64,000 nt of DNA, taken from the NCBI RefSeq assembly GCF_035594765.1, contig NC_085843.1, positions 59,256,201-59,320,200 on the forward strand. Direction: 5' to 3'. This DNA is from Anolis carolinensis (lineage: Eukaryota). The notes beneath the pieces are model-generated. The model ran no database searches, was not told the DNA's origin, and saw nothing but the letters and a program-made list of their open reading frames with translations. Of the stretch, positions 1 to 64,000 are shown in pieces; within the stretch, counting starts at the first letter, position 1, and each line of letters begins with the position of its first letter. The translations under genes and the position numbers were made by a program.

Positions 1-84
1 CGATTGGGGATCGAAAGTTACAATTCCCTTTGCTAGACAGATAGTTCCCCACACTTTTCAAGGTCCATGTGATGAGATCCTATG

Positions 85-165
85 TCAGGCACCCATGTGG
101 ACTATTTTGGATTTTGGGGTATTTCAGATTTCAGAATTCCAGATAAAAAATACTCCAATTCTATG
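85..165. mobile_element. Tigger/MER46-like (Tc1/mariner-pogo) terminal fragment
   Basis: ggattttggggtatttcagatttcagaattccagataaaaaatactc matches the terminus at about 18890-18937 and resembles Tigger4/MER46 ends. Confidence 0.45.
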
Positions 166-346
166 TAGCATTTCCAGCAGATTTTTTAAATCCACTGTCA
201 AACTTGACACCATTGACTATCAGTTGAAATAAATTTTGGAACCTGCAGGTCTCGAAGAACCAAGTAGATGTCAGCATCTTTTTTTTTTACAGAAAAATGC
301 TCAGTGCAACAATAGCTCTATTCAGGTGTTCTTTATACGGCTATAG

Positions 347-480
347 CAGAATCATAAAATCATAGAAAGGACCCAAAGAGTGATCCTTGCCATGCAGACA
401 TATGCACATAATGTATTCCTGACAGACATCCATGAAGAACCTGAGTTTACACAACTCCAATGAGTCCACCATCCTCTAAG
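347..480 (-). mobile_element. CR1 LINE 3' end fragment
   Basis: agaatcataaaatcataga is the reverse complement of the CR1 (ATTCTRTG)n tail, followed by CR1-like 3' sequence. Confidence 0.55.
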
Positions 481-545
481 GCAGTTGTTCTCAACCTGTG
501 GGTCCCCAGATGTTTTGGCCTTCAACTCCCAGAAATCCTAACAGC
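481..545. mobile_element. hAT MITE half
   Basis: cagttgttctcaacctg terminus plus ttcaactcccagaaatcctaacagc, shared with the MITEs at 37075 and 42873. Confidence 0.6.
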
Positions 546-1355
546 TTGAGGTTTTTCTTGAACAGAGTGTGGATGCTCAAGATCAAATTCCTGAAAGAGG
601 CCCATAACAGTCTTTCTCTGAGAATCTGTTTTCTGAGGATGATTTGTCAAGTGCAGAATTTAATGAGCTTGAAGATAGAAAACAATACTTTAGTAAATTA
701 AGAGAGCGTTCCGAGGTTCGTCAAAGGTCAGCCTGTCTACAGGGGAAAAAAGGAGAACAAATCCTTACCTGGCTGTAAAGTGAAACAGAATGTGTTATTT
801 TTCATTGCATGATACAGGGAAGGCTTTATAAGACAGAAAGGAATTATTGTAGCTCAGTTTGGTCAACGTTGAATACTCATGAGGATCTTGTTCCCAAGTC
901 TTTTTTCCAAGTGGATTTCTAGTTTCATGATTCCAGAACTGCCAAGTTCTTATTCTGGGTTTTGGATCCCTATGCTGCCTTGCACTTTTGGATTTTGCAA
1001 CCTTGTTTCTTGTGTTTTTGTCTTTATACCTTGAAGTATCTACACAAACAACAAGATGGTCTATTTACAAAGAAAATATAATGTCCAAATAGCATATAGT
1101 ATTATTAAAGTTTCCCGTATAAAGCTCAATTCGGTAGTACCAGACAAAATGAAAAGGAGCAACAGCTCTAACACAAAAGTTATCTAAGTCTGATATTGGC
1201 TCCAATGTATATACGCTTCAGGGATACATAATCAATACAAATATCTTCCAAACAAAGTAAACAGACAGTTGGTCATGTTGCTGTATACAGAATGAAGAAA
1301 ATAATGATGGAGCACCGCTCTCAAGAAAGTCTTCGCAAGTAAAGTCCAAATAAAG

Positions 1356-1435
1356 TCCCAAGTAAAGTCTACAGGGGTTCCCGCGTATTTTTGTACCCTG
1401 TTTCGGGGAAAAAAATCCCCTTCTTCAGGAGTTGG
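1356..1435 (-). ncRNA. Type I hammerhead ribozyme motif
   Basis: Minus strand reads CUGAAGA (1428-1422), stem II GGGGA/UCCCC, GAAA (1404-1401), stem III ACAGGG/CCCUGU, GUA cleavage triplet (1372-1370), and imperfect stem I AACUC/GACUU. Confidence 0.8.
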
Positions 1436-1795
1436 TATAATCAGCAACAATGAACTTATATCTAAAACAAAACGTAGAGTAACAAGTATTTTACGAGCAG
1501 TATTAACAGAAGTAAAGGTAACCCATATAACTGTTGTATACTTACATAGTGCCTAATTGCTTACAAGAAGTGACTCTGCTTGTGGTGATTTCAACTGCGA
1601 GTGATTCTGAAGGTTCATTCAAAGGTTTATAAAGAGTACTTGGTAACTTAAAGGAAACAGCTAAAATTAAGTGTTTAATTAAGTCCCTGAGAGGAAAAGG
1701 TTTTAAACTTAGAGATCCAGTACATTTCCCTTTGGGATAATAGTTTTTCCAAGTCCATATAAGGTTTTTGAGTAATGCATTCCAGAGCACAAAAA

Positions 1796-3112
1796 TTAAT
1801 ATGAGGTAGATGAATGTTTGTTTTGTCTGAAGTGTGAATATAGAAGAGACACTGTAGATAAATTTTTGATTCTGGATTTATATTCAGAGATTCTGATTCT
1901 CAAGGGTTTGGTTGTCTTTCTGATATACCAGAGATCACAATCACATGTCAAGAGGTAGATTACATTACTGCTATTACAAGTAGAAAAATGTTTTAGTGTG
2001 GTGCCCACTTTGTTCCTATGATTATATATCTCCTTAGTCTTCCAAGATTGAGGACAACACTTACAGTGACAACAGGGGTAATGGCCTCTCAGGGTGCTCT
2101 TCGGTGTACTAATGGGAGTGATTAAATCTGTATGGATTAAAAATTCTCTAATATTTTTGGTACGTCTGTTTGCAAAAATAGGTAATTTATCGCAACCTGA
2201 AATATCTTGAAGATGATGCCAGTGCTTTTTTATAATTTGGATTATGTGTTCGGAATAATGAGTTAATTCTTGTGTCCAGATAATTTGATTTTTTGAAGGT
2301 TTAGAAGATTATTTCAGTAGGGTGGTTCTATCAGTTTTTTCGGCTTTAATTAATGCTTTTTTAAATGACATCTTTAGGATAGCCTCTATTTCTAAACTCC
2401 TGGCTTAAAGTAAGACTTTAATGAATGAAGTGTTCATTAGAGGTTGAGTTACGTTTTAGTCTGAGTAGTTGTGAGAATGGAAGATTGGTCTTTAAACCAA
2501 AGTGGTGGAAGCTGTTATAATGAATAAAAGAATTTTTATCTGAGGGTTTTCTGAAGTTCTTGACCAAAAGTTTTTTATGATATTTATATACAGTAGCATC
2601 CATAAAATTGATATGTGACAGGTTGAGATGACTGGTAAACTTTATGGATGTATGTATAGTGTTAATCCAATTAGAAAATTCTACTGCGGCCTCAGTTGTT
2701 TTAAATACCATGAATATGTCATCAATAAATTGGCCATAATATATTATATTGGCATAGTACATATTTAAAGATGGATTTAGCAATATAGTACTTTCTAGAT
2801 TTGCCATAAATAAATTGGCAACAGAGGAGGCCAACGGACTTCCCATTGCCACACCAAAGACCTGAAAGTAGAATTGATTTTGAAAACGGAAATATTTTTT
2901 CTCCAGTACTATGTCTAATAGGTCCATCAAGAAATGTGTGGGTGGTTGTAACTTGGTTCTACTACAAAGGATATTCTCTATGATGGTACGGGGCTCATCT
3001 AATGGAATGTTAGTGTAGAGTGAGGTGACGTCAATAGTAACTAAAATGCTATCCTCCTAAATTTTAAGATTTTCTACAATGTTAATGAAGTGCTTTGTGT
3101 CTTTAATAAAGG
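1796..3112 (-). pseudogene. PLE reverse transcriptase / GIY-YIG endonuclease, with stops and frameshifts
   Basis: Consecutive minus-strand ORF fragments with PLE motifs (FIKDTKHF, DVTSLYTNIP, GVAMGS, FIDD, GIY-YIG). Confidence 0.85.
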
Positions 3113-3855
3113 TTGCACTTTTGGATTTTGCAACCTTGTTTCTTGTGCTTTTGTCTTTATACCTTGAAGTTCATAGACGATTTGTTACCTATTAAAGATA
3201 CCGTTTTCAGACTATACTGTTTGCATCATCTTTATGGTTTGCATCTTTTTTATTGCTTGCCTCTCATATAATCTTCAATAAACTGCTTGCTGGTTATACT
3301 GGTGTGGTGTTTAAAGTCAGAGGTGTTTCTGCACTGAGATACAACAACTGCATTACATGAGGCTACACTGACCTTATAATAAAGTTTGAAACTGCATGAT
3401 ATGGTACATCAGGTCTAAAGCAAGCCATTCCACTATCTAATGACTCTTAATATAAGGAAGTTATTTCCAATGGCTTGTGTCTAAGAGGTTGTCTACACCA
3501 GCAATTCAGAGTATGCTGTCCTGGAGCTCCCCCTTTAGAGTATTCACTGACTTTGTGCAATGAGTTATTAACCATGGAAGTCACCAAATGCTGTGGGAAC
3601 AGCCAGTAGTGGATTTAAAGTGAGTCTGAGTTTTTTAATGTAACCTTGCCCTAGAGCTATGGATTACATTACAGCTCAGACATGGTTCTGGAGGTGAGGA
3701 GATGTTGTAGCCACTTTGTTCAATATCTCTCTGCATTTTAGAAAAAAATAACTGAAGATGGTAAATTCATCAAACAATTTTGATTGTGGAGCATCACAAG
3801 ACAGCACAAGTAGGCCTTCCAACTGGTGGTTTTCACTGGTATAGTTTTCTCAGAC

Positions 3856-4002
3856 TTGATCTACACTGCCATATAATCCAGTTTCAAAATGCAGATTACC
3901 TGCTTTGAACTGGATTACATGAGTCTACACTGCCATATAATTAAGTTCAATGCAGTAAAACTACATTCAGAAACTGCATTATATGACAGTGTAGATGGGG
4001 CC
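3856..4002. mobile_element. PIF/Harbinger-like palindromic MITE
   Basis: atctacactgccatataat...attatatgacagtgtagat inverted ends; same family as 63222-63358. Confidence 0.7.
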
Positions 4003-5402
4003 TCTGGGGACTTTTTACTTGAGACCTAATTCAATAGAAAACATAATCTCAAATAGCTTTGCTGTTAATTAGCTCAGACATTGATAAAACATTCCCATTA
4101 GAGCCTCATAACATTTTAATTGTTGGAATGGAACTTAATATATCCTAACTCAATGAGCATGTGTTAAGTCCCTTAGCCTCTGCACATTTTAGTAGGTCCC
4201 AGAAAAAACATCTGGCACAATTTGGAAAGATTTTGCTTCATTAAAATATGTTAGTTTGGTTTTAAAAAGCAAACTACCATTTTCTTGGATGCACATGAAC
4301 ACAGAGATCTCTTAAGTGCCACCTCCTCCTTTGTAAAAGTTGCATTCTTAAAAGAGTAAGTGGTGGTGATTTTTTATTTCATTAGCATCATAGATGAATC
4401 CACGGTGTCATGAGATCTGAATTGGTTGATGTTTAGAAAGCTAAAACAAGAATCATATTTTAGCAAATTGAATCAAAACCACGCACAGAGAAATAAGATT
4501 GCTGAATAGTGTTCATAATGATAGTAATTTGTTTCAGAGTTAAGAGTTTCTGTTTTGGCAGAGTGTAGGTCTGAGGAGTTAAAGGGACAAAAATGTTGAA
4601 AGAAAATTCATCAGGTTTTTTTTTTCTATCTGTACAATTTAGACTGAAATAGTTAGGGTAGACAATAGTGTTCTATTGTCTGAAGCTTTAAATTTTAGTA
4701 CTACCCCTTTCCATGTCTATTCAGAAGTAAGATTTTGTGTTTTCGACATAGCTATTCTAGAATAAAGTCCCATTGGATTCATTTTCTGCTAATTGAGAAT
4801 ACAATTGAAGCTTTAAGGAAGTAGCCAGAAGCTGCTGATAGGATGATGTCTTGTTTCTTTCAATTCTGTATAGATATTTGCCACCTTTGGGGTGGTGAAT
4901 GTAATTTAAAAGGTATGATATAAATATGTGGAATAGAAATCACTAAATAAATATGTGCCTTTCATTCATTTGTGACTCCAACACTGTGAGCTTTCTGTGC
5001 TGCAAAATACTGCACTTCAGTTGGCACTGGGTGATATGAAATCCTGTGGTAATAAGTTTGTGATAGCTCATCATCATAGGCAATGCATCTCTTGACACTA
5101 TGGTTACTGAATGTCAAAACTGCATGTAAGAACTAGCCCCATGTTCATTTCAGTTCCTTTCTGAACTTTTAGGCTGCTTCTTGGATCAAGACTGAACACA
5201 CCTGTCTGTAAACACATTAGACAAAATTGAAAAATATGTATAATGTAGTCTGTGACTCCAGAGTAAGCCTTATAGACTGCATAACCACCAATTAGTTTGC
5301 CCTGCTATAGAATCACTCATTAAATGCATCCCTGCTTGAATGAGTAGCAAGATTTCATTGAAATCACTTTCTTTGGACATAAATAAAAATCTGAATTTTT
5401 AA

Positions 5403-5638
5403 TGTGTCAGAAGCGACTTGAGAACATACTGCAAGTCGCTTCTGGTGTGAGATAATTAGCCGTCTACAGAGACGTTGCCCAGGGGATGCCTCGATGTGTT
5501 ACCATCCTGCTGGGAGGCTTCTCTCATATTCCCGAAAGCTAGAGCTGACAGAGAGGAGCTCACCCCCATTTCATGGATTCAAACCAGTAACCTTCAAGTC
5601 AGCAGTCCAAGAGTTTAACCCATTGTGCTACCAGGGCT
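5403..5638 (-). mobile_element. tRNA-derived SINE with a 3' stem-loop (Vingi-like tail)
   Basis: Minus-strand head with A-box-like tggtagcacaatgg and B-box-like ggtttgaatcc; 3' hairpin cagaagcgacttg...caagtcgcttctg. Confidence 0.7.
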
Positions 5639-6149
5639 AAATTCATTTTATATTTCATTTTATTTTATATAATTTCATTTTATCTATTTTATATGAATAA
5701 AAGTGTGCCATTGTGCCCATTTCTCCCATTGTATTAATACTACATGGATACTTTATTGTTGAGGAAGTACAATTTCAAGATGCAAAGGGCAGATCCTGAG
5801 GGTATAATAGAAGGGATGTTTCTGAGGGTTAAGTGCAAAGACTATTTCTCTAGAAATCAAACACTGAACTTTGTTCTACATATGCTGCATTTTACATATT
5901 CACCCTATGAAACATCAGAACATGAAAGCACAGTGAGAGAACATTTTATATGTGAAAGGAAGCAATGGAACATGAATATCACAGAATTCTCTAAAAGCAG
6001 CATTCTTCTTCAATGTCACTGAATTCTGTACAATTCAGTCTTCAGTGCCTTATCTACATATGGCCTACTTGATGCAATTTTATATATTAGTCACAATGCA
6101 ACTTATTGAGTAATCCAAATCTGTAGTCATCTAGATGGTGACGAAGTTA

Positions 6150-6210
6150 ATTTATTAATTTATTTCCGATATTTCTACCCCACCCTTCTCCCCAAGGGGA
6201 CTCAGGACGA
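6150..6210 (-). mobile_element. L2 / L2-tailed SINE 3' tail fragment
   Basis: cccttctccccaaggggactcagg, reverse-complement match to the L2 tail at 31285-31330. Confidence 0.55.
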
Positions 6211-7006
6211 AGTCCCCTTGGGGAGTGGAGATGTATCTAGTAGCAAGGAAAAAGGAGGCCTGGACATATTTGACCCAAAGGTTCCAGTATAGATTCAGAA
6301 AGTTCTTCTTTCTGTACTTTTTCTCTGCAAGTGCACCAGCACGAAGCCCTGCAACTACACCAAACCTTGCCTGAACCTTCTTCATAAAAACTGATGGAGT
6401 CTGGGGGAGGGATGGGGAGAGGAAAGGGGATAAAAAACTCCAGCAAGAAAACCAACTCCACAGCCCAGTCTGCTTTTGGAAATTGTTATCTTTTTTTACT
6501 TAACCTTTCTTTACGCAGAATTTCTTAGTAACATACCATATGTACTATTAGTTTTCTCTGCAAGGGTAATTGTATAACTTTTAAACAATGCAGACTCAAC
6601 CCAGCTAACAATTTTTTTTATTTTTTTTATAAATGAGTTTTTATTGATTTTGCAAATAAAAAAAATTTACAGTGACGGTGTGTGCACGATAAATTATAAG
6701 AACAAAGGGGGAAGAAATACAATGATGAAGCGAAAAGAAGAGAAGAAGAAAGGTGAAGCAAAAAAAAGGGGGAAAGTAATAGGAACATATAATAAAACAT
6801 ATAAACAAAAACACAAAACAAAAACATGTGTAGTAATAAAATTTAACAGAGTGACTTCCATCTCTTACACAACTACTTTAAGAGGTTTGTATTTGTACCT
6901 CTTTTTCCTTTCTTTTTCTTTCCTTCTTTCTGTTTGGTGACCACATCTTCTTATATCTTTCTATTAATATACAGGTCTTTTATATAGTTTATTTAAATAA
7001 TACAAA

Positions 7007-10000
7007 TTATATTAGCACCTTCATTTGCATTTCTAACAAGTACTTTTTAACCGGTTCCCAATTGGTTTGTTTTTTTGGAATACTGTAATTATTTTTTAAT
7101 AAGTATGTTAGTTTGTCCATGTTCATTATTTCCATGATCTTAATTAACCAACAATCTAGTTCCGGAATTTCTTTCTTTTTCCAATATTTGGCATATATAA
7201 TTCTAGCCGCCGTGGTGAGGTAATTGAAGAGCATTTCTTTGTTTTTATTATTTTCAATATTAAGCATTCCCAGGAGGAAGTATTTTGGGTCTAAGTCTAT
7301 TTTAATTTGCAACATCTTTTGTATTGCCTGGTGGATTTCTTTCCAATATTTCTTTGCTTTTTTGCAAGTCCACCAACAGTGGAAGAACGTTCCAATTTGA
7401 TCTTCACATTTCCAACACTTGTTTGAACTTTTTTTGTAATATTTTGATATTTTTTGGGGGGTCAGATACCAACGGTAAAACATTTTGATCCAATTTTCTT
7501 TCAATTCTGTTGCGTATGTTATTTTTAATCTGGAGTTCCAGGCCTTTTCCCACTCTTCTAAATAGATTTTTTTGCCCAGATTTTTGGCCCATTCAACCAT
7601 ACTATCTTTTACTGGTACCGTTTCTGTCTCCCATTCTATTAATTTTGTATATATCTTAGATATTTGTTTTCTTTCTAATTTCATCACTCTCTCCCAAAAA
7701 CCTTCTGATTCTTCAAAACCCAATTTTTTGTCTTTGTTATAGTATTCTTTTAATTGTCTATATTGGTACCATCCTACATTACCGAATTTCTGGTTAATCT
7801 CTTCTTGGCTTTTCATGTTGTATGTCCCGTTTTCTTTAATTAATATATCCTTATATCTCGGCCAAATATCTCCTCCCGTTTCTCTCCTCTGGCCTGCTTC
7901 TAATGGGGAGATCCATTTTGGAGTTTTCTGATATAGTTTCTTTTTGTATTTCTCCCATATTTTTATCAGCGATGATCTAATAAAGTGGTTGCCAAAATAT
8001 TTTTCTGTTAATTTCCGATCGTACCATAGGTATCCATGCCATCCCGCCCTTAAGTCTATTCCTTCTAACGCTAAAATTTTAGTGTTTCCCAATGTAGACC
8101 AATCTTTCACCCAATTTAGACCACTTGCATCATGGTAAAGTTGGAGGTCTGGAAGGCCCAGACCTCCTCTCTTCTTCTCGTCTATTAGGTAAATCCTTTT
8201 AATTCTCGGTTTTTTCCCCATCCAAATGAATTTGCTTATTTCTTTATTCCAATTTTTAAATTTCTGGGTGTTTCTAATAATTGGTATATTTTGGAATAGA
8301 AATAGTAATTTGGGCAAGATAGACATTTTTATTGCTGAGATCCTTCCTAACAACGATAGTTTTGCATACTTCCATCTTTCTAAATCCTTTTGTATTTCTT
8401 TCCATTTATGGTCATAGTTATTTTCTAATAATTGTGAATTTTTTGCCGTTAATGTTATTCCTAGATATTTTATTTTCTTCCTAATCTGAATCCCAGAAAT
8501 TCTCATTAGCTCCTTTTGTCTTTTTTCCGTCATGTTTTTTGATAGTAATGCGGTCTTGTCCATGTTTATCTTTAAGCCCGATTTTTCTCCAAATTCTCTT
8601 ATTTTAGAGAGCCAAAGGTGAATTGTGTTTATTGGGTCTTCTATTACACAGATAAGATCATCCGCAAAGGCCCTTAACTTATAATTGTGCCTTCTTATTT
8701 TTACACCTTTTAAGTTGGGATCTTCTCTAATATTGTTTAATAAGATCTCCAATGAGAAAATGAACAACAGTGGAGACAACGGGCATCCTTGTCTGGTTCC
8801 TTTGCTTATTTTGAAAGGTTTGGATTCTTCGGAATTTATTTTAATTTTGGCTTCTTGATTGTTATAAATTTGATTAATTGCGTTTGTAAATTTGTAACCC
8901 ATATCCAATTCTTTAATTAGTAGTTTTAAAAAATCCCAATTTAGGTTGTCGAAAGCTTTTTCCATATCGATGGTAAGGAGAGCCAATTCATCTTTCTTAG
9001 AAAATTCATAGTATTCTATTATATTTATAATTTCTCTTACGTTGTCTTTCATTTGTCTTTTTGGTAGAAAGCCCGTTTGCTCCTCTCCTATCCATTCTTT
9101 CAGGAATTCTTTCAATCTTTCAGCCAATATGCTCGTGAAGATTTTATAATCTGTATTTAACAGGGAGATTGGCCTGTAATTTTTAACATTTTTGGAGTCG
9201 TGTCCTTCCTTTGGGATCATTGTTATTATTGCCTGGCACCAGGATTCTGGAATTTTTTGGTTGTCTAAAACTTTATTCATAACTTTTTTAAGGTATGGTG
9301 TGACTTCCTCCGTAAATACTTTATAGTATGTCCCACTAAATCCATCCAGCCCTGGGGCTTTGTTCCCATCCATCTTATTTATTGCCACTTTAATTTCCTT
9401 CTCTGTTATTTCCTTGATTAGTAACTCTCTATGTTTTTCGGATAATTTTGCCAATTTTTGTTTACTGATAAATTGAGATATTTCATCTTCTCCAATCTGA
9501 TCTTTAGTGTATAGTTTGGCATAAAAGTTTTGGAATTGTGCCATTATTCCCTGTTCTGTTGTATGTTTTATTCCTTCTGAAATGATTTCCGTAATTGTAT
9601 GAGCTTGTTTTTTTTCCCTAATTTTCCAGGCTAGCCATTTGCCTGGCTTATTGGCATTCTGAAATTGTTGCTGCTTTATAAATTTTAATTTTTTTGCTGT
9701 CTCCTCTAATTCTTCGTTTATTTTTTGATTTCTCAGGCTTTCCAAAATTTTTTTGATTTTTTTGTTGTTTGGGTCCAGTTTTAGATTTTTCTCATTTATT
9801 TTAATTTCCTCATTAATCTTACTTATAGTTTTATTTTTCAATTTGTTTTTTTGGGCATTTTGCTGAATAAAATGACCTCGCATGACCGCCTTACTTGCAT
9901 CCCAAATTGTTTGAACTGAGGTTTCCACTACGTCGTTCAATTCAAAGTATTCCTTCAATTTTTTTTTATTTTTTTGGATATCCTCCTCAGATTTTATTAA

Positions 10001-10731
10001 GTTCTCATTTAGTTTCCAGAATGACTTCCTTTGTTTCTCGTTAATCGTAAATTCTACCGGACAGTGATCCGAGATGTTCCTAGGGACAATTTTTATTTTG
10101 GACACTTTGAGAATCAATGGAGGGGTCATCCAGACCAAATCTATTCTCGACCAAGAATTGTGTCTATTAGAAAAGTAGGTGAAATCTTTTTCTTCCTCAT
10201 GGAGAATTCTCCAGGTATCTTTAAGTTCCCAATCTTGTAGTGTTTTGATGAAATTAATTGCCAATTTGCCTGAATTTGAAGTACCTGTCCTATCCTTATC
10301 CGGATCTGGAACTCCATTAAAGTCACCCATAATCATCAAGTCATCAAATTCTTGTTCTTCTATTTTACTTTTTAGTTTTTCCAAAAAAATTGTTTTTGAC
10401 CCGTTTGGCGCGTAGATGTTGCAAATTAATGTTATCTGATTGTGTACCTTTATCTTTACTCCTATCATTCTTCCCTCATCATCCTTGAAAGCTAATTCTG
10501 GCTCAAATTTTGGATTTATATATAATACAACACCTTTTTTTCCGAGGCAGCTGATACAAATTCTTTCCCTAGTTTTTCCTGAGTTAAATGTGCTATATGT
10601 CTATGGCAAATGTGGGTTTCCTGGAGTGCTATTAAATCAAATCTCTGTTTTTGCAATTGTTTGAATAGAATTTTCCTTTTATTAGGTGTGGTCAACCCGT
10701 TAACATTATTGGAGTGACATTTTATTTGCAT
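7007..10731 (-). pseudogene. L1 ORF2 (APE endonuclease, RT, CCHC) with one frameshift at 10535-10541
   Basis: 10516-10731 encodes the EN start (NNVNG, LQETH). 7007-10468 continues in another frame with NIYAPN, GDFN, RIDL, SDH, KGTRQGCPLSP, FADD and CWKC...HCWWTC. Confidence 0.93.
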
Positions 10732-10734
10732 ATT

Positions 10735-11694
10735 TTAGTGTTGGGTGACTTCTTCTTCTTCTTCTAAGTTAATCAAATTGGGGGTTTGTGATATAGTTAC
10801 TTTGTCGCTTTTTTCGGGGGAGATAGTTCTGGCTCTTTTTCTGTCTCTTTCCGTTGCTGGTTCTGATGTGGTTGGTGCGTTTTCCTTTTTCATTAGGTTC
10901 TTGTAAAAGTCCTTTGCTTTCTCTTCCGATGTTATCCACACCTTTTCTTGATTGTATGTGGCCATAATACCCTCTCTTCTTTCCCACCGGAATCTTACGT
11001 GTCGTCTTTTTAGTTCCTCTGTGAGGAACAGGTATTTTTTGCGTTTCTGCATTGTACTTGCCGGATGTTCTTTTAGTATTGTCACTTTCTGGCCTTTATA
11101 GTGAATGGTGTTCTTTTTGCTCGTTTTCAATACTTCCTCTCTTATTTTCCTTCTTTCGAATTGTACTACCACATCTCTCGGTACTTGGTTTTTCCTGGAA
11201 AAGTCGGTAGTTACTCTGTAGGCTTTTTCAATCCAATCATCCATTTCTTCGTCTTGCACCTGGAGGAGATCTGCTAGGATTTGGGTTGTGATTTGTCTGA
11301 GATTTTCTTTGGGTTCTTCTATGACGTTTCTTATTCTTATCTGATATTCTAATTCTTTTCTCTCCAAGTTTTCTTGTCTTTCTTCGAGTCTAGTATTTTT
11401 AATTTCTAGTTTTTCCACTCTAGTTTGGAGTTTTTCTTGATTTTTCTCCATCTTTTGCTTCTCTTCCTTGACTTCTTTCATCTCTTTTTGTAGATCTTTT
11501 ATCTCTCTCTTCACCTCTGTGAATTCTTCTGATAGCTCTTTCCTCATATCTATCATTTGCTCTTGAAGTAATTTTTGGTTATCTGTAATTTTTTGAAGTT
11601 CCCTCATCACGTCCCTTAAATTTATTTCCTCTGTCAAAGATCCTTTTCTCCCCGTAGTCTTTTTTTCTTCTAGCTTCAGTTTTTGCGACGACAT
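10735..11694 (-). CDS. L1 ORF1p (coiled coil plus RRM/CTD), 319 aa, intact
   Basis: Uninterrupted ORF with heptad-rich N-terminus and IRIRNV, EKAYRV, PRDVVV motifs typical of L1 ORF1; directly upstream of ORF2. Confidence 0.92.
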   Translation of the reverse strand: MSSQKLKLEEKKTTGRKGSLTEEINLRDVMRELQKITDNQKLLQEQMIDMRKELSEEFTEVKREIKDLQKEMKEVKEEKQKMEKNQEKLQTRVEKLEIKNTRLEERQENLERKELEYQIRIRNVIEEPKENLRQITTQILADLLQVQDEEMDDWIEKAYRVTTDFSRKNQVPRDVVVQFERRKIREEVLKTSKKNTIHYKGQKVTILKEHPASTMQKRKKYLFLTEELKRRHVRFRWERREGIMATYNQEKVWITSEEKAKDFYKNLMKKENAPTTSEPATERDRKRARTISPEKSDKVTISQTPNLINLEEEEEVTQH

Positions 11695-13525
11695 TTTTTC
11701 TCTCTTTAAATTCTTTAAATTTTTCTAGATACTATAATGAAAGTTTGTTATGATACAAGGGTTTGTCCGTTCTTTCACCTGGATAATGGACCAAATATTC
11801 AAATATTCAAAATATTATATCTATATACAATCAATTTAACTTATATATAAATCAATTAATAAGAGAGGTGAAAATAATTCTAATGTATAATTTTTTTTTA
11901 GATTTAACAATAATTTCCTTTTTTCACACTCCCTTGAATGGTTGTTTGTTTGTAAATTTGTTCTTTATCTTTCTTTCTATGTCTTTTTACCCCCCCCCCC
12001 CAGGTGTAATTAATCACTGAACTAAATTGATGGAATACTTTTAGATATATTTCTACAATAAAGGTCCGTGTACTTCCTTTTATATTGAAGTTATAACATG
12101 CTATTGTATGACCTACCCTTCCAGTACTTCCCTCTAATTAGTCAAATTCGGTAAATTAATCAAATTAATCAATTAATCAAATTAAATCAATTAATCAAAT
12201 TAAATAAATTGATTTTCCCAATGTCCACATTTACTAGTTGTTATCTCCTCTCAAATCCTTCTTTCCCCGCCTGGTTATCCTCATCCTAGTCTGCAGTCTA
12301 TCCGCTGCTCTTCTCTTACTCCTTGTGGTTGCTTGTCTTCTTCTTATCCAGCTATCTATCCCCTCGTCCTTTTGTCACCTCTCCACTCGTCTGCTTCTCG
12401 TCCTCGTCTCTCCTAATGTCTCCCTGTCCCACTGTCTCCACGTCTGCTTCTCGTCCTCGTCCTTCTCGTCACGCCCAGTGTCTCTCTGTATCCCTGTCTC
12501 CACGTCTACTTCTCGTCCTCGTCCTTCAAGCCCCACGCGTCCTCTCCGCGATCTTCCCCTCTTACCGTCTACTTCTTGTCCTCGTCACGCCGCCCGCTAC
12601 AATCTGTTGGTCCAGGCTTCACTGGTCTCCAATCGCCTCCGTCCTTACACTCCATGGATTAAACCTCCTTATACTCTCTCCGTCCCTTTTTCCACTCCAA
12701 TCTCTGGGTGTGTTTCTTCCTTATTGTCTGTTTTAGTCTGTTTAGTCCTCCACTCTCCTCACCCTCTTCTTGCCGGAACTTCTCTTCCCTGTCCTCTTGT
12801 TTTTCTTTACTTCTCTTTGTTCCTCCTTCCGTTTGTCTCTCCTTCTGCTTTCCACGCCTCCTTCACTCCCATCCGGGTCTCCTGAGCTCCCTGTGACGTC
12901 AGACTCGTCAGATTCGTTAGACAAAACAGTGCCTTTCAAGGACGATGCCTATCTCTCCTTTTCACCCAGGCTTGGCATCCATCCAGCAATGGCGAATCAA
13001 ATGTGGAACGGAATATTTTAAGTGAATAAATGATGAAGGTTCGCCTTCCTTATCTGTTATTCTTGCCTTTCCTTTCCTTCACCTCGCCCTCCCGAGATTA
13101 TACGAAGGTAATTACCTTATTTGTCACCGTCTTCCGCTTTCTTTTCTTTTCTTTTCTCTTTCTGCTGGCCGTGAGCTATGGTAGCTATGTTTCGATCCGC
13201 TCTTCAATTACTGGATTTTGTTATGAATTACTTTCTTTGAGTTTTCTTGGAGGTATGGCTAGACGTCTGTTACGGACATCTATGTCCTCTCAGCTCTCCT
13301 GACCTGCTGCCACTGCCCGTCGCCGTCTTCCGTCTCTCAGCCAACCTCCTTGAGGGAGATCAGCGTCAAGATTCGCGGTTGGGGTCTCCGTGGGTTCGCT
13401 GCCTCACAGGACTCAATCCGCCTGTGGGGGGGGGGGGCGAAAAAGCTGCCCTGCCTGGTCTTTGTAGAGCTTGGTGGCCGCGAGCTCCGCGGTCACTCAA
13501 CCAGACGCCATGCTTCCATACCCGG
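11695..13525 (-). promoter_or_regulatory. L1 5' UTR / internal promoter (about 1.8 kb)
   Basis: Lies between the TSD and the ORF1 ATG; CpG-rich start and YY1-like AAGCATGGCG at 13515-13506. Confidence 0.75.
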
Positions 13526-13834
13526 AACAATTTTTTGTTTGAATGTGAATAAGTTAACTTAGATACTTAGAAATTGAGAGTTTTTAAATTATACTTATTT
13601 GTATTTGCAAACAATGTTTTTATATTTATTTTTTTACCTTTTTAGGCTGAACAGAATAACAGAAAATAGTAAATGTTTATATGATTCCCTGCTGATGTGA
13701 TTTAGTTAAAGACTCTTCCCATTGTTTGAATTATTCTATTGTAAACTAATTTTTTTTGGATTTCCTGGTTCTTCATACCTATTGTAATTAGTGCTGATAA
13801 AGCAAATTTATGATGAGAATGAATTAATGAGACT

Positions 13835-13910
13835 ATATTTCTATCCTGCTCTATCTCCCCAGTGGGGGGACTCAGGGAGACTTACAACATATAAAGAGGC
13901 AAACATTATA
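13835..13910 (-). mobile_element. L2-tailed SINE 3' fragment
   Basis: ctatctccccagtggggggactcaggg...aggcaaacatt, as at 42610-42675. Confidence 0.55.
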
Positions 13911-13929
13911 TATACAGTGTGTGTGTGTG

Positions 13930-15300
13930 TGTATATAATGTAATGTGCATTTTTCCCATAAACAACAAAATCACTGAACCAAATTGCATCAAATCTGGCC
14001 ACAAAAGAAAAATAAAGTCCAAATAACAGAGGACGAGGAAGAGACATTCTCCCCCTGACTGCCAGTTAGAAGGGTAATAATAATAATAATAATAATAATA
14101 ATTATTATTATTATTATTATTTTTGTACCCCGCCACCATCTCCCCAGAGGGACTCGGGGCGGCTCACAGATATATAACCAGCATACAGTGACATCAAATA
14201 CAAATATCAAATACGAAAACACACAAAGAAATTTAAAAGGCATTAAAAAAATCACAATCATTATAAAACACATGAAAAACAGCAATAAAAACATTAAAAA
14301 CATAAAATGATCTGGGCAAAGTGCACTGAGTGAAACTTGTAAACAAGAAGGAAGTTAAGGGTAGGCCCCATCCCCTTTAGGCCTCACTCACTTCGTGTCC
14401 TAGCACTCCCTTAGCCACAATGGCTGTGGGTTCACTTAGGCCTCTTCCACACTGCCTATAAAATACAGATTATCTGATTTGAACTGGATTATATGGCAGT
14501 GTAGATTCAAGGCCCTTCCACACAGTTATATAACCCAGAATGCCAAGGCAGATAATCCACAGTATCTGCTTTGAACTGGATTATCTTGAGTCCACACCGC
14601 CATATAATCCAGTTCAATGTGGGTTGTGTAGAAGGGGCGTCATATAATCAAGTTCAAAGCAAATAATATAAGATTATAAATATAATATATACAAATTACT
14701 GTGGTATAATAAAACAGAACAATATAATCTCTAAAATCAGGACAGTGAAATAAACAACCACACTCTGAAAATGGGAATTCCAGACAGGAAACAATCAGGG
14801 CCAGCTAACATCTCCCAACAAAGAATTCCCCCAAGGAAGAAGCAGAGGGGAGAGAAAAGTAGTGTGTATTATCAGAGTTGTTGTTGTTGTTGTTGTTGTT
14901 GTTGTTATTATTATTGTGTTGCTGTGAACCATGAAAATGAACACAATCTGGCTCCAAGTATAAAAAAAACTCTAAAATCAGAACAGTAAATAAAGAACAA
15001 CACACTGTAAACAGGGGAATTCCAGACAGGAAATAATCAGGGCCAGCTAACACCTCCCATCAAAAGATTCCCCCAGGGAGGAAGCAGACAGACTTTGAAG
15101 CTGAAAGGCCATTACATGCTAATCATTCTGGCTAATTGCAGCATTCATACTTCCTTCCAACAGAAAAAAGGAACAACCAGAAATATTGTATATTCACAAG
15201 CTTTAGGAAATACTATATACTAACTACCATCAATTCCTCAATATTTTATATCCCATACCACCACACATTGCCATAGCAGCATGTGGCTGGGCACAGCTAG
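13930..15300 (+). mobile_element. Non-autonomous Helitron with captured TE fragments (5' boundary approximate)
   Basis: 3' signature: imperfect hairpin gccatagcagcatgtggc (15270-15287), then CTAG (15297-15300) followed by T; mosaic interior. Confidence 0.65.
14076..14305 (-). mobile_element. L2 3' end with (TAA)n/(TTA)n tail, nested in the Helitron
   Basis: ccccgccaccatctccccagagggactcggggcggctcaca next to the microsatellite. Confidence 0.65.
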
Positions 15301-15466
15301 TGCCATATAAAAATGCAACATTGCATAAACCTAAAGATATAACCCAATTCTGTTTCAGTAATACTGCACTGAAAAGCATTTCTGTGGCTTATTTCTTATT
15401 CATAATTTTTTGGAATTGATAAATAGCAATTTGTGTTGTGATTTGGGCAGGGATATTCTCATCATT

Positions 15467-15785
15467 GGAACCCCGGTGGCTCAGTGTGTTAAAGCGCTGA
15501 GCTGCTGAACTTGCAGACTGAAAGGTCCCAGGTTCAAATTCGGGGAGTGGAGTGAGCGCCCACTGTTAAGCTCCAGCTTCTGCCAACCTAGCAGTTTGAA
15601 AACATGCAAATGTGTGTAGATCAATAGGTGGGAAGGTAACAGCATTCCATGCAGTCATGCCAGCCACATGACCTTGGAAGTGTCTACGGACAATGCCAGC
15701 TTTGGCTTAGAAATGGAGATGAGCACCAACCCCCAGAGTCGGGCACGACTGGACTTAACGTCATGGGAAACCTTTACCTTTTACC
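15467..15785 (+). mobile_element. Sauria SINE
   Basis: tRNA-like head (ggtggctcagtg, ggttcaaat), body gccaacctagcagtt, (ACCTTT) tail; TSD tattctcatcatt/tattctcataatt. Confidence 0.92.
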
Positions 15786-15849
15786 TATTCTCATAATTAC
15801 AATATTGTAATTAATTCAAAATTGTAAAATAGTATTCTGCATATATTAA

Positions 15850-16101
15850 GTGAGAGGGTCTTTTCAATGACTGTCCCAAGTTTCTGGAACTCCTTTTCCA
15901 GGGAAGCCAGAATGGCCCTCTCCTTGTTTTTCTGTGGACAGGAAAAGCCTTTCTAAAAAACAACTCAACAGAAGTTTTGTACTAAAGGTTTTGAAGGAAA
16001 AACCTTCAGATTTGCTGTATCATTTTTATTGAACTGTTTTTAATTACTTTTTCATCGTATTTAGCTGTAGATCTTGAATGTTTCTAATGTGGCTATTTTA
16101 A
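15850..16101 (+). mobile_element. Degenerate L2 3' fragment running into the gap
   Basis: gagagggtcttttcaatgactgtccc...tggaactcc resembles the L2 end at 30955-31060. Confidence 0.5.
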
Positions 16102-16274
16102 NNNNNNNNNNNNNNNNNNNNNNNNNNNNNNNNNNNNNNNNNNNNNNNNNNNNNNNNNNNNNNNNNNNNNNNNNNNNNNNNNNNNNNNNNNNNNNNNNNN
16201 NNNNNNNNNNNNNNNNNNNNNNNNNNNNNNNNNNNNNNNNNNNNNNNNNNNNNNNNNNNNNNNNNNNNNNNNNN
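16102..16274. other. Assembly gap
   Basis: N run. Confidence 1.
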
Positions 16275-16744
16275 TGCCCTATCTCCCCAAGAGGACTCAG
16301 AGCATATTCCAACAAACAAAGAGGCAAATATTCAATGCCTCAATACAACAACAAATGCAACAACATAATAACACAAAATAACTTAACATATAAAAACAAG
16401 TTATAACATGACACCTAAACTTAAATAAAATGTAACCTATTAGATAAATTGTGTCTAGCCTAAAACAAGAATATCAAACATCCACATCAATTTACAAAAG
16501 CCGATGAAGGTTGATTTCGGAAACACTTTAAAAGCAATTTCCCCATCACCACCCCCTAATTTCATAATGAGTATTGAAACATTTTTTAAGTTGATCACAC
16601 AGGTGTATTGAATATATATGTTACCAGATAATAATATTAAAATGAATTTTTATTTATAGTAAGACTGACTGTGTTATTCTGCCCAACTATTTTGATTTTC
16701 AAGATCTTATGCTATAGAAAATTAGCAACCCATTTCTATATGAG

Positions 16745-16788
16745 ATGGATGGATGGATGGATGGATGGAAGGAAGGAAGGAAGGAAGG
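16745..16788. repeat. (GGAT)n(GGAA)n microsatellite
   Basis: Direct reading. Confidence 0.95.
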
Positions 16789-17714
16789 ACCAATGACAAA
16801 CTTTTAAAATCATTTTTTCATTCGGTGCAGTTTGGCTTGTGCTTTTGAGGTTTTATGGATTTATTTATTTATTTGAATCACTACTGAAATGAATGGGAAA
16901 AACTAACTTTACCAATGAGGTGTCCAGTCTTAGGGTTTGCCAGGGAACTGCTAGTATTTTGCTCCAGTAACTCTGAACCTGTTTTTTTTCTTTTTCTTGG
17001 AGTACTCTGTTTTGAAGATGTTCTCTGATTAAAATGCCACTATAAGTGTTCCCAAGGTACAGATGATCCCATGCCAAGCGGAATACCCCAAGCCTACTCT
17101 GACTCCCACTGACCAGTGAATCTGAGATTTAGGATTGTCATCTGCCTTAAGTCTGTGGCCTAAATCCAATTGTTAATTCTAACTACATCGTGGGATGGAA
17201 GCCAGCAGGATCTGTGGCAAAAATGAATAGCAACTGGTATACACTGCCAACTTTTAGCCCATCTGATGTTATCGTAAATATCCTGTTAGGATAACAGCAG
17301 CTAGGCTTGGCTTCTACTTCTTAGGTTCCAACATTAGAAATTCTTTTTAATGTTATAAAAAATAAGTCTTTTGTGTGGATGGTGGAATTCATTTATAAAT
17401 CTCTTCTTTGCAGTTTCTTTTAGGTTTTTTCTTCTCTGCATTGTTCTGCAATAGTTCATACTCCTTTTGACAATCTATTAATATTTTCCTTAATATTTCT
17501 AAACTCATTTCCTATTATTCTTTTCCAACAATCTGAATCATTCCTCATTGAAAATCAAATTAATTTAGGGTAGCAATGCACATGACCTGCATTTTTTGTG
17601 AGTAATTTGTAGCTTGGATTATCTGTTGGAGACAGGTGTTTTCCTGCCACCCACAGGCATTTTGAAGCAGGTAATTCTGCCTGTTACGCCAAAGGTGACC
17701 CAAATTATGCACCA

Positions 17715-17800
17715 AGCACAACCCTGCATCCGCTTACCTGTGAGTAAAACTCATTGGAGTCAGTAGCTCTTACTTTGGAGTAGACGTGCAGGAGATAGTG
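17715..17800. repeat. Old palindromic DNA-transposon-like repeat (related copy at about 63880-63955)
   Basis: cttacctgtgagtaaaactcattggagtcagtagctcttactttggagtag, loosely self-complementary. Confidence 0.4.
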
Positions 17801-18784
17801 CTGTCAGTGGACAGGTTAGTGTAGTGATAAATACAGTATCATGATAAGGTGCTATTTATAATCAAACACTGCTTGCATTTTAAATTACCACTATTTCTCA
17901 TGCAAAGTATAATGAAGGATAATGCATGTACCTTTCGAGCTCATTTTGAGTTTCAAAACAAGCTACAATGCAATCACCTGTTAATCTTTTCATCCCATGG
18001 GGTTTTCTACAAAAAAGCTAATATCTCTGACAGCTCCTTGTTTATTTTCAGATTCATACACCGCTTGCCACTTACGACCTTGCAAGCAGATTCACACCTT
18101 GCAAAGTCCCTGACCTTGTAGTCATTAAAATCCAATCACACACTGGGCAGGTTTCCATATTCATTAGGACAGCAAGAAGATAGATTTGAACATACCTCTG
18201 AAGTGACCAATACATTCATCAGCCAATTTCCATCTTCTTCAACAATTCCAGCTTGCTTAGGGATATTACGAGATTAATTGACACTGAAAATCTTTTGCAC
18301 CTAAACACTAGCAATGTTGAGCAGATGCAATATGTTCCTAATTAAAAGGGCTGTGATCAAACATAAGTTGTCAATTATACTTTGTCCTGTGAATACCTGC
18401 ACAAAGTTAGAAGAACAATCACCTTTGTTTATCCTTTTGATGTAGCAGCCAGCAGGGCCTTGAAAGAAGAAATGACTTGCCATAATAATTTAAAACTGTG
18501 TAATGCTTTCCACAGAAAATCAATGTAGGACTTTCACATTTGTGGGAGGTGCATATTTATGCAAATGCTTTTTGAAGCCCTTTGAGCAATGCCACATCTT
18601 ATGACGTTGAGGTAGCAGTTGTTCTTAATTCCACTGTGGCATTGTGTTGCCCGAGATACCGAATCTCCCAAGTAATAATATGCAACAAAACTGAGAATAT
18701 CAGGTTTGATAAAGTCAAAAGGATCTTTTAAAACAGAAAGTGTACTGACACTGGTGAAATTTATGCTACTGATAATGGCCTAAA

Positions 18785-18940
18785 TTCAATTATATACACA
18801 ATATTTTAATAACTTTGTACATGAAACAAAATGTGTCTACACTGAACATCAGAAAGCACAGATGTCACTCAGACAGTCATGTAGCCAGTTTGGGATTTTG
18901 GTGGATTTCAGAATTCTGGATAAAGAATATTCAACCCATG
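18785..18940 (-). mobile_element. Tigger4/MER46-like fragment
   Basis: aatattttaataactttgtacatgaaacaaa...catcagaaagca is the reverse complement of about 45645-45710. Confidence 0.6.
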
Positions 18941-21900
18941 TTGACTTAAGATAGTGCTTTCACTCCTAAACCAACCCTTCACTCCTATTGCTTTCATTGA
19001 AAGGATTCCGGTTTCACTAGAGAAAACATACTTCAGTTGCATTGCCAATGAGCAGGCCTTCTTTTGCCTGCCAGCCAGCCATCTGCATGATCAAGCAGTG
19101 TTTGGATCTTTGGCTAGAAAGAGGCTCTCTATTAAATTTAGTTATGCATTTATGGGCACAGTATTTCCTTTGAATATGTTTTTGGGAGGCAGGGTGGTGG
19201 AATAGTCTACTTACAACCTGGAATTATAGGTAGCTAAAATGTACAAGATATGTCATTGATTTTACAAGATTGGCTCTGCTAAATGGGCATTCCTACTCTG
19301 TTCATCAGTCCAGGAGAGGGTAGTGATAAGTATAAAAAATGGAGATTTAATATTCTATAGTATATCTAGAGAAAAGGTCGTTCCATCTTCTACAAAAATC
19401 TGTATAACAAATTCTGGTTTGTATTCTTTTTTTGCCATTCACACAGAAGCCATGATCTACAAAGAGAAATGGCCTGGTTTTGATTTCATGCACCATGTAT
19501 TTTCTAAACACCTGCCAAAAATGATGAGAGTTAGGAAACTTATGGGCAGATGTGACAATTACACATCCTAACCCAGAGCAAACTTGACTTGTCCTACTGC
19601 CCATTCGCTGTCTGCATGTTTGCAGAATGTAACTGCAAAATAATCTCAGAATACACCTAAACACTGATAGTGCTAATATTTATATTTGTCAGATACACAA
19701 ATGGCAAATAAGAATTTTCATTTTCTTTTCAGTTACTTACACATTTGAAAGAATTGGGTTTGAATCATAATGATGTCTCTGACCTTTTCATCTTTTCTTT
19801 TTCTAAAAAAAGATGAAATTGAACTATATATATAAATCTGCCCATAAATCTTTAATTTCTAAATGACAGTGAGTAAAGCTTTTCTTATTATGCTGGGGAT
19901 TAGTGTGCATTGATTTCAGGCGCACTATCTAAATGTCCATGGGTCACTGCCTGGATAATTATCCATATAATCTTACATATCCATGTGCTGTTCAACAACC
20001 AATGTAGCTGAAAGAGCAAATAAAGAGACTACCAAAGCAAAGAATCAAAGAGAAAGGAACAGGGAAATTGCAGATGGAAAGTGAATCCCAGTGATTATAT
20101 CCAAGTCCTGTAGGCAACCTCTTTGTATGTAGTAAAAATGGTCTGTTTTTGAAGAATAAATGTTCCCCAGAGTGTAGATAATTTTCCAGGTGAATCAAAA
20201 TTAATCCCAATAATACAAATTCCATAATCCTAATCATGCTTCATCACCATCATAAGGGACATGAACACCCTATAATTCTTATTTTGTTGTATTACACTGA
20301 ATCCCTCCTGTATTTCCTTTCCATCCTTTCTTAATATTAGGTTGGAAGATTTTGTGTATTTTTTTCTTAGTAAAAATTGAGTGTATTTCAATACATTTTC
20401 ATGTTTTGTGTATGTTTCCATGTAAACCTGGAAATATGTGAATCTTGGATCTTGTCCAGTTTTGGAAATATGGCAACTTTTCACCACAAAATAGTGTGAA
20501 ATTGTACGCAGAAATGTGCATATTTCCCTTCACCTATATCCATTTGAAACAAACCACCCACAGATAATAGTCTAGTTGGTACAGCATGCAAGTTGATGCA
20601 CACATTCAGATGCACCCAAATGCATATCATATTGAAAGCATCCCATTGTTGATGTTTTCTATTCATGCTTTCATGGATCCATTCAGTATACCACAAGTGT
20701 CAATTGGTATTTTAATCGTGGTTGTCTCCACTCTCCACTGGTGTTCTAACCACTATTCTGCACATGCATTATTTTTATGGAATATATTCATATTCCATTC
20801 AAAATATCATTGGTTATTATTGTTTATTGGCAGAAATTAATTTAAAAGAGAAAAAAGTCACTAGCAGGCAATGGGATACAGTGCTGAAAAAGGGGTTATC
20901 TAGATTGTTGAAACAATTGCAAATTCTTCTTCGCATATTGAAAGTGGGCTTAATAGGAAGATGAAATGTTTCTGTCTCTCACTAAAACCTCATGGACTAA
21001 CCTGGGAGAATCTCCTCCCCATCATTTTGAGGTGAACTCCCTTCCTATTTGTTTCATTAACGACCACTTCTTCTAAATTATTAGGGGCATTACAAGTTAA
21101 ATATAGATTGTTCCATGTTCAAAAGATATGTGTATCAAAAGATATTAGGCAACTGATATAATGATGACTTGTATCTTGAAGCTGAACAGACTATTAGCTT
21201 GTGAACCATGAGTATCATTTCCTTTGTAATGCTCTTGGCATCAATACAACATTTCGTTCATCATTAAATGTGTATATATTCATATTTATATTAATAGGGA
21301 CAAGGGTTTGCTCCTTAATTGCTTAGGTACTGAGTAATAAATGTCCCCACCCCTTATTGTGTACTAATTAGGTATTTGAATACAGTATAGGAATGAATAA
21401 TTTGCAAAGTGTTGTATGTATGTTTTCTGTGATCAGGCATTCTAAACTGTACAAAACCAAATGACTTACTATCTACATTTTATGTGTCTTGAGAGCACAA
21501 TACATAGTGAAGGACAATATTTTCTAACATGCAAAGAAGAGTTAGTAGCCACATTATTGGCAACATAAAAAAGTAAAATATGTTTCATCCAGTAAAATTT
21601 ATTTGGGGAAATTCTGCATTTAGTTCATGTATTTTTTATAGCAGAACAGTCAATTTAGAAGGTTGTTAACAGAAATCTGATACTCCGATAACTCATGACT
21701 GCTTAATAGTAACATCAGAATAAGTATCCTATTGCTTCTGGCTATCTACTTGCAACCTAAGTCTAGAGTTGGAAATTTGAGCAGCTTGGAGGGGATTTTG
21801 CCTGTGAAATTAAAACCAAGTATATAAACTAGTTGTTGTTGTGTGAACAACACTGTCCTACTTACCTGATGTAGCAAGCCTTTCCCAAAATATGCCATAC

Positions 21901-22249
21901 AAATAAATTGGCTGATAACATAACCTCAGTAAAATTTCTAGTGGTAGCACTGGTCCAAAATTGTCAAACTAATAGAAGCCATTTTGCAAACGTTAAATGT
22001 CTAATTCATTTCACTCTTTTTATCCCAGAACTGGCCTGGACCCTAACCAGCTCCTGCTACACTACCAATGCTCTGAATGATCTCTAAAGTTCTGTTCTGA
22101 ATAAACCTGCTAACTTATACCTCCAAGAGGTAGGCATTTCATAATCAGGAACCACCACCCCATGTCTTCCCACTTCCTTTATTGCTGGAGCGTAGGGTTC
22201 CAACTTCATCTTCTGATTTATGGCATCCCTAAGACAAACTTTTTACAAG

Positions 22250-22360
22250 ATCATGTTGACTTGTTCAGGTTCAACCAGTGGGTTTTCATGTCTGAGCAGG
22301 GAGTTGAATCTTGGTCTATAGGGCAGTCCAACAATCAAAACATTGCATCACACTGGCTCA
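22250..22360 (-). mobile_element. Old MIR/CORE-like SINE fragment
   Basis: tgacttgttcaggttcaaccagtgggttttcatgtctgagcagggagttgaatc. Confidence 0.45.
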
Positions 22361-23289
22361 CTTTCTGTTCTTGAACAGCTATATATATAAGGTGTTAAGT
22401 ACTGAAGGTCCAAGCCTTTTGATGCTTTAAATGTTATTACTAGCACCCTGATTTAGAATGAAAAACAAATTAGCAGATAATGCAATTCCTTTAAGTCTAG
22501 TGTTATGTATTATCTACATGGTCGGCTCTGGTCAGCAATGTTGCTGTTTCATTTTGCACAAACTATAGTTTCTGAATCATCTTTAAGAGCAGCCTCGTGT
22601 AGCATGTTTTACAATAGTTCAGCGAGGCAGTTTAAGGACTGCTATATCCAAGGTCCTCATTGCATGAGGTTCTTTCCTGCCACAAATATTTTTTTCTCCA
22701 AAAAGTGCTAATGAATTAGGATTGTTCTCTTTCCTTTCACACCTTAGAAGCCATTCTGGGATTATAGTGTTCATTTGCTCAAAAGTCATATTGCACACAG
22801 CATTTGGGACTATCCATCTACCACCACATCCAAAACATTATTTTCACCCCCTTTTCTAGTTATGTGTATGTGGATGCACACATATACATGGAGATCCCCC
22901 CCCTTTAAAAAGGCATTTGTTCCCTTGTGGGAGAGGGCTTCCTGACTGAGGTAAGACATGATTATGTCTGAAGGACAAAACCTCAACAAAGTAGCAGAGG
23001 GTTGATGAAATAAATGCTTTTTAAAACTGTAAAAGTCTTTTGGCTTTACTTATTACATTTCAAGGTGTATGTGTTTAAGAGGGGGTGGGGAGAGAATGAG
23101 GTGTTTCTACACCATGGCAATAGAACATTGTAGTGTGTGACACAGAGAGAAAGGTAGAGGCAACAGGAAGCAAAGTTTTGGTTTTTCTGACAAGTTCCAG
23201 ACAGAAGGGAGGAAAGTTTTATTTTTTCCTATAGGGTTAAAAAGTTTCTGAAGCATTGTTTCTGCATTTGTGTTTACTTGTATGCATAG

Positions 23290-24570
23290 ATTTATAGAAT
23301 CTTAGAATTAGAAGGGGCCTCATGGGCCATAAGGTTCAATGCTCTGTTAAGTTCAGGATCTCCAGCTAAAGCTTATTCAGTACATAGCTGTCCGGACCCT
23401 TTTTGAAGACATCTTGAGACAGAGACCTCACCACTTTTTCCATTGTAGAACCTCCCTTACTATCAAGAAGGGATCTATTTAACAGTATTTTCTCTATTTG
23501 ATATTTAATCACTTTGCTAATCAAATTGTTACATGAGACTTTGTCAAATGCTCTGCTGAAATCTAAGTAAGTGATATCCACTGCATTCCCATTTTTTAAA
23601 ATTTCTTTCTTTATTTCATACATTTATATCCCATCCTTCTTACCCCGGGGGAGGGGGGGGGACTCAGGGCAGCCTCACAACCGGTAACCATTAGATGCCA
23701 ACACATATAATTAAAAACAACAATTACAGATAAAACAAATAATTAAAAACATCAAGCATGAAACATCAATTTAAAATTGCACAAGTTCAAAGCCATAGTG
23801 CAGGTCTGTCGATTATCAATCATATCAATCATTCTCGTTATTATCGCTGCATCTACAGTTCGAATGCTTGATCCCACAACCATGTTTTGAGTTTTTTCCT
23901 AAAGGACAGGAGGGAGGGGGCCTACCTGATTTCATTAGGAAGGGAGTGGCACAGATGGGGGACCACCACTGAGAAGGCCCTGTCCCTCATCCCTACCAAT
24001 CGCACTTACGAAGGTGGTGGGATCAAGAGCAGGGCCTCCACCAACTATCTTAACCTTCAAGGTGGATCATTGAGGGAGATATGTTCGGACAAGTAAGTTG
24101 GGCCAGAACTGTTTAGGGCTTTATAGGCTAAAGCCAGCACTTTGAATTGTGTTCAGTAGCAGATTGGCTAGCAGACTGGCAGCAGATTTTCTACAAAACT
24201 AGTGACCTGATTTTAAAATTGAAGATTAATTTGAAAGGATTTGTTTTAGACAAACCTATCCTAGCTCCTATTGAACATTGCATTTCTATCAAGTTATTTG
24301 CAGACAGATTCCTATGTAATCCATTTTAATATTTTTTCCTGGCCAGGTTGGCTGGCTTATCATTTTCTAGGACTTTTTTCTGCCTTTTCTTTTTACAAAG
24401 AGAAGGACATTTGCGCTTGTACCAGTTCTCTGTTACCTCATCCACTCTCCAAGAAATTATGGCAGGTAGTTCTTGATATGTGTTTGCAAGTTTCTTCAAT
24501 ACCTTGGGATACAGTTCAACTGGCCTTGCTGATTTGAATTCATTTATATTACCTAGATGATTCCTGACAC
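23290..24570 (-). mobile_element. CR1 LINE remnant interrupted by an L2 fragment
   Basis: CR1 tail near 23290; RT motif VDITYLDFSRAFDKV (ORF 23366-23623); degenerate upstream RT KSARPVELYPKVLKKLA (ORF 24326-24613). Confidence 0.8.
23610..24185 (-). mobile_element. L2 LINE 3' fragment
   Basis: Reverse-complement homology to 30780-31350 (ctttagcctataaagc, ttctcagtggtgg, gccctgagtccc). Confidence 0.85.
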
Positions 24571-24761
24571 ATAGTATATAACACATATAACTACTTCGCA
24601 TGTTACAAACCATTTAACCAGCAATCCTCAAGTATCCTTACTATGTGACAACCTGAACAGTGCTGTAACATTTTTAGTGAACAAATATCCAATGGTTCAA
24701 AATGATAGAACTGATTGGGTTGCTGTGAGATTTCAGGGCAGTATGGCCATATTCCAGAAGC

Positions 24762-24810
24762 ATTCTCTCCTGACATTTCACCCACATCTATGGCAGGCAT
24801 CCTCAGAGGT
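24762..24810 (-). ncRNA. Minimal PLE hammerhead motif (decayed)
   Basis: Minus strand CUGAGGA-UGCCUGC cauagau GUGGGU-GAAA-UGUC-AGG. Confidence 0.6.
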
Positions 24811-25270
24811 TGTGAGGTATATTGGAAACTAGGCAAGAAAGGTTTATATATCTGTGGAAGGTACAGGGTGGAAGAAAGAACTTGTCTGTTGGGCGCAAGT
24901 GTGAATATTGTAATTAATCACCTTGATTAGCATTTAATAGGCATGCAGCTTCAAGGCCTGCCTGCTTCCTGCCTTGGGGAATCTTACATTGGGAGGTGTT
25001 AGCTGACCCTCATTTTTTCATGTCTGGAATTCCCCTGTTTTCAGAGTGTTGCTATTTATTTACTGTCCTGATTTTAGAGTTTTTTAAATACTGGTATCCA
25101 GATTTTGTTCATTTTCATGGTTTCCTCTTTTCTGCTGAAATTATCCACATGCTTGTGGATTTGAATGGCTTCTCTGTGTAGTCTGACATAGTGATTGTTA
25201 GAGTGGTCTAGCATAGACCTTCCACAGATATATAAACCTCGCTTGCCAAGTTTCCAATATACATCACAAT

Positions 25271-25318
25271 GTCTGAAGATGCCTGCCATAGATGTGAGTG
25301 AAATGTTGGGAGAGAATG
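25271..25318 (+). ncRNA. Minimal PLE hammerhead motif (decayed)
   Basis: CUGAAGA-UGCCUGC cauagau GUGAGU-GAAA-UGUU. Confidence 0.5.
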
Positions 25319-25572
25319 CTCCTGAAAAATGGCCATACGGCCCGGAAAACTCACAGCAACCCAGTGATTCTGGCCACAAAAGCCTTTGACAACACATAGA
25401 ACTGATTGTTGCTTATGAAATGCTGAATTTATTGACATAATTTTTCTTTGTTGGAGTCATAATGCCTCCTTCCTTTTAAACAAACTCTTGTCCCAATCTG
25501 AATGAATTTAAAGTACTTCACCGAGCTTGCGCTAGAATTTATTATTCCAGCAACAATCATTCTGGGGTAGCT

Positions 25573-25596
25573 GTGTGTGTGTGTGTGTGTGTGTGT
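25573..25596. repeat. (TG)n microsatellite
   Basis: Direct reading. Confidence 0.95.
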
Positions 25597-27189
25597 ACAT
25601 GCGTGTGCACTTATGTGTGCATGTGGGCATGTTTTCGATTTTCTCAGTGCTGAATAACTGAAGTGCTTGAAAGGGGAGAAAATAACTCACAAATATGCCA
25701 AATGGACAAACTGCAGCTGAGAATGCTACTGTGTGCTGTTAATGGGTGCAAATGGAATAGCAGATTCCATTTGTTAATCTATTCAGCCAATATTTTAGAG
25801 ACAGAGGCACAAACCTATGCATTACACTAGAGCTATGTATGAGAAAGACTCAGCAGTGCATTTTTGATTATGAAGCATCCTAAGAGAGAAAAATGAACAG
25901 CAGCCCATTTTCTCTTAATCTACCTGCTTTATAGGATAGTTTATCTGGGGAGAGATAGGAGTGGGGTGTTAATGTCATTTTTAAAAGAAGGGGAAAATTT
26001 AACCAATTTTCTTCCTGCTCTGAAAAAATGTTTTCAAAAACCATGGTTTTCTAATACTATACACAATTCAGGACTGATTCTGTGCAAGATCCACACTATG
26101 TTCTGTGTGAAGAAAATGTTCTTTCTTGTGCAGAAAGCTGTATTTGAATATAAATAAATACAGTTATTTTCTGCTCGGAAATGTTGCACATCTCATACAA
26201 AATTAAAACTACATATTTTGTGCAAAATAAGTCTCATTCTGCAAAGATTCTTGTCAGTTCAGAATCCTTCTCATCAGGACTTCCTGCGCTCAAGAAACAT
26301 GTTCTTCTTTTCTGTTTTTTTTAATGTTGAATATTCTTTCCCTCCCTCCTGCTTTACCATAACAGGGTTATGCACAATACACAATGTAGTCATTGGTCAA
26401 GAAGACTAGTGGTGGCAAAACAGCTTTGGGGAAAAATTGAGGCATTGAGCACTCCTGTGGTGACTCACAATGACTTCTGATAAACATATGTGGGGATGAA
26501 TACACTCTAAGCATTAGTCCAGAATTTAAAGGGGTGATCCAAGGTGATTAATCTATTTTGGGATAAGCCTGGGCACTTTTCATACCTTCTTTAAGGTTTA
26601 GACTCAAACTCAGATCAGATTCACTGTGCTACTGACATGAAAGACCACTGTGCAAGAGACAAAAGTCAGTTGAACAAACAGGATTTAAAAATTCCCTATC
26701 ATCGTTTTGGGCTCACCAGCTCCAAAGACATACTAGTGAGATAACAGATGGCATCTTCTAGCAGAAAAGAACTTTGCAAACAAATCCAATTCCATTGTCA
26801 GCCTGGTGAAATAGCACACCACTCTAAGAACAGAACTTAAAAAATTATGTACTACCACCAATTCAATTTTGGTCTCTCTGGGGGTGATAGGGACAAGAGT
26901 TCACTCCATTCAGTGTTAACAAACATGTTGTCCTTTGCAGGTACCTTGGAGCAGAGAGTTAGATCATATTTCTGTACCTACCATATGGCATGATACAAAG
27001 GAATCCTCTCAATATGGTACTTCAGATGTTTTAGTGAAAAATTGCATCATAGATATCTCAGCACACATTCATAATAGATATACTAAAGAACTGATTCTTT
27101 TTTTCCTCCTGAAGAATCTTCTAAGGCCAGACCTATCTTTCATTTTTCTTTAGGTAAATGTTATATACTAACACCCTGTGTCATATATT

Positions 27190-27671
27190 CCCCATGCAAA
27201 GGACTGTTACCTTGTCGTGGTGCTGGGGCAATGGTATTCCCCAAAGTAACCTATGGTTGCAAGAGCTGAACCATAAGGAAGGCTGAGCGAAGGAAGATAG
27301 ATACTTTAGAACTTTGGTGCTGGATGAAAATCCTGAGAATGCCTTGGACCACAAGAAGATCCAACCAGTCCATCCTCCGGGAAATAATGCCCAACTGCTC
27401 ACTGGAGGGAAGGATACTACAGGCAAAGATGAAGTATTTTGGCCACATCATGAGAAGACAGGAAAGTTTGGAAAAGATCATGATGCTGGGGAAAATGGAA
27501 GGAAAAAGGAAGAGAGGTTGACCAAGAGCAAGATGGATGGATGGTATCCTTGAAGTGACTGGCATGAACTTGAAGGAACTGGGGGTGGCAACAGTCGACA
27601 GGGAGTTCTGGCATAGACTGATCCATGAAGTCACAAAGAGTTGGAAATGACCGTGTGATTGAGCAGCAGCA
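27190..27671 (+). mobile_element. Internally deleted RTE-BovB (5' tip fused to 3' end)
   Basis: ccttgtcgtgg 5' motif; C-terminal LWCW..ILRMPWT.RRSNQSIL...KYFGHIMRR..SLEK..MLGKMEGKRKRG; TSD gtgtcatatatt at 27178-27189 and 27672-27683. Confidence 0.85.
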
Positions 27672-27979
27672 GTGTCATATATTAATTTGCACAAAGCTAC
27701 AACCTCATGAGTCACAACCATTGGTGCTTTTCTTCAGTTTGTATATTGACATTACAGTTTTGTCTTTCAAACAAAATCATCTGGATGATTACTATGAGTC
27801 TTCCTTGTCCAGTATTTTATGGGACACAGACCCATCCAGCTCTTTCTAGGAAGCTGAGATTGAAACTGCTAGACCTTTTACCACTGTATAAAGTGGTGTA
27901 CTGCCTCCACAGATGGAAATGTAAAGCTCCTGATTATCCTTATCTAGAAAGTTAAATAACATCAGAAGATTGATCTGGA

Positions 27980-28555
27980 CCTAGCTATTATCTACCAGTC
28001 AAGAGTCCAGAATCCTTGCAAATACAATCTCAAGAGTCAGTCCACAGGAATATCTATAAAAATGATAGAATGAATCCAAGGCAGACAATCTATGCTACAC
28101 ATGAATTAGAAAGAGCAACAAATTTGGAAACTTGGACACATGAATTCCAAAAACGTAGAACCAAGAACCAAGAGCTGTTCACCTAATTACAAAATTGCTC
28201 TCACAAAGTATTGTACCAGCAGAAACTACTTTAAAATGCCTCAATACCTCCCATAGCATCATTTCTCACACACCTGCTTTCCCTCTCTTTATCTCTAAGC
28301 CTCTGGGAAAATCAAGTCTGCCTTTGTTTTACTCTCTGCCTCTGAAGTTCCAAATGCCTTGACCTGGACTAACATTTATCACTCACATTTCTCTCAGCCT
28401 GCACTTCTGGCAGGTTTTCATGAGAACTGATATTGCTTTCTCCAGTCTCATGGGAACTGCCAGGAGATTCCAAAACCTCTTCTGGGCCTTCTGAATCTAT
28501 CCCAGAACCCCTTTCCTCATCTTCCAAGCACTCAGAATCTGACCAGACTACAACA
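27980..28555 (-). mobile_element. Probable LTR remnant (left boundary uncertain)
   Basis: Minus strand starts TGTTGTAG; composition similar to the other LTRs in the window. Confidence 0.45.
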
Positions 28556-28557
28556 TT

Positions 28558-28610
28558 TATCATCATCATCATCACCACCATCATCATCACCATCATCAAC
28601 ATCATCATCA
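28558..28610. repeat. (CAT)n/(CAC)n microsatellite
   Basis: Direct reading. Confidence 0.9.
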
Positions 28611-28660
28611 GAAAAGTGCATTCCAATGACTTTTGTTTGCCAGAAATGCTCATCATTTCT

Positions 28661-31361
28661 GAGGCTCATAGTGCTGGGGGAATTCAATGTCCATGCCGAG
28701 ACCATCCTCTCAGGTGCAGCTCAGGACTTCATGGTCGCCATGGCAACCATGGGGCTGTCCCAATTAGTAACAGGCCCTACCCACAGTGCGGGACACACAC
28801 TGGACTTGGTCTTCTGTCAGGGATGGGAGGAAGGTGGCAGTGTGGAGGAGCTCACAATCGCTCCGTTGCCATAGACCAACCATCACCTGATCAGGTTTAG
28901 ACTTACTGCGCCCCCCAACCTCTGCAGGGGTGGTGGAACTATTAAAATGGTCTGCCCCAGGAGACTTATGGATCCAGAAGGATTCCTGACGGCTCTTGGG
29001 GAATTTTCCGCCTCCTCGGAGGGTGATCCTGTTGATGCTCTGGTCTCTCTCTGGAATTGAGAGATGACTAGGGCAATAGACACGATCGCTCCGGAGCGTC
29101 CCCTCTCAAGTAACCGAGCTAAACCAGCTCCTTGGTTTACTGAGGAGCTGGCAGCGATGAAGCGAAAGAAGAGGGAACTAGAGGGTGTGTGGTGATCAGA
29201 GTATAGCTTGTCAGACTGAACACGGCTAGGCTCCTATCTTAGGGCATATGCCACGGCAATCAAAGCCTCAAGGAGAGTCCACCTTGCGGCCAATATTGCG
29301 TCCGCACAGAACCGTCTGGCAGCGCTGTTCCGTGTCATCACAGAGTTGTTAACTCCCACCAATCAAGGTGAGAGCCCTGATAACTCGGCAGCCTGCTGTG
29401 AAGCATTTGCTCGGTTTTTTGCAGACAAAGTCGTTCTGATCCGCTCCGACTCTGACACCATATTAACGGCAGTCTCTGAGGATGTAACGAGTGCACCTGC
29501 TTGTCCAGTTTTGTTGGATTCATTTCAATTGGTTGAGTTCGAGGATGTGGACAAGATCCTTGGAGAGGCGAGACCGACTACATGCATCCTGGACCCCTGC
29601 CCATCCTGGCTGGTGAGAGAAGCCAGAGTGGGTTTGGCTGAGTGGGTGAAGGTGGTGGTGAATGCCTCCCTTCAGGAGGGCAAGTTTCCAGCGAGCCTAA
29701 AAATGACTGTGATCAAGCCGCTGTTGAAAAAGCCATCATTGGATCCCACTCAAATCGGAAACTTTTGGCCTATTTCCAATCTCCCCTATTTGGGCAAGGT
29801 CTTGGAACATGTGGTTGCTTCGCAGCTCCAGGGATTCTTGGTGGACACTGATTTTCTGGATCCGGCACAGTCTGGCTTTAGGCCGGGGCATGGTAACAAG
29901 ACAGCCTTGGTCGCCTTAGTCAGTGATCTTCGCCGGGAACTGGACAAGGGGAGTGTGTCCCTGTTGGTTCTGCTGGACCCCTCAGCGGCCTTCGATACTG
30001 TCGATCATGGTATCCTTCTGGGACGCCTCGCGGGAATGGGACTTGGAGATACTACTCTGCAGTGGCTCCACTCATTCTTGGAGGGTTGGTCCCAGATGGT
30101 GTCATTGGGGGATGCCTGCTCGGCCCCACAACCATTGACTTGTGGGGTCCCACAGGGCTCTGTATTGTCTCCCATGTTGTTTAACATCTACATGAAGCCA
30201 CTGGGAGAGATCATCAGGAGTTTGGGGGTCCGGTGTCATCTGTACACAGATGATATCCAGCTCTGTCACTCCTTCCCACCTGTCACTAAGGAGGCTGTTC
30301 AGGTCCTGAACCGGTGCTTGGACGCTGTGTCAGACTGGATGAGGGCCAACAAATTGAAACTGAATCCAGACAAGACAGAGGTCCTCCTGGTCAGTCGGAA
30401 GGCCAAACATGGTATAGGGTTACAGCCTGTGCCTGATGGGGTCACAATCCCCCTGAAGGCACAGGTGCACAGTCTGGGGGTGATCCTAGACTCATCGTTG
30501 AACCTGGAGCCCCAGGTCTCGGCAGTGGCCAGGGGAGCCTTCACACAGTTAAAACTCAGCCGCCAGCTGCAACTTTACCTTGGGAAGCCGGACTTGGCCA
30601 CGGTGGTCCACGCGCTTGTTACATCCCGTTTAAACTACTGCAACACACTCTACGTGGGGCTGCCTTCGAAGACTGTTCAGAAGCTTCAATTAGTCCAACG
30701 GGAGGCTGCCAGGTTAATAACTGGAGTGGAGTACAGGGAGCGTACCACTCCTCTGTTAAGCCAGCTCCACTAGCTGCCGATTAGCTACTGAGCACAATTC
30801 AAGGTGCTGGCTTTAGCCTATAAAGCTCTAAACAGTTCCAGCCCAGCTTATCTGTCCTAACGTGTCTCCCGCTACGACCCACCTTGAAGCTTAAGATCAT
30901 CAGGTGAGGCCCTGCTTGCTGTCCCATCAACCTCACAGGTGCAGCTGGCGGGGACGAGAGACAGGACCTTTTCAGTGGTGGCTCCCCAGCTATGGAACGC
31001 CCTCACCATTGAAGTCAGGCAGGCTCCCTCCCTCCTGTCTTTCCAAAAGAGAACAAAAACGTGGTTATGGGACCAGGCATTTGACCATGAGTAGCAGCAA
31101 AAATGAGATATGAATATATGACCTACTGACAGACCCCATCTAGACATGGAAAGCGCCTTAAATGTATATTTAAATGTATAATTATGTATATTTTAATGTA
31201 TATTCTTAATTTTATTGTAATTTTTAATCTTGATGGATTTTTAAATTTGATGAAAACTGTTTTTTGATGTGTATGTTTATATTGTAATCCGCCCTGAGTC
31301 CCCTGATGGGTGAGAAGGGCGGGGTAGAAGTGATGTAATAAACAAACAAACAAATAAATAA
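28661..31361 (+). mobile_element. L2 LINE, 5'-truncated
   Basis: EN motifs LIVLGEFNVH and GHTLDLV; RT ORF; L2 tail gccctgagtccc...aagggcgggg followed by (TAAA/CAAA)n; TSD atcatttct at 28652-28660 and 31362-31370. Confidence 0.93.
29346..30773 (+). pseudogene. L2 ORF2 RT domain fragment (475 aa open; stops on both sides)
   Basis: PISNLPYLGKVLE, QSGFRPGH, AAFDTVDH, GVPQGSVLSP, YTDD, LKLNPDKTE. Confidence 0.9.
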
Positions 31362-32216
31362 ATCATTTCTTGCTGTGGCCATTATTTCTTCACAAAAGAT
31401 GGTACATTGTATTCATTAAAAAGGAAAACCAGACAAGAATTGTTCCAACACTATTAATCAGAATAATAGGTCATTCAAAAACATATATGTATAATCTTTT
31501 TAAAGGTATTGAGACACAGAGAATGAATAACCTTGATTTATGAAAAATTGGATATGGATTTGTGTCTACTAAGCAACAGCAACCAAATGGATATGCCATG
31601 ACAATCCTGCAATATGTGTACCTTGCTAGAAACAGGCTACAGTGTACATGAGGTGACAAAAATAAGTCAATTATTTGAAGGCCAAAAACGTAAATAAGTA
31701 TTTGATTGCTTTAAAAAAAATCAAAGCTAGGTACACAATTATGTTTGGCAAAGTCAAGGGAACTTAAAGTGCTTTTAAAATCTCATTCCTTTGGCCCCAT
31801 CTTTGCTGGTGCCACCAGAAAGGAGGTGGTGGGCATAATCACAGACATCTCAACTGTAGTTTGGGAAGGCCAGGCCCCCAATGGTAGAGATTGCACAAGG
31901 CCGTGCTATAAACTACATTTCCCAGAATGCAAAGCTGCTCAGGAGCCAAATGATAGCTGAAGGACCCAAATAGATGGCTGCAGCAGTCACTGTTTAGATT
32001 TAGTCTAAATAAAATTATTAAATCTGCAAAGACGACTAAAGCAAACAAGCATAAGCAACTTTGGCAAAGCCAAGATAATATAGTGTGATTAAAAAACATT
32101 CTTTTTTACTTTGGACCATTGTCATAAGAAAGGCACTGTGGGGGTCAGCCAGCCAGCCATTTAGAATCAGTCTAATGATAAAATTATTGAATATGCAAAG
32201 AGGGCTGAAGTAAGTA

Positions 32217-32538
32217 CAGTAGAGTGTCACTTATCCAAGCTAAATGGGCCGGCAGAAGCTTGGATAAGTGAATATCTTGGATAATAAGGAGGGATTAAGG
32301 AAAAGCCTATTAAACATCAAATTAGGTTATGATTTTACAAATTAAGCACCAAAACATCATGTTATACAATAAATTTGACAGAAAAAGTAGTTCAATACGT
32401 AGTAATGGTATGTTGTAATTACTGTATTTACAAATTTAGCACCAAAATATCATGATATATTGAAAACATTGACTACAAAAATGGCTTGGATAATCCAGAA
32501 GTTGGATAAGCGAGGCTTGGATAAGTGAGACTCTATTG
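32217..32538. mobile_element. Tc1/mariner-type MITE
   Basis: TIR cagtagagt.tcacttatccaa / ttggataagtgagactctattg with TA on both sides. Confidence 0.9.
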
Positions 32539-32543
32539 TAATA

Positions 32544-32868
32544 CAGTAGAGTTTCACTTATCCAACACTCGCTTATCCAACGTTCCGGATTATCCAATGC
32601 ATTTTTGTAGTTGATGTTTTCAATACATCGTGATATTTTGGTGCTAAATTCGTAAATACAGTAATTACTACATAGCATTACTGCGTATTGAACTACTTTT
32701 TCTGTCAAATTTGTTAAACAATAAATTTAGTTTTGGTGCTCAATTTGTAAAACCATAACCTAATTTGATGTGTAATAGGCTTTTCCTTAATCCCTCCTTA
32801 TTATCCAACATATTTGCTTATCCAACGTTCTGCCGGCCTGTTTATGTTGGATAAGTGAGACTCTACTA
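32544..32868. mobile_element. Tc1/mariner-type MITE, inverted relative to 32217-32538
   Basis: Same TIRs and TA TSD; interior is the reverse complement of the neighbour. Confidence 0.9.
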
Positions 32869-33134
32869 TAGGATAAATCTGTGCTAAGTTGAAGTTATGT
32901 GGTTGTGTGTCATAAAGACAAACAGACATTCAAAGGGATTGCTGTTGTTGCTTTTGAGGGAATAAATTGATTTGCTTTAAGCCAATTTCTGTGCTGTGCT
33001 GTAAAAAAAAATGTAATGATCTATATGGATTGTCTTGAGGGTCCCCTCCAACTCAACAGAAGAAGCAAACGAATGTCAGGAGAGTGTGCATGCTGCCTTT
33101 CTGCCAAGGAGGAGGTCAGTCTAGATGTCCCTTG

Positions 33135-34672
33135 TGTCTGTATTATGATTTCTGTTTCTGGGTTATAAATGTCATTTCCTAAATGGTGTGACGCCCCTGG
33201 CTGCGAGAACACTGGAAACCAATACACCAAGGCCAATAAACAATCTAATATCTTTATTAAGGAATTAAGAAATTAAAACAAAAATAAGCAGAAGGTATAG
33301 TTTATCAATAGACCTTTCAGGAAAGGTCAAATATAGTCCAGTAATATATTGTCCAATGTATAATATTAGAGTTCAAAGTTTGTAATCCAAAACTGAAACA
33401 CACTCAAACTTCCAAGCAGTTTGAGTGGGGAAACGTCCAAGTCTTTTACTAGAGTTCAAAGCAAGTCCAAGGCAAGGAATTGAAGACAAGGCTGGATACA
33501 CGGCACGACAAGGCAAGGCTGGAAACACGGCAAGACAAGACAAGGAACATGGCTAGGCAAGGCACGGCAAGGCTGGAAGGTAGTGGACTTAAACACAGTC
33601 CACACTTGGCTGGAAGTGAAGTTAATCCTCCAAACTGACACGTTGACTCCACGCTGGCTAGCCAGCGCACAGAACTTTTAAGAACTTCGAATCTTCCCTC
33701 GGAACAGGTGTCTCAACTGCTCTTTTCCCAAGGGAAAAGAGCTAGAACAACATCTTGACCAGATGCAATCCTCCCTTAGAATTCTCAGGGGAAAATAGGT
33801 TAATCAGCAGATTCCCTTGCTGCTTATTGCGCGCTTCATCTCCTGCCAGCTTTCTCCTGTCTGTTAGTCTCCACAAACATTCTTCTATCAAAGGGAGGGG
33901 AACTGGGAAGAGAAGACTCCGTTTCAAGGCCCTTTTTAATGAGCACTGAACTAGAATTGTCAATAGGGAACATCTGGAACGGAGCAGAGTCTTGCTGAAT
34001 TGGCACTAAACCTGTTTCCTCATCACTGTTGTCCACAATGGAGTCAGGTTCACGGCCCAAGGGTCCATGGGACATCACAATTGGTCTGTCATAAAAACAT
34101 GACAAAAGTTTATTACACTGCCAAAACTTTGTCATTGCACAAGGGACATCGTATTATATATAGTAGCATATTTTGCTTTTTTGAGTCTCCACTAATTCAA
34201 AACAGTTTCTGTCACAAAAACAAAGTTTCTGAGCAGAACAACTACTTTCAAAGTAAAGACCACACAATGAAACAGGAAATAATACTTTCAAACCAGGAAC
34301 AGATTTTCTTTACAATTAAAAATGTTTTTTATAAAAATTTAGAAAATTCACCCCAAACCCATGAATAAGTTAAACATTCTGAAATTTGGTGGGCTAACAG
34401 TGGTGAATGTGTTTTATTACTGTAATAAGTTTAATCAGAATAGCTCATAAATGAGGGAAAGAGAAGCCCCTGAAGTTCCCCCATTGCAATTGATGCTTTC
34501 CCTATTGCACAATCACGACCGCCATTAACAAATTACTTTGGAAGATTCATAAATTTCATTAGAGTTCTGAAATTTTTGCCCCCAAAATTTGGAAAGAACT
34601 TTAGAAATGAAGTGCCAGTGCCCCCTCTTTTGAACACAGTTTAGAACCATTTTAATGGATTGCTCATGCCTA
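33135..34672 (-). mobile_element. Non-autonomous hAT arm interrupted by a solo LTR
   Basis: Ends in ggattgctcatgccta; reverse-complement homology to 35608-36250. Confidence 0.7.
33187..34079 (-). mobile_element. Solo LTR (893 bp)
   Basis: TGTGAC...ATCACA termini; 5-bp TSD aatgg/attgg (one mismatch); minus-strand AATAAA near 33253; internal caaggc repeats. Confidence 0.85.
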
Positions 34673-34694
34673 CTTCCTATAGTAAACTTTAGCC

Positions 34695-34909
34695 CAGTGG
34701 TTCCCAAACTTATTTGGCCTACCGCCCCCTTTCCAGAAAAAATATTACTCAGAGCCCCCTGGAAATTATTTTTTTTAATTTTTAATAGCAATTAAACAGA
34801 AAGATATATGTATTAATGCATATGGCAAATGCACCTGTGGCCATCACCACCCCCCTGGATCAATGCAGTGCCCACCAGGGGGCGGTAGCACCCACTTTGA
34901 GGATCACTG
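34695..34909. mobile_element. hAT MITE
   Basis: TIRs cagtggttcccaaa / tttgaggatcactg; exact 8-bp TSD ctttagcc at 34687-34694 and 34910-34917. Confidence 0.92.
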
Positions 34910-35249
34910 CTTTAGCCACTGCAGATCTTTCACTGTTAATATTTATATATGGGATGGGAATGAAGGTGAGTTGTATGACTGAAAATTTGATCCCCCCCCC
35001 CCCCCCCAAAGCAGTTACTCCAGCTACTTGATGTAACTGGAAGACACCTCCATCTTGTAGCATGTAAGTGCTTGAAGGCAATGCCAGTAGATTGTAAATT
35101 CTGGAAAGTTCTACTAGTAGATTCTCATATTTTAACTCACGTTACAGCTCTCACAGATAAGCTAAAGGCTAAAGAAGGCTGAAGACCTTGTGAAACCACA
35201 ACTCCCTGGATTCTGTAGCACACTGTGTGCAAATAGCAGGAAAGAAGAT

Positions 35250-35466
35250 TCTATCTAAATATTAAGAAGAATTTCCTGATGGTCAGAGATATTGAGCAGT
35301 AGAATCTACTGACTCTCAGGGTGGTGGATCCTCCTTCTCTATTTTTTTTTTGAAAAAAACAGAGACTGGGTGGCCATCTTTCAGATGTGTTTTGATTATA
35401 TGTTCCTGCATGGCAGGGGGTTGGACCAGATGGTCTTTGTGGCCCTTCCAACTCTATGAGTCTATG
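35250..35466 (+). mobile_element. CR1 3' end
   Basis: ggggttggaccagatg...cccttccaactctatgagtctatg tail. Confidence 0.8.
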
Positions 35467-37074
35467 CCACCAGCTGGTGAACTGATCACAATAAATATGC
35501 ATGAAACTGAAGAAATGTGCATCATCATAGATCTTCAAGGTATATGAATACTTACTTATCAATGTTAATTGAAAATAGAATGAATCATATACAAGTAGAC
35601 TGGCCACTATGCATGTGCGATCCAGGAAAAAAATGATTCTAAACTCAGTTCGAAAGTAGGGGGTGTTGGTGCTTTGTTTCTAAAGTCATTTCAGAATTTT
35701 GAAGCAAAAAATTCAAAACTTTCTGGAACTTCAGAATATTCGTAAGTACATCATTAATGGGGGATGCGCAAGCACAATAGCAAAAAAAGTACTGGGGAAA
35801 ATTTAGGGGACTCTCCCACCCTCATTTTTTTAGCTATCCTGATGAAACTTGCGACAATGGTAGAACACATTTATCCCTGTTAGCTCACTGAATTTCAGAA
35901 TGTTTCCCTTATCTTCTGATTTTTGGTGAATTTTTGATAGCTTATATAAAAAACATTTTTTAATAATTGCAGAAATCTGTTCCTGTTTGAAAGTCTTATT
36001 TCCTGTTTCATTGGGTTGTCTTTACTTTGAAAGTCTTTGTTCTACTTCAGAAACTTTGTTTTTGTGGCTGAAACTCTGTTAAATTTGTGGACACCCAGCA
36101 AACCATAATGTGCTATCAATCATAGCATGATATCCCTTGCACAAAGACAAAGTTCTGCCAGTATAATCATGTTTTGCCATGTTTTTGTGGCAGATCCAAT
36201 TAGGAAGTGACAGTTATCATCCAGGAACAGAAATCACAGTACACCATCAAACCACTCCTAACAGATGCCATTGGCCTCAGAATATGGAAATCTGTTCCTG
36301 GTTTGAAAGTGTTATTTTCTGTTTTGCATGGCTTTTTGGGGGCTGAGAGTTTGTGACCTGAATCCTGAGAGCTTGAACCCAAAGACGAATTCAGCTATGT
36401 GTAACATGGCTGGGGTCCCCAGACTTAGGGAATCCAGCAGAAAGGGTTTCTGGAAATGATGAGACACACAGTGCTTTGACGAGGCCAAACAAACATAAAA
36501 TAAGCCCTTTCCCCTACCTAATATACCACCAACACCCACTTTTTCTTCCAAAATAAATGCTTTCTTCTAGCTCCTTGATTTTATAATAAAATGCATCAGA
36601 TTTTTAAAATAAGCACTTTCCCCTCCCAACCCCCACTTTTTTCCTCAAAAAATAAACATTTCTTCTTTTGTACTTTAGTTTAGAATTTTAAAAGAAAAAA
36701 CAACAACCCTCTTTCTCACTCCACCCCAAAAATGCCTTTTCTTCTTTGTTAAGAGTTGAATTCTTCTTTCGGTGGCTGCCCCAGTGCCTCTAGGTCGCCC
36801 TCCAACAACAGGCCAAGCAGGTACAGACAGCAAAAGACGATCCACCCTCTTGGCTCCAATGTCTAAGCCAGAATGAGCCTCGTGGCTTGCAGCAGACACT
36901 TTTGAAGGAAGACATCCAAACTCCTTCCCTTACAGGAACATCCACACCAATTGGTCAGGGAAGTAAGCCCAGGGTAGGCTGCTTCTCCCTGCAAACAAAG
37001 TTTGGTTGCTTCCAAAATGCTTTCCCATATATCCGAACAAATAACAAGCCCATTAAATGAATGGGCTCCAATGC

Positions 37075-37207
37075 TATGGTTAAACTTGGGCCCTCCAGGT
37101 GTTCTGGACTTCAACTCCCACAATTCCTACCAGCTGGTAGGGTGTTAGGAATTGTTGGAGTTGAAGTCCAAAACACCTGGAGGGGAGGGCCAAAGTTTGC
37201 CCAGCCT
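37075..37207. mobile_element. hAT MITE (palindromic)
   Basis: ggccctccaggtgttctggacttcaactccc...gagttgaagtccaaaacacctggaggg. Confidence 0.8.
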
Positions 37208-37449
37208 GCTATGTAGATGCTTATTGTTTCCATGTCTTACTTCTGATGTCAGTATTTTTAATATAGAAATCGGCTATTTTGCCTAGACAGATGATTATGC
37301 CACTGCTTCACAGTCATGTCTTATTGGTGTAAAATACAAGCATGATTGGAGGGAAACAGGCCCATATAAATGATCAGCATCAGCTCATAATGTTATTCTA
37401 GATGGACAATGGCCCAGACTTCAGGTGGTGGTGCTGGTGCAGAACACCT

Positions 37450-37940
37450 AAATAACATGTTTTATGGGGGATAAATGTGTTGAGTTTGGTCCAGATCCGT
37501 CATTCGTGGTGGTTGTAGTTGTCCGTGTAAGTGGCGGCCAATCAGAAAGCTGCCACATACTCGCATACAAACATACATACATACATTGACTTTTATTATA
37601 CAGTAGAGTCTCACTTATCCAAGCCTCGCTTATCCAAGCCTCTGGATAATCCAAGCGATTTTTGTAGTCAATGTTTTCAATATATCATGATATTTTGGTG
37701 CTAAAGTCATAAATACAGTAATTACTACATAGCATTACTGCGTATTGAACTACTTTTTCTGTCAAATTTGTTGTATAACATGATGTTTTGGTGCTTAATT
37801 TGTAAAATAATAACCTAGTTTGATGTTTAATAGGCTTTTCCTTAATCCCTCCTTATTATCCAAGATATTCGCTTATCCAAGCTTCTGCTGGCCCGTTTAG
37901 CTTGGATAAGTGAGACTCTACTGTATATATAGATATAGAT
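37450..37940 (-). mobile_element. Possible Helitron 5' end fragment interrupted by a MITE
   Basis: Minus strand atctatatctatata...taataaaagtcaatgtatgtatg resembles a Helitron-type TC start. Confidence 0.45.
37601..37923. mobile_element. Tc1/mariner-type MITE
   Basis: Perfect TIR cagtagagtctcacttatccaag / cttggataagtgagactctactg; TA TSD. Confidence 0.93.
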
Positions 37941-38789
37941 ATGCTTCCTACGGAAAGCCTATGGACTGCAACAAGTCCATCTCTCTATTTTCTATGTCTT
38001 CCAGACAGTTATGTTTCAGTACCTTTATGGGAGTGACACCAGTTACAATGTCATTGTTGTGGGTGCCGTGCTCTCCTGTTTAACCATGCTGCCCAAGAGT
38101 TATCAAATGCCGCAATGATTATCTTAATGTGACCTGCAGATGAAGAACATTTGGTGGTTGTGCGGAAAGGGCATGGGCAAATATCACAATCCTTCAGCAA
38201 GGACGAGCTTTACTCCCAACACAGTTCCGCAACAGCACTACATGCACGGCTTTAACACCACCGTGCTGTACAATTTCATGTGAGCCATGGCTGTTTCTTC
38301 ACCATTTAGGTCACTTCCCCTTGGCTGCGGGGGGTATGGTTTTCTCCGTACTACGATTCTTCTTAATTTCATGTGTAATCTTGCTTGTGGCCCATCTGCT
38401 TCCTTCAGAGGATTGGATAAACATGGTTTTAAAAAAGAGCAAACTCCTTGATTGTTCTAGAGAATGACACTTGCAATATAGGGGATCATTCCCCCAACTT
38501 TCAGACATATCATACATAAACCAATTTATGGGAAATTTTAAAAGTTTTGACAGATCCTTTTTTCATTAAGAAATAGAATTTCTCTTTATTCAACAAATAA
38601 ACAGATTCATTCCGGAATCATTAATTCAGAAACTAAGATTTCTTATGAAAATTGTTACAATGCCTGGCATAACGGTAAAGCACGCATCAACTGGAACTAT
38701 ATTCACCTCCGGAGTGGCCGTTCAAAATATTCATTCCGAAATCATTAATCCGGAAACTCAGATCTTGGCCTGTCTCCATGGCCTGTCTC

Positions 38790-39900
38790 CAGGCTTTCTT
38801 CTTTCTCCCACCAATGTGCCATCAGAGAGAGGTAGGAATTGCCTTCTCCTAAGCTCAACCAAATGTTGGAAATGAAATTGATGTAGCCCCCCATGGCGCA
38901 CTGCAACATCTTGGCAACACATTCCTTGCAGCCCTCATACAAGCCGAGTATCACAGTTCAGGAGAAGATGGTGCGAGAGGGGATTTTTTACCGGGGACAC
39001 ACAAGTTGCATCAAGTGAATGAAGCCTTCTTGCTCCACCATGCGGAAGGGCTGGTGGTTGAGAGCATTATCTTTCCCACACACTGGGTGATCTGCTGGGG
39101 GGTGGGCAGCGTTTTCCCCGTTCTCTTCCTGTCCATGGGATGGCCCCAAACATCTAAGGTGGCCTGAATCTGTCTCCTGCCATCGAGAGAAGGTGAAGTG
39201 GGAGTACTTTGACTGCTGCTGCAGGGGCTGACGGCTTCCTCCACCAATGAAATTGTTGGGTGATACCTCTTCATGTGCACCCTCAACCTTGCGGTGGCCA
39301 GATGCCTCAAGTCTTTTCCTCTGTTAATGTTGGTACCACAGTGCCTGCAAACATCCACAGTGGCAAGCTGGGCATGGACACTAAAATGGTCCCAGAGGAA
39401 AGACTTTGGCCTTCCCAATGCTGCAGTGCCTCAGGACTTTCATCTGCTGCTAATGGGGCTGGGTGGGAGGTGTTGTTGGCAATGGGAAGGCCTCCTGAGA
39501 AAGACCCTTATTGGAAGGATCTTCCTCCTCCTCTTCCTCACTGTCAGATGAGAGGAGAGTGGGGGAGAGGCAAACAATTTCTTGGTTGGCCCCCACCTCA
39601 GGCTCCAAGACAACAACACCAACAACTTCCTGCATTAGGTCAGTGGTGGCTGCTGGAACGGATGACTGCCTCAGGGTCGGGGGGGGGGGTCTAATTTCTG
39701 CAGTTGAACAGGTGGCTGAATCACCATCTCCACCACCTCCCACAGTTTTACGTTGCTGCTGGCTGGCTGGCCCCTCCCTTTATTGCCACGTCGCAAAGTA
39801 CGGGCAGTGACTTGGCCAGAAGTCAGATGACCTGACTCGCTTTCACTGGAACTCTTCATGTTAGCAGAGAGAGTGTCTTGAGGAGGCCAATCAAACAAAT
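38790..39900 (-). pseudogene. hAT (ZBED-like) transposase N-terminal part
   Basis: BED finger WDHF...CRHC...HMKRYH (ORF 39011-39418); frameshifted HQPFRMVEQEGF...KIPSRTIFS and INFISNIW...SYLSLMAHWW, with the first catalytic Asp position now Asn. Confidence 0.88.
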
Positions 39901-40110
39901 GCACAAAACAAGAGAGGGAGGGAGGGCCTTGCCTGAACTAAAAGAATTCACCAATGTAACTTGGCTGGGGTCCCCAGACTTAGGGCCAAAGGATTCACCA
40001 GCTAATTTTGTTTTTATGAAAGATGGGACACATAGTGCCTTGAAGAGGCCAAACAAACAAACATAAAACAATTCCTTTCCCCTAGTACCAAGATACCACT
40101 AACCCCCCCC

Positions 40111-40112
<2 letters not shown>

Positions 40113-40186
<74 letters not shown>
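40113..40186. repeat. (CA)n(TA)n microsatellite
   Basis: Direct reading. Confidence 0.97.
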
Positions 40187-40187
<1 letters not shown>

Positions 40188-42586
40188 TACTTCTAGCTGC
40201 TTGATTTTAAAATAAAATGCATCAGATACTTAAAGTAAGTTTAGCCCTCCCAAACCCCACTTTTTCTCAAAAGTAAAATTTCTTTTTCTTTTGCTTCTTT
40301 ATTTTAGAATTTTAAAAGAAAAAACCAACTACCCCCTTTCCCACCCCAACCCAAAAAATGCCTTTTCTTCTTGGTTAAGAGTAGAGTTCTTCTTTCAATG
40401 GCTGCCCCACAACAACAGGCCAGGCCAGGCAGTCAGTGAGTCAGGCAGGAAAAATAAAGACCAGCTGGTAGCCTGCCACCCTCTCCCTCCAACTCCCAAG
40501 CCCAGAATGAGCCTCGTGGATTGCATCAGGCACTTTCAGGGAAGATGTCCGAACCCCTCCCCTTGCATGAACGTGCAAAATGATTGGTCAGGGAGGCAAG
40601 CCCAGGCTAGGCTCCTCCTCCTTGAAAACCAAGTTTAGTTGCATCCAGAATGCTTCCTTATATATCCGAACATATTTCCGAGCCCATTGAATGAATAAGC
40701 TCCAACACTTCGAAATAGTTGTTTATTTCCAAAGCGCTAACACACGTCAGAACCCCATTCGCAAATCAGATTAAATATGATTTTAATCCTATTTATGATT
40801 ATTCCAATTCATTCGCACATGCCTACTGGCCACAACTCATGTTGTTTTTGAAAACTTTATTCTATAAATAGTGGAGAGAGTAACTGCCTTGTTTTGTCCT
40901 GATGTGTTCAGAAACATTTCACTTCTATAGTTGAAATAAAGCTTTTCTGTTAGTTTAGAGCTGTTAAATCAAAAAATTCCATCTGTCTGTGTTACAAGAC
41001 TTATGGTACTCACTTGCTTTCTAATATTAATTTTTAAAAACTTGTACTGATACAGTTGTCAGAGAGATTGAATCCAGAAGAAAGTTTGTCAATTTGATTT
41101 CAGAAAGGTGAAATCTATAACCACTTTTACCATGTGAAATAATAAATCACAGGTATTTGTCAAGACATACAGAATTAATAATGAAATTATTAAATTTATC
41201 TCAAAATATTGTTCCTGCTATTGAAAACAAAAAACTTTCCAGGAAAAAAATCTATTACATTTATGGTCTGCTGTGTATCAATATGAATTTAAACTTCATT
41301 TGATGAGCAGTGAGATGCATGTTCCAAAAAACCATCAGAAGAGCTCAAGCAGAGTTAGCAAATTAAGATTGCAATACTACAGTAAGTCCTCTACATTTGC
41401 TTGGGTTAGGGGCACAAGACCCCCATGAAAGTGAAGACCTGTGATTCAATGATCAACCTCCAGTGGAAGCATGCTTCAAAGTAGACATCCATCAAACTGT
41501 CTAGTACTTTTATCATTTATCATCACCCTACCAGTGCTGGTCCTATCAGGAGGAAATAGGATTATCTGACAGAAGAAATCTCAGTATTAACAGGGCTAAT
41601 TGCACAGGCTACTGAACTCTATATTATAGTTAGTTCTTTTGAATTCTACAGGTTCCTTAAATCTTCAGCATCTTTCTATTAGTAAGCAGTGCACTCCCAC
41701 TGATTAAATGTGTCTGCATAAATAATTTAATTCTTTTATGAAGCACTTTTTAGAATAACAAATGTTTTCATTGGATCATGGAAGGAGTTATAGTGAGGGC
41801 ATTTCATTTCTAACATACCTTTAGTAATCATCTAAGTTCTACAGATAATTATTTATTGTTTAATTAAATTGTATACTAGAAATATAAAGAACATTAGGAT
41901 AAAACATCATGTCAAATCCAAAAGGTTACAATAAAATTTGAACACAACACTGCCTACTTGTAAAAAGTCTAGTAAGGTAACATTGGTTATATAGTTCAAA
42001 AAGTTATCACTTGGAAGAATAAACAGTGGTTGGTCTGAAGTGTTTGAATTATTAATTGAGTCAGACTCACCAAAATGATGTACATTAATTGGTTTGCAAG
42101 ACAACCTAAGCAATATGTTGAAATAACTGCTCTATACTAATATAGTCCAGGCAATTAAATACTTGGCTTAAAACTGCCCAAGCAGTCTTAAGGGACATTT
42201 AGGACAGACATCAGTTCAAATTCCTGTCTTATCAATTAGCCAATACAGATATCTTTGTGTAAGCACTTGTAGCTCTGTTTAATTCAAACAGCCACCTTTT
42301 AAAGTTTGAAGATGCTTAGGTTTCATTAAGTGTATTTCCAACTCTTGCTTAATAAGAATATTGACACTTTGAAGATGTTACATATCAGCTCAAGATGATA
42401 ATCAGTTCTCATTTATGGATACATTTTCATTGACACAATTAGTGTAAGTAGATGCACATATTTTCATGTAATGAAGTACACTGGCAATTTTTGCTCTGAA
42501 ATAAAATAGTGGCTTTAGTTAAAATTAGTTTGTTTGATCCTACTCTATATATCTTTTTTATTCCAAAATTATTTCCATATCAAAAT

Positions 42587-42810
42587 TATTTATTTATTTA
42601 CACCATTTATATTCCGCCCTTCTCACCCCGAAGGAGACTCAGGGCGGATCACATTACACATATAGGCAAACATTCAATGTCTTTTAACATAGAACAAAGA
42701 CAGACAAACATAGGCTCCGAGCGGGCCTCGAACTCATGACCTCCTGGTCAGAGTGATTCATTGCAGTGATTCATTGCAGCTGCTCTCCAGCCTGTGCCAC
42801 AGCCCGAGTC
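42587..42810 (-). mobile_element. tRNA-derived SINE with L2 tail (Anolis SINE2-like)
   Basis: Minus-strand head ggctgtggcacaggctgg, B-box gagttcgagg, tail gccctgagtc...agaagggcgg then (TAAA)n; same family as 50896-51128. Confidence 0.85.
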
Positions 42811-42872
42811 ACTAAATAGCCAGTGAATATTCTTTAACAGTTGGGAGAAAAATATCTTTGCTGCCTCAAGAA

Positions 42873-43040
42873 CAGGCATGGACAAACTTCGGCCCTCCAG
42901 CTGTTTTGGACTTCATCTCACAAAATTCCTAACAGCCTCAGACCCTTTCTTTTTTTTCCCCTGAGACACTTAATCTGCTGTTAGGATCTGTGAGAGTTTA
43001 AGTCCAAAACACCTGGAGGGCTGAAGTTTGCCCATGCCTG
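42873..43040. mobile_element. hAT MITE
   Basis: TIRs caggcatggacaaacttc / gaagtttgcccatgcctg; palindromic interior. Confidence 0.88.
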
Positions 43041-43189
43041 TTCTAGAAGGTAACACCACCACAGTGAGAGGGACAGAAACATTTTAAAATATTATTTTTG
43101 AAGATTGAATGAGATAGAGGTAGTTGATAATCAAGTTCACTTTGATTTATGGTAACTGTATAAATAAAAGACCTCCAAAATAACAGATG

Positions 43190-43735
43190 GGGCGGACTTT
43201 AGCACAGCAGGTTAAACCACCAACTGCAATAAATCTTGTCAGTTGAGAGGTTGACAGTTCAAAGCTCGGGGCAGGGTGAGCTCCTTACCTTTAGCCCAGC
43301 TTCTGCCAACCTAGTGGTTCAAAAGCAAAACGTGAGTAGATAAATAGGGACCACTTAAAAGCAAGGAGGGATTAATTCACCCATAAGGAAGTGCCAAAAA
43401 AATGCTAGCAATTTGATCAAAAAAGAGGAGGAACTTAAAAAACGTAATAATCAACTTTGTTTATAACCTATCACCACCTCCCCCAAAGGACTCAGGGTGG
43501 CTCACAAAAAGGTCTTCAGCAGGGAGATGGAATGACAGCACCCCCCCCCCCCCCCCGTGGCCAGAACCGAGCACAAGCCTCCAAGAAGCTGAAGATGGGA
43601 AAAGCCTATATATACCTCTATCTATGTTCAATTGCCTGTCTTGTCTGTGTATAAAATGGCATTAAATGTTTGCCTTGAGTCCCCTTTGGAGTGAGAAGGG
43701 TGGGATGTAAATACTGTAAATAAACAAATAATAAA
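43190..43735 (+). mobile_element. Diverged SINE pieces: Sauria-like head, L2-type tail
   Basis: ccagcttctgccaacctag at about 43297-43315; gccttgagtcccc...gagaagggtggg tail at 43672-43730. Confidence 0.6.
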
Positions 43736-43759
43736 AACAGAACACTATTATAAACAGCC

Positions 43760-43890
43760 ATCATCCACTGTGACTTCTTTGACTGAATCTATCTACTAAC
43801 AATGCAATCTTTCTTTTTTCCAAATATCTTATACCTTGCCAAACAACATTGTCTTTTTAGCGAGTCATGTCTTCTCATGATACATCAAAA
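43760..43890 (-). mobile_element. Old BovB/RTE 3' fragment
   Basis: catgtcttctcatgat...caaaa resembles the reverse complement of 27430-27530. Confidence 0.45.
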
Positions 43891-45589
43891 GCATATGCAT
43901 TTTCCTACTGTTTTGGCCAAAGCCTTTTGTTTTGACATTTCATTTTTCTAGAAGTGGATAGGGGAGAACACATAGTGGCATGTATGAAAAAAAGTGTTGA
44001 AGGCATCATTTAATTTTCCATGCCAGATAACATTCACAATTAACTGAAGTTCACAAACAAAAAACAATAGGAGGTTTATTTGCCTCACTTGCTGTGTAAT
44101 AGAAATAACAACTATTAATAGTTATTTTCATTGTGTTTGTCCTTTGATATTAAGGAAGAAAAAAAATAGATTAAGAGCTCTCAACCAGTCTGTTTCTAAT
44201 GTAGTCTTTAAAAAACCATGGTACCATAACCAAAAACCATAACGTAACAGGTCACATTCCCCAAAGATTTACTTAATAATTCATTCTTTCATTCAGAAGC
44301 AAAAGAACAATTGTATTGTGTAAGTATCCTTTCATCATATTCAGATGTTTTATTTAATCAGAAACATTGTACAACATCCGGACATTGAGATAGAAATGGA
44401 ACAAATTCATGAAATCATCACAATTTTTGATTAATGTATATAATATATACACACACACACCTTTTTTTAGATGATTTACTAAGCCAGAAATTCCTGTTGT
44501 TGCCATAATTAATGCACATGCTGAAGGTTCATTCTATATCACATTTTTTACACCAAGGGATATGCATTCCTTTATTAACATGTTTTCTTTAATATAATTA
44601 AACAGTTAAGTATTTATTCAGCTATAAAACCATAAACTCAATGGTTGTGTGTGATCGTATAGGAAACTATGTATATGCAAGTCTTGCTATTTATTTATAT
44701 ACTGATTATAATTTAAGAAAAGTAAATTAACTGGATTGGATTTCTATAAAGATATCACTTTTACTCCTTCCAAAATTGGCAGTGGAACAAAATACTTCTT
44801 CCATTGGAAGTGTGCACTTGCAATCTTGCAAACGTAATGTCATTTCATAGCAACAATGAACTAATTCCCAGTGCTACAACACTGAGATAATTTTAGTACT
44901 CTAAGGTATAGTTTTCTGTGCTCTAGAAATGACACTATTAACTCTTTAGGAAGGCTTCCTAAAAGTGTTTGTAGTCTTTTGATAAATTGCTCTGTGTGCC
45001 TTGTAGTTCCTCCTCCTCCTCCTTCTCTTCCTACTACTACTACTACTACTATTTAAAGAAAAAAATAATTTTGAAAAAAAAGGAAGGAAACAGGTGAGAT
45101 CAGTCCTTGGTGTAGAGAAAGGACAGCCCAGAAAGATTAATACAAAAAGGCTTTATCTTCAAAATGCAGAAGAAAAATATCTCGTTCCCCTTGTATTTCT
45201 CATACAGTGGCCTTTTGATGCCATTGCTACCCAACATTTTGCCAGTTGCTTGAGAGTTCAAGTTACTTGAGTTCTGATTAACTGAAAATCTACCATACCA
45301 TACTTTCACCATCTTGTAACCAATGTGAAGGGAAGTGATTCTTTCCTGATTTCACATTGTGTTTCAGAAGCATTTTGGAGTTTTCAAAGTATACAATGAT
45401 GTGGGTGACTTCTTGTCATCCTCCTCAGTTGGAATGTTGAAATTATCCGACACATGATGTCACTTGGAAATACTTTCTTATTCATTTGAATCCAGTGTAG
45501 CATGTCATACAAGCTACCACATCCCCACCAAAATCAATTAGGTTCATGTAATCCATGACAATCATCAACATTGCAAACATAGCCAAAAA

Positions 45590-45900
45590 TAAATCAGAAA
45601 TACTCTAAAAATCAAAATTGTCCACATGGAGGGTGGAGCCCATAGCACTTTGATGGTTCAATGTACACAAACTTGTTTCATAGACAAAGTTATTTAAAAT
45701 ATTACACAAAATTACCTTCAGACTATGGGCATAAGGTGTATATGAGGAATGAATAAATTCCATGTTTAGACAAGGGTCACATCTTCATGTTATCTCATTA
45801 TGTCCATATATGCAAATACAGATATTCCAAAATAAAAAAAAATCTAAAACCTGAAGCCCTTCTCAAGCTAAGCATTACGGATAAGGAATGTTTGACCTGT
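45590..45900 (+). mobile_element. Tigger4/MER46-like DNA transposon derivative
   Basis: gatggttcaatgtacacaaacttgtttcat...aaaattaccttcag...gcattacggataaggaatgtttgacctgt. Confidence 0.65.
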
Positions 45901-47959
45901 TCTTAGACTGGTGGAATTAAATATTTACTGTCATTGAACTAACTGGATAATTTTGGGCTGGTCCCAATCTAGCTTAATTTACAGGGCTACTGTGAAAATC
46001 TGTATGAGGGACAGAAGGAGCTATGCCACATTGAATTCTAAGGAGGAAAGATGGGATAAAATTCAATAGATAACACCATGACCACTTTTTCTGTTGAGGC
46101 AACATGTGCAGAAATTCACCTGAGTTCCTTAAATGAAGCAAATAATTGATCATAGCTGAAGGAATGATAAAGCAAACGTAACTTGCTGAAATTCAGATAG
46201 GCAATGGAAATCCTTCTCTAGATTTTGCAAATCACTAAGGATGACCTAATCTGAAGGACATACTGTCAGTCTGAATCACCCAGCATTGTATGAAGCAAGA
46301 AAACAATATTCAGGGAGTTCATTAGTAGGCAATTCTCGCTATAATTTAGCATCTTTTGGTATGCACATTTTTTCTGGTAGCTGTGATGATTAGCTCATTG
46401 AAAAAGGTCAGACCAAGAAATGGGAAACTGAGAAGATGTGGAATGGCATCAATTAAAAAGAAATTGCATGTTTTGAGGATCTGAGCATGCTGAAAATCAG
46501 GAAGATAACCAGATGAGTTTGGAATAAAGCCAAAGTTAAATTATGGGCTGGAAGAAGAAATTGGTTGGCTTAATAGTTTGGGACACTATGAAAATTCATG
46601 TCATGGTGTTCTTTTAAGGAAAAATTTGACTTTCACAAAAAAATTGAAGACTATGAAACTTTGTAGGAAAAAATACTACCAACTTTTAAATCTGTGAGCA
46701 GCAAATGACATAACCGTTTCCCTCCCAACAGATAATTAGAAGGTTTAGTGGACTGGTGACTTTTTAATACTGTGTGTGACATTAATCCCTGAATTAGCTT
46801 TTTGCTTTTGTTATGAAAATAATAAACTTATTTTGGAGCAAGCAATTTTTTGTGTTAAAAGGGAAAAAACAATGCCTTAGACTTTCAGAAGCAGAGATAT
46901 GCTTCAAAGGAAACTCCTTTGGAATGGCTGACCTATGTACATACTTCAGACTAATTAACTAAAAGCTCACAATGTTCATTCAAACCCGATGCTGGGTAGA
47001 AAAGGCCATTAGACACAGAAATCAAAGATATGATGATTACAGTGTTGAAGCAGGTCATTTGCTTGCTCTGTAGAAGAAATCTATTTCCTTGAGATGCTCT
47101 TTCCATGCACCCAATTTCCCAAGTGGATTCCCATTTTCTGCAAACCCAGCTCATTAGCATGAGATTCCATGTCTCATGTACCTCATTACCCATATCACAT
47201 TTCCCCTAGAAAGACTTTACCATATATATATCTGAATTCAGAATATATATTCTTTGCCCTTCTTTGTCCTGGACAGCAAAATCTCTGTTTGCCTATTATC
47301 AATAAGAATGAATGTGACTCAGCTCTTTCATACAAAAAAGAGAAGATTCTGACAGTTTCTATTTCAGGTTTCATCCACATTTTAAGATATAGCAGTTGGT
47401 ATCTACTGTTCTGTATGTAGAAGATAATCTCACTTAATACTTGTCAGACTCTCTTAACCTTGCTGTACTGTTTCTGGTGCATATTAAGCATATTAGAAGA
47501 AGGAGAATTACAGCTTTCTACTGTGAGAAGGTCTTTAAGATTCTCATAGAGTAGAGGCTATGAAGCTGAGAAATATTTCATTCTTTCCAGGAGGCAGGTT
47601 AGACATATTTTAATCTTCATTTTACTTTAGTTGATCACATTAATTCTTTCTAAACATTAGGTCCTCAGTTGAAGTTGCTACATAATACAGAAAGATTGTG
47701 ATTTCACCTATCCAGTTACATTTGGCTGAAACTTAGGTTGGCTAATATACCCTAAGGGGCTTGACTATTATTTTAATTTCTTTGGCTTATACTCCTGATC
47801 TTTAAAAACTTCATAACTTATTGCATTTCTGGATTCTTATTAGATGGCTATTCTTCTGTGCTGTGCTACTAGGACAAATAGAGATTTTTAAAATATACAT
47901 ACACAGTGTACTTCCTCGTGTTCATGTAATAAACATTATACATATATCAAGAGCTCAGT

Positions 47960-48185
47960 ACCTTATAGAAGTATTCAGCATCAACCCCCAGCCCATTCTG
48001 ACTTCCCTGTGGTTTGCTGGTTGCCAGTTTGTTTTGGTTTAACTTTTGTTCTATATTAAAAATATTTTGCACTTTCATGGTGTTGAGTATTTTGTGTACA
48101 AATAGTGATAATGGTACTAATCGAATTCATTTTTATTCCAGATTGTAATAACAAAAGAGGTAAGTACATTAGTAAAGAACTGTAT
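47960..48185. mobile_element. Degenerate Tc1-like terminal region
   Basis: aaaatattttgcactttca...attccagattgtaa...aactgta resembles Tc1 TIR ends. Confidence 0.4.
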
Positions 48186-50895
48186 ATGTGAGGTACATGT
48201 GGCCTCCTGAGTTCTAACCATGTGTTTCCATCCTTGATTGGATGGAAGCAAGGGGTTTACATGACTGAATTCTGGAAAAATGAGTGCCTAAGTGACTTTA
48301 GCTCTAGTGCTAAAGGGATCTCTCATCTCTCTGTCATTCTCTGTAGTATATAGAGGAAAGCCCTTTGGTTATATCTGTACAGCTGGTCTTGAAACTAGCA
48401 TATGTACCAAAATACACGTCTTTATTTGAGAGAAGAAGACTTTTCCAGATAATGAACTTTTAATCAAAAAGTAAAAATGGGAAAAAATTCATGTGATAAA
48501 TGCTGAAAGCTATACCAGAGGAGGGAGTAAGGTGAATGAAGACAGCAACCACTCCATTAAATTGTAAAAGATAAGGAAAGAAAGTCATATTTTAACCATT
48601 AGCAAGGGAGGGGGCAGGGAAGAATTAGATTCCCCCCCCCCCCCAATCTTTCTTCCCTCTTTAGAGTTTCTTTGGAATACACACAAAAGGGAGAGAAACA
48701 AAGGTCACTCAAGATAAACCCCAAAGGAAAACAGGAGGAGATATTTTTAGGCATGAGATGCCTTTTCAGGCAAAGGACTAATAAATGGCATAGTGGGGAA
48801 CATCTCTCCTGACACATAGCAGAGCAGCTGCTATGGGGGTAAGCCTTTGGGCAAATCTAGTTTTCCTAATTCATTTGCAGAAACCTAAATCTGGATGTTA
48901 TGCCTCTGTTAGAGGACAATGCAACTGACAAAAATAACTCCTATCCCTAGTCAGAAGTTATGGTCCAGAAGAAGCTACTTCTCTGTCTTTCTGGAAAATA
49001 GAGGGGAAGAAATTTCTCTATGATTGTTTAGCTTTGGGGCAGAATTGTGCTTCTAGACAGAGAATAAAAATATACATAATAAAATTCTATATTGCACTGG
49101 AGAAAATTAATGACTTACTCAGACTCTTTCTATATATCCCTAGAACTCATTGTAAAATGAGGAATTACATATACTTCAGAGACAGATCTTCCAGGAGACT
49201 CCATCGATATAGATTCACTAGGTTGCAAACCATTCGTTTAACATCAATAAATCTTTTTTTCATACCTGTGCCAATACCTGATTTTTACTATTCTTGGATA
49301 TTTTGGATTTGCTGACCTTGATCAAGTCCCCCAAATTTTCCCCATTCTGTGGTTGTTGCCCACCCAGCACTGCTATTTGCATTGTGAAGAACTCTATCAG
49401 TACAAGCAATAACATCAGGGCATGGATAATGATTGGTGAATTTTTAAAGGTATTCTCCAAATCCCAATGCTGTTGAAATTCAAGTCTGGTTACAAATATT
49501 TTTTCAAATTATGTCTAATAAAGTAGTGGGACATTAAAAACTTAGAGGTAAATGAGTGAAAAGTGCCAGAGGTTCAAGAAGTGATATTGGTTTCTTTTAT
49601 TACAACCCCCATAATACTCCAGCCAGCATGGCCAGAAACCGGGTGATTTGCCTGGCCCTGCATTTATTCAGTTAGGATTAATTATCTTGACAGTAGCAGG
49701 GTTTTTTTTTTTTAAAAAAACCCATTATCATCAACATCACCGGAGACTCTAGATCCAGTATCTGTCTGTTTTATATATGCCCATCTCCTTCTCATCATTT
49801 CTCTGTTAATTACAGCAATTATCATGAGTATATTTTAGCAGTGGGTGCTGTTGCCCAATAGCATGACAGCAGTCTACTTGCTGGTATTTTGCAAAAGCCA
49901 GCTCTTCTTGCCCCCAAATGTTTAAAAGCCATTTTCTCTCATGTAATTTTCTTACCCTGTCAGAGAAGAAAATATAGCTAAGAAGAACTAGATAACAACT
50001 GCCAGCAATTTTAAGGAAATCATCTCTGAATCAGTGAGTCAGGTAAAGTTGCCAGCACGTAATTATCCCCTTCATATGTCCCACAGATTTTAGAGTCAGA
50101 GAGCAATTCTACATGTTTAGTCTTGATCTTGATTTTCTATAACTGTAACAGCAGCAATATTTCTTCATTAACAGGTAAAAAACACATAATTCAAATAGCA
50201 GGAAACCTGTATTCTTGCTTTCCTCAGGTTCTTCCTCCTAGCTTCAGTTCTAACATGTGCTTCTTCAGTCTCTATTTTTATGCTGTTATCCCAGCTTTCC
50301 CTCCCCTTCCTCCCTCTCTTCCTATACACAATTTAATACCAGCAAACTCAGCCAGGTAGTCACTATGCTTCTATTAAATAATGCTTGTGCAGCAGATGGC
50401 AGAAATGACTAAGCATGCATTTGCTACAATAATATAAGGAACAACAGCAACAATAACAAATCCGCCAGCTGGCTTTCTTCACTGCTATTACATAGTATCA
50501 TGCTGTTTAAGAACATTACTTTTAAAATTGGCTTTTTGGCAGTGACAACGCTGGGACTGTGAGTGGCACAATAGGCAGCCACATATGGGTTATTTAAAAC
50601 ATTTGTGTCCCACTTCTCCTCCAAGTGGCTTAGAAGAGCATTTTAACTACACATCCATCCTATTGAGAGAAATTGTGTAGGCCACTTAGGTGGTTGGAAC
50701 AGGGGTAGTCAAAATGCAGCCCATGGGCTAATAGAAGTTCCTATCCTTTTGGCAGTCCCCTGTTCCCAGGCTAACATGTCCCCCAATTTCCTTATAATGG
50801 AAAACTACTCTACTTCAATCTTTGGCTAGTTTAATTTCCCTTAAAAAACATACATGAATCCTTCACCTACCTCTCATTTAATGAAAAATGGAACT

Positions 50896-51128
50896 AGGCT
50901 GTGGCGCAGGCTGGAAACCAAGCCAGCTGCAACAAATCAACAAATCACTCTGACCAAGAGGTCATGAGTTTGAGGCCAGCCCGGTGCCTGCGTCTTGTCT
51001 TTGTCTCTGTTCTATGTCATGGAATTGAATGTTTGCCTTTATGTGTACAATATGATCCGCCCTGAGTCCCCTTCGGGGTGAGAAGGACAGAATATAAATG
51101 CTGTAAATAAAATAAATAAATAAATAAA
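50896..51128 (+). mobile_element. tRNA-derived SINE with L2 tail (Anolis SINE2-like)
   Basis: ggctgtggcgcaggctgg head; gatccgccctgagtcccc...gagaagg and (TAAA)n tail. Confidence 0.85.
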
Positions 51129-52069
51129 AAGAGGTAGATCTTTATTCACTTCTGAAACCAGAAGTTGGCTTCTAGTCATTTCCATTTTATTAAGAAATGC
51201 TATATCCCAGGGAAGTGATGTTGATCCCAAGACCTACAAAAGTTGGCCAACCTCTGTCTGGAATATTTACCTGCAACCTTCAGATTCATGATTCTCCAGT
51301 CATTATTCGACACTAGATATTTAATTTTCTTAGTTTTGATTCATTTTTTATTTGATGTATCATAATTTCCCCTCATTATTCATATACATTTGTAAATAAA
51401 AATCTGCATCTTTTTGTGTGTAATATATGATGTCAGGGATTATTGAGCTTTGAGCAGACATGGTATGCAGTGGAAAAAATGTATTTCACAGTCCTTTGGA
51501 AAGGAAGCATGCTGAGAAACTAAAAATACAACACTATCTAAGTTAGATGTCAGAGGAAAGTGGCTTGCTCAAAGGCAGAGTGAAATGCAGCTAGAAGCAG
51601 GAGATAACACCAAGGACCTCATCACATTGAGTTCAGTAAGCCAGGATTTTACCAGTGGATTTGCCACAGATTGTAGCAAATCGAGCAGGGGACATGGGGA
51701 ACCCATCGCCCTACACCCCACATCACCCACATTACCCTTACCTCTTTCCATGGGAAAAGCATTGTTGCTTGGCTTCCAACCCATTTTTCTCAATAAGAAC
51801 ATGGGAAGCCTCCCATGACCTCGCTACTTCCTCTTACCACAGTTTTAGCTCAGCTAAGGGATGGATCCCTGCTGGAAGTATATCTACATTGTCTGATGGA
51901 ATCTGGTGGGCTCCATCCCTGAACTGAGGTCAAACAGTTTTAGGATGGGCAATTTTGTCTTTGTGATGAGGTCGTAAGTTAGGGGAAGCCTGGTTAAGTT
52001 TGTGTACTTGAAAGTTCAACACAGTAGCTTGGATGACTGGTGTCTAGGGTAGTGACTTAGGCCATGTCT

Positions 52070-52323
52070 ATAAGGTCCCAGGTTCAAACCCCGGGAGTGG
52101 TGTGAGTGGCCACTGTTAGCTCCAGCTCCTGCCAACCTAGCAGTTCGAAAACATGCCAATGTGAGTAGATCAATAGGTACCGTTCCAGCAGGAAGGTAAC
52201 AGCGCTCCATGCAGTCATGCCAGCCACATGACCTTGGAGGTGTCTACGGACAACGCTGGCTCTTCGGCTTAGAAATGGAGATGAGCACTAACCCCCAGAG
52301 TCAGACATGACTGGACTTATCAG
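52070..52323 (+). mobile_element. Sauria SINE (5'-truncated, ends at the gap)
   Basis: Close match to 63445-63700. Confidence 0.9.
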
Positions 52324-52471
52324 NNNNNNNNNNNNNNNNNNNNNNNNNNNNNNNNNNNNNNNNNNNNNNNNNNNNNNNNNNNNNNNNNNNNNNNNNNNNN
52401 NNNNNNNNNNNNNNNNNNNNNNNNNNNNNNNNNNNNNNNNNNNNNNNNNNNNNNNNNNNNNNNNNNNNNNN
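52324..52471. other. Assembly gap
   Basis: N run. Confidence 1.
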
Positions 52472-53599
52472 GTCTTCATTATACATGGGAGTGTCCGGTA
52501 AGTATATAGTGTTTTAAACCTTTAGCTTTACTTTTCTCTACACTAAACAAAGGCAGAGGATGCTCCAGAGTTTCCAGGAAAATACACAGGCTCATGGTCA
52601 TTGGAAGAGCTGGATTGGGTCCATTTTGACCACATGGACATTGCTGTCATCATCCTTTCCCTATGCTGATCACTGCAGAGAAGGGGACAGGTCACCCCCA
52701 TTATACTCTAGAAAAGGGGGGGGAGGGAAGAAGAAGGAAGGGTTCCCCCCCTCTTTTTTAAAAAATTCAGTGTTCTAACTGTTCCAGTCATTCCAAACTA
52801 AATTCATTACTGGATATGCATTTATTTATTCATTCATTCTTTTATTCATTTACCTATTTATGTGTTCATGTTGAATATTTATGCTCCAGTCTTTAGCCAT
52901 AAAGGTTTCTACAGTGGCTTATGATCAGCTGCAGGCTTGCAATTTAAATAAGACATAATATCAATTAGAAATAAATTTGGCTATTCCTGTCTGTTCTTCT
53001 CTCCCTTCAGAGGTTACAGCAGTTGTAACTGCAGCATGGCTCCAACAAGCCACTGAGATCCAGCCATAATGGAGCTGATATCAATGCATACAGTTATTAT
53101 TGATTTCTAATGAATAGTTGATTTACCATGATAAATGAGAAAGGAAAATCTCATTATGGTATTGTTTGGGTCGTGGTTAAGGCAATTTTGATCTTCTGTT
53201 TACACTACAGCTCTCACATGGAAGTGTCAAAAAACAATTTTTAACCACAAATTTCCCACAAAACTCACAGATTTTGCCAAATGTTCTTTGCTAGCTACAG
53301 TTGTGTGTGGAAGTAGGATCTTCATTTTAATTTTAATTTGCTTTAGGTGTAAAGTCTAATGTGTGTAAGAATGAAGTAAAGATCTCAAAAGTTTTTGAAA
53401 TGGCCACATTTAATAAATTTAATTGGGCTCCAATATTTGAGTTATGGAAAGTTTGGCTTTTAATCAAACAAATATATATAAAACCCAGGAAAATTAGAAC
53501 CCAAGTGTCATGGATGGAAAATATTATTACTATTAATATTGTGTGTGTGTGTGTGTGTGTGTTTTGTACTAAGCACCCACCGAAAACTTAAGACATTTT

Positions 53600-54176
53600 G
53601 TGAAATGACATTAATAAGATTGGAATGAACTTTATTAAAATGTATTGGTTATACAGAATTATAGAAAGTTTATGTAATATAAAAAGAGATAAATTATGAT
53701 AATGATAAAATGCTATATATATCCTAACCTATTAACAATTTAAAAGATCATTGTAGAATTGTAGAATTTTCTTCATAGATAATAATCATAATAGTTTAAG
53801 AAAAGAATTAAGTAAAATAATCTGTTATGAAAAATCAAGATCAATTTCTGTTGATGAAAAAATAGAAAAGAAGATATGAAGATCATGAGATAATTTGAGA
53901 AGACCCAAGGAGATAACACCAATGGACTTAAAATTAAAATTGTTAGAATCCTCAATATTTTATGAAAAAGAGAAAAAGACTTAGTTGTAATTTTGTAAAA
54001 GAACTCCCCATACCCCAACAACCCCCATCCTCTGTTGTCTTCTTGTGACATATTAGATATTTGTAAAGATGCAATTAACCAATAAAAACTCTATTATCCC
54101 AATTTTTTCCTTCTTTTTTCCCTCACCCCCCACTCTCCAGTAAATGTTTAATAAAAACCTATTTGGAAAAAAAAAG
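53600..54176 (+). mobile_element. Possible old L1 3' remnant
   Basis: A-rich body, pyrimidine tract, AATAAA near 54150, then an A tail. Confidence 0.35.
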
Positions 54177-56437
54177 AATGAAGTGAAGGTCTCTTTCTAA
54201 GCAAGGGAAATCTAAGAAAGAGAAACTAAGCAGGGCATTCCCTAAGCTCCTATGCAAGTATAACTTTATCTTTGTGTGTGCTGTTTTCCTTCTGCATTCA
54301 TATTATCCTAAGATTCCTCGGTCTTGTTTAATAGTTGGCTACCTGGAACTGGATGAAAGCTGGCAGTATGACAGTTGGGAGCTCTATGTGCAATAGTAAT
54401 AAGGTCTTTTTAGCATGTGTTATCTAAGCAGCAGGTTTTGGTCTTTTCTGAGTTTATTTTGTGATGGCAGGGAACAAAGAAGGAGAAATAATCCCTGGGT
54501 GCTGTTTAATTAGAATGACTGATGTTTGTTCTGACATTTGGAGACAGTACTGACACTCCAGTATGCTTTTACTAGGTGATAGCCCAGTGACAGTTGACAG
54601 AACAACAGCATCTGCAAAACTAGAGGATAATAACATTTCCGTTTTTCAAGCACTTCTGGGAGAATAGATAAGCCTTGCTACAGGATCTCAAGGTCAAAAA
54701 GTCAGGCTCAGTTAAAACAAGAGAAGAATCAAGTTCTGGATTTGAAATCTTTTCTAACTTGAGATGGTTTTATTTCTTACTGCCAAGTCTTATTTTGGAA
54801 GGGTTTACAGATGCATGCCTTCTAGTGGCTGGAAATCAAGGTCAAATTGCAAATATCCAGGACAATATAAAAATGACATGGGTTGGATCTGCATTGAATT
54901 GCATTATATGTGTCAATACTGGCCATATAATGCACTTAAAACTGCATTATTTGGTATTTAGTTCCAGCCACAGTGAGCAGAAAAAAGTAGATGGATCTAA
55001 GAAAGTCAAGCATAATTTGTGTCCTCTCATTTTTTAGCCCAAGCAGTAAATCTGAGCCAGAGCTTTAAACTAATGTTTTAGCATTGTTGATCACGGCAAC
55101 CTTTAAGCGATCCATAAAGCTTCATGAAGATATGTGTGGCCACCCCATAGTCCCTTGTACTTCCCAGGATTAATCATGGCACTCAAAAGATTGTGATCTG
55201 ACATTCTGAGGATGCAATGTAACCAGACTACTGCCAAGAGTACTTGTTGAAGTCTATGTGAAAATGAACCACAGAGCAAGCAAAATAAAATGTTCCATTT
55301 TCAAGTTGGCGGCTCTTCACTATTAACAAATTAAGCAGTGACTTCAACCTCGTAGGCCATAATGGCATTAAATAATTCAAACCCCACAACGATCCATTAT
55401 TAATTCATTTCATTTTCAGATGGCCACTTTAGTAGCGAACCTTAAGATGCAGTTAGCTTGCTGTTTATTTTTAAAGTGGAAAATAGTTCTAAGCTGGAAA
55501 TAGGTCACAAGGTGTTGACATAACTTACTTGAATAGTTTGTGGGAGGAAATATTTATTCTGTTCTTCTTACAATGTGTTTTTTCTATTATTTCTTAGGGC
55601 TTATTTACAATGTTGGGGAAAATCTGTTTGGCACTGCATTTTTTCAGTCCACATTGGCCATGCAGTGACCCGTTAACACACATCATAATGAGATCACTAT
55701 AAACAACCACACATTTTCCCCTAGCAAACTCACCTCGCTGTCAGTATTTCCAATCAATCCCTTGTGTTATTTTTGGCCATATGACCATGAACACTCTCCT
55801 CCCCCCACCATACATGGAAATAATCACAGCACTAATAATAATATACTGCTATGCAAGCATCTGCACACACAAAACTTGACTTTTTAAAATCTGTGTAGGA
55901 GGTATTACCCATGTGAAAAAAATTCAACATTTTCCTTGTATGTAGTTACCATGTTAATATTATACAAATCCTTATTAAATTGAAATGGGAGTTGCATTAT
56001 CAGTCACACATTTCCTAACCATATCAGTCTTTCTTACTTGTCAATCTTACCACACATCTTGCATTCCCATCAGATAGCCTCCCTTCAGTCCCTTCCACCT
56101 AAGTGCAGGAACTTAAATTAATGGGATAAACTGAATGGGGAGGCATGAGACATATACATACACAATGAAGGGTGGGTGCTGAGTGGGTATCCAGCGCAAC
56201 AGAGGGGTTATGAGATTTTGCTTGTCAGATATGCAGGCCAAGATAAATCCCTTTAAGATCCTTTCTACAATGACATTTGCCCACCTCTCACCATACATAT
56301 ATTGAATGTCAGTTATGAAAGATAGGCTTTTGTTTCAGAAGCCCTAAAAGCATTTGGTTAATTAAATATGTGGTTAACCATTTGCATACACTGAATATTT
56401 ATTACAAAAGAAATATTGGCATAACATATACTGAATT

Positions 56438-56543
56438 TAGACCCCTTCTACACAGCTGTATAAAATCCCACAACATCTGCTTTGAACTGGGTTATATGAC
56501 AGTGTGGACTCAGATAACGCAGTTCAAAACAGATATTGTGGCC
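56438..56543. mobile_element. Harbinger-like MITE fragment
   Basis: ccccttctacacagctgtataaa...tttgaactgggttatatgacagtgtgg, as at 14510-14600. Confidence 0.55.
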
Positions 56544-57849
56544 CTTAGGAAACCACCCATGAACCTGTTCCATTCTCCAACCACCCCACCTTCAGTTTCA
56601 CAGCAATCTTGATTTGGGCCCCAAAACTCACATTGGATTTTTTTCTTGAAACTATGGAGTCAAATAGGGTTTTTTTAAAAAAAATAAATTGAATGTATGC
56701 ATTGCAGCCTAAAATATTCACGTTCACTTTGAAAATGGAGAAACATTGTTTGTTTCAAATTACCAAGATTGAGCTATGGACAGATTATTTTGCAGGTTTG
56801 GATTAAGCCTTGGAATCTTTTTGGCTGATGGCTATCCTAATGGCATCAGCTATTTCATCTGCTTGAAATTTATTCTTGGTCACATCTGCTCACATCTTAC
56901 AGAAGAACCAGCATTCTCATTCATTACCTTATTTCTATTCTAGCAGATGTTTTGTTTAGAATTAAGCTACCATCAGTTTTTCCGTGATACATACACAGAC
57001 GTTCTAATGCATCTGGCTTTCTATGTCATGTCTTGCATCCTACGATATGTTATATCTATAAATTTACTCCCAAGCAACTACATATAACTGGCCTATAACT
57101 CTCTTCTAATAGTTGAATTGTATCAGTGACTATACACTTTTTCTTTACCTATGCATCTTACCAGCAATTAACCATCTCCCATTTTCCATTTTTAATTTAA
57201 AGCATGTAAGAGTCAGTGTCACATCCCTCTACTGTAGCATGGATGACAACTCAGTAAGAAAGGGTAACCCCCTTTTTATTTCCTTCTAATAAGCATCTCA
57301 TTTAAATTCTAATTGTTGAGCTCAAAACTGAGTAGTGCAACTTCTGTGGCAACCAAAAATACTTTGTCAGATTTTGATAAATGTATCGTGATTTTCTGTC
57401 CCCCTTTTTTACATCTTGTGAATCCCTTTTAGAACTTTAACTTGAAACATAACATTGAAAATTGAACAATGACAATAAAAATCCTTTAGATTTTGAAAGA
57501 TTGAGTACAATGTACTGAAGTTATGGGTCTTAAAGACATAGAAAAACCACAGTCATTACCTTTTGAAATTATAACCATTCAATAAAAGTTCCATGTCTTA
57601 TTTTCAATAAAAATTAAGAAAGATTGATGCTGAAGGTCAATTATTTTTAGAGCTACTAACAGACAGGGCTAAACATATGTCTAAAACACTAGGGGGGGGG
57701 GATAAAAGCTGTTCACTTCTTTTCAAAAAGACAACAAAGTAGACATTAGATGGATTTCTATCAAGGCAGCATTAAACAGTTGAGACATTATCATTGTATT
57801 CAGCTAAGGAATTCACTGAAACCTCTTGTTATATATCTTTGCATATTTT

Positions 57850-58035
57850 TGTTATGTGCCTTCAAGTCATTTCTAGTTCATGACAACCCTAAGGCAAGTG
57901 TATCATAGGGTTTTCTTGGCAAGATTTGTTCAAAGGGGATTGACATAGTTTTCCACTGAGCTAAAAGAGTGCGGCTTCACCAAGATCACCCATTGTGTTT
58001 CCATGGCTAAATCCTAGTCTAACATCCAAACCAGA
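57850..58035 (-). mobile_element. Old CORE/MIR-like SINE
   Basis: gccttcaagtc...catagggttttcttggcaag...caagatcaccc. Confidence 0.55.
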
Positions 58036-59824
58036 ACAAACAGTAAATTCATCCTAATCCATGGTAGGTTTTAATAAATATCAAAACTTCCTCTCTGAAT
58101 TGAACCCCAAAATGGAATGGGAATGAGTTCATGGTTGCTGTAAACTCAGTGTAATCAATTTCATAAATCTCACCCAGCAAGTAACATATCTGTCACAGCC
58201 TGAACAAATAGTAGTTTTCTGAATCATCCTCCAAAGCAGAATGCATTGAAATAGTCTAACATGGATTGCTTTTTCTTCTGATGTGGTAGTCAATCTTCTC
58301 ATAGAAACTATCATTTCAGGGCCACAGATACATGATTAGCAAGCAACATGAACAGCTCAGAGTGAAGATGACTTCAGAGACAGAAAAAGGAGTTACATCA
58401 CTGGGTCAAGATGGAAAGGAAGTAAAAATGGTAATAGCATGAGCGTTGGATAGATATAACTTTAAAAGGTAAGTAGTTGTTATTGTTATTATATGTGATT
58501 GTAATGCTGGATGATCTCTTTGTGTTGTGAAACAGTGCCTCACAGAGCTCAAATGCATATTGGCAGAAAATTTTATGTTGCTGTAAACCAATAATAATAT
58601 ATTCAGCATTAATTTCACCTCAAGATATAGAGGTGAAAATTTTCAGTCTATGAAATAACACTTACTTTGTTCCAGTATCTGAGGCTTCCAGCCTACATCC
58701 AGCTGTTTTTGAAATATGCTAGTTGCTGAGGGTGTTTCTATGCAGAAGAAAATTGAGTCCCTTAACACTTTCCATATACCCCAAATGGGCAATGGAGAGG
58801 TTGAGTGCAGCACTACAGAGATTAATGTGAGACCTCCTCTTTGCCTAGGGAAATTAGAAAACAATCTCTTTCTAATGGTGTAAATTTGGGAGCCTAATCC
58901 CCTTTAGCCTTCATAAGAACCTAGCTCTCAACTGTAGTATTTTATCTTTAAACATCAGATCTAGACGATGCAATTCTCCACTAAAAAAGAAAAGAGAAAA
59001 GAAAAAGAATGGACTTGCAAACAGCCATTTGTTTATTCTGTTTTCTTAAATATGAACATAAATATGAGCATTGAGTTCATTATTTATCTACTGGCTGTCA
59101 GGCATTCCAGACAGAGGGCTAACTTTCACTTCCCCTTTCCATGCTCATTCTGTTGGGAATATTTTCCCTTTTTTTCTCAAACAAGATTAGCCATAAGATG
59201 ATATCTGAAGTCAAAAGAAAAGGGCGTTCAGAGATTTTTTAAAAAACCATGCCATTAAAGTCCAGTGTGTAGTCATTACAGGAGTGCATTAAGAATGTCT
59301 TGCTTGAAAAGAAGAAACAGCAGTTCATCAAAGAATGAGACTGCTTTCCAAATGATTCAGGAAAACAGAATTATTTTATTCGATGTCTGCTGCGTGTTAA
59401 ACAATAAATAAAACTGAACTTTAAATTGGGCCCAGAATGAATTGACAACAATTCCTAGAAGCTTTTTCAACACCATTCACTTGCTAAAATTTATCTCAAT
59501 GGGGAATTTCTGGAAACTGTTGGGAAGAAGTTTGAACTTTTGGAACGCTTCTGTGTATTTGTGGCAATGTTAAGAGATATACCGATATATCAGAAATATA
59601 AACTCTGTGGGACCTATTATCCCTGGACTCCTTTACATTCTTGCAGAGATACGGAGAAGTAACATGATTCCCAGCAGCCCACCACATATATTCCAGAGCA
59701 TGAGCAGACACATCAATAGACTATATCCCAATTGTGCTTTTTCAGTATAGTTGGAGAAAAACTGCATGCTTAAAGTTAGACTCTCAGTCCATAGTAGATA
59801 GATTCAAAATATAATTGAAGTGTA

Positions 59825-62821
59825 CTTTGGAGCGAAGAATATACAGACTTGGCTTTGCTATCAGAAAAGACATGATGAAGCACCTGCCCGAAAGTACCCA
59901 CTGGCATCACTGAATGACTCTCAACCCTCTGAATTAATCTTGCCAAAAACCAACAGGCAATCATCATAAATGCCTATGCACCAATGCTAGATGCTGACAA
60001 ATACATCAAGGACAATTTTTACTGTCAGCTGGACACTATCCTATTGGAGATACCTAAGGAGGACAAAATCACCCTCCTGGTGGATTTTAATGCAAGAGTC
60101 AGACAAGACTCCAACCTGTGGCCAGAGACCATAGGAAAAGTCGGGGTTGGAAACAGCAGCTCGAATGGCATCCTGCTTCTCACCAAATGTGCAGAACACA
60201 ACCTTGTCAACAACAGCACACTCTTCCGCCAGAAAAACAAGCTCAAAACATCATGGAAGCATCCCTGGTCAAAGCACTGGCATCTCTTAGACTATGTAAT
60301 TACACGTGCCAGAGATCGCTGCAATGTGCTTCTCACAAGAGCCATGACAGGTGCTGATGACTGCTGGACAGACCACAGGCTAATCTGATCCATGGTGGCT
60401 ATCAAGATCACCCCCAAACACAGACTCCAAGGAAGAAAGATGAGGCACAAAATGAACACCCAAGCCCTTCAGGTGCCCTCCAAACAAACCCTTCTCCAAA
60501 AAACACTCAAGGGTCATCTACCCACAAAACACCTCGAAAATGTTGCAGAACACTGGAACAAACTGAAGACCTCAGTTATCACAGCCTGAGGGAAAAAACC
60601 ACTGGATACCAAACTAAGAAACATCAAGATTGGTTTGATGAAAATAACAAAAAGATCCAACAGTTGATTGTTAAGAAAAGGAAAGTCTTCCAAACATGGC
60701 AGAGAGACACCAACTGTACTGTTAATAAAAAGATCTATGCCAGTGCAAAAACTGAGGTCCAAAGAAGGACCAGAGAACACAAGTACATCTGGTGGACAAA
60801 GAAGGCTGAAGAAATCCAACATTGGCAGATTCCCATGATTCTCAGGGATTTTTCTTAAAGCCACCAAGGACATCTACAGACCAAGAAATCATGGAAATCA
60901 CCCTATACGCTCATCAGGCAGAATCAAACTACTGAAGAACAGAAAATCAATCGCACTTTGGAAAGTGCGATTGGAAAGAGCTCTACCACAACCTCCTGAA
61001 TAGCAGCTCCAATGTGGCCAAAGAGGTTCTCTCACAAATACCATAACAAACCAGGGATGATCTTGCAGCACTGCCTAGTCAGCAATGCCATAAGCCAACA
61101 AAAAAAAAAGACAAAGCCAGCAGACCTGATGGGATCCCTGCTGAAATCTTTAAAGAGGGTGGTAACACAACCCTCCACCAGCTCATTGAAAAAGTGTGGG
61201 TGACTGGAAAATCCCAGCAGACTTCAAGGATGCCACCACTATCACCTTTTTCAAAACAAAACAAAAAAAGGGGGGGGGGATAGACCCTTCTAACCTCTGC
61301 TGGGAAAATCCTTGCAAGAATCCTTGCAAACTGCCTTCTATCTGTCTCAGAAGACACCCTCCCAGAATCCCAGAATGGTTTCTGCCCCTCCAGAGGAACA
61401 ATGAAGTGATCTTCACTACACAACAGCTCCAAGAAAAATGCAAGGAACAAAACCAACCTCTGTACATGGCATTCATTGACCTTGACAAGGCATTCAACAC
61501 AGTGAATCGCAGTGCTCTCTGGTGCTCTGACAAATTTGTGAACATCCTGTGGCTCCTCCACGATGACATGACGACAACAGTCTTGGACAGCAGTGGCTCC
61601 CAAAGTGACCCATTTAAAGTAGAATCAGGTGTCAAACGGGGACGTGTTATTGCCCCAACCTTATTTTCTATCTTCATTGCTATGATACTTCATCTTGTTG
61701 ATGGGAAGCTTTCCACCAGAGTGGAAATCATCTCTCGGACATATGGCAAGCTAGTTAACCTCAGCAGACTGATGACCAAACCCAAGGTCACAACAACATC
61801 TATTATAGAACTCCAATATGTTGATGACAACGTAGTCTGTGCGCATTCAGAAGAAGATCTACAAGCCACTCTAAACACCTTTGCAGAATCATACGAGAAG
61901 CTCAGCCTCTCATTGAGCATTGAGGAAACCAAAGTGCTCTTCCAGCAGGCAACATCCAATCCCTCTGCAATGCCAGGAATACAGCTTAATGGTGTAACAT
62001 TAGAAAATGATGACCATTCCTGCTAACTTGGCACAAAAGCCAACATTGACGCTGAAATACAACATCACCTGAGTTCTGCGAGTGCTGCATTTCTCCGAAT
62101 GAAGCAGAGAGTATCAGAACATCCGTAGAGAGAATCAGGACATCCGTAGGGACACCAAGGTGCTTGTTTATAAAGCTATTGTCCTCCCAACTCTGCTATA
62201 TCCCTGTGAAACATTGACTGTCTACAGACATCACACTCAACTCCTGGAAAGATTCCATCAGTGTTGCCTCTGAAAAATCCTGCAAATCTCTTTGGAAGAC
62301 AGGCAGACAAATGTCAGCGTTCTGGAAGAAGCAAAGACCATCAGCATTGAAGCGATGCTCTTACGTCATCAACTCCGCTATACTGGCCACACTGTCTGAA
62401 GGCCTGATCACCGTCTCCCAAAGCAGTTACTATACTTCCAATGCAAGAACGGAAAACGTAATGTTGGTGGACAGGAAAAGATATTTAAAGATGGGCTCAA
62501 AGCCAACCTTAAAAACTGTGGCATAGACATCGAGAACTGGAAAGCCCTGGCCCTCTAATTGGAGGTCAGCTGTTACCAACAATGCTGCAGAATTAATAGA
62601 GGTACGAATGGAGGGCTTAAGAGAGAAACGTGCCAGGAGGAAGGCACATCAAGTCAACCTTGACTGGGACCACCTTCTGTCTGGAAACAGATGTCTTCAC
62701 TGCAGAAGAACATGCGGATCAAGAATAGGTCTCCACAGCCACCTACACATCCATTGACAAGACACTACACCTGGAGGGCCATTATCCTCGAACTATGAGG
62801 GATCGCCTAAGTAAGTAAGTA
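59825..62821 (+). mobile_element. RTE-clade LINE, 5'-truncated with many stops and frameshifts
   Basis: EN motifs NAYAP, DFNARV, LDYV, TDHRL; RT motifs FIDLDKAF, SGVKRG..IAPTLF, QYVDD; C-terminal C2H2 CLHCRRTC..RIGLHSH; (TAAG)n tail. Confidence 0.92.
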
Positions 62822-63221
62822 GGGAAGTAAGTACTTTGATATTTATCATGGATCGTTTTCCCTTTATACAATTTAATTCAACACAGAAGACCTACTCAGG
62901 AGTTATAATAACAATAAGAATAAAATGATTAGGAGAAGGCTTTTTTTTTTTTAAAAAAAAGAGTTATTATCATGGTATACATTTTACTCTCCTGCTGTGG
63001 AAAAGGCTTTCTGAAGAGGGGATTGTCCTTTGTGTAGAGACTGTACACATGATTCCAGATACTGGAAATGTAGCATTCCTGAATGTGAAGAGATCTTTTG
63101 GGCACAGAGAAAGCTATCCTGTTCAGAAAACTGTTCTGCAATGGGAATATGCAAGGAAGAGTGAGACCTATGTGATCATGTTTATAACTAAGATGGATTT
63201 CTAACATCAGAATAGGGCTAA

Positions 63222-63358
63222 GGCCCCATCTACACTGCCATATAATGCAGATTAAATGCATCAGACTGGATTATATGAGTCTACACTGCCATATAAAGCA
63301 ATTCAATGTAGTTTAACTGCATTCTGAAACTGCATTATATGGCAGTGTACATAGGGCC
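63222..63358. mobile_element. PIF/Harbinger-like MITE
   Basis: TIRs ggccccatctacactgccatataatgcag / ctgcattatatggcagtgtacatagggcc with TAA/TTA flanks. Confidence 0.8.
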
Positions 63359-63366
63359 TTAATTTA

Positions 63367-63870
63367 GGCTGGATCTACACTGATATAGTAGGAGCCCTGG
63401 TGGTGAAGTGTGTTAAAGTACTGAGCTGCTGAACTTGCAGACCGAAAGGTCACAGGTTCAAATCCCGGGAGCGGCATGAGCGACCGCTGTTAGCTCCAGC
63501 TTCTGCCAACCTAGCAGTTCGAAAACATGCAAATGTGAGTAGATCAATGAGTACCGCTCCGGCGGGAAGGTAACGGCACTCCATGCAGTCATGCCGGCCA
63601 CATGACCTTGGAGGAGTCTATGGACAACGCCGGCTCTTCGGCTTAAAAATGAAGATGAGCACCAACCCCCAGAGTCAGACCTGACTGGACTTGACGTCAG
63701 GGGAAACCTTTACCTTTTTACACTGATATATAATGTAGTTTGAATCTGCATTACATGATCATTGTAGACTTATATCATGCAGTTTAATTCAGTTAAATTA
63801 CATTACCTGAGTCTACACTGACATTATAATGCAGATTCAAACTGCATTATATGATGGTGTAGATCCTGCC
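63367..63870. mobile_element. PIF/Harbinger-like MITE interrupted by a Sauria SINE
   Basis: ggctggatctacac / gtgtagatcctgcc ends with TTA/TAA flanks. Confidence 0.8.
63388..63718 (+). mobile_element. Full-length Sauria SINE
   Basis: tRNA-like head, CpG-rich body, ACCTTT tail; 12-bp TSD tacactgatata at 63376-63387 and 63719-63730. Confidence 0.95.
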
Positions 63871-64000
63871 TAAGGCCGTATTGCCATGCACACTTACTTG
63901 AAGGTAAAATCGTATTTAATTCAGTGAAACTTACTTCTGAGAAAGCATGCTTAGGGAAGTATCACACTTTTTAACCTTTGCCATTTCTCCATCATTGGTT

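Follow-up and report, generated by a model that had tools for sequence, protein, structure and literature searches.

Hammerhead ribozymes with a palindromic arm III in the repeats of Penelope elements (PLEs), and a model in which two of them act as a dimer, have been published (PMC4209133), whilst the role of PLE hammerheads and the origin of their dimer dependence are described as an open question (PMC8557442, PMC11167929). The window analysed here, a stretch of 64,000 nt from the genome of Anolis carolinensis, carries a hammerhead motif with a long, fully paired stem III, which an earlier note on this DNA thought able to fold and cleave as a monomer. Does a ribozyme with such a stem III cut on its own, or does it depend on the pairing of two motifs?

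The motif lies on the minus strand (Table 1), and its sequence and core nucleotides, as well as the predicted cut that the hammerhead consensus sets, are exactly where the earlier note had placed them, with UA at 1371-1370 and 1369 as the first base past the cut. It has the core of a type I hammerhead (CUGANGA, GAAA and UH), with three helices around this core, an open end in stem I, and covariation. The stem III previously given as 6 bp is indeed paired and long, but it consists of five Watson-Crick pairs plus the core A15.1-U16.1 pair; similarly, the proposed pairing of stem I begins with two contiguous pairs but then runs into a C.C mismatch. Past the cut come the tandem GACTTT units already noticed, four in number and starting at 1369, 1357, 1346 and 1331, and in the subfamily of the window copy a 5-nt duplication directly follows the predicted cut. 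With minimal PLE hammerheads the window copy shares the extra nucleotide after position 9 and a G10.1-C11.1 pair (G-U at 10.1/11.1 in four of the 19 representatives of related families described below), but not their helix III, which is absent or of 1-2 bp, as against 5 bp here and 4-8 in the sister families. The palindrome in arm III, another mark of the minimal form, is present in the family and its clade, and only 4 nt of it (CGCG) are found in the window copy. In the youngest subfamily (L042-L054, L085-L088), G10.1-U11.1 replaces G-C and the upper stem III reads GUC/GAC, as against GUAC/GAAC in older copies, with one-sided intermediates in existence. Loop II and distal stem I, which are relevant to the canonical tertiary contact between loops I and II, vary among families; a pairing of the loop II U's with the A's of loop III was considered and dropped, since loop II is not conserved.

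Table 1. Positions in the window of the hammerhead motif, its parts and the element that carries it.
Feature	Positions	Strand	Remarks
Type I hammerhead motif with long stem III	1358..1435	minus	kept in the family and sister families
Stem I, 5' strand	1429..1435	minus	2 contiguous pairs, then C.C mismatch
Core CUGAAGA (C3-A9)	1422..1428	minus	extra A next, at 1421
Stem II, 5 bp, with loop of 6 U	1405..1420	minus	1420-1416 pairs with 1409-1405; pair probability 0.99
Core GAAA (G12-A15.1)	1401..1404	minus	
Stem III with 19-nt loop III	1372..1400	minus	CAGGG 1400-1396 pairs with CCCUG 1376-1372
Position of loop III palindrome	1380..1385	minus	CCCGGG in the family, CGCGGG in the window copy
U16.1-A17 and predicted cut 1370/1369	1369..1371	minus	hammerhead consensus
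Stem I, 3' strand, and four GACTTT units	1326..1369	minus	unit spacing 12, 11, 15
3' pseudo-LTR	1034..1647	minus	3' end of the family maps to about 1034 in many copies
Broken, 5'-truncated RT, CX2CX2C linker and GIY-YIG endonuclease (Neptune-type PLE)	1648..3112	minus	
84-nt GT-AG spliceosomal intron of the pseudo-LTR	1462..1545	minus	ends 26 nt before stem I
58-bp direct repeat, copy 1	980..1037	plus	like a target-site duplication
58-bp direct repeat, copy 2	3113..3170	plus	57/58 identical to copy 1

The comparison with Rfam that the earlier note had envisaged did not bear it out: none of the hammerhead models matched at E<=1 across 1-6000, and no Rfam family of any kind did so at E<=10 across 1300-1500. 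The unconstrained fold of 1340-1450 was unremarkable as well (z -0.83) and differed from the hammerhead, so that the case for a hammerhead is built on the core motif and on covariation. The motif is not a chance match; a core pattern that took no account of pairing or of what the loops contain had 622 matches in the source genome, a count in which some places recur and of which 100 matches were listed, as against 18 for the reversed pattern.

The ribozyme sits about 220 nt past the end of the protein frame, inside the 3' pseudo-LTR of a 5'-truncated element that spans 1038-3112 on the minus strand and whose frame is full of stops. This copy is dead, as had been said of the element, but the family is alive: elsewhere in the genome there are tandem repeats of its 3,575-bp unit with intact open frames of 753 aa, and the 25-mer directly after the cut has 247 exact matches. 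The closest named proteins are from Anolis (98%). In the family, a reverse transcriptase (RT) is followed by a C-terminal GIY-YIG endonuclease with a CCHH motif, the combination by which the Neptune clade is defined (PMC8557442); the linker between RT and endonuclease holds a CX2-5CxxC zinc finger, a trait common to Nematis, and the pseudo-LTRs occur in tandem and inverted arrangement. The family also groups, with an SH-aLRT of 99 in a quick full-protein tree that included no Nematis sequence, with P0008, a protein of 50% identity to it which is Neptune-1_Ac over the endonuclease stretch printed in the supplement of PMC8557442. Membership of the Neptune clade of PLEs is therefore supported, by trees free of Nematis sequences, and the earlier placing of a type I hammerhead in a Neptune-type PLE holds good on the core, the RT and GIY-YIG features and this grouping.

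Several other features of the element and its surroundings deserve mention. The intron of the pseudo-LTR is precisely absent from 14 of 93 genomic copy contexts. Contigs of uncertain kind mapped on the window include a CT..AC joint at 1461-1546; they show no end peaks, and canonical host splice joints are lacking from the rows listed for 1-16000. The direct repeats flanking the element measure 58 bp, which would be long for a target-site duplication. In intact copies, an upstream frame of 254 aa from stop to stop overlaps the RT frame in the -1 register, where seven T in a row precede C(C)AAG (L085, 3501-3438 minus; L092, minus-strand offsets 1353-1399), and the same arrangement is seen in the Neptune-1_Ac family, at 50% protein identity. 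This overlap is a candidate for a programmed -1 frameshift, or else for a splice acceptor; a literature search turned up no paper with the word 'slippery'. Further along the window, a short inverted-repeat element at 3859-3996, with more copies near 14460-14620 and 63220-63360, gave weak matches to miRNA models, below the gathering score, and depth points to a SINE-like high-copy repeat at about 5400-5640, which we take to be a squamate SINE.

The long stem III is a trait of many families and not of this copy alone. Relatives were collected by endonuclease searches of the source genome, with 40 further diverged loci fetched and the sequence past each frame read, and in most families having a recognisable core GAAA leads into a stem III that has 4-8 pairs and carries a long loop. 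A search descriptor set to three or more stem III pairs yielded 171 distinct contexts in 30 clusters. The most intact copy per cluster was then taken, and 19 long-stem representatives were kept, leaving out three minimal clusters, two fragments of the window's family, five single damaged copies and one likely chance match, a selection that favours intact motifs. When these are anchored on the core, stem III pairs 15.2-15.5 hold in 19/19 (the first three pairs being required by the filter), with swaps between A-U, U-A and G-U at 15.3, and between G-C and A-U at 15.4 and again at 15.5. In a structure-blind MAFFT alignment 93% of 158 cells pair, compared to 19-55% in slid-partner controls, and two-sided changes affect four of the eight pairs. 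The conservation of the long stem III with covariation across copies, a check that the earlier note had proposed, is thus borne out, among families whose endonucleases are 41-78% identical (median 52%). C3, G5, A6, G8, A9, A13-A15, U16.1 and the first pairs of stem I are all invariant or covarying.

Three sister families, Neptune-1_Ac included, have a minimal GAAA-CCGG-UC and group together as a clade (99.1/98); the rest are the long-stem families, weakly supported as monophyletic (75.9/79) and left unresolved by the quick full-protein tree. Because Fig. S3 of PMC4209133 shows minimal motifs in vertebrate PLEs, we infer that the long form is the derived one, having arisen by insertion around an ancestral CCGG palindrome. 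Two oddities occur among these families. A local duplication of the CUGAAGA segment in L184-L186 gives two possible 5' strands for the core, and a multi-copy family (L177, L179, L189, L194, L198) has the core CCCGAGGA, with U4C, and a stem II of about two pairs, yet keeps stem III and the palindrome.

This palindrome, a 6-nt CCCGGG in loop III of the family, had been missed by the earlier note. Core and CCCGGG together have 419 matches in the genome, against none in the reversed control, and CCCGGG is present at 68 of the 80 parsed sites of the window's family. It is also the commonest hexamer in eight of the ten long-stem clusters with at least three copies (in one of them at 3/6), the remaining two being one with CCTAGG and one without a settled hexamer. 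The forms expected from single CpG decay, CCTGGG and CCCAGG, are common in individual dead copies (7 of the 80 parsed sites of the window's family) and are the commonest hexamer in none of the ten clusters. In the CCTAGG family, where 16 of 20 copies read CCTAGG (CCUAGG in the RNA) and none CCCGGG, both central bases have changed and self-complementarity is kept. In essence this compensatory change happened once, and the presence of CCTAGG in three single copies of other families means that double decay is possible after insertion. Other palindromes of the W-W type gave 57 matches against 109 in the control; CCTAGG is the only one that matches real motifs, and those matches are confined to the one family plus single copies. 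The CpG at 11.1/12 serves as a small control; it has decayed to TG in the majority of two of the ten clusters, too few to be significant alone. A 6-nt loop palindrome is found in 18 of the 19 representatives, which are related and hand-picked, compared to 4-28% of loop shuffles, and the two leading C's of the hexamer stand in 20/20 and 19/20 alignment rows. In the window copy the palindrome is broken, reading CGCGGG. A scan of metagenomes for core plus CCCGGG gave 120 stretches, eight of them with a partial stem fit and none beside a PLE protein, which were judged to be chance.

That the palindrome, a known mark of dimeric PLE hammerheads, is kept across the clade suggests a dimer, be it a double hammerhead or a kissing loop, rather than a free monomer. 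On balance we lean towards the reading that loop III pairing of two motifs, possibly into a double hammerhead, gates a cleavage that releases unit-length RNA. In a tandem transcript (unit 3,575 bp) the hammerheads of successive pseudo-LTRs would meet via the palindrome, the first contact being loop to loop; the stem III strands could then swap to form the double hammerhead, and cleavage after GUA would release the unit-length RNA, probably slowly or with the help of the element's protein. Folding energies were predicted with a model that ignores the tertiary contacts of the core and refers to a 1 M standard state. By these, the isolated stem III domain would form a homodimer through exchange of strands between the two stems and pairing of the palindromes, and in the family representatives the double hammerhead is predicted to lie 9.2-15.1 kcal/mol below two active monomers. 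The predicted gain amounts to 12.3 kcal/mol in an intact copy from the subfamily group to which the window copy belongs, and to 6.7 in the window copy itself, which, judged by its sequence, is likely a poor cutter because one palindrome pair is lost and stem I is weak. Several points speak against the dimer reading. Any hairpin can swap strands, and shuffled loops gain too, by 4.2-7.4 kcal/mol on average, with 2-62 of 300 shuffles reaching the observed value; and the blind consensus fold described below has the last four palindrome bases paired with the core CCUG, a pairing that CCUAGG would also fit. In addition, the predicted minimum is never an active form, the gaps being 1.6-15.6 kcal/mol to the monomer and 3.2-31.8 kcal/mol to the double hammerhead.

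A bolder version of this reading, which we put forward only tentatively and with more doubt than trust, is that a clade of lizard Neptune elements moved the dimer palindrome of the minimal hammerhead onto a purine-flanked loop with a stable stem, fusing a kissing-loop signal to a ribozyme. RNA pairing would then be the selected function, outlasting the integrity of the core in some families, and it would either gate cleavage or serve the template jumps that build tandem and inverted insertions. The dimerisation initiation site of retroviruses is likewise a purine-flanked six-base palindrome in a hairpin loop; it is not part of any ribozyme, and the analogy is drawn without a claim of homology.

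The rival that survives best is that the long stem III makes the ribozyme a self-sufficient monomer, like the hammerheads of fungal and protist PLEs, the palindrome being a leftover or merely tethering two independently active ribozymes. Energetically, stem III, at a predicted -2.2 to -8.8 kcal/mol for the isolated domain, may be stable enough alone for no dimer to be needed, and in some families the predicted gap to the active monomer is just 1.6-4.1 kcal/mol. The swaps seen in the first four pairs of stem III across the 19 representatives fit this rival too, with the reservation about the filter already made. It has moreover been reported that a fungal PLE hammerhead having a large helix III cuts as a monomer (1.97 per min with 10 mM Mg2+) and that a longer helix III gives single metazoan motifs some cleavage (PMC4209133). 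We still regard this rival as unlikely. A leftover hexamer containing a CpG should not outlast about 50% protein divergence whilst the remainder of the loop turns over, and the monomer of the window copy is predicted to form stem III with a probability of 0.00, since the 5' strand of that stem would pair with the core CCUG instead; its active fold is predicted to lie 9.4 kcal/mol above the free minimum. These values, along with the clade-wide palindrome, go against the earlier proposal that this motif folds and cuts as a monomer, and efficient monomer cleavage of a host transcript by the window copy is unlikely.

The genome itself also argues against a freely cutting monomer. Since reverse transcription begins some 330 nt downstream, copies made from a cut template would be short, with their ends at the cut. 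The first 100 of the 247 listed matches to the 25-mer supplied 90 distinct sites; of these, 85 continue further upstream, two are internally rearranged near the cut, and in three the junction falls no more than 5 nt from where the pattern starts, in each case with microhomology across the cut. Three 5' ends at the cut site, where an estimated background gives about 1.2, do not make a significant peak among the 90, and at least 85 of the copies run through the site. The templates were mostly uncut or re-ligated, in agreement with the report that unprocessed RNA is the main substrate of Poseidon (PMC11167929). As a separate matter, in about 11 of the 90 copies the 5' junction falls 39-56 nt upstream from the 25-mer, within or beside stem II and loop II, and across the family junctions are denser near stem II (about 1400-1425 in window positions) than elsewhere; this cluster is possibly a pause or template-switch site of the RT. 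One locus (L438, G000:C3:68536268-68536422) holds a 130-nt head-to-tail duplication with its junction at the predicted cut site.

Mostly uncut templates would equally suit the view that the hammerhead scaffold is mainly an RNA dimerisation signal for a retrotransposon particle, with catalysis weak or dispensable. Other observations fit it as well: core position 4 is A in 19/19 and 4/4 copies of two long-stem clusters and C in 7/7 of a third, U4C is reported to reduce activity in vitro considerably (PMC3088659), stem II is down to about two pairs in several families in which the palindrome is retained, and the insertion of Anolis Poseidon in vitro is described as needing no cleavage (PMC11167929). 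Nevertheless, the constancy or covariation of C3, G5, A6, G8, A9, A13-A15, U16.1 and the first pairs of stem I is what selection for cleavage would give, and U4A, occurring also in a minimal sister family (9/9), is not tied to the long form; we consider the view improbable.

Slightly less credible still is that the hexamer works as an intramolecular off-switch, its last four bases CGGG pairing with the core CCUG to keep the ribozyme inactive until remodelled, or as a protein-binding site, for although a blind RNAalifold consensus has this pairing as its sole helix (alignment columns 12-15 with 59-62) and CCUAGG retains these pairs, which U4C would strengthen, the covariation term is -0.01, the two leading C's are left unexplained, the U4A families break the pairing and yet retain CCCGGG, and fixed CCCAGG, which would pair better and arises readily, should be found in some family and was found in none.

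Loop III pairing between two motifs, the reading we retain, is not without precedent, since dimer cleavage and a palindromic stem or loop III are on record both in repeat-type hammerheads and in those of PLEs (PMC3088659, Fig. S8 legend; PMC4209133). In the minimal metazoan PLE hammerheads (Cervera and De la Pena 2014, PMC4209133), arm III reaches about 2-3 pairs at the longest, with a 4-nt palindromic loop, among the 56 representatives of Fig. S3, whereas the long-stem clade has 4-8 pairs, a loop of about 14-21 nt and a palindrome embedded off-centre. Neptune-1_Ac (Craig et al. 2021, PMC8557442) resembles the window's family in its CX2CX2C linker, its CCHH endonuclease and its 50% identity, but has the minimal GAAA-CCGG-UC with U4A (20/20 loci) in place of the long form. 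The hammerheads of endonuclease-less fungal and protist PLEs are, like those of the clade, of type I with a stable helix III; they belong, however, to other PLE clades and kingdoms and are described as active monomers, with no loop III palindrome mentioned in the text of PMC4209133 covered here. For repeat hammerheads of the Aedes type (Perreault et al. 2011, PMC3088659) an intermolecular pairing of loop III has been proposed as well, but in that case pairing takes in the whole loop and makes a 10-bp stem, whereas the Neptune dimer would have two asymmetric internal loops or be a kissing complex. Finally, Poseidon (PAc) of Anolis carolinensis (Frangieh et al. 2024, PMC11167929) is likewise an anole PLE with a hammerhead, reported to be cleaved only with protein present, and with unprocessed RNA as its main template; it differs in belonging to the Penelope/Poseidon clade, in overlapping the start codon and in that the description given there covers stems I and II only.

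What appears to be new is the clade-wide long stem III with a conserved loop palindrome; PLE hammerheads, a palindromic arm III and long-helix monomers are known. The listings and passages of the literature covered contained no long stem III with an embedded loop palindrome; Lunse et al. 2017 reportedly also deals with the minimal type I hammerheads of metazoan PLE pseudo-LTRs. As the Rfam models miss the motif, similar ribozymes may be undercounted in vertebrate genomes.

The interest of these results lies in the design common to the clade, the single dead copy in the window being of little weight. Dimer dependence could be seen as a by-product of a tiny stem III, and this clade separates the two, because its stem III is stable and the palindrome is still kept. 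The CCCGGG and CCUAGG families form a natural pair for cross-pairing, with the sister clade as the minimal control. If dimers are confirmed, RNA pairing itself would be under selection in these elements.
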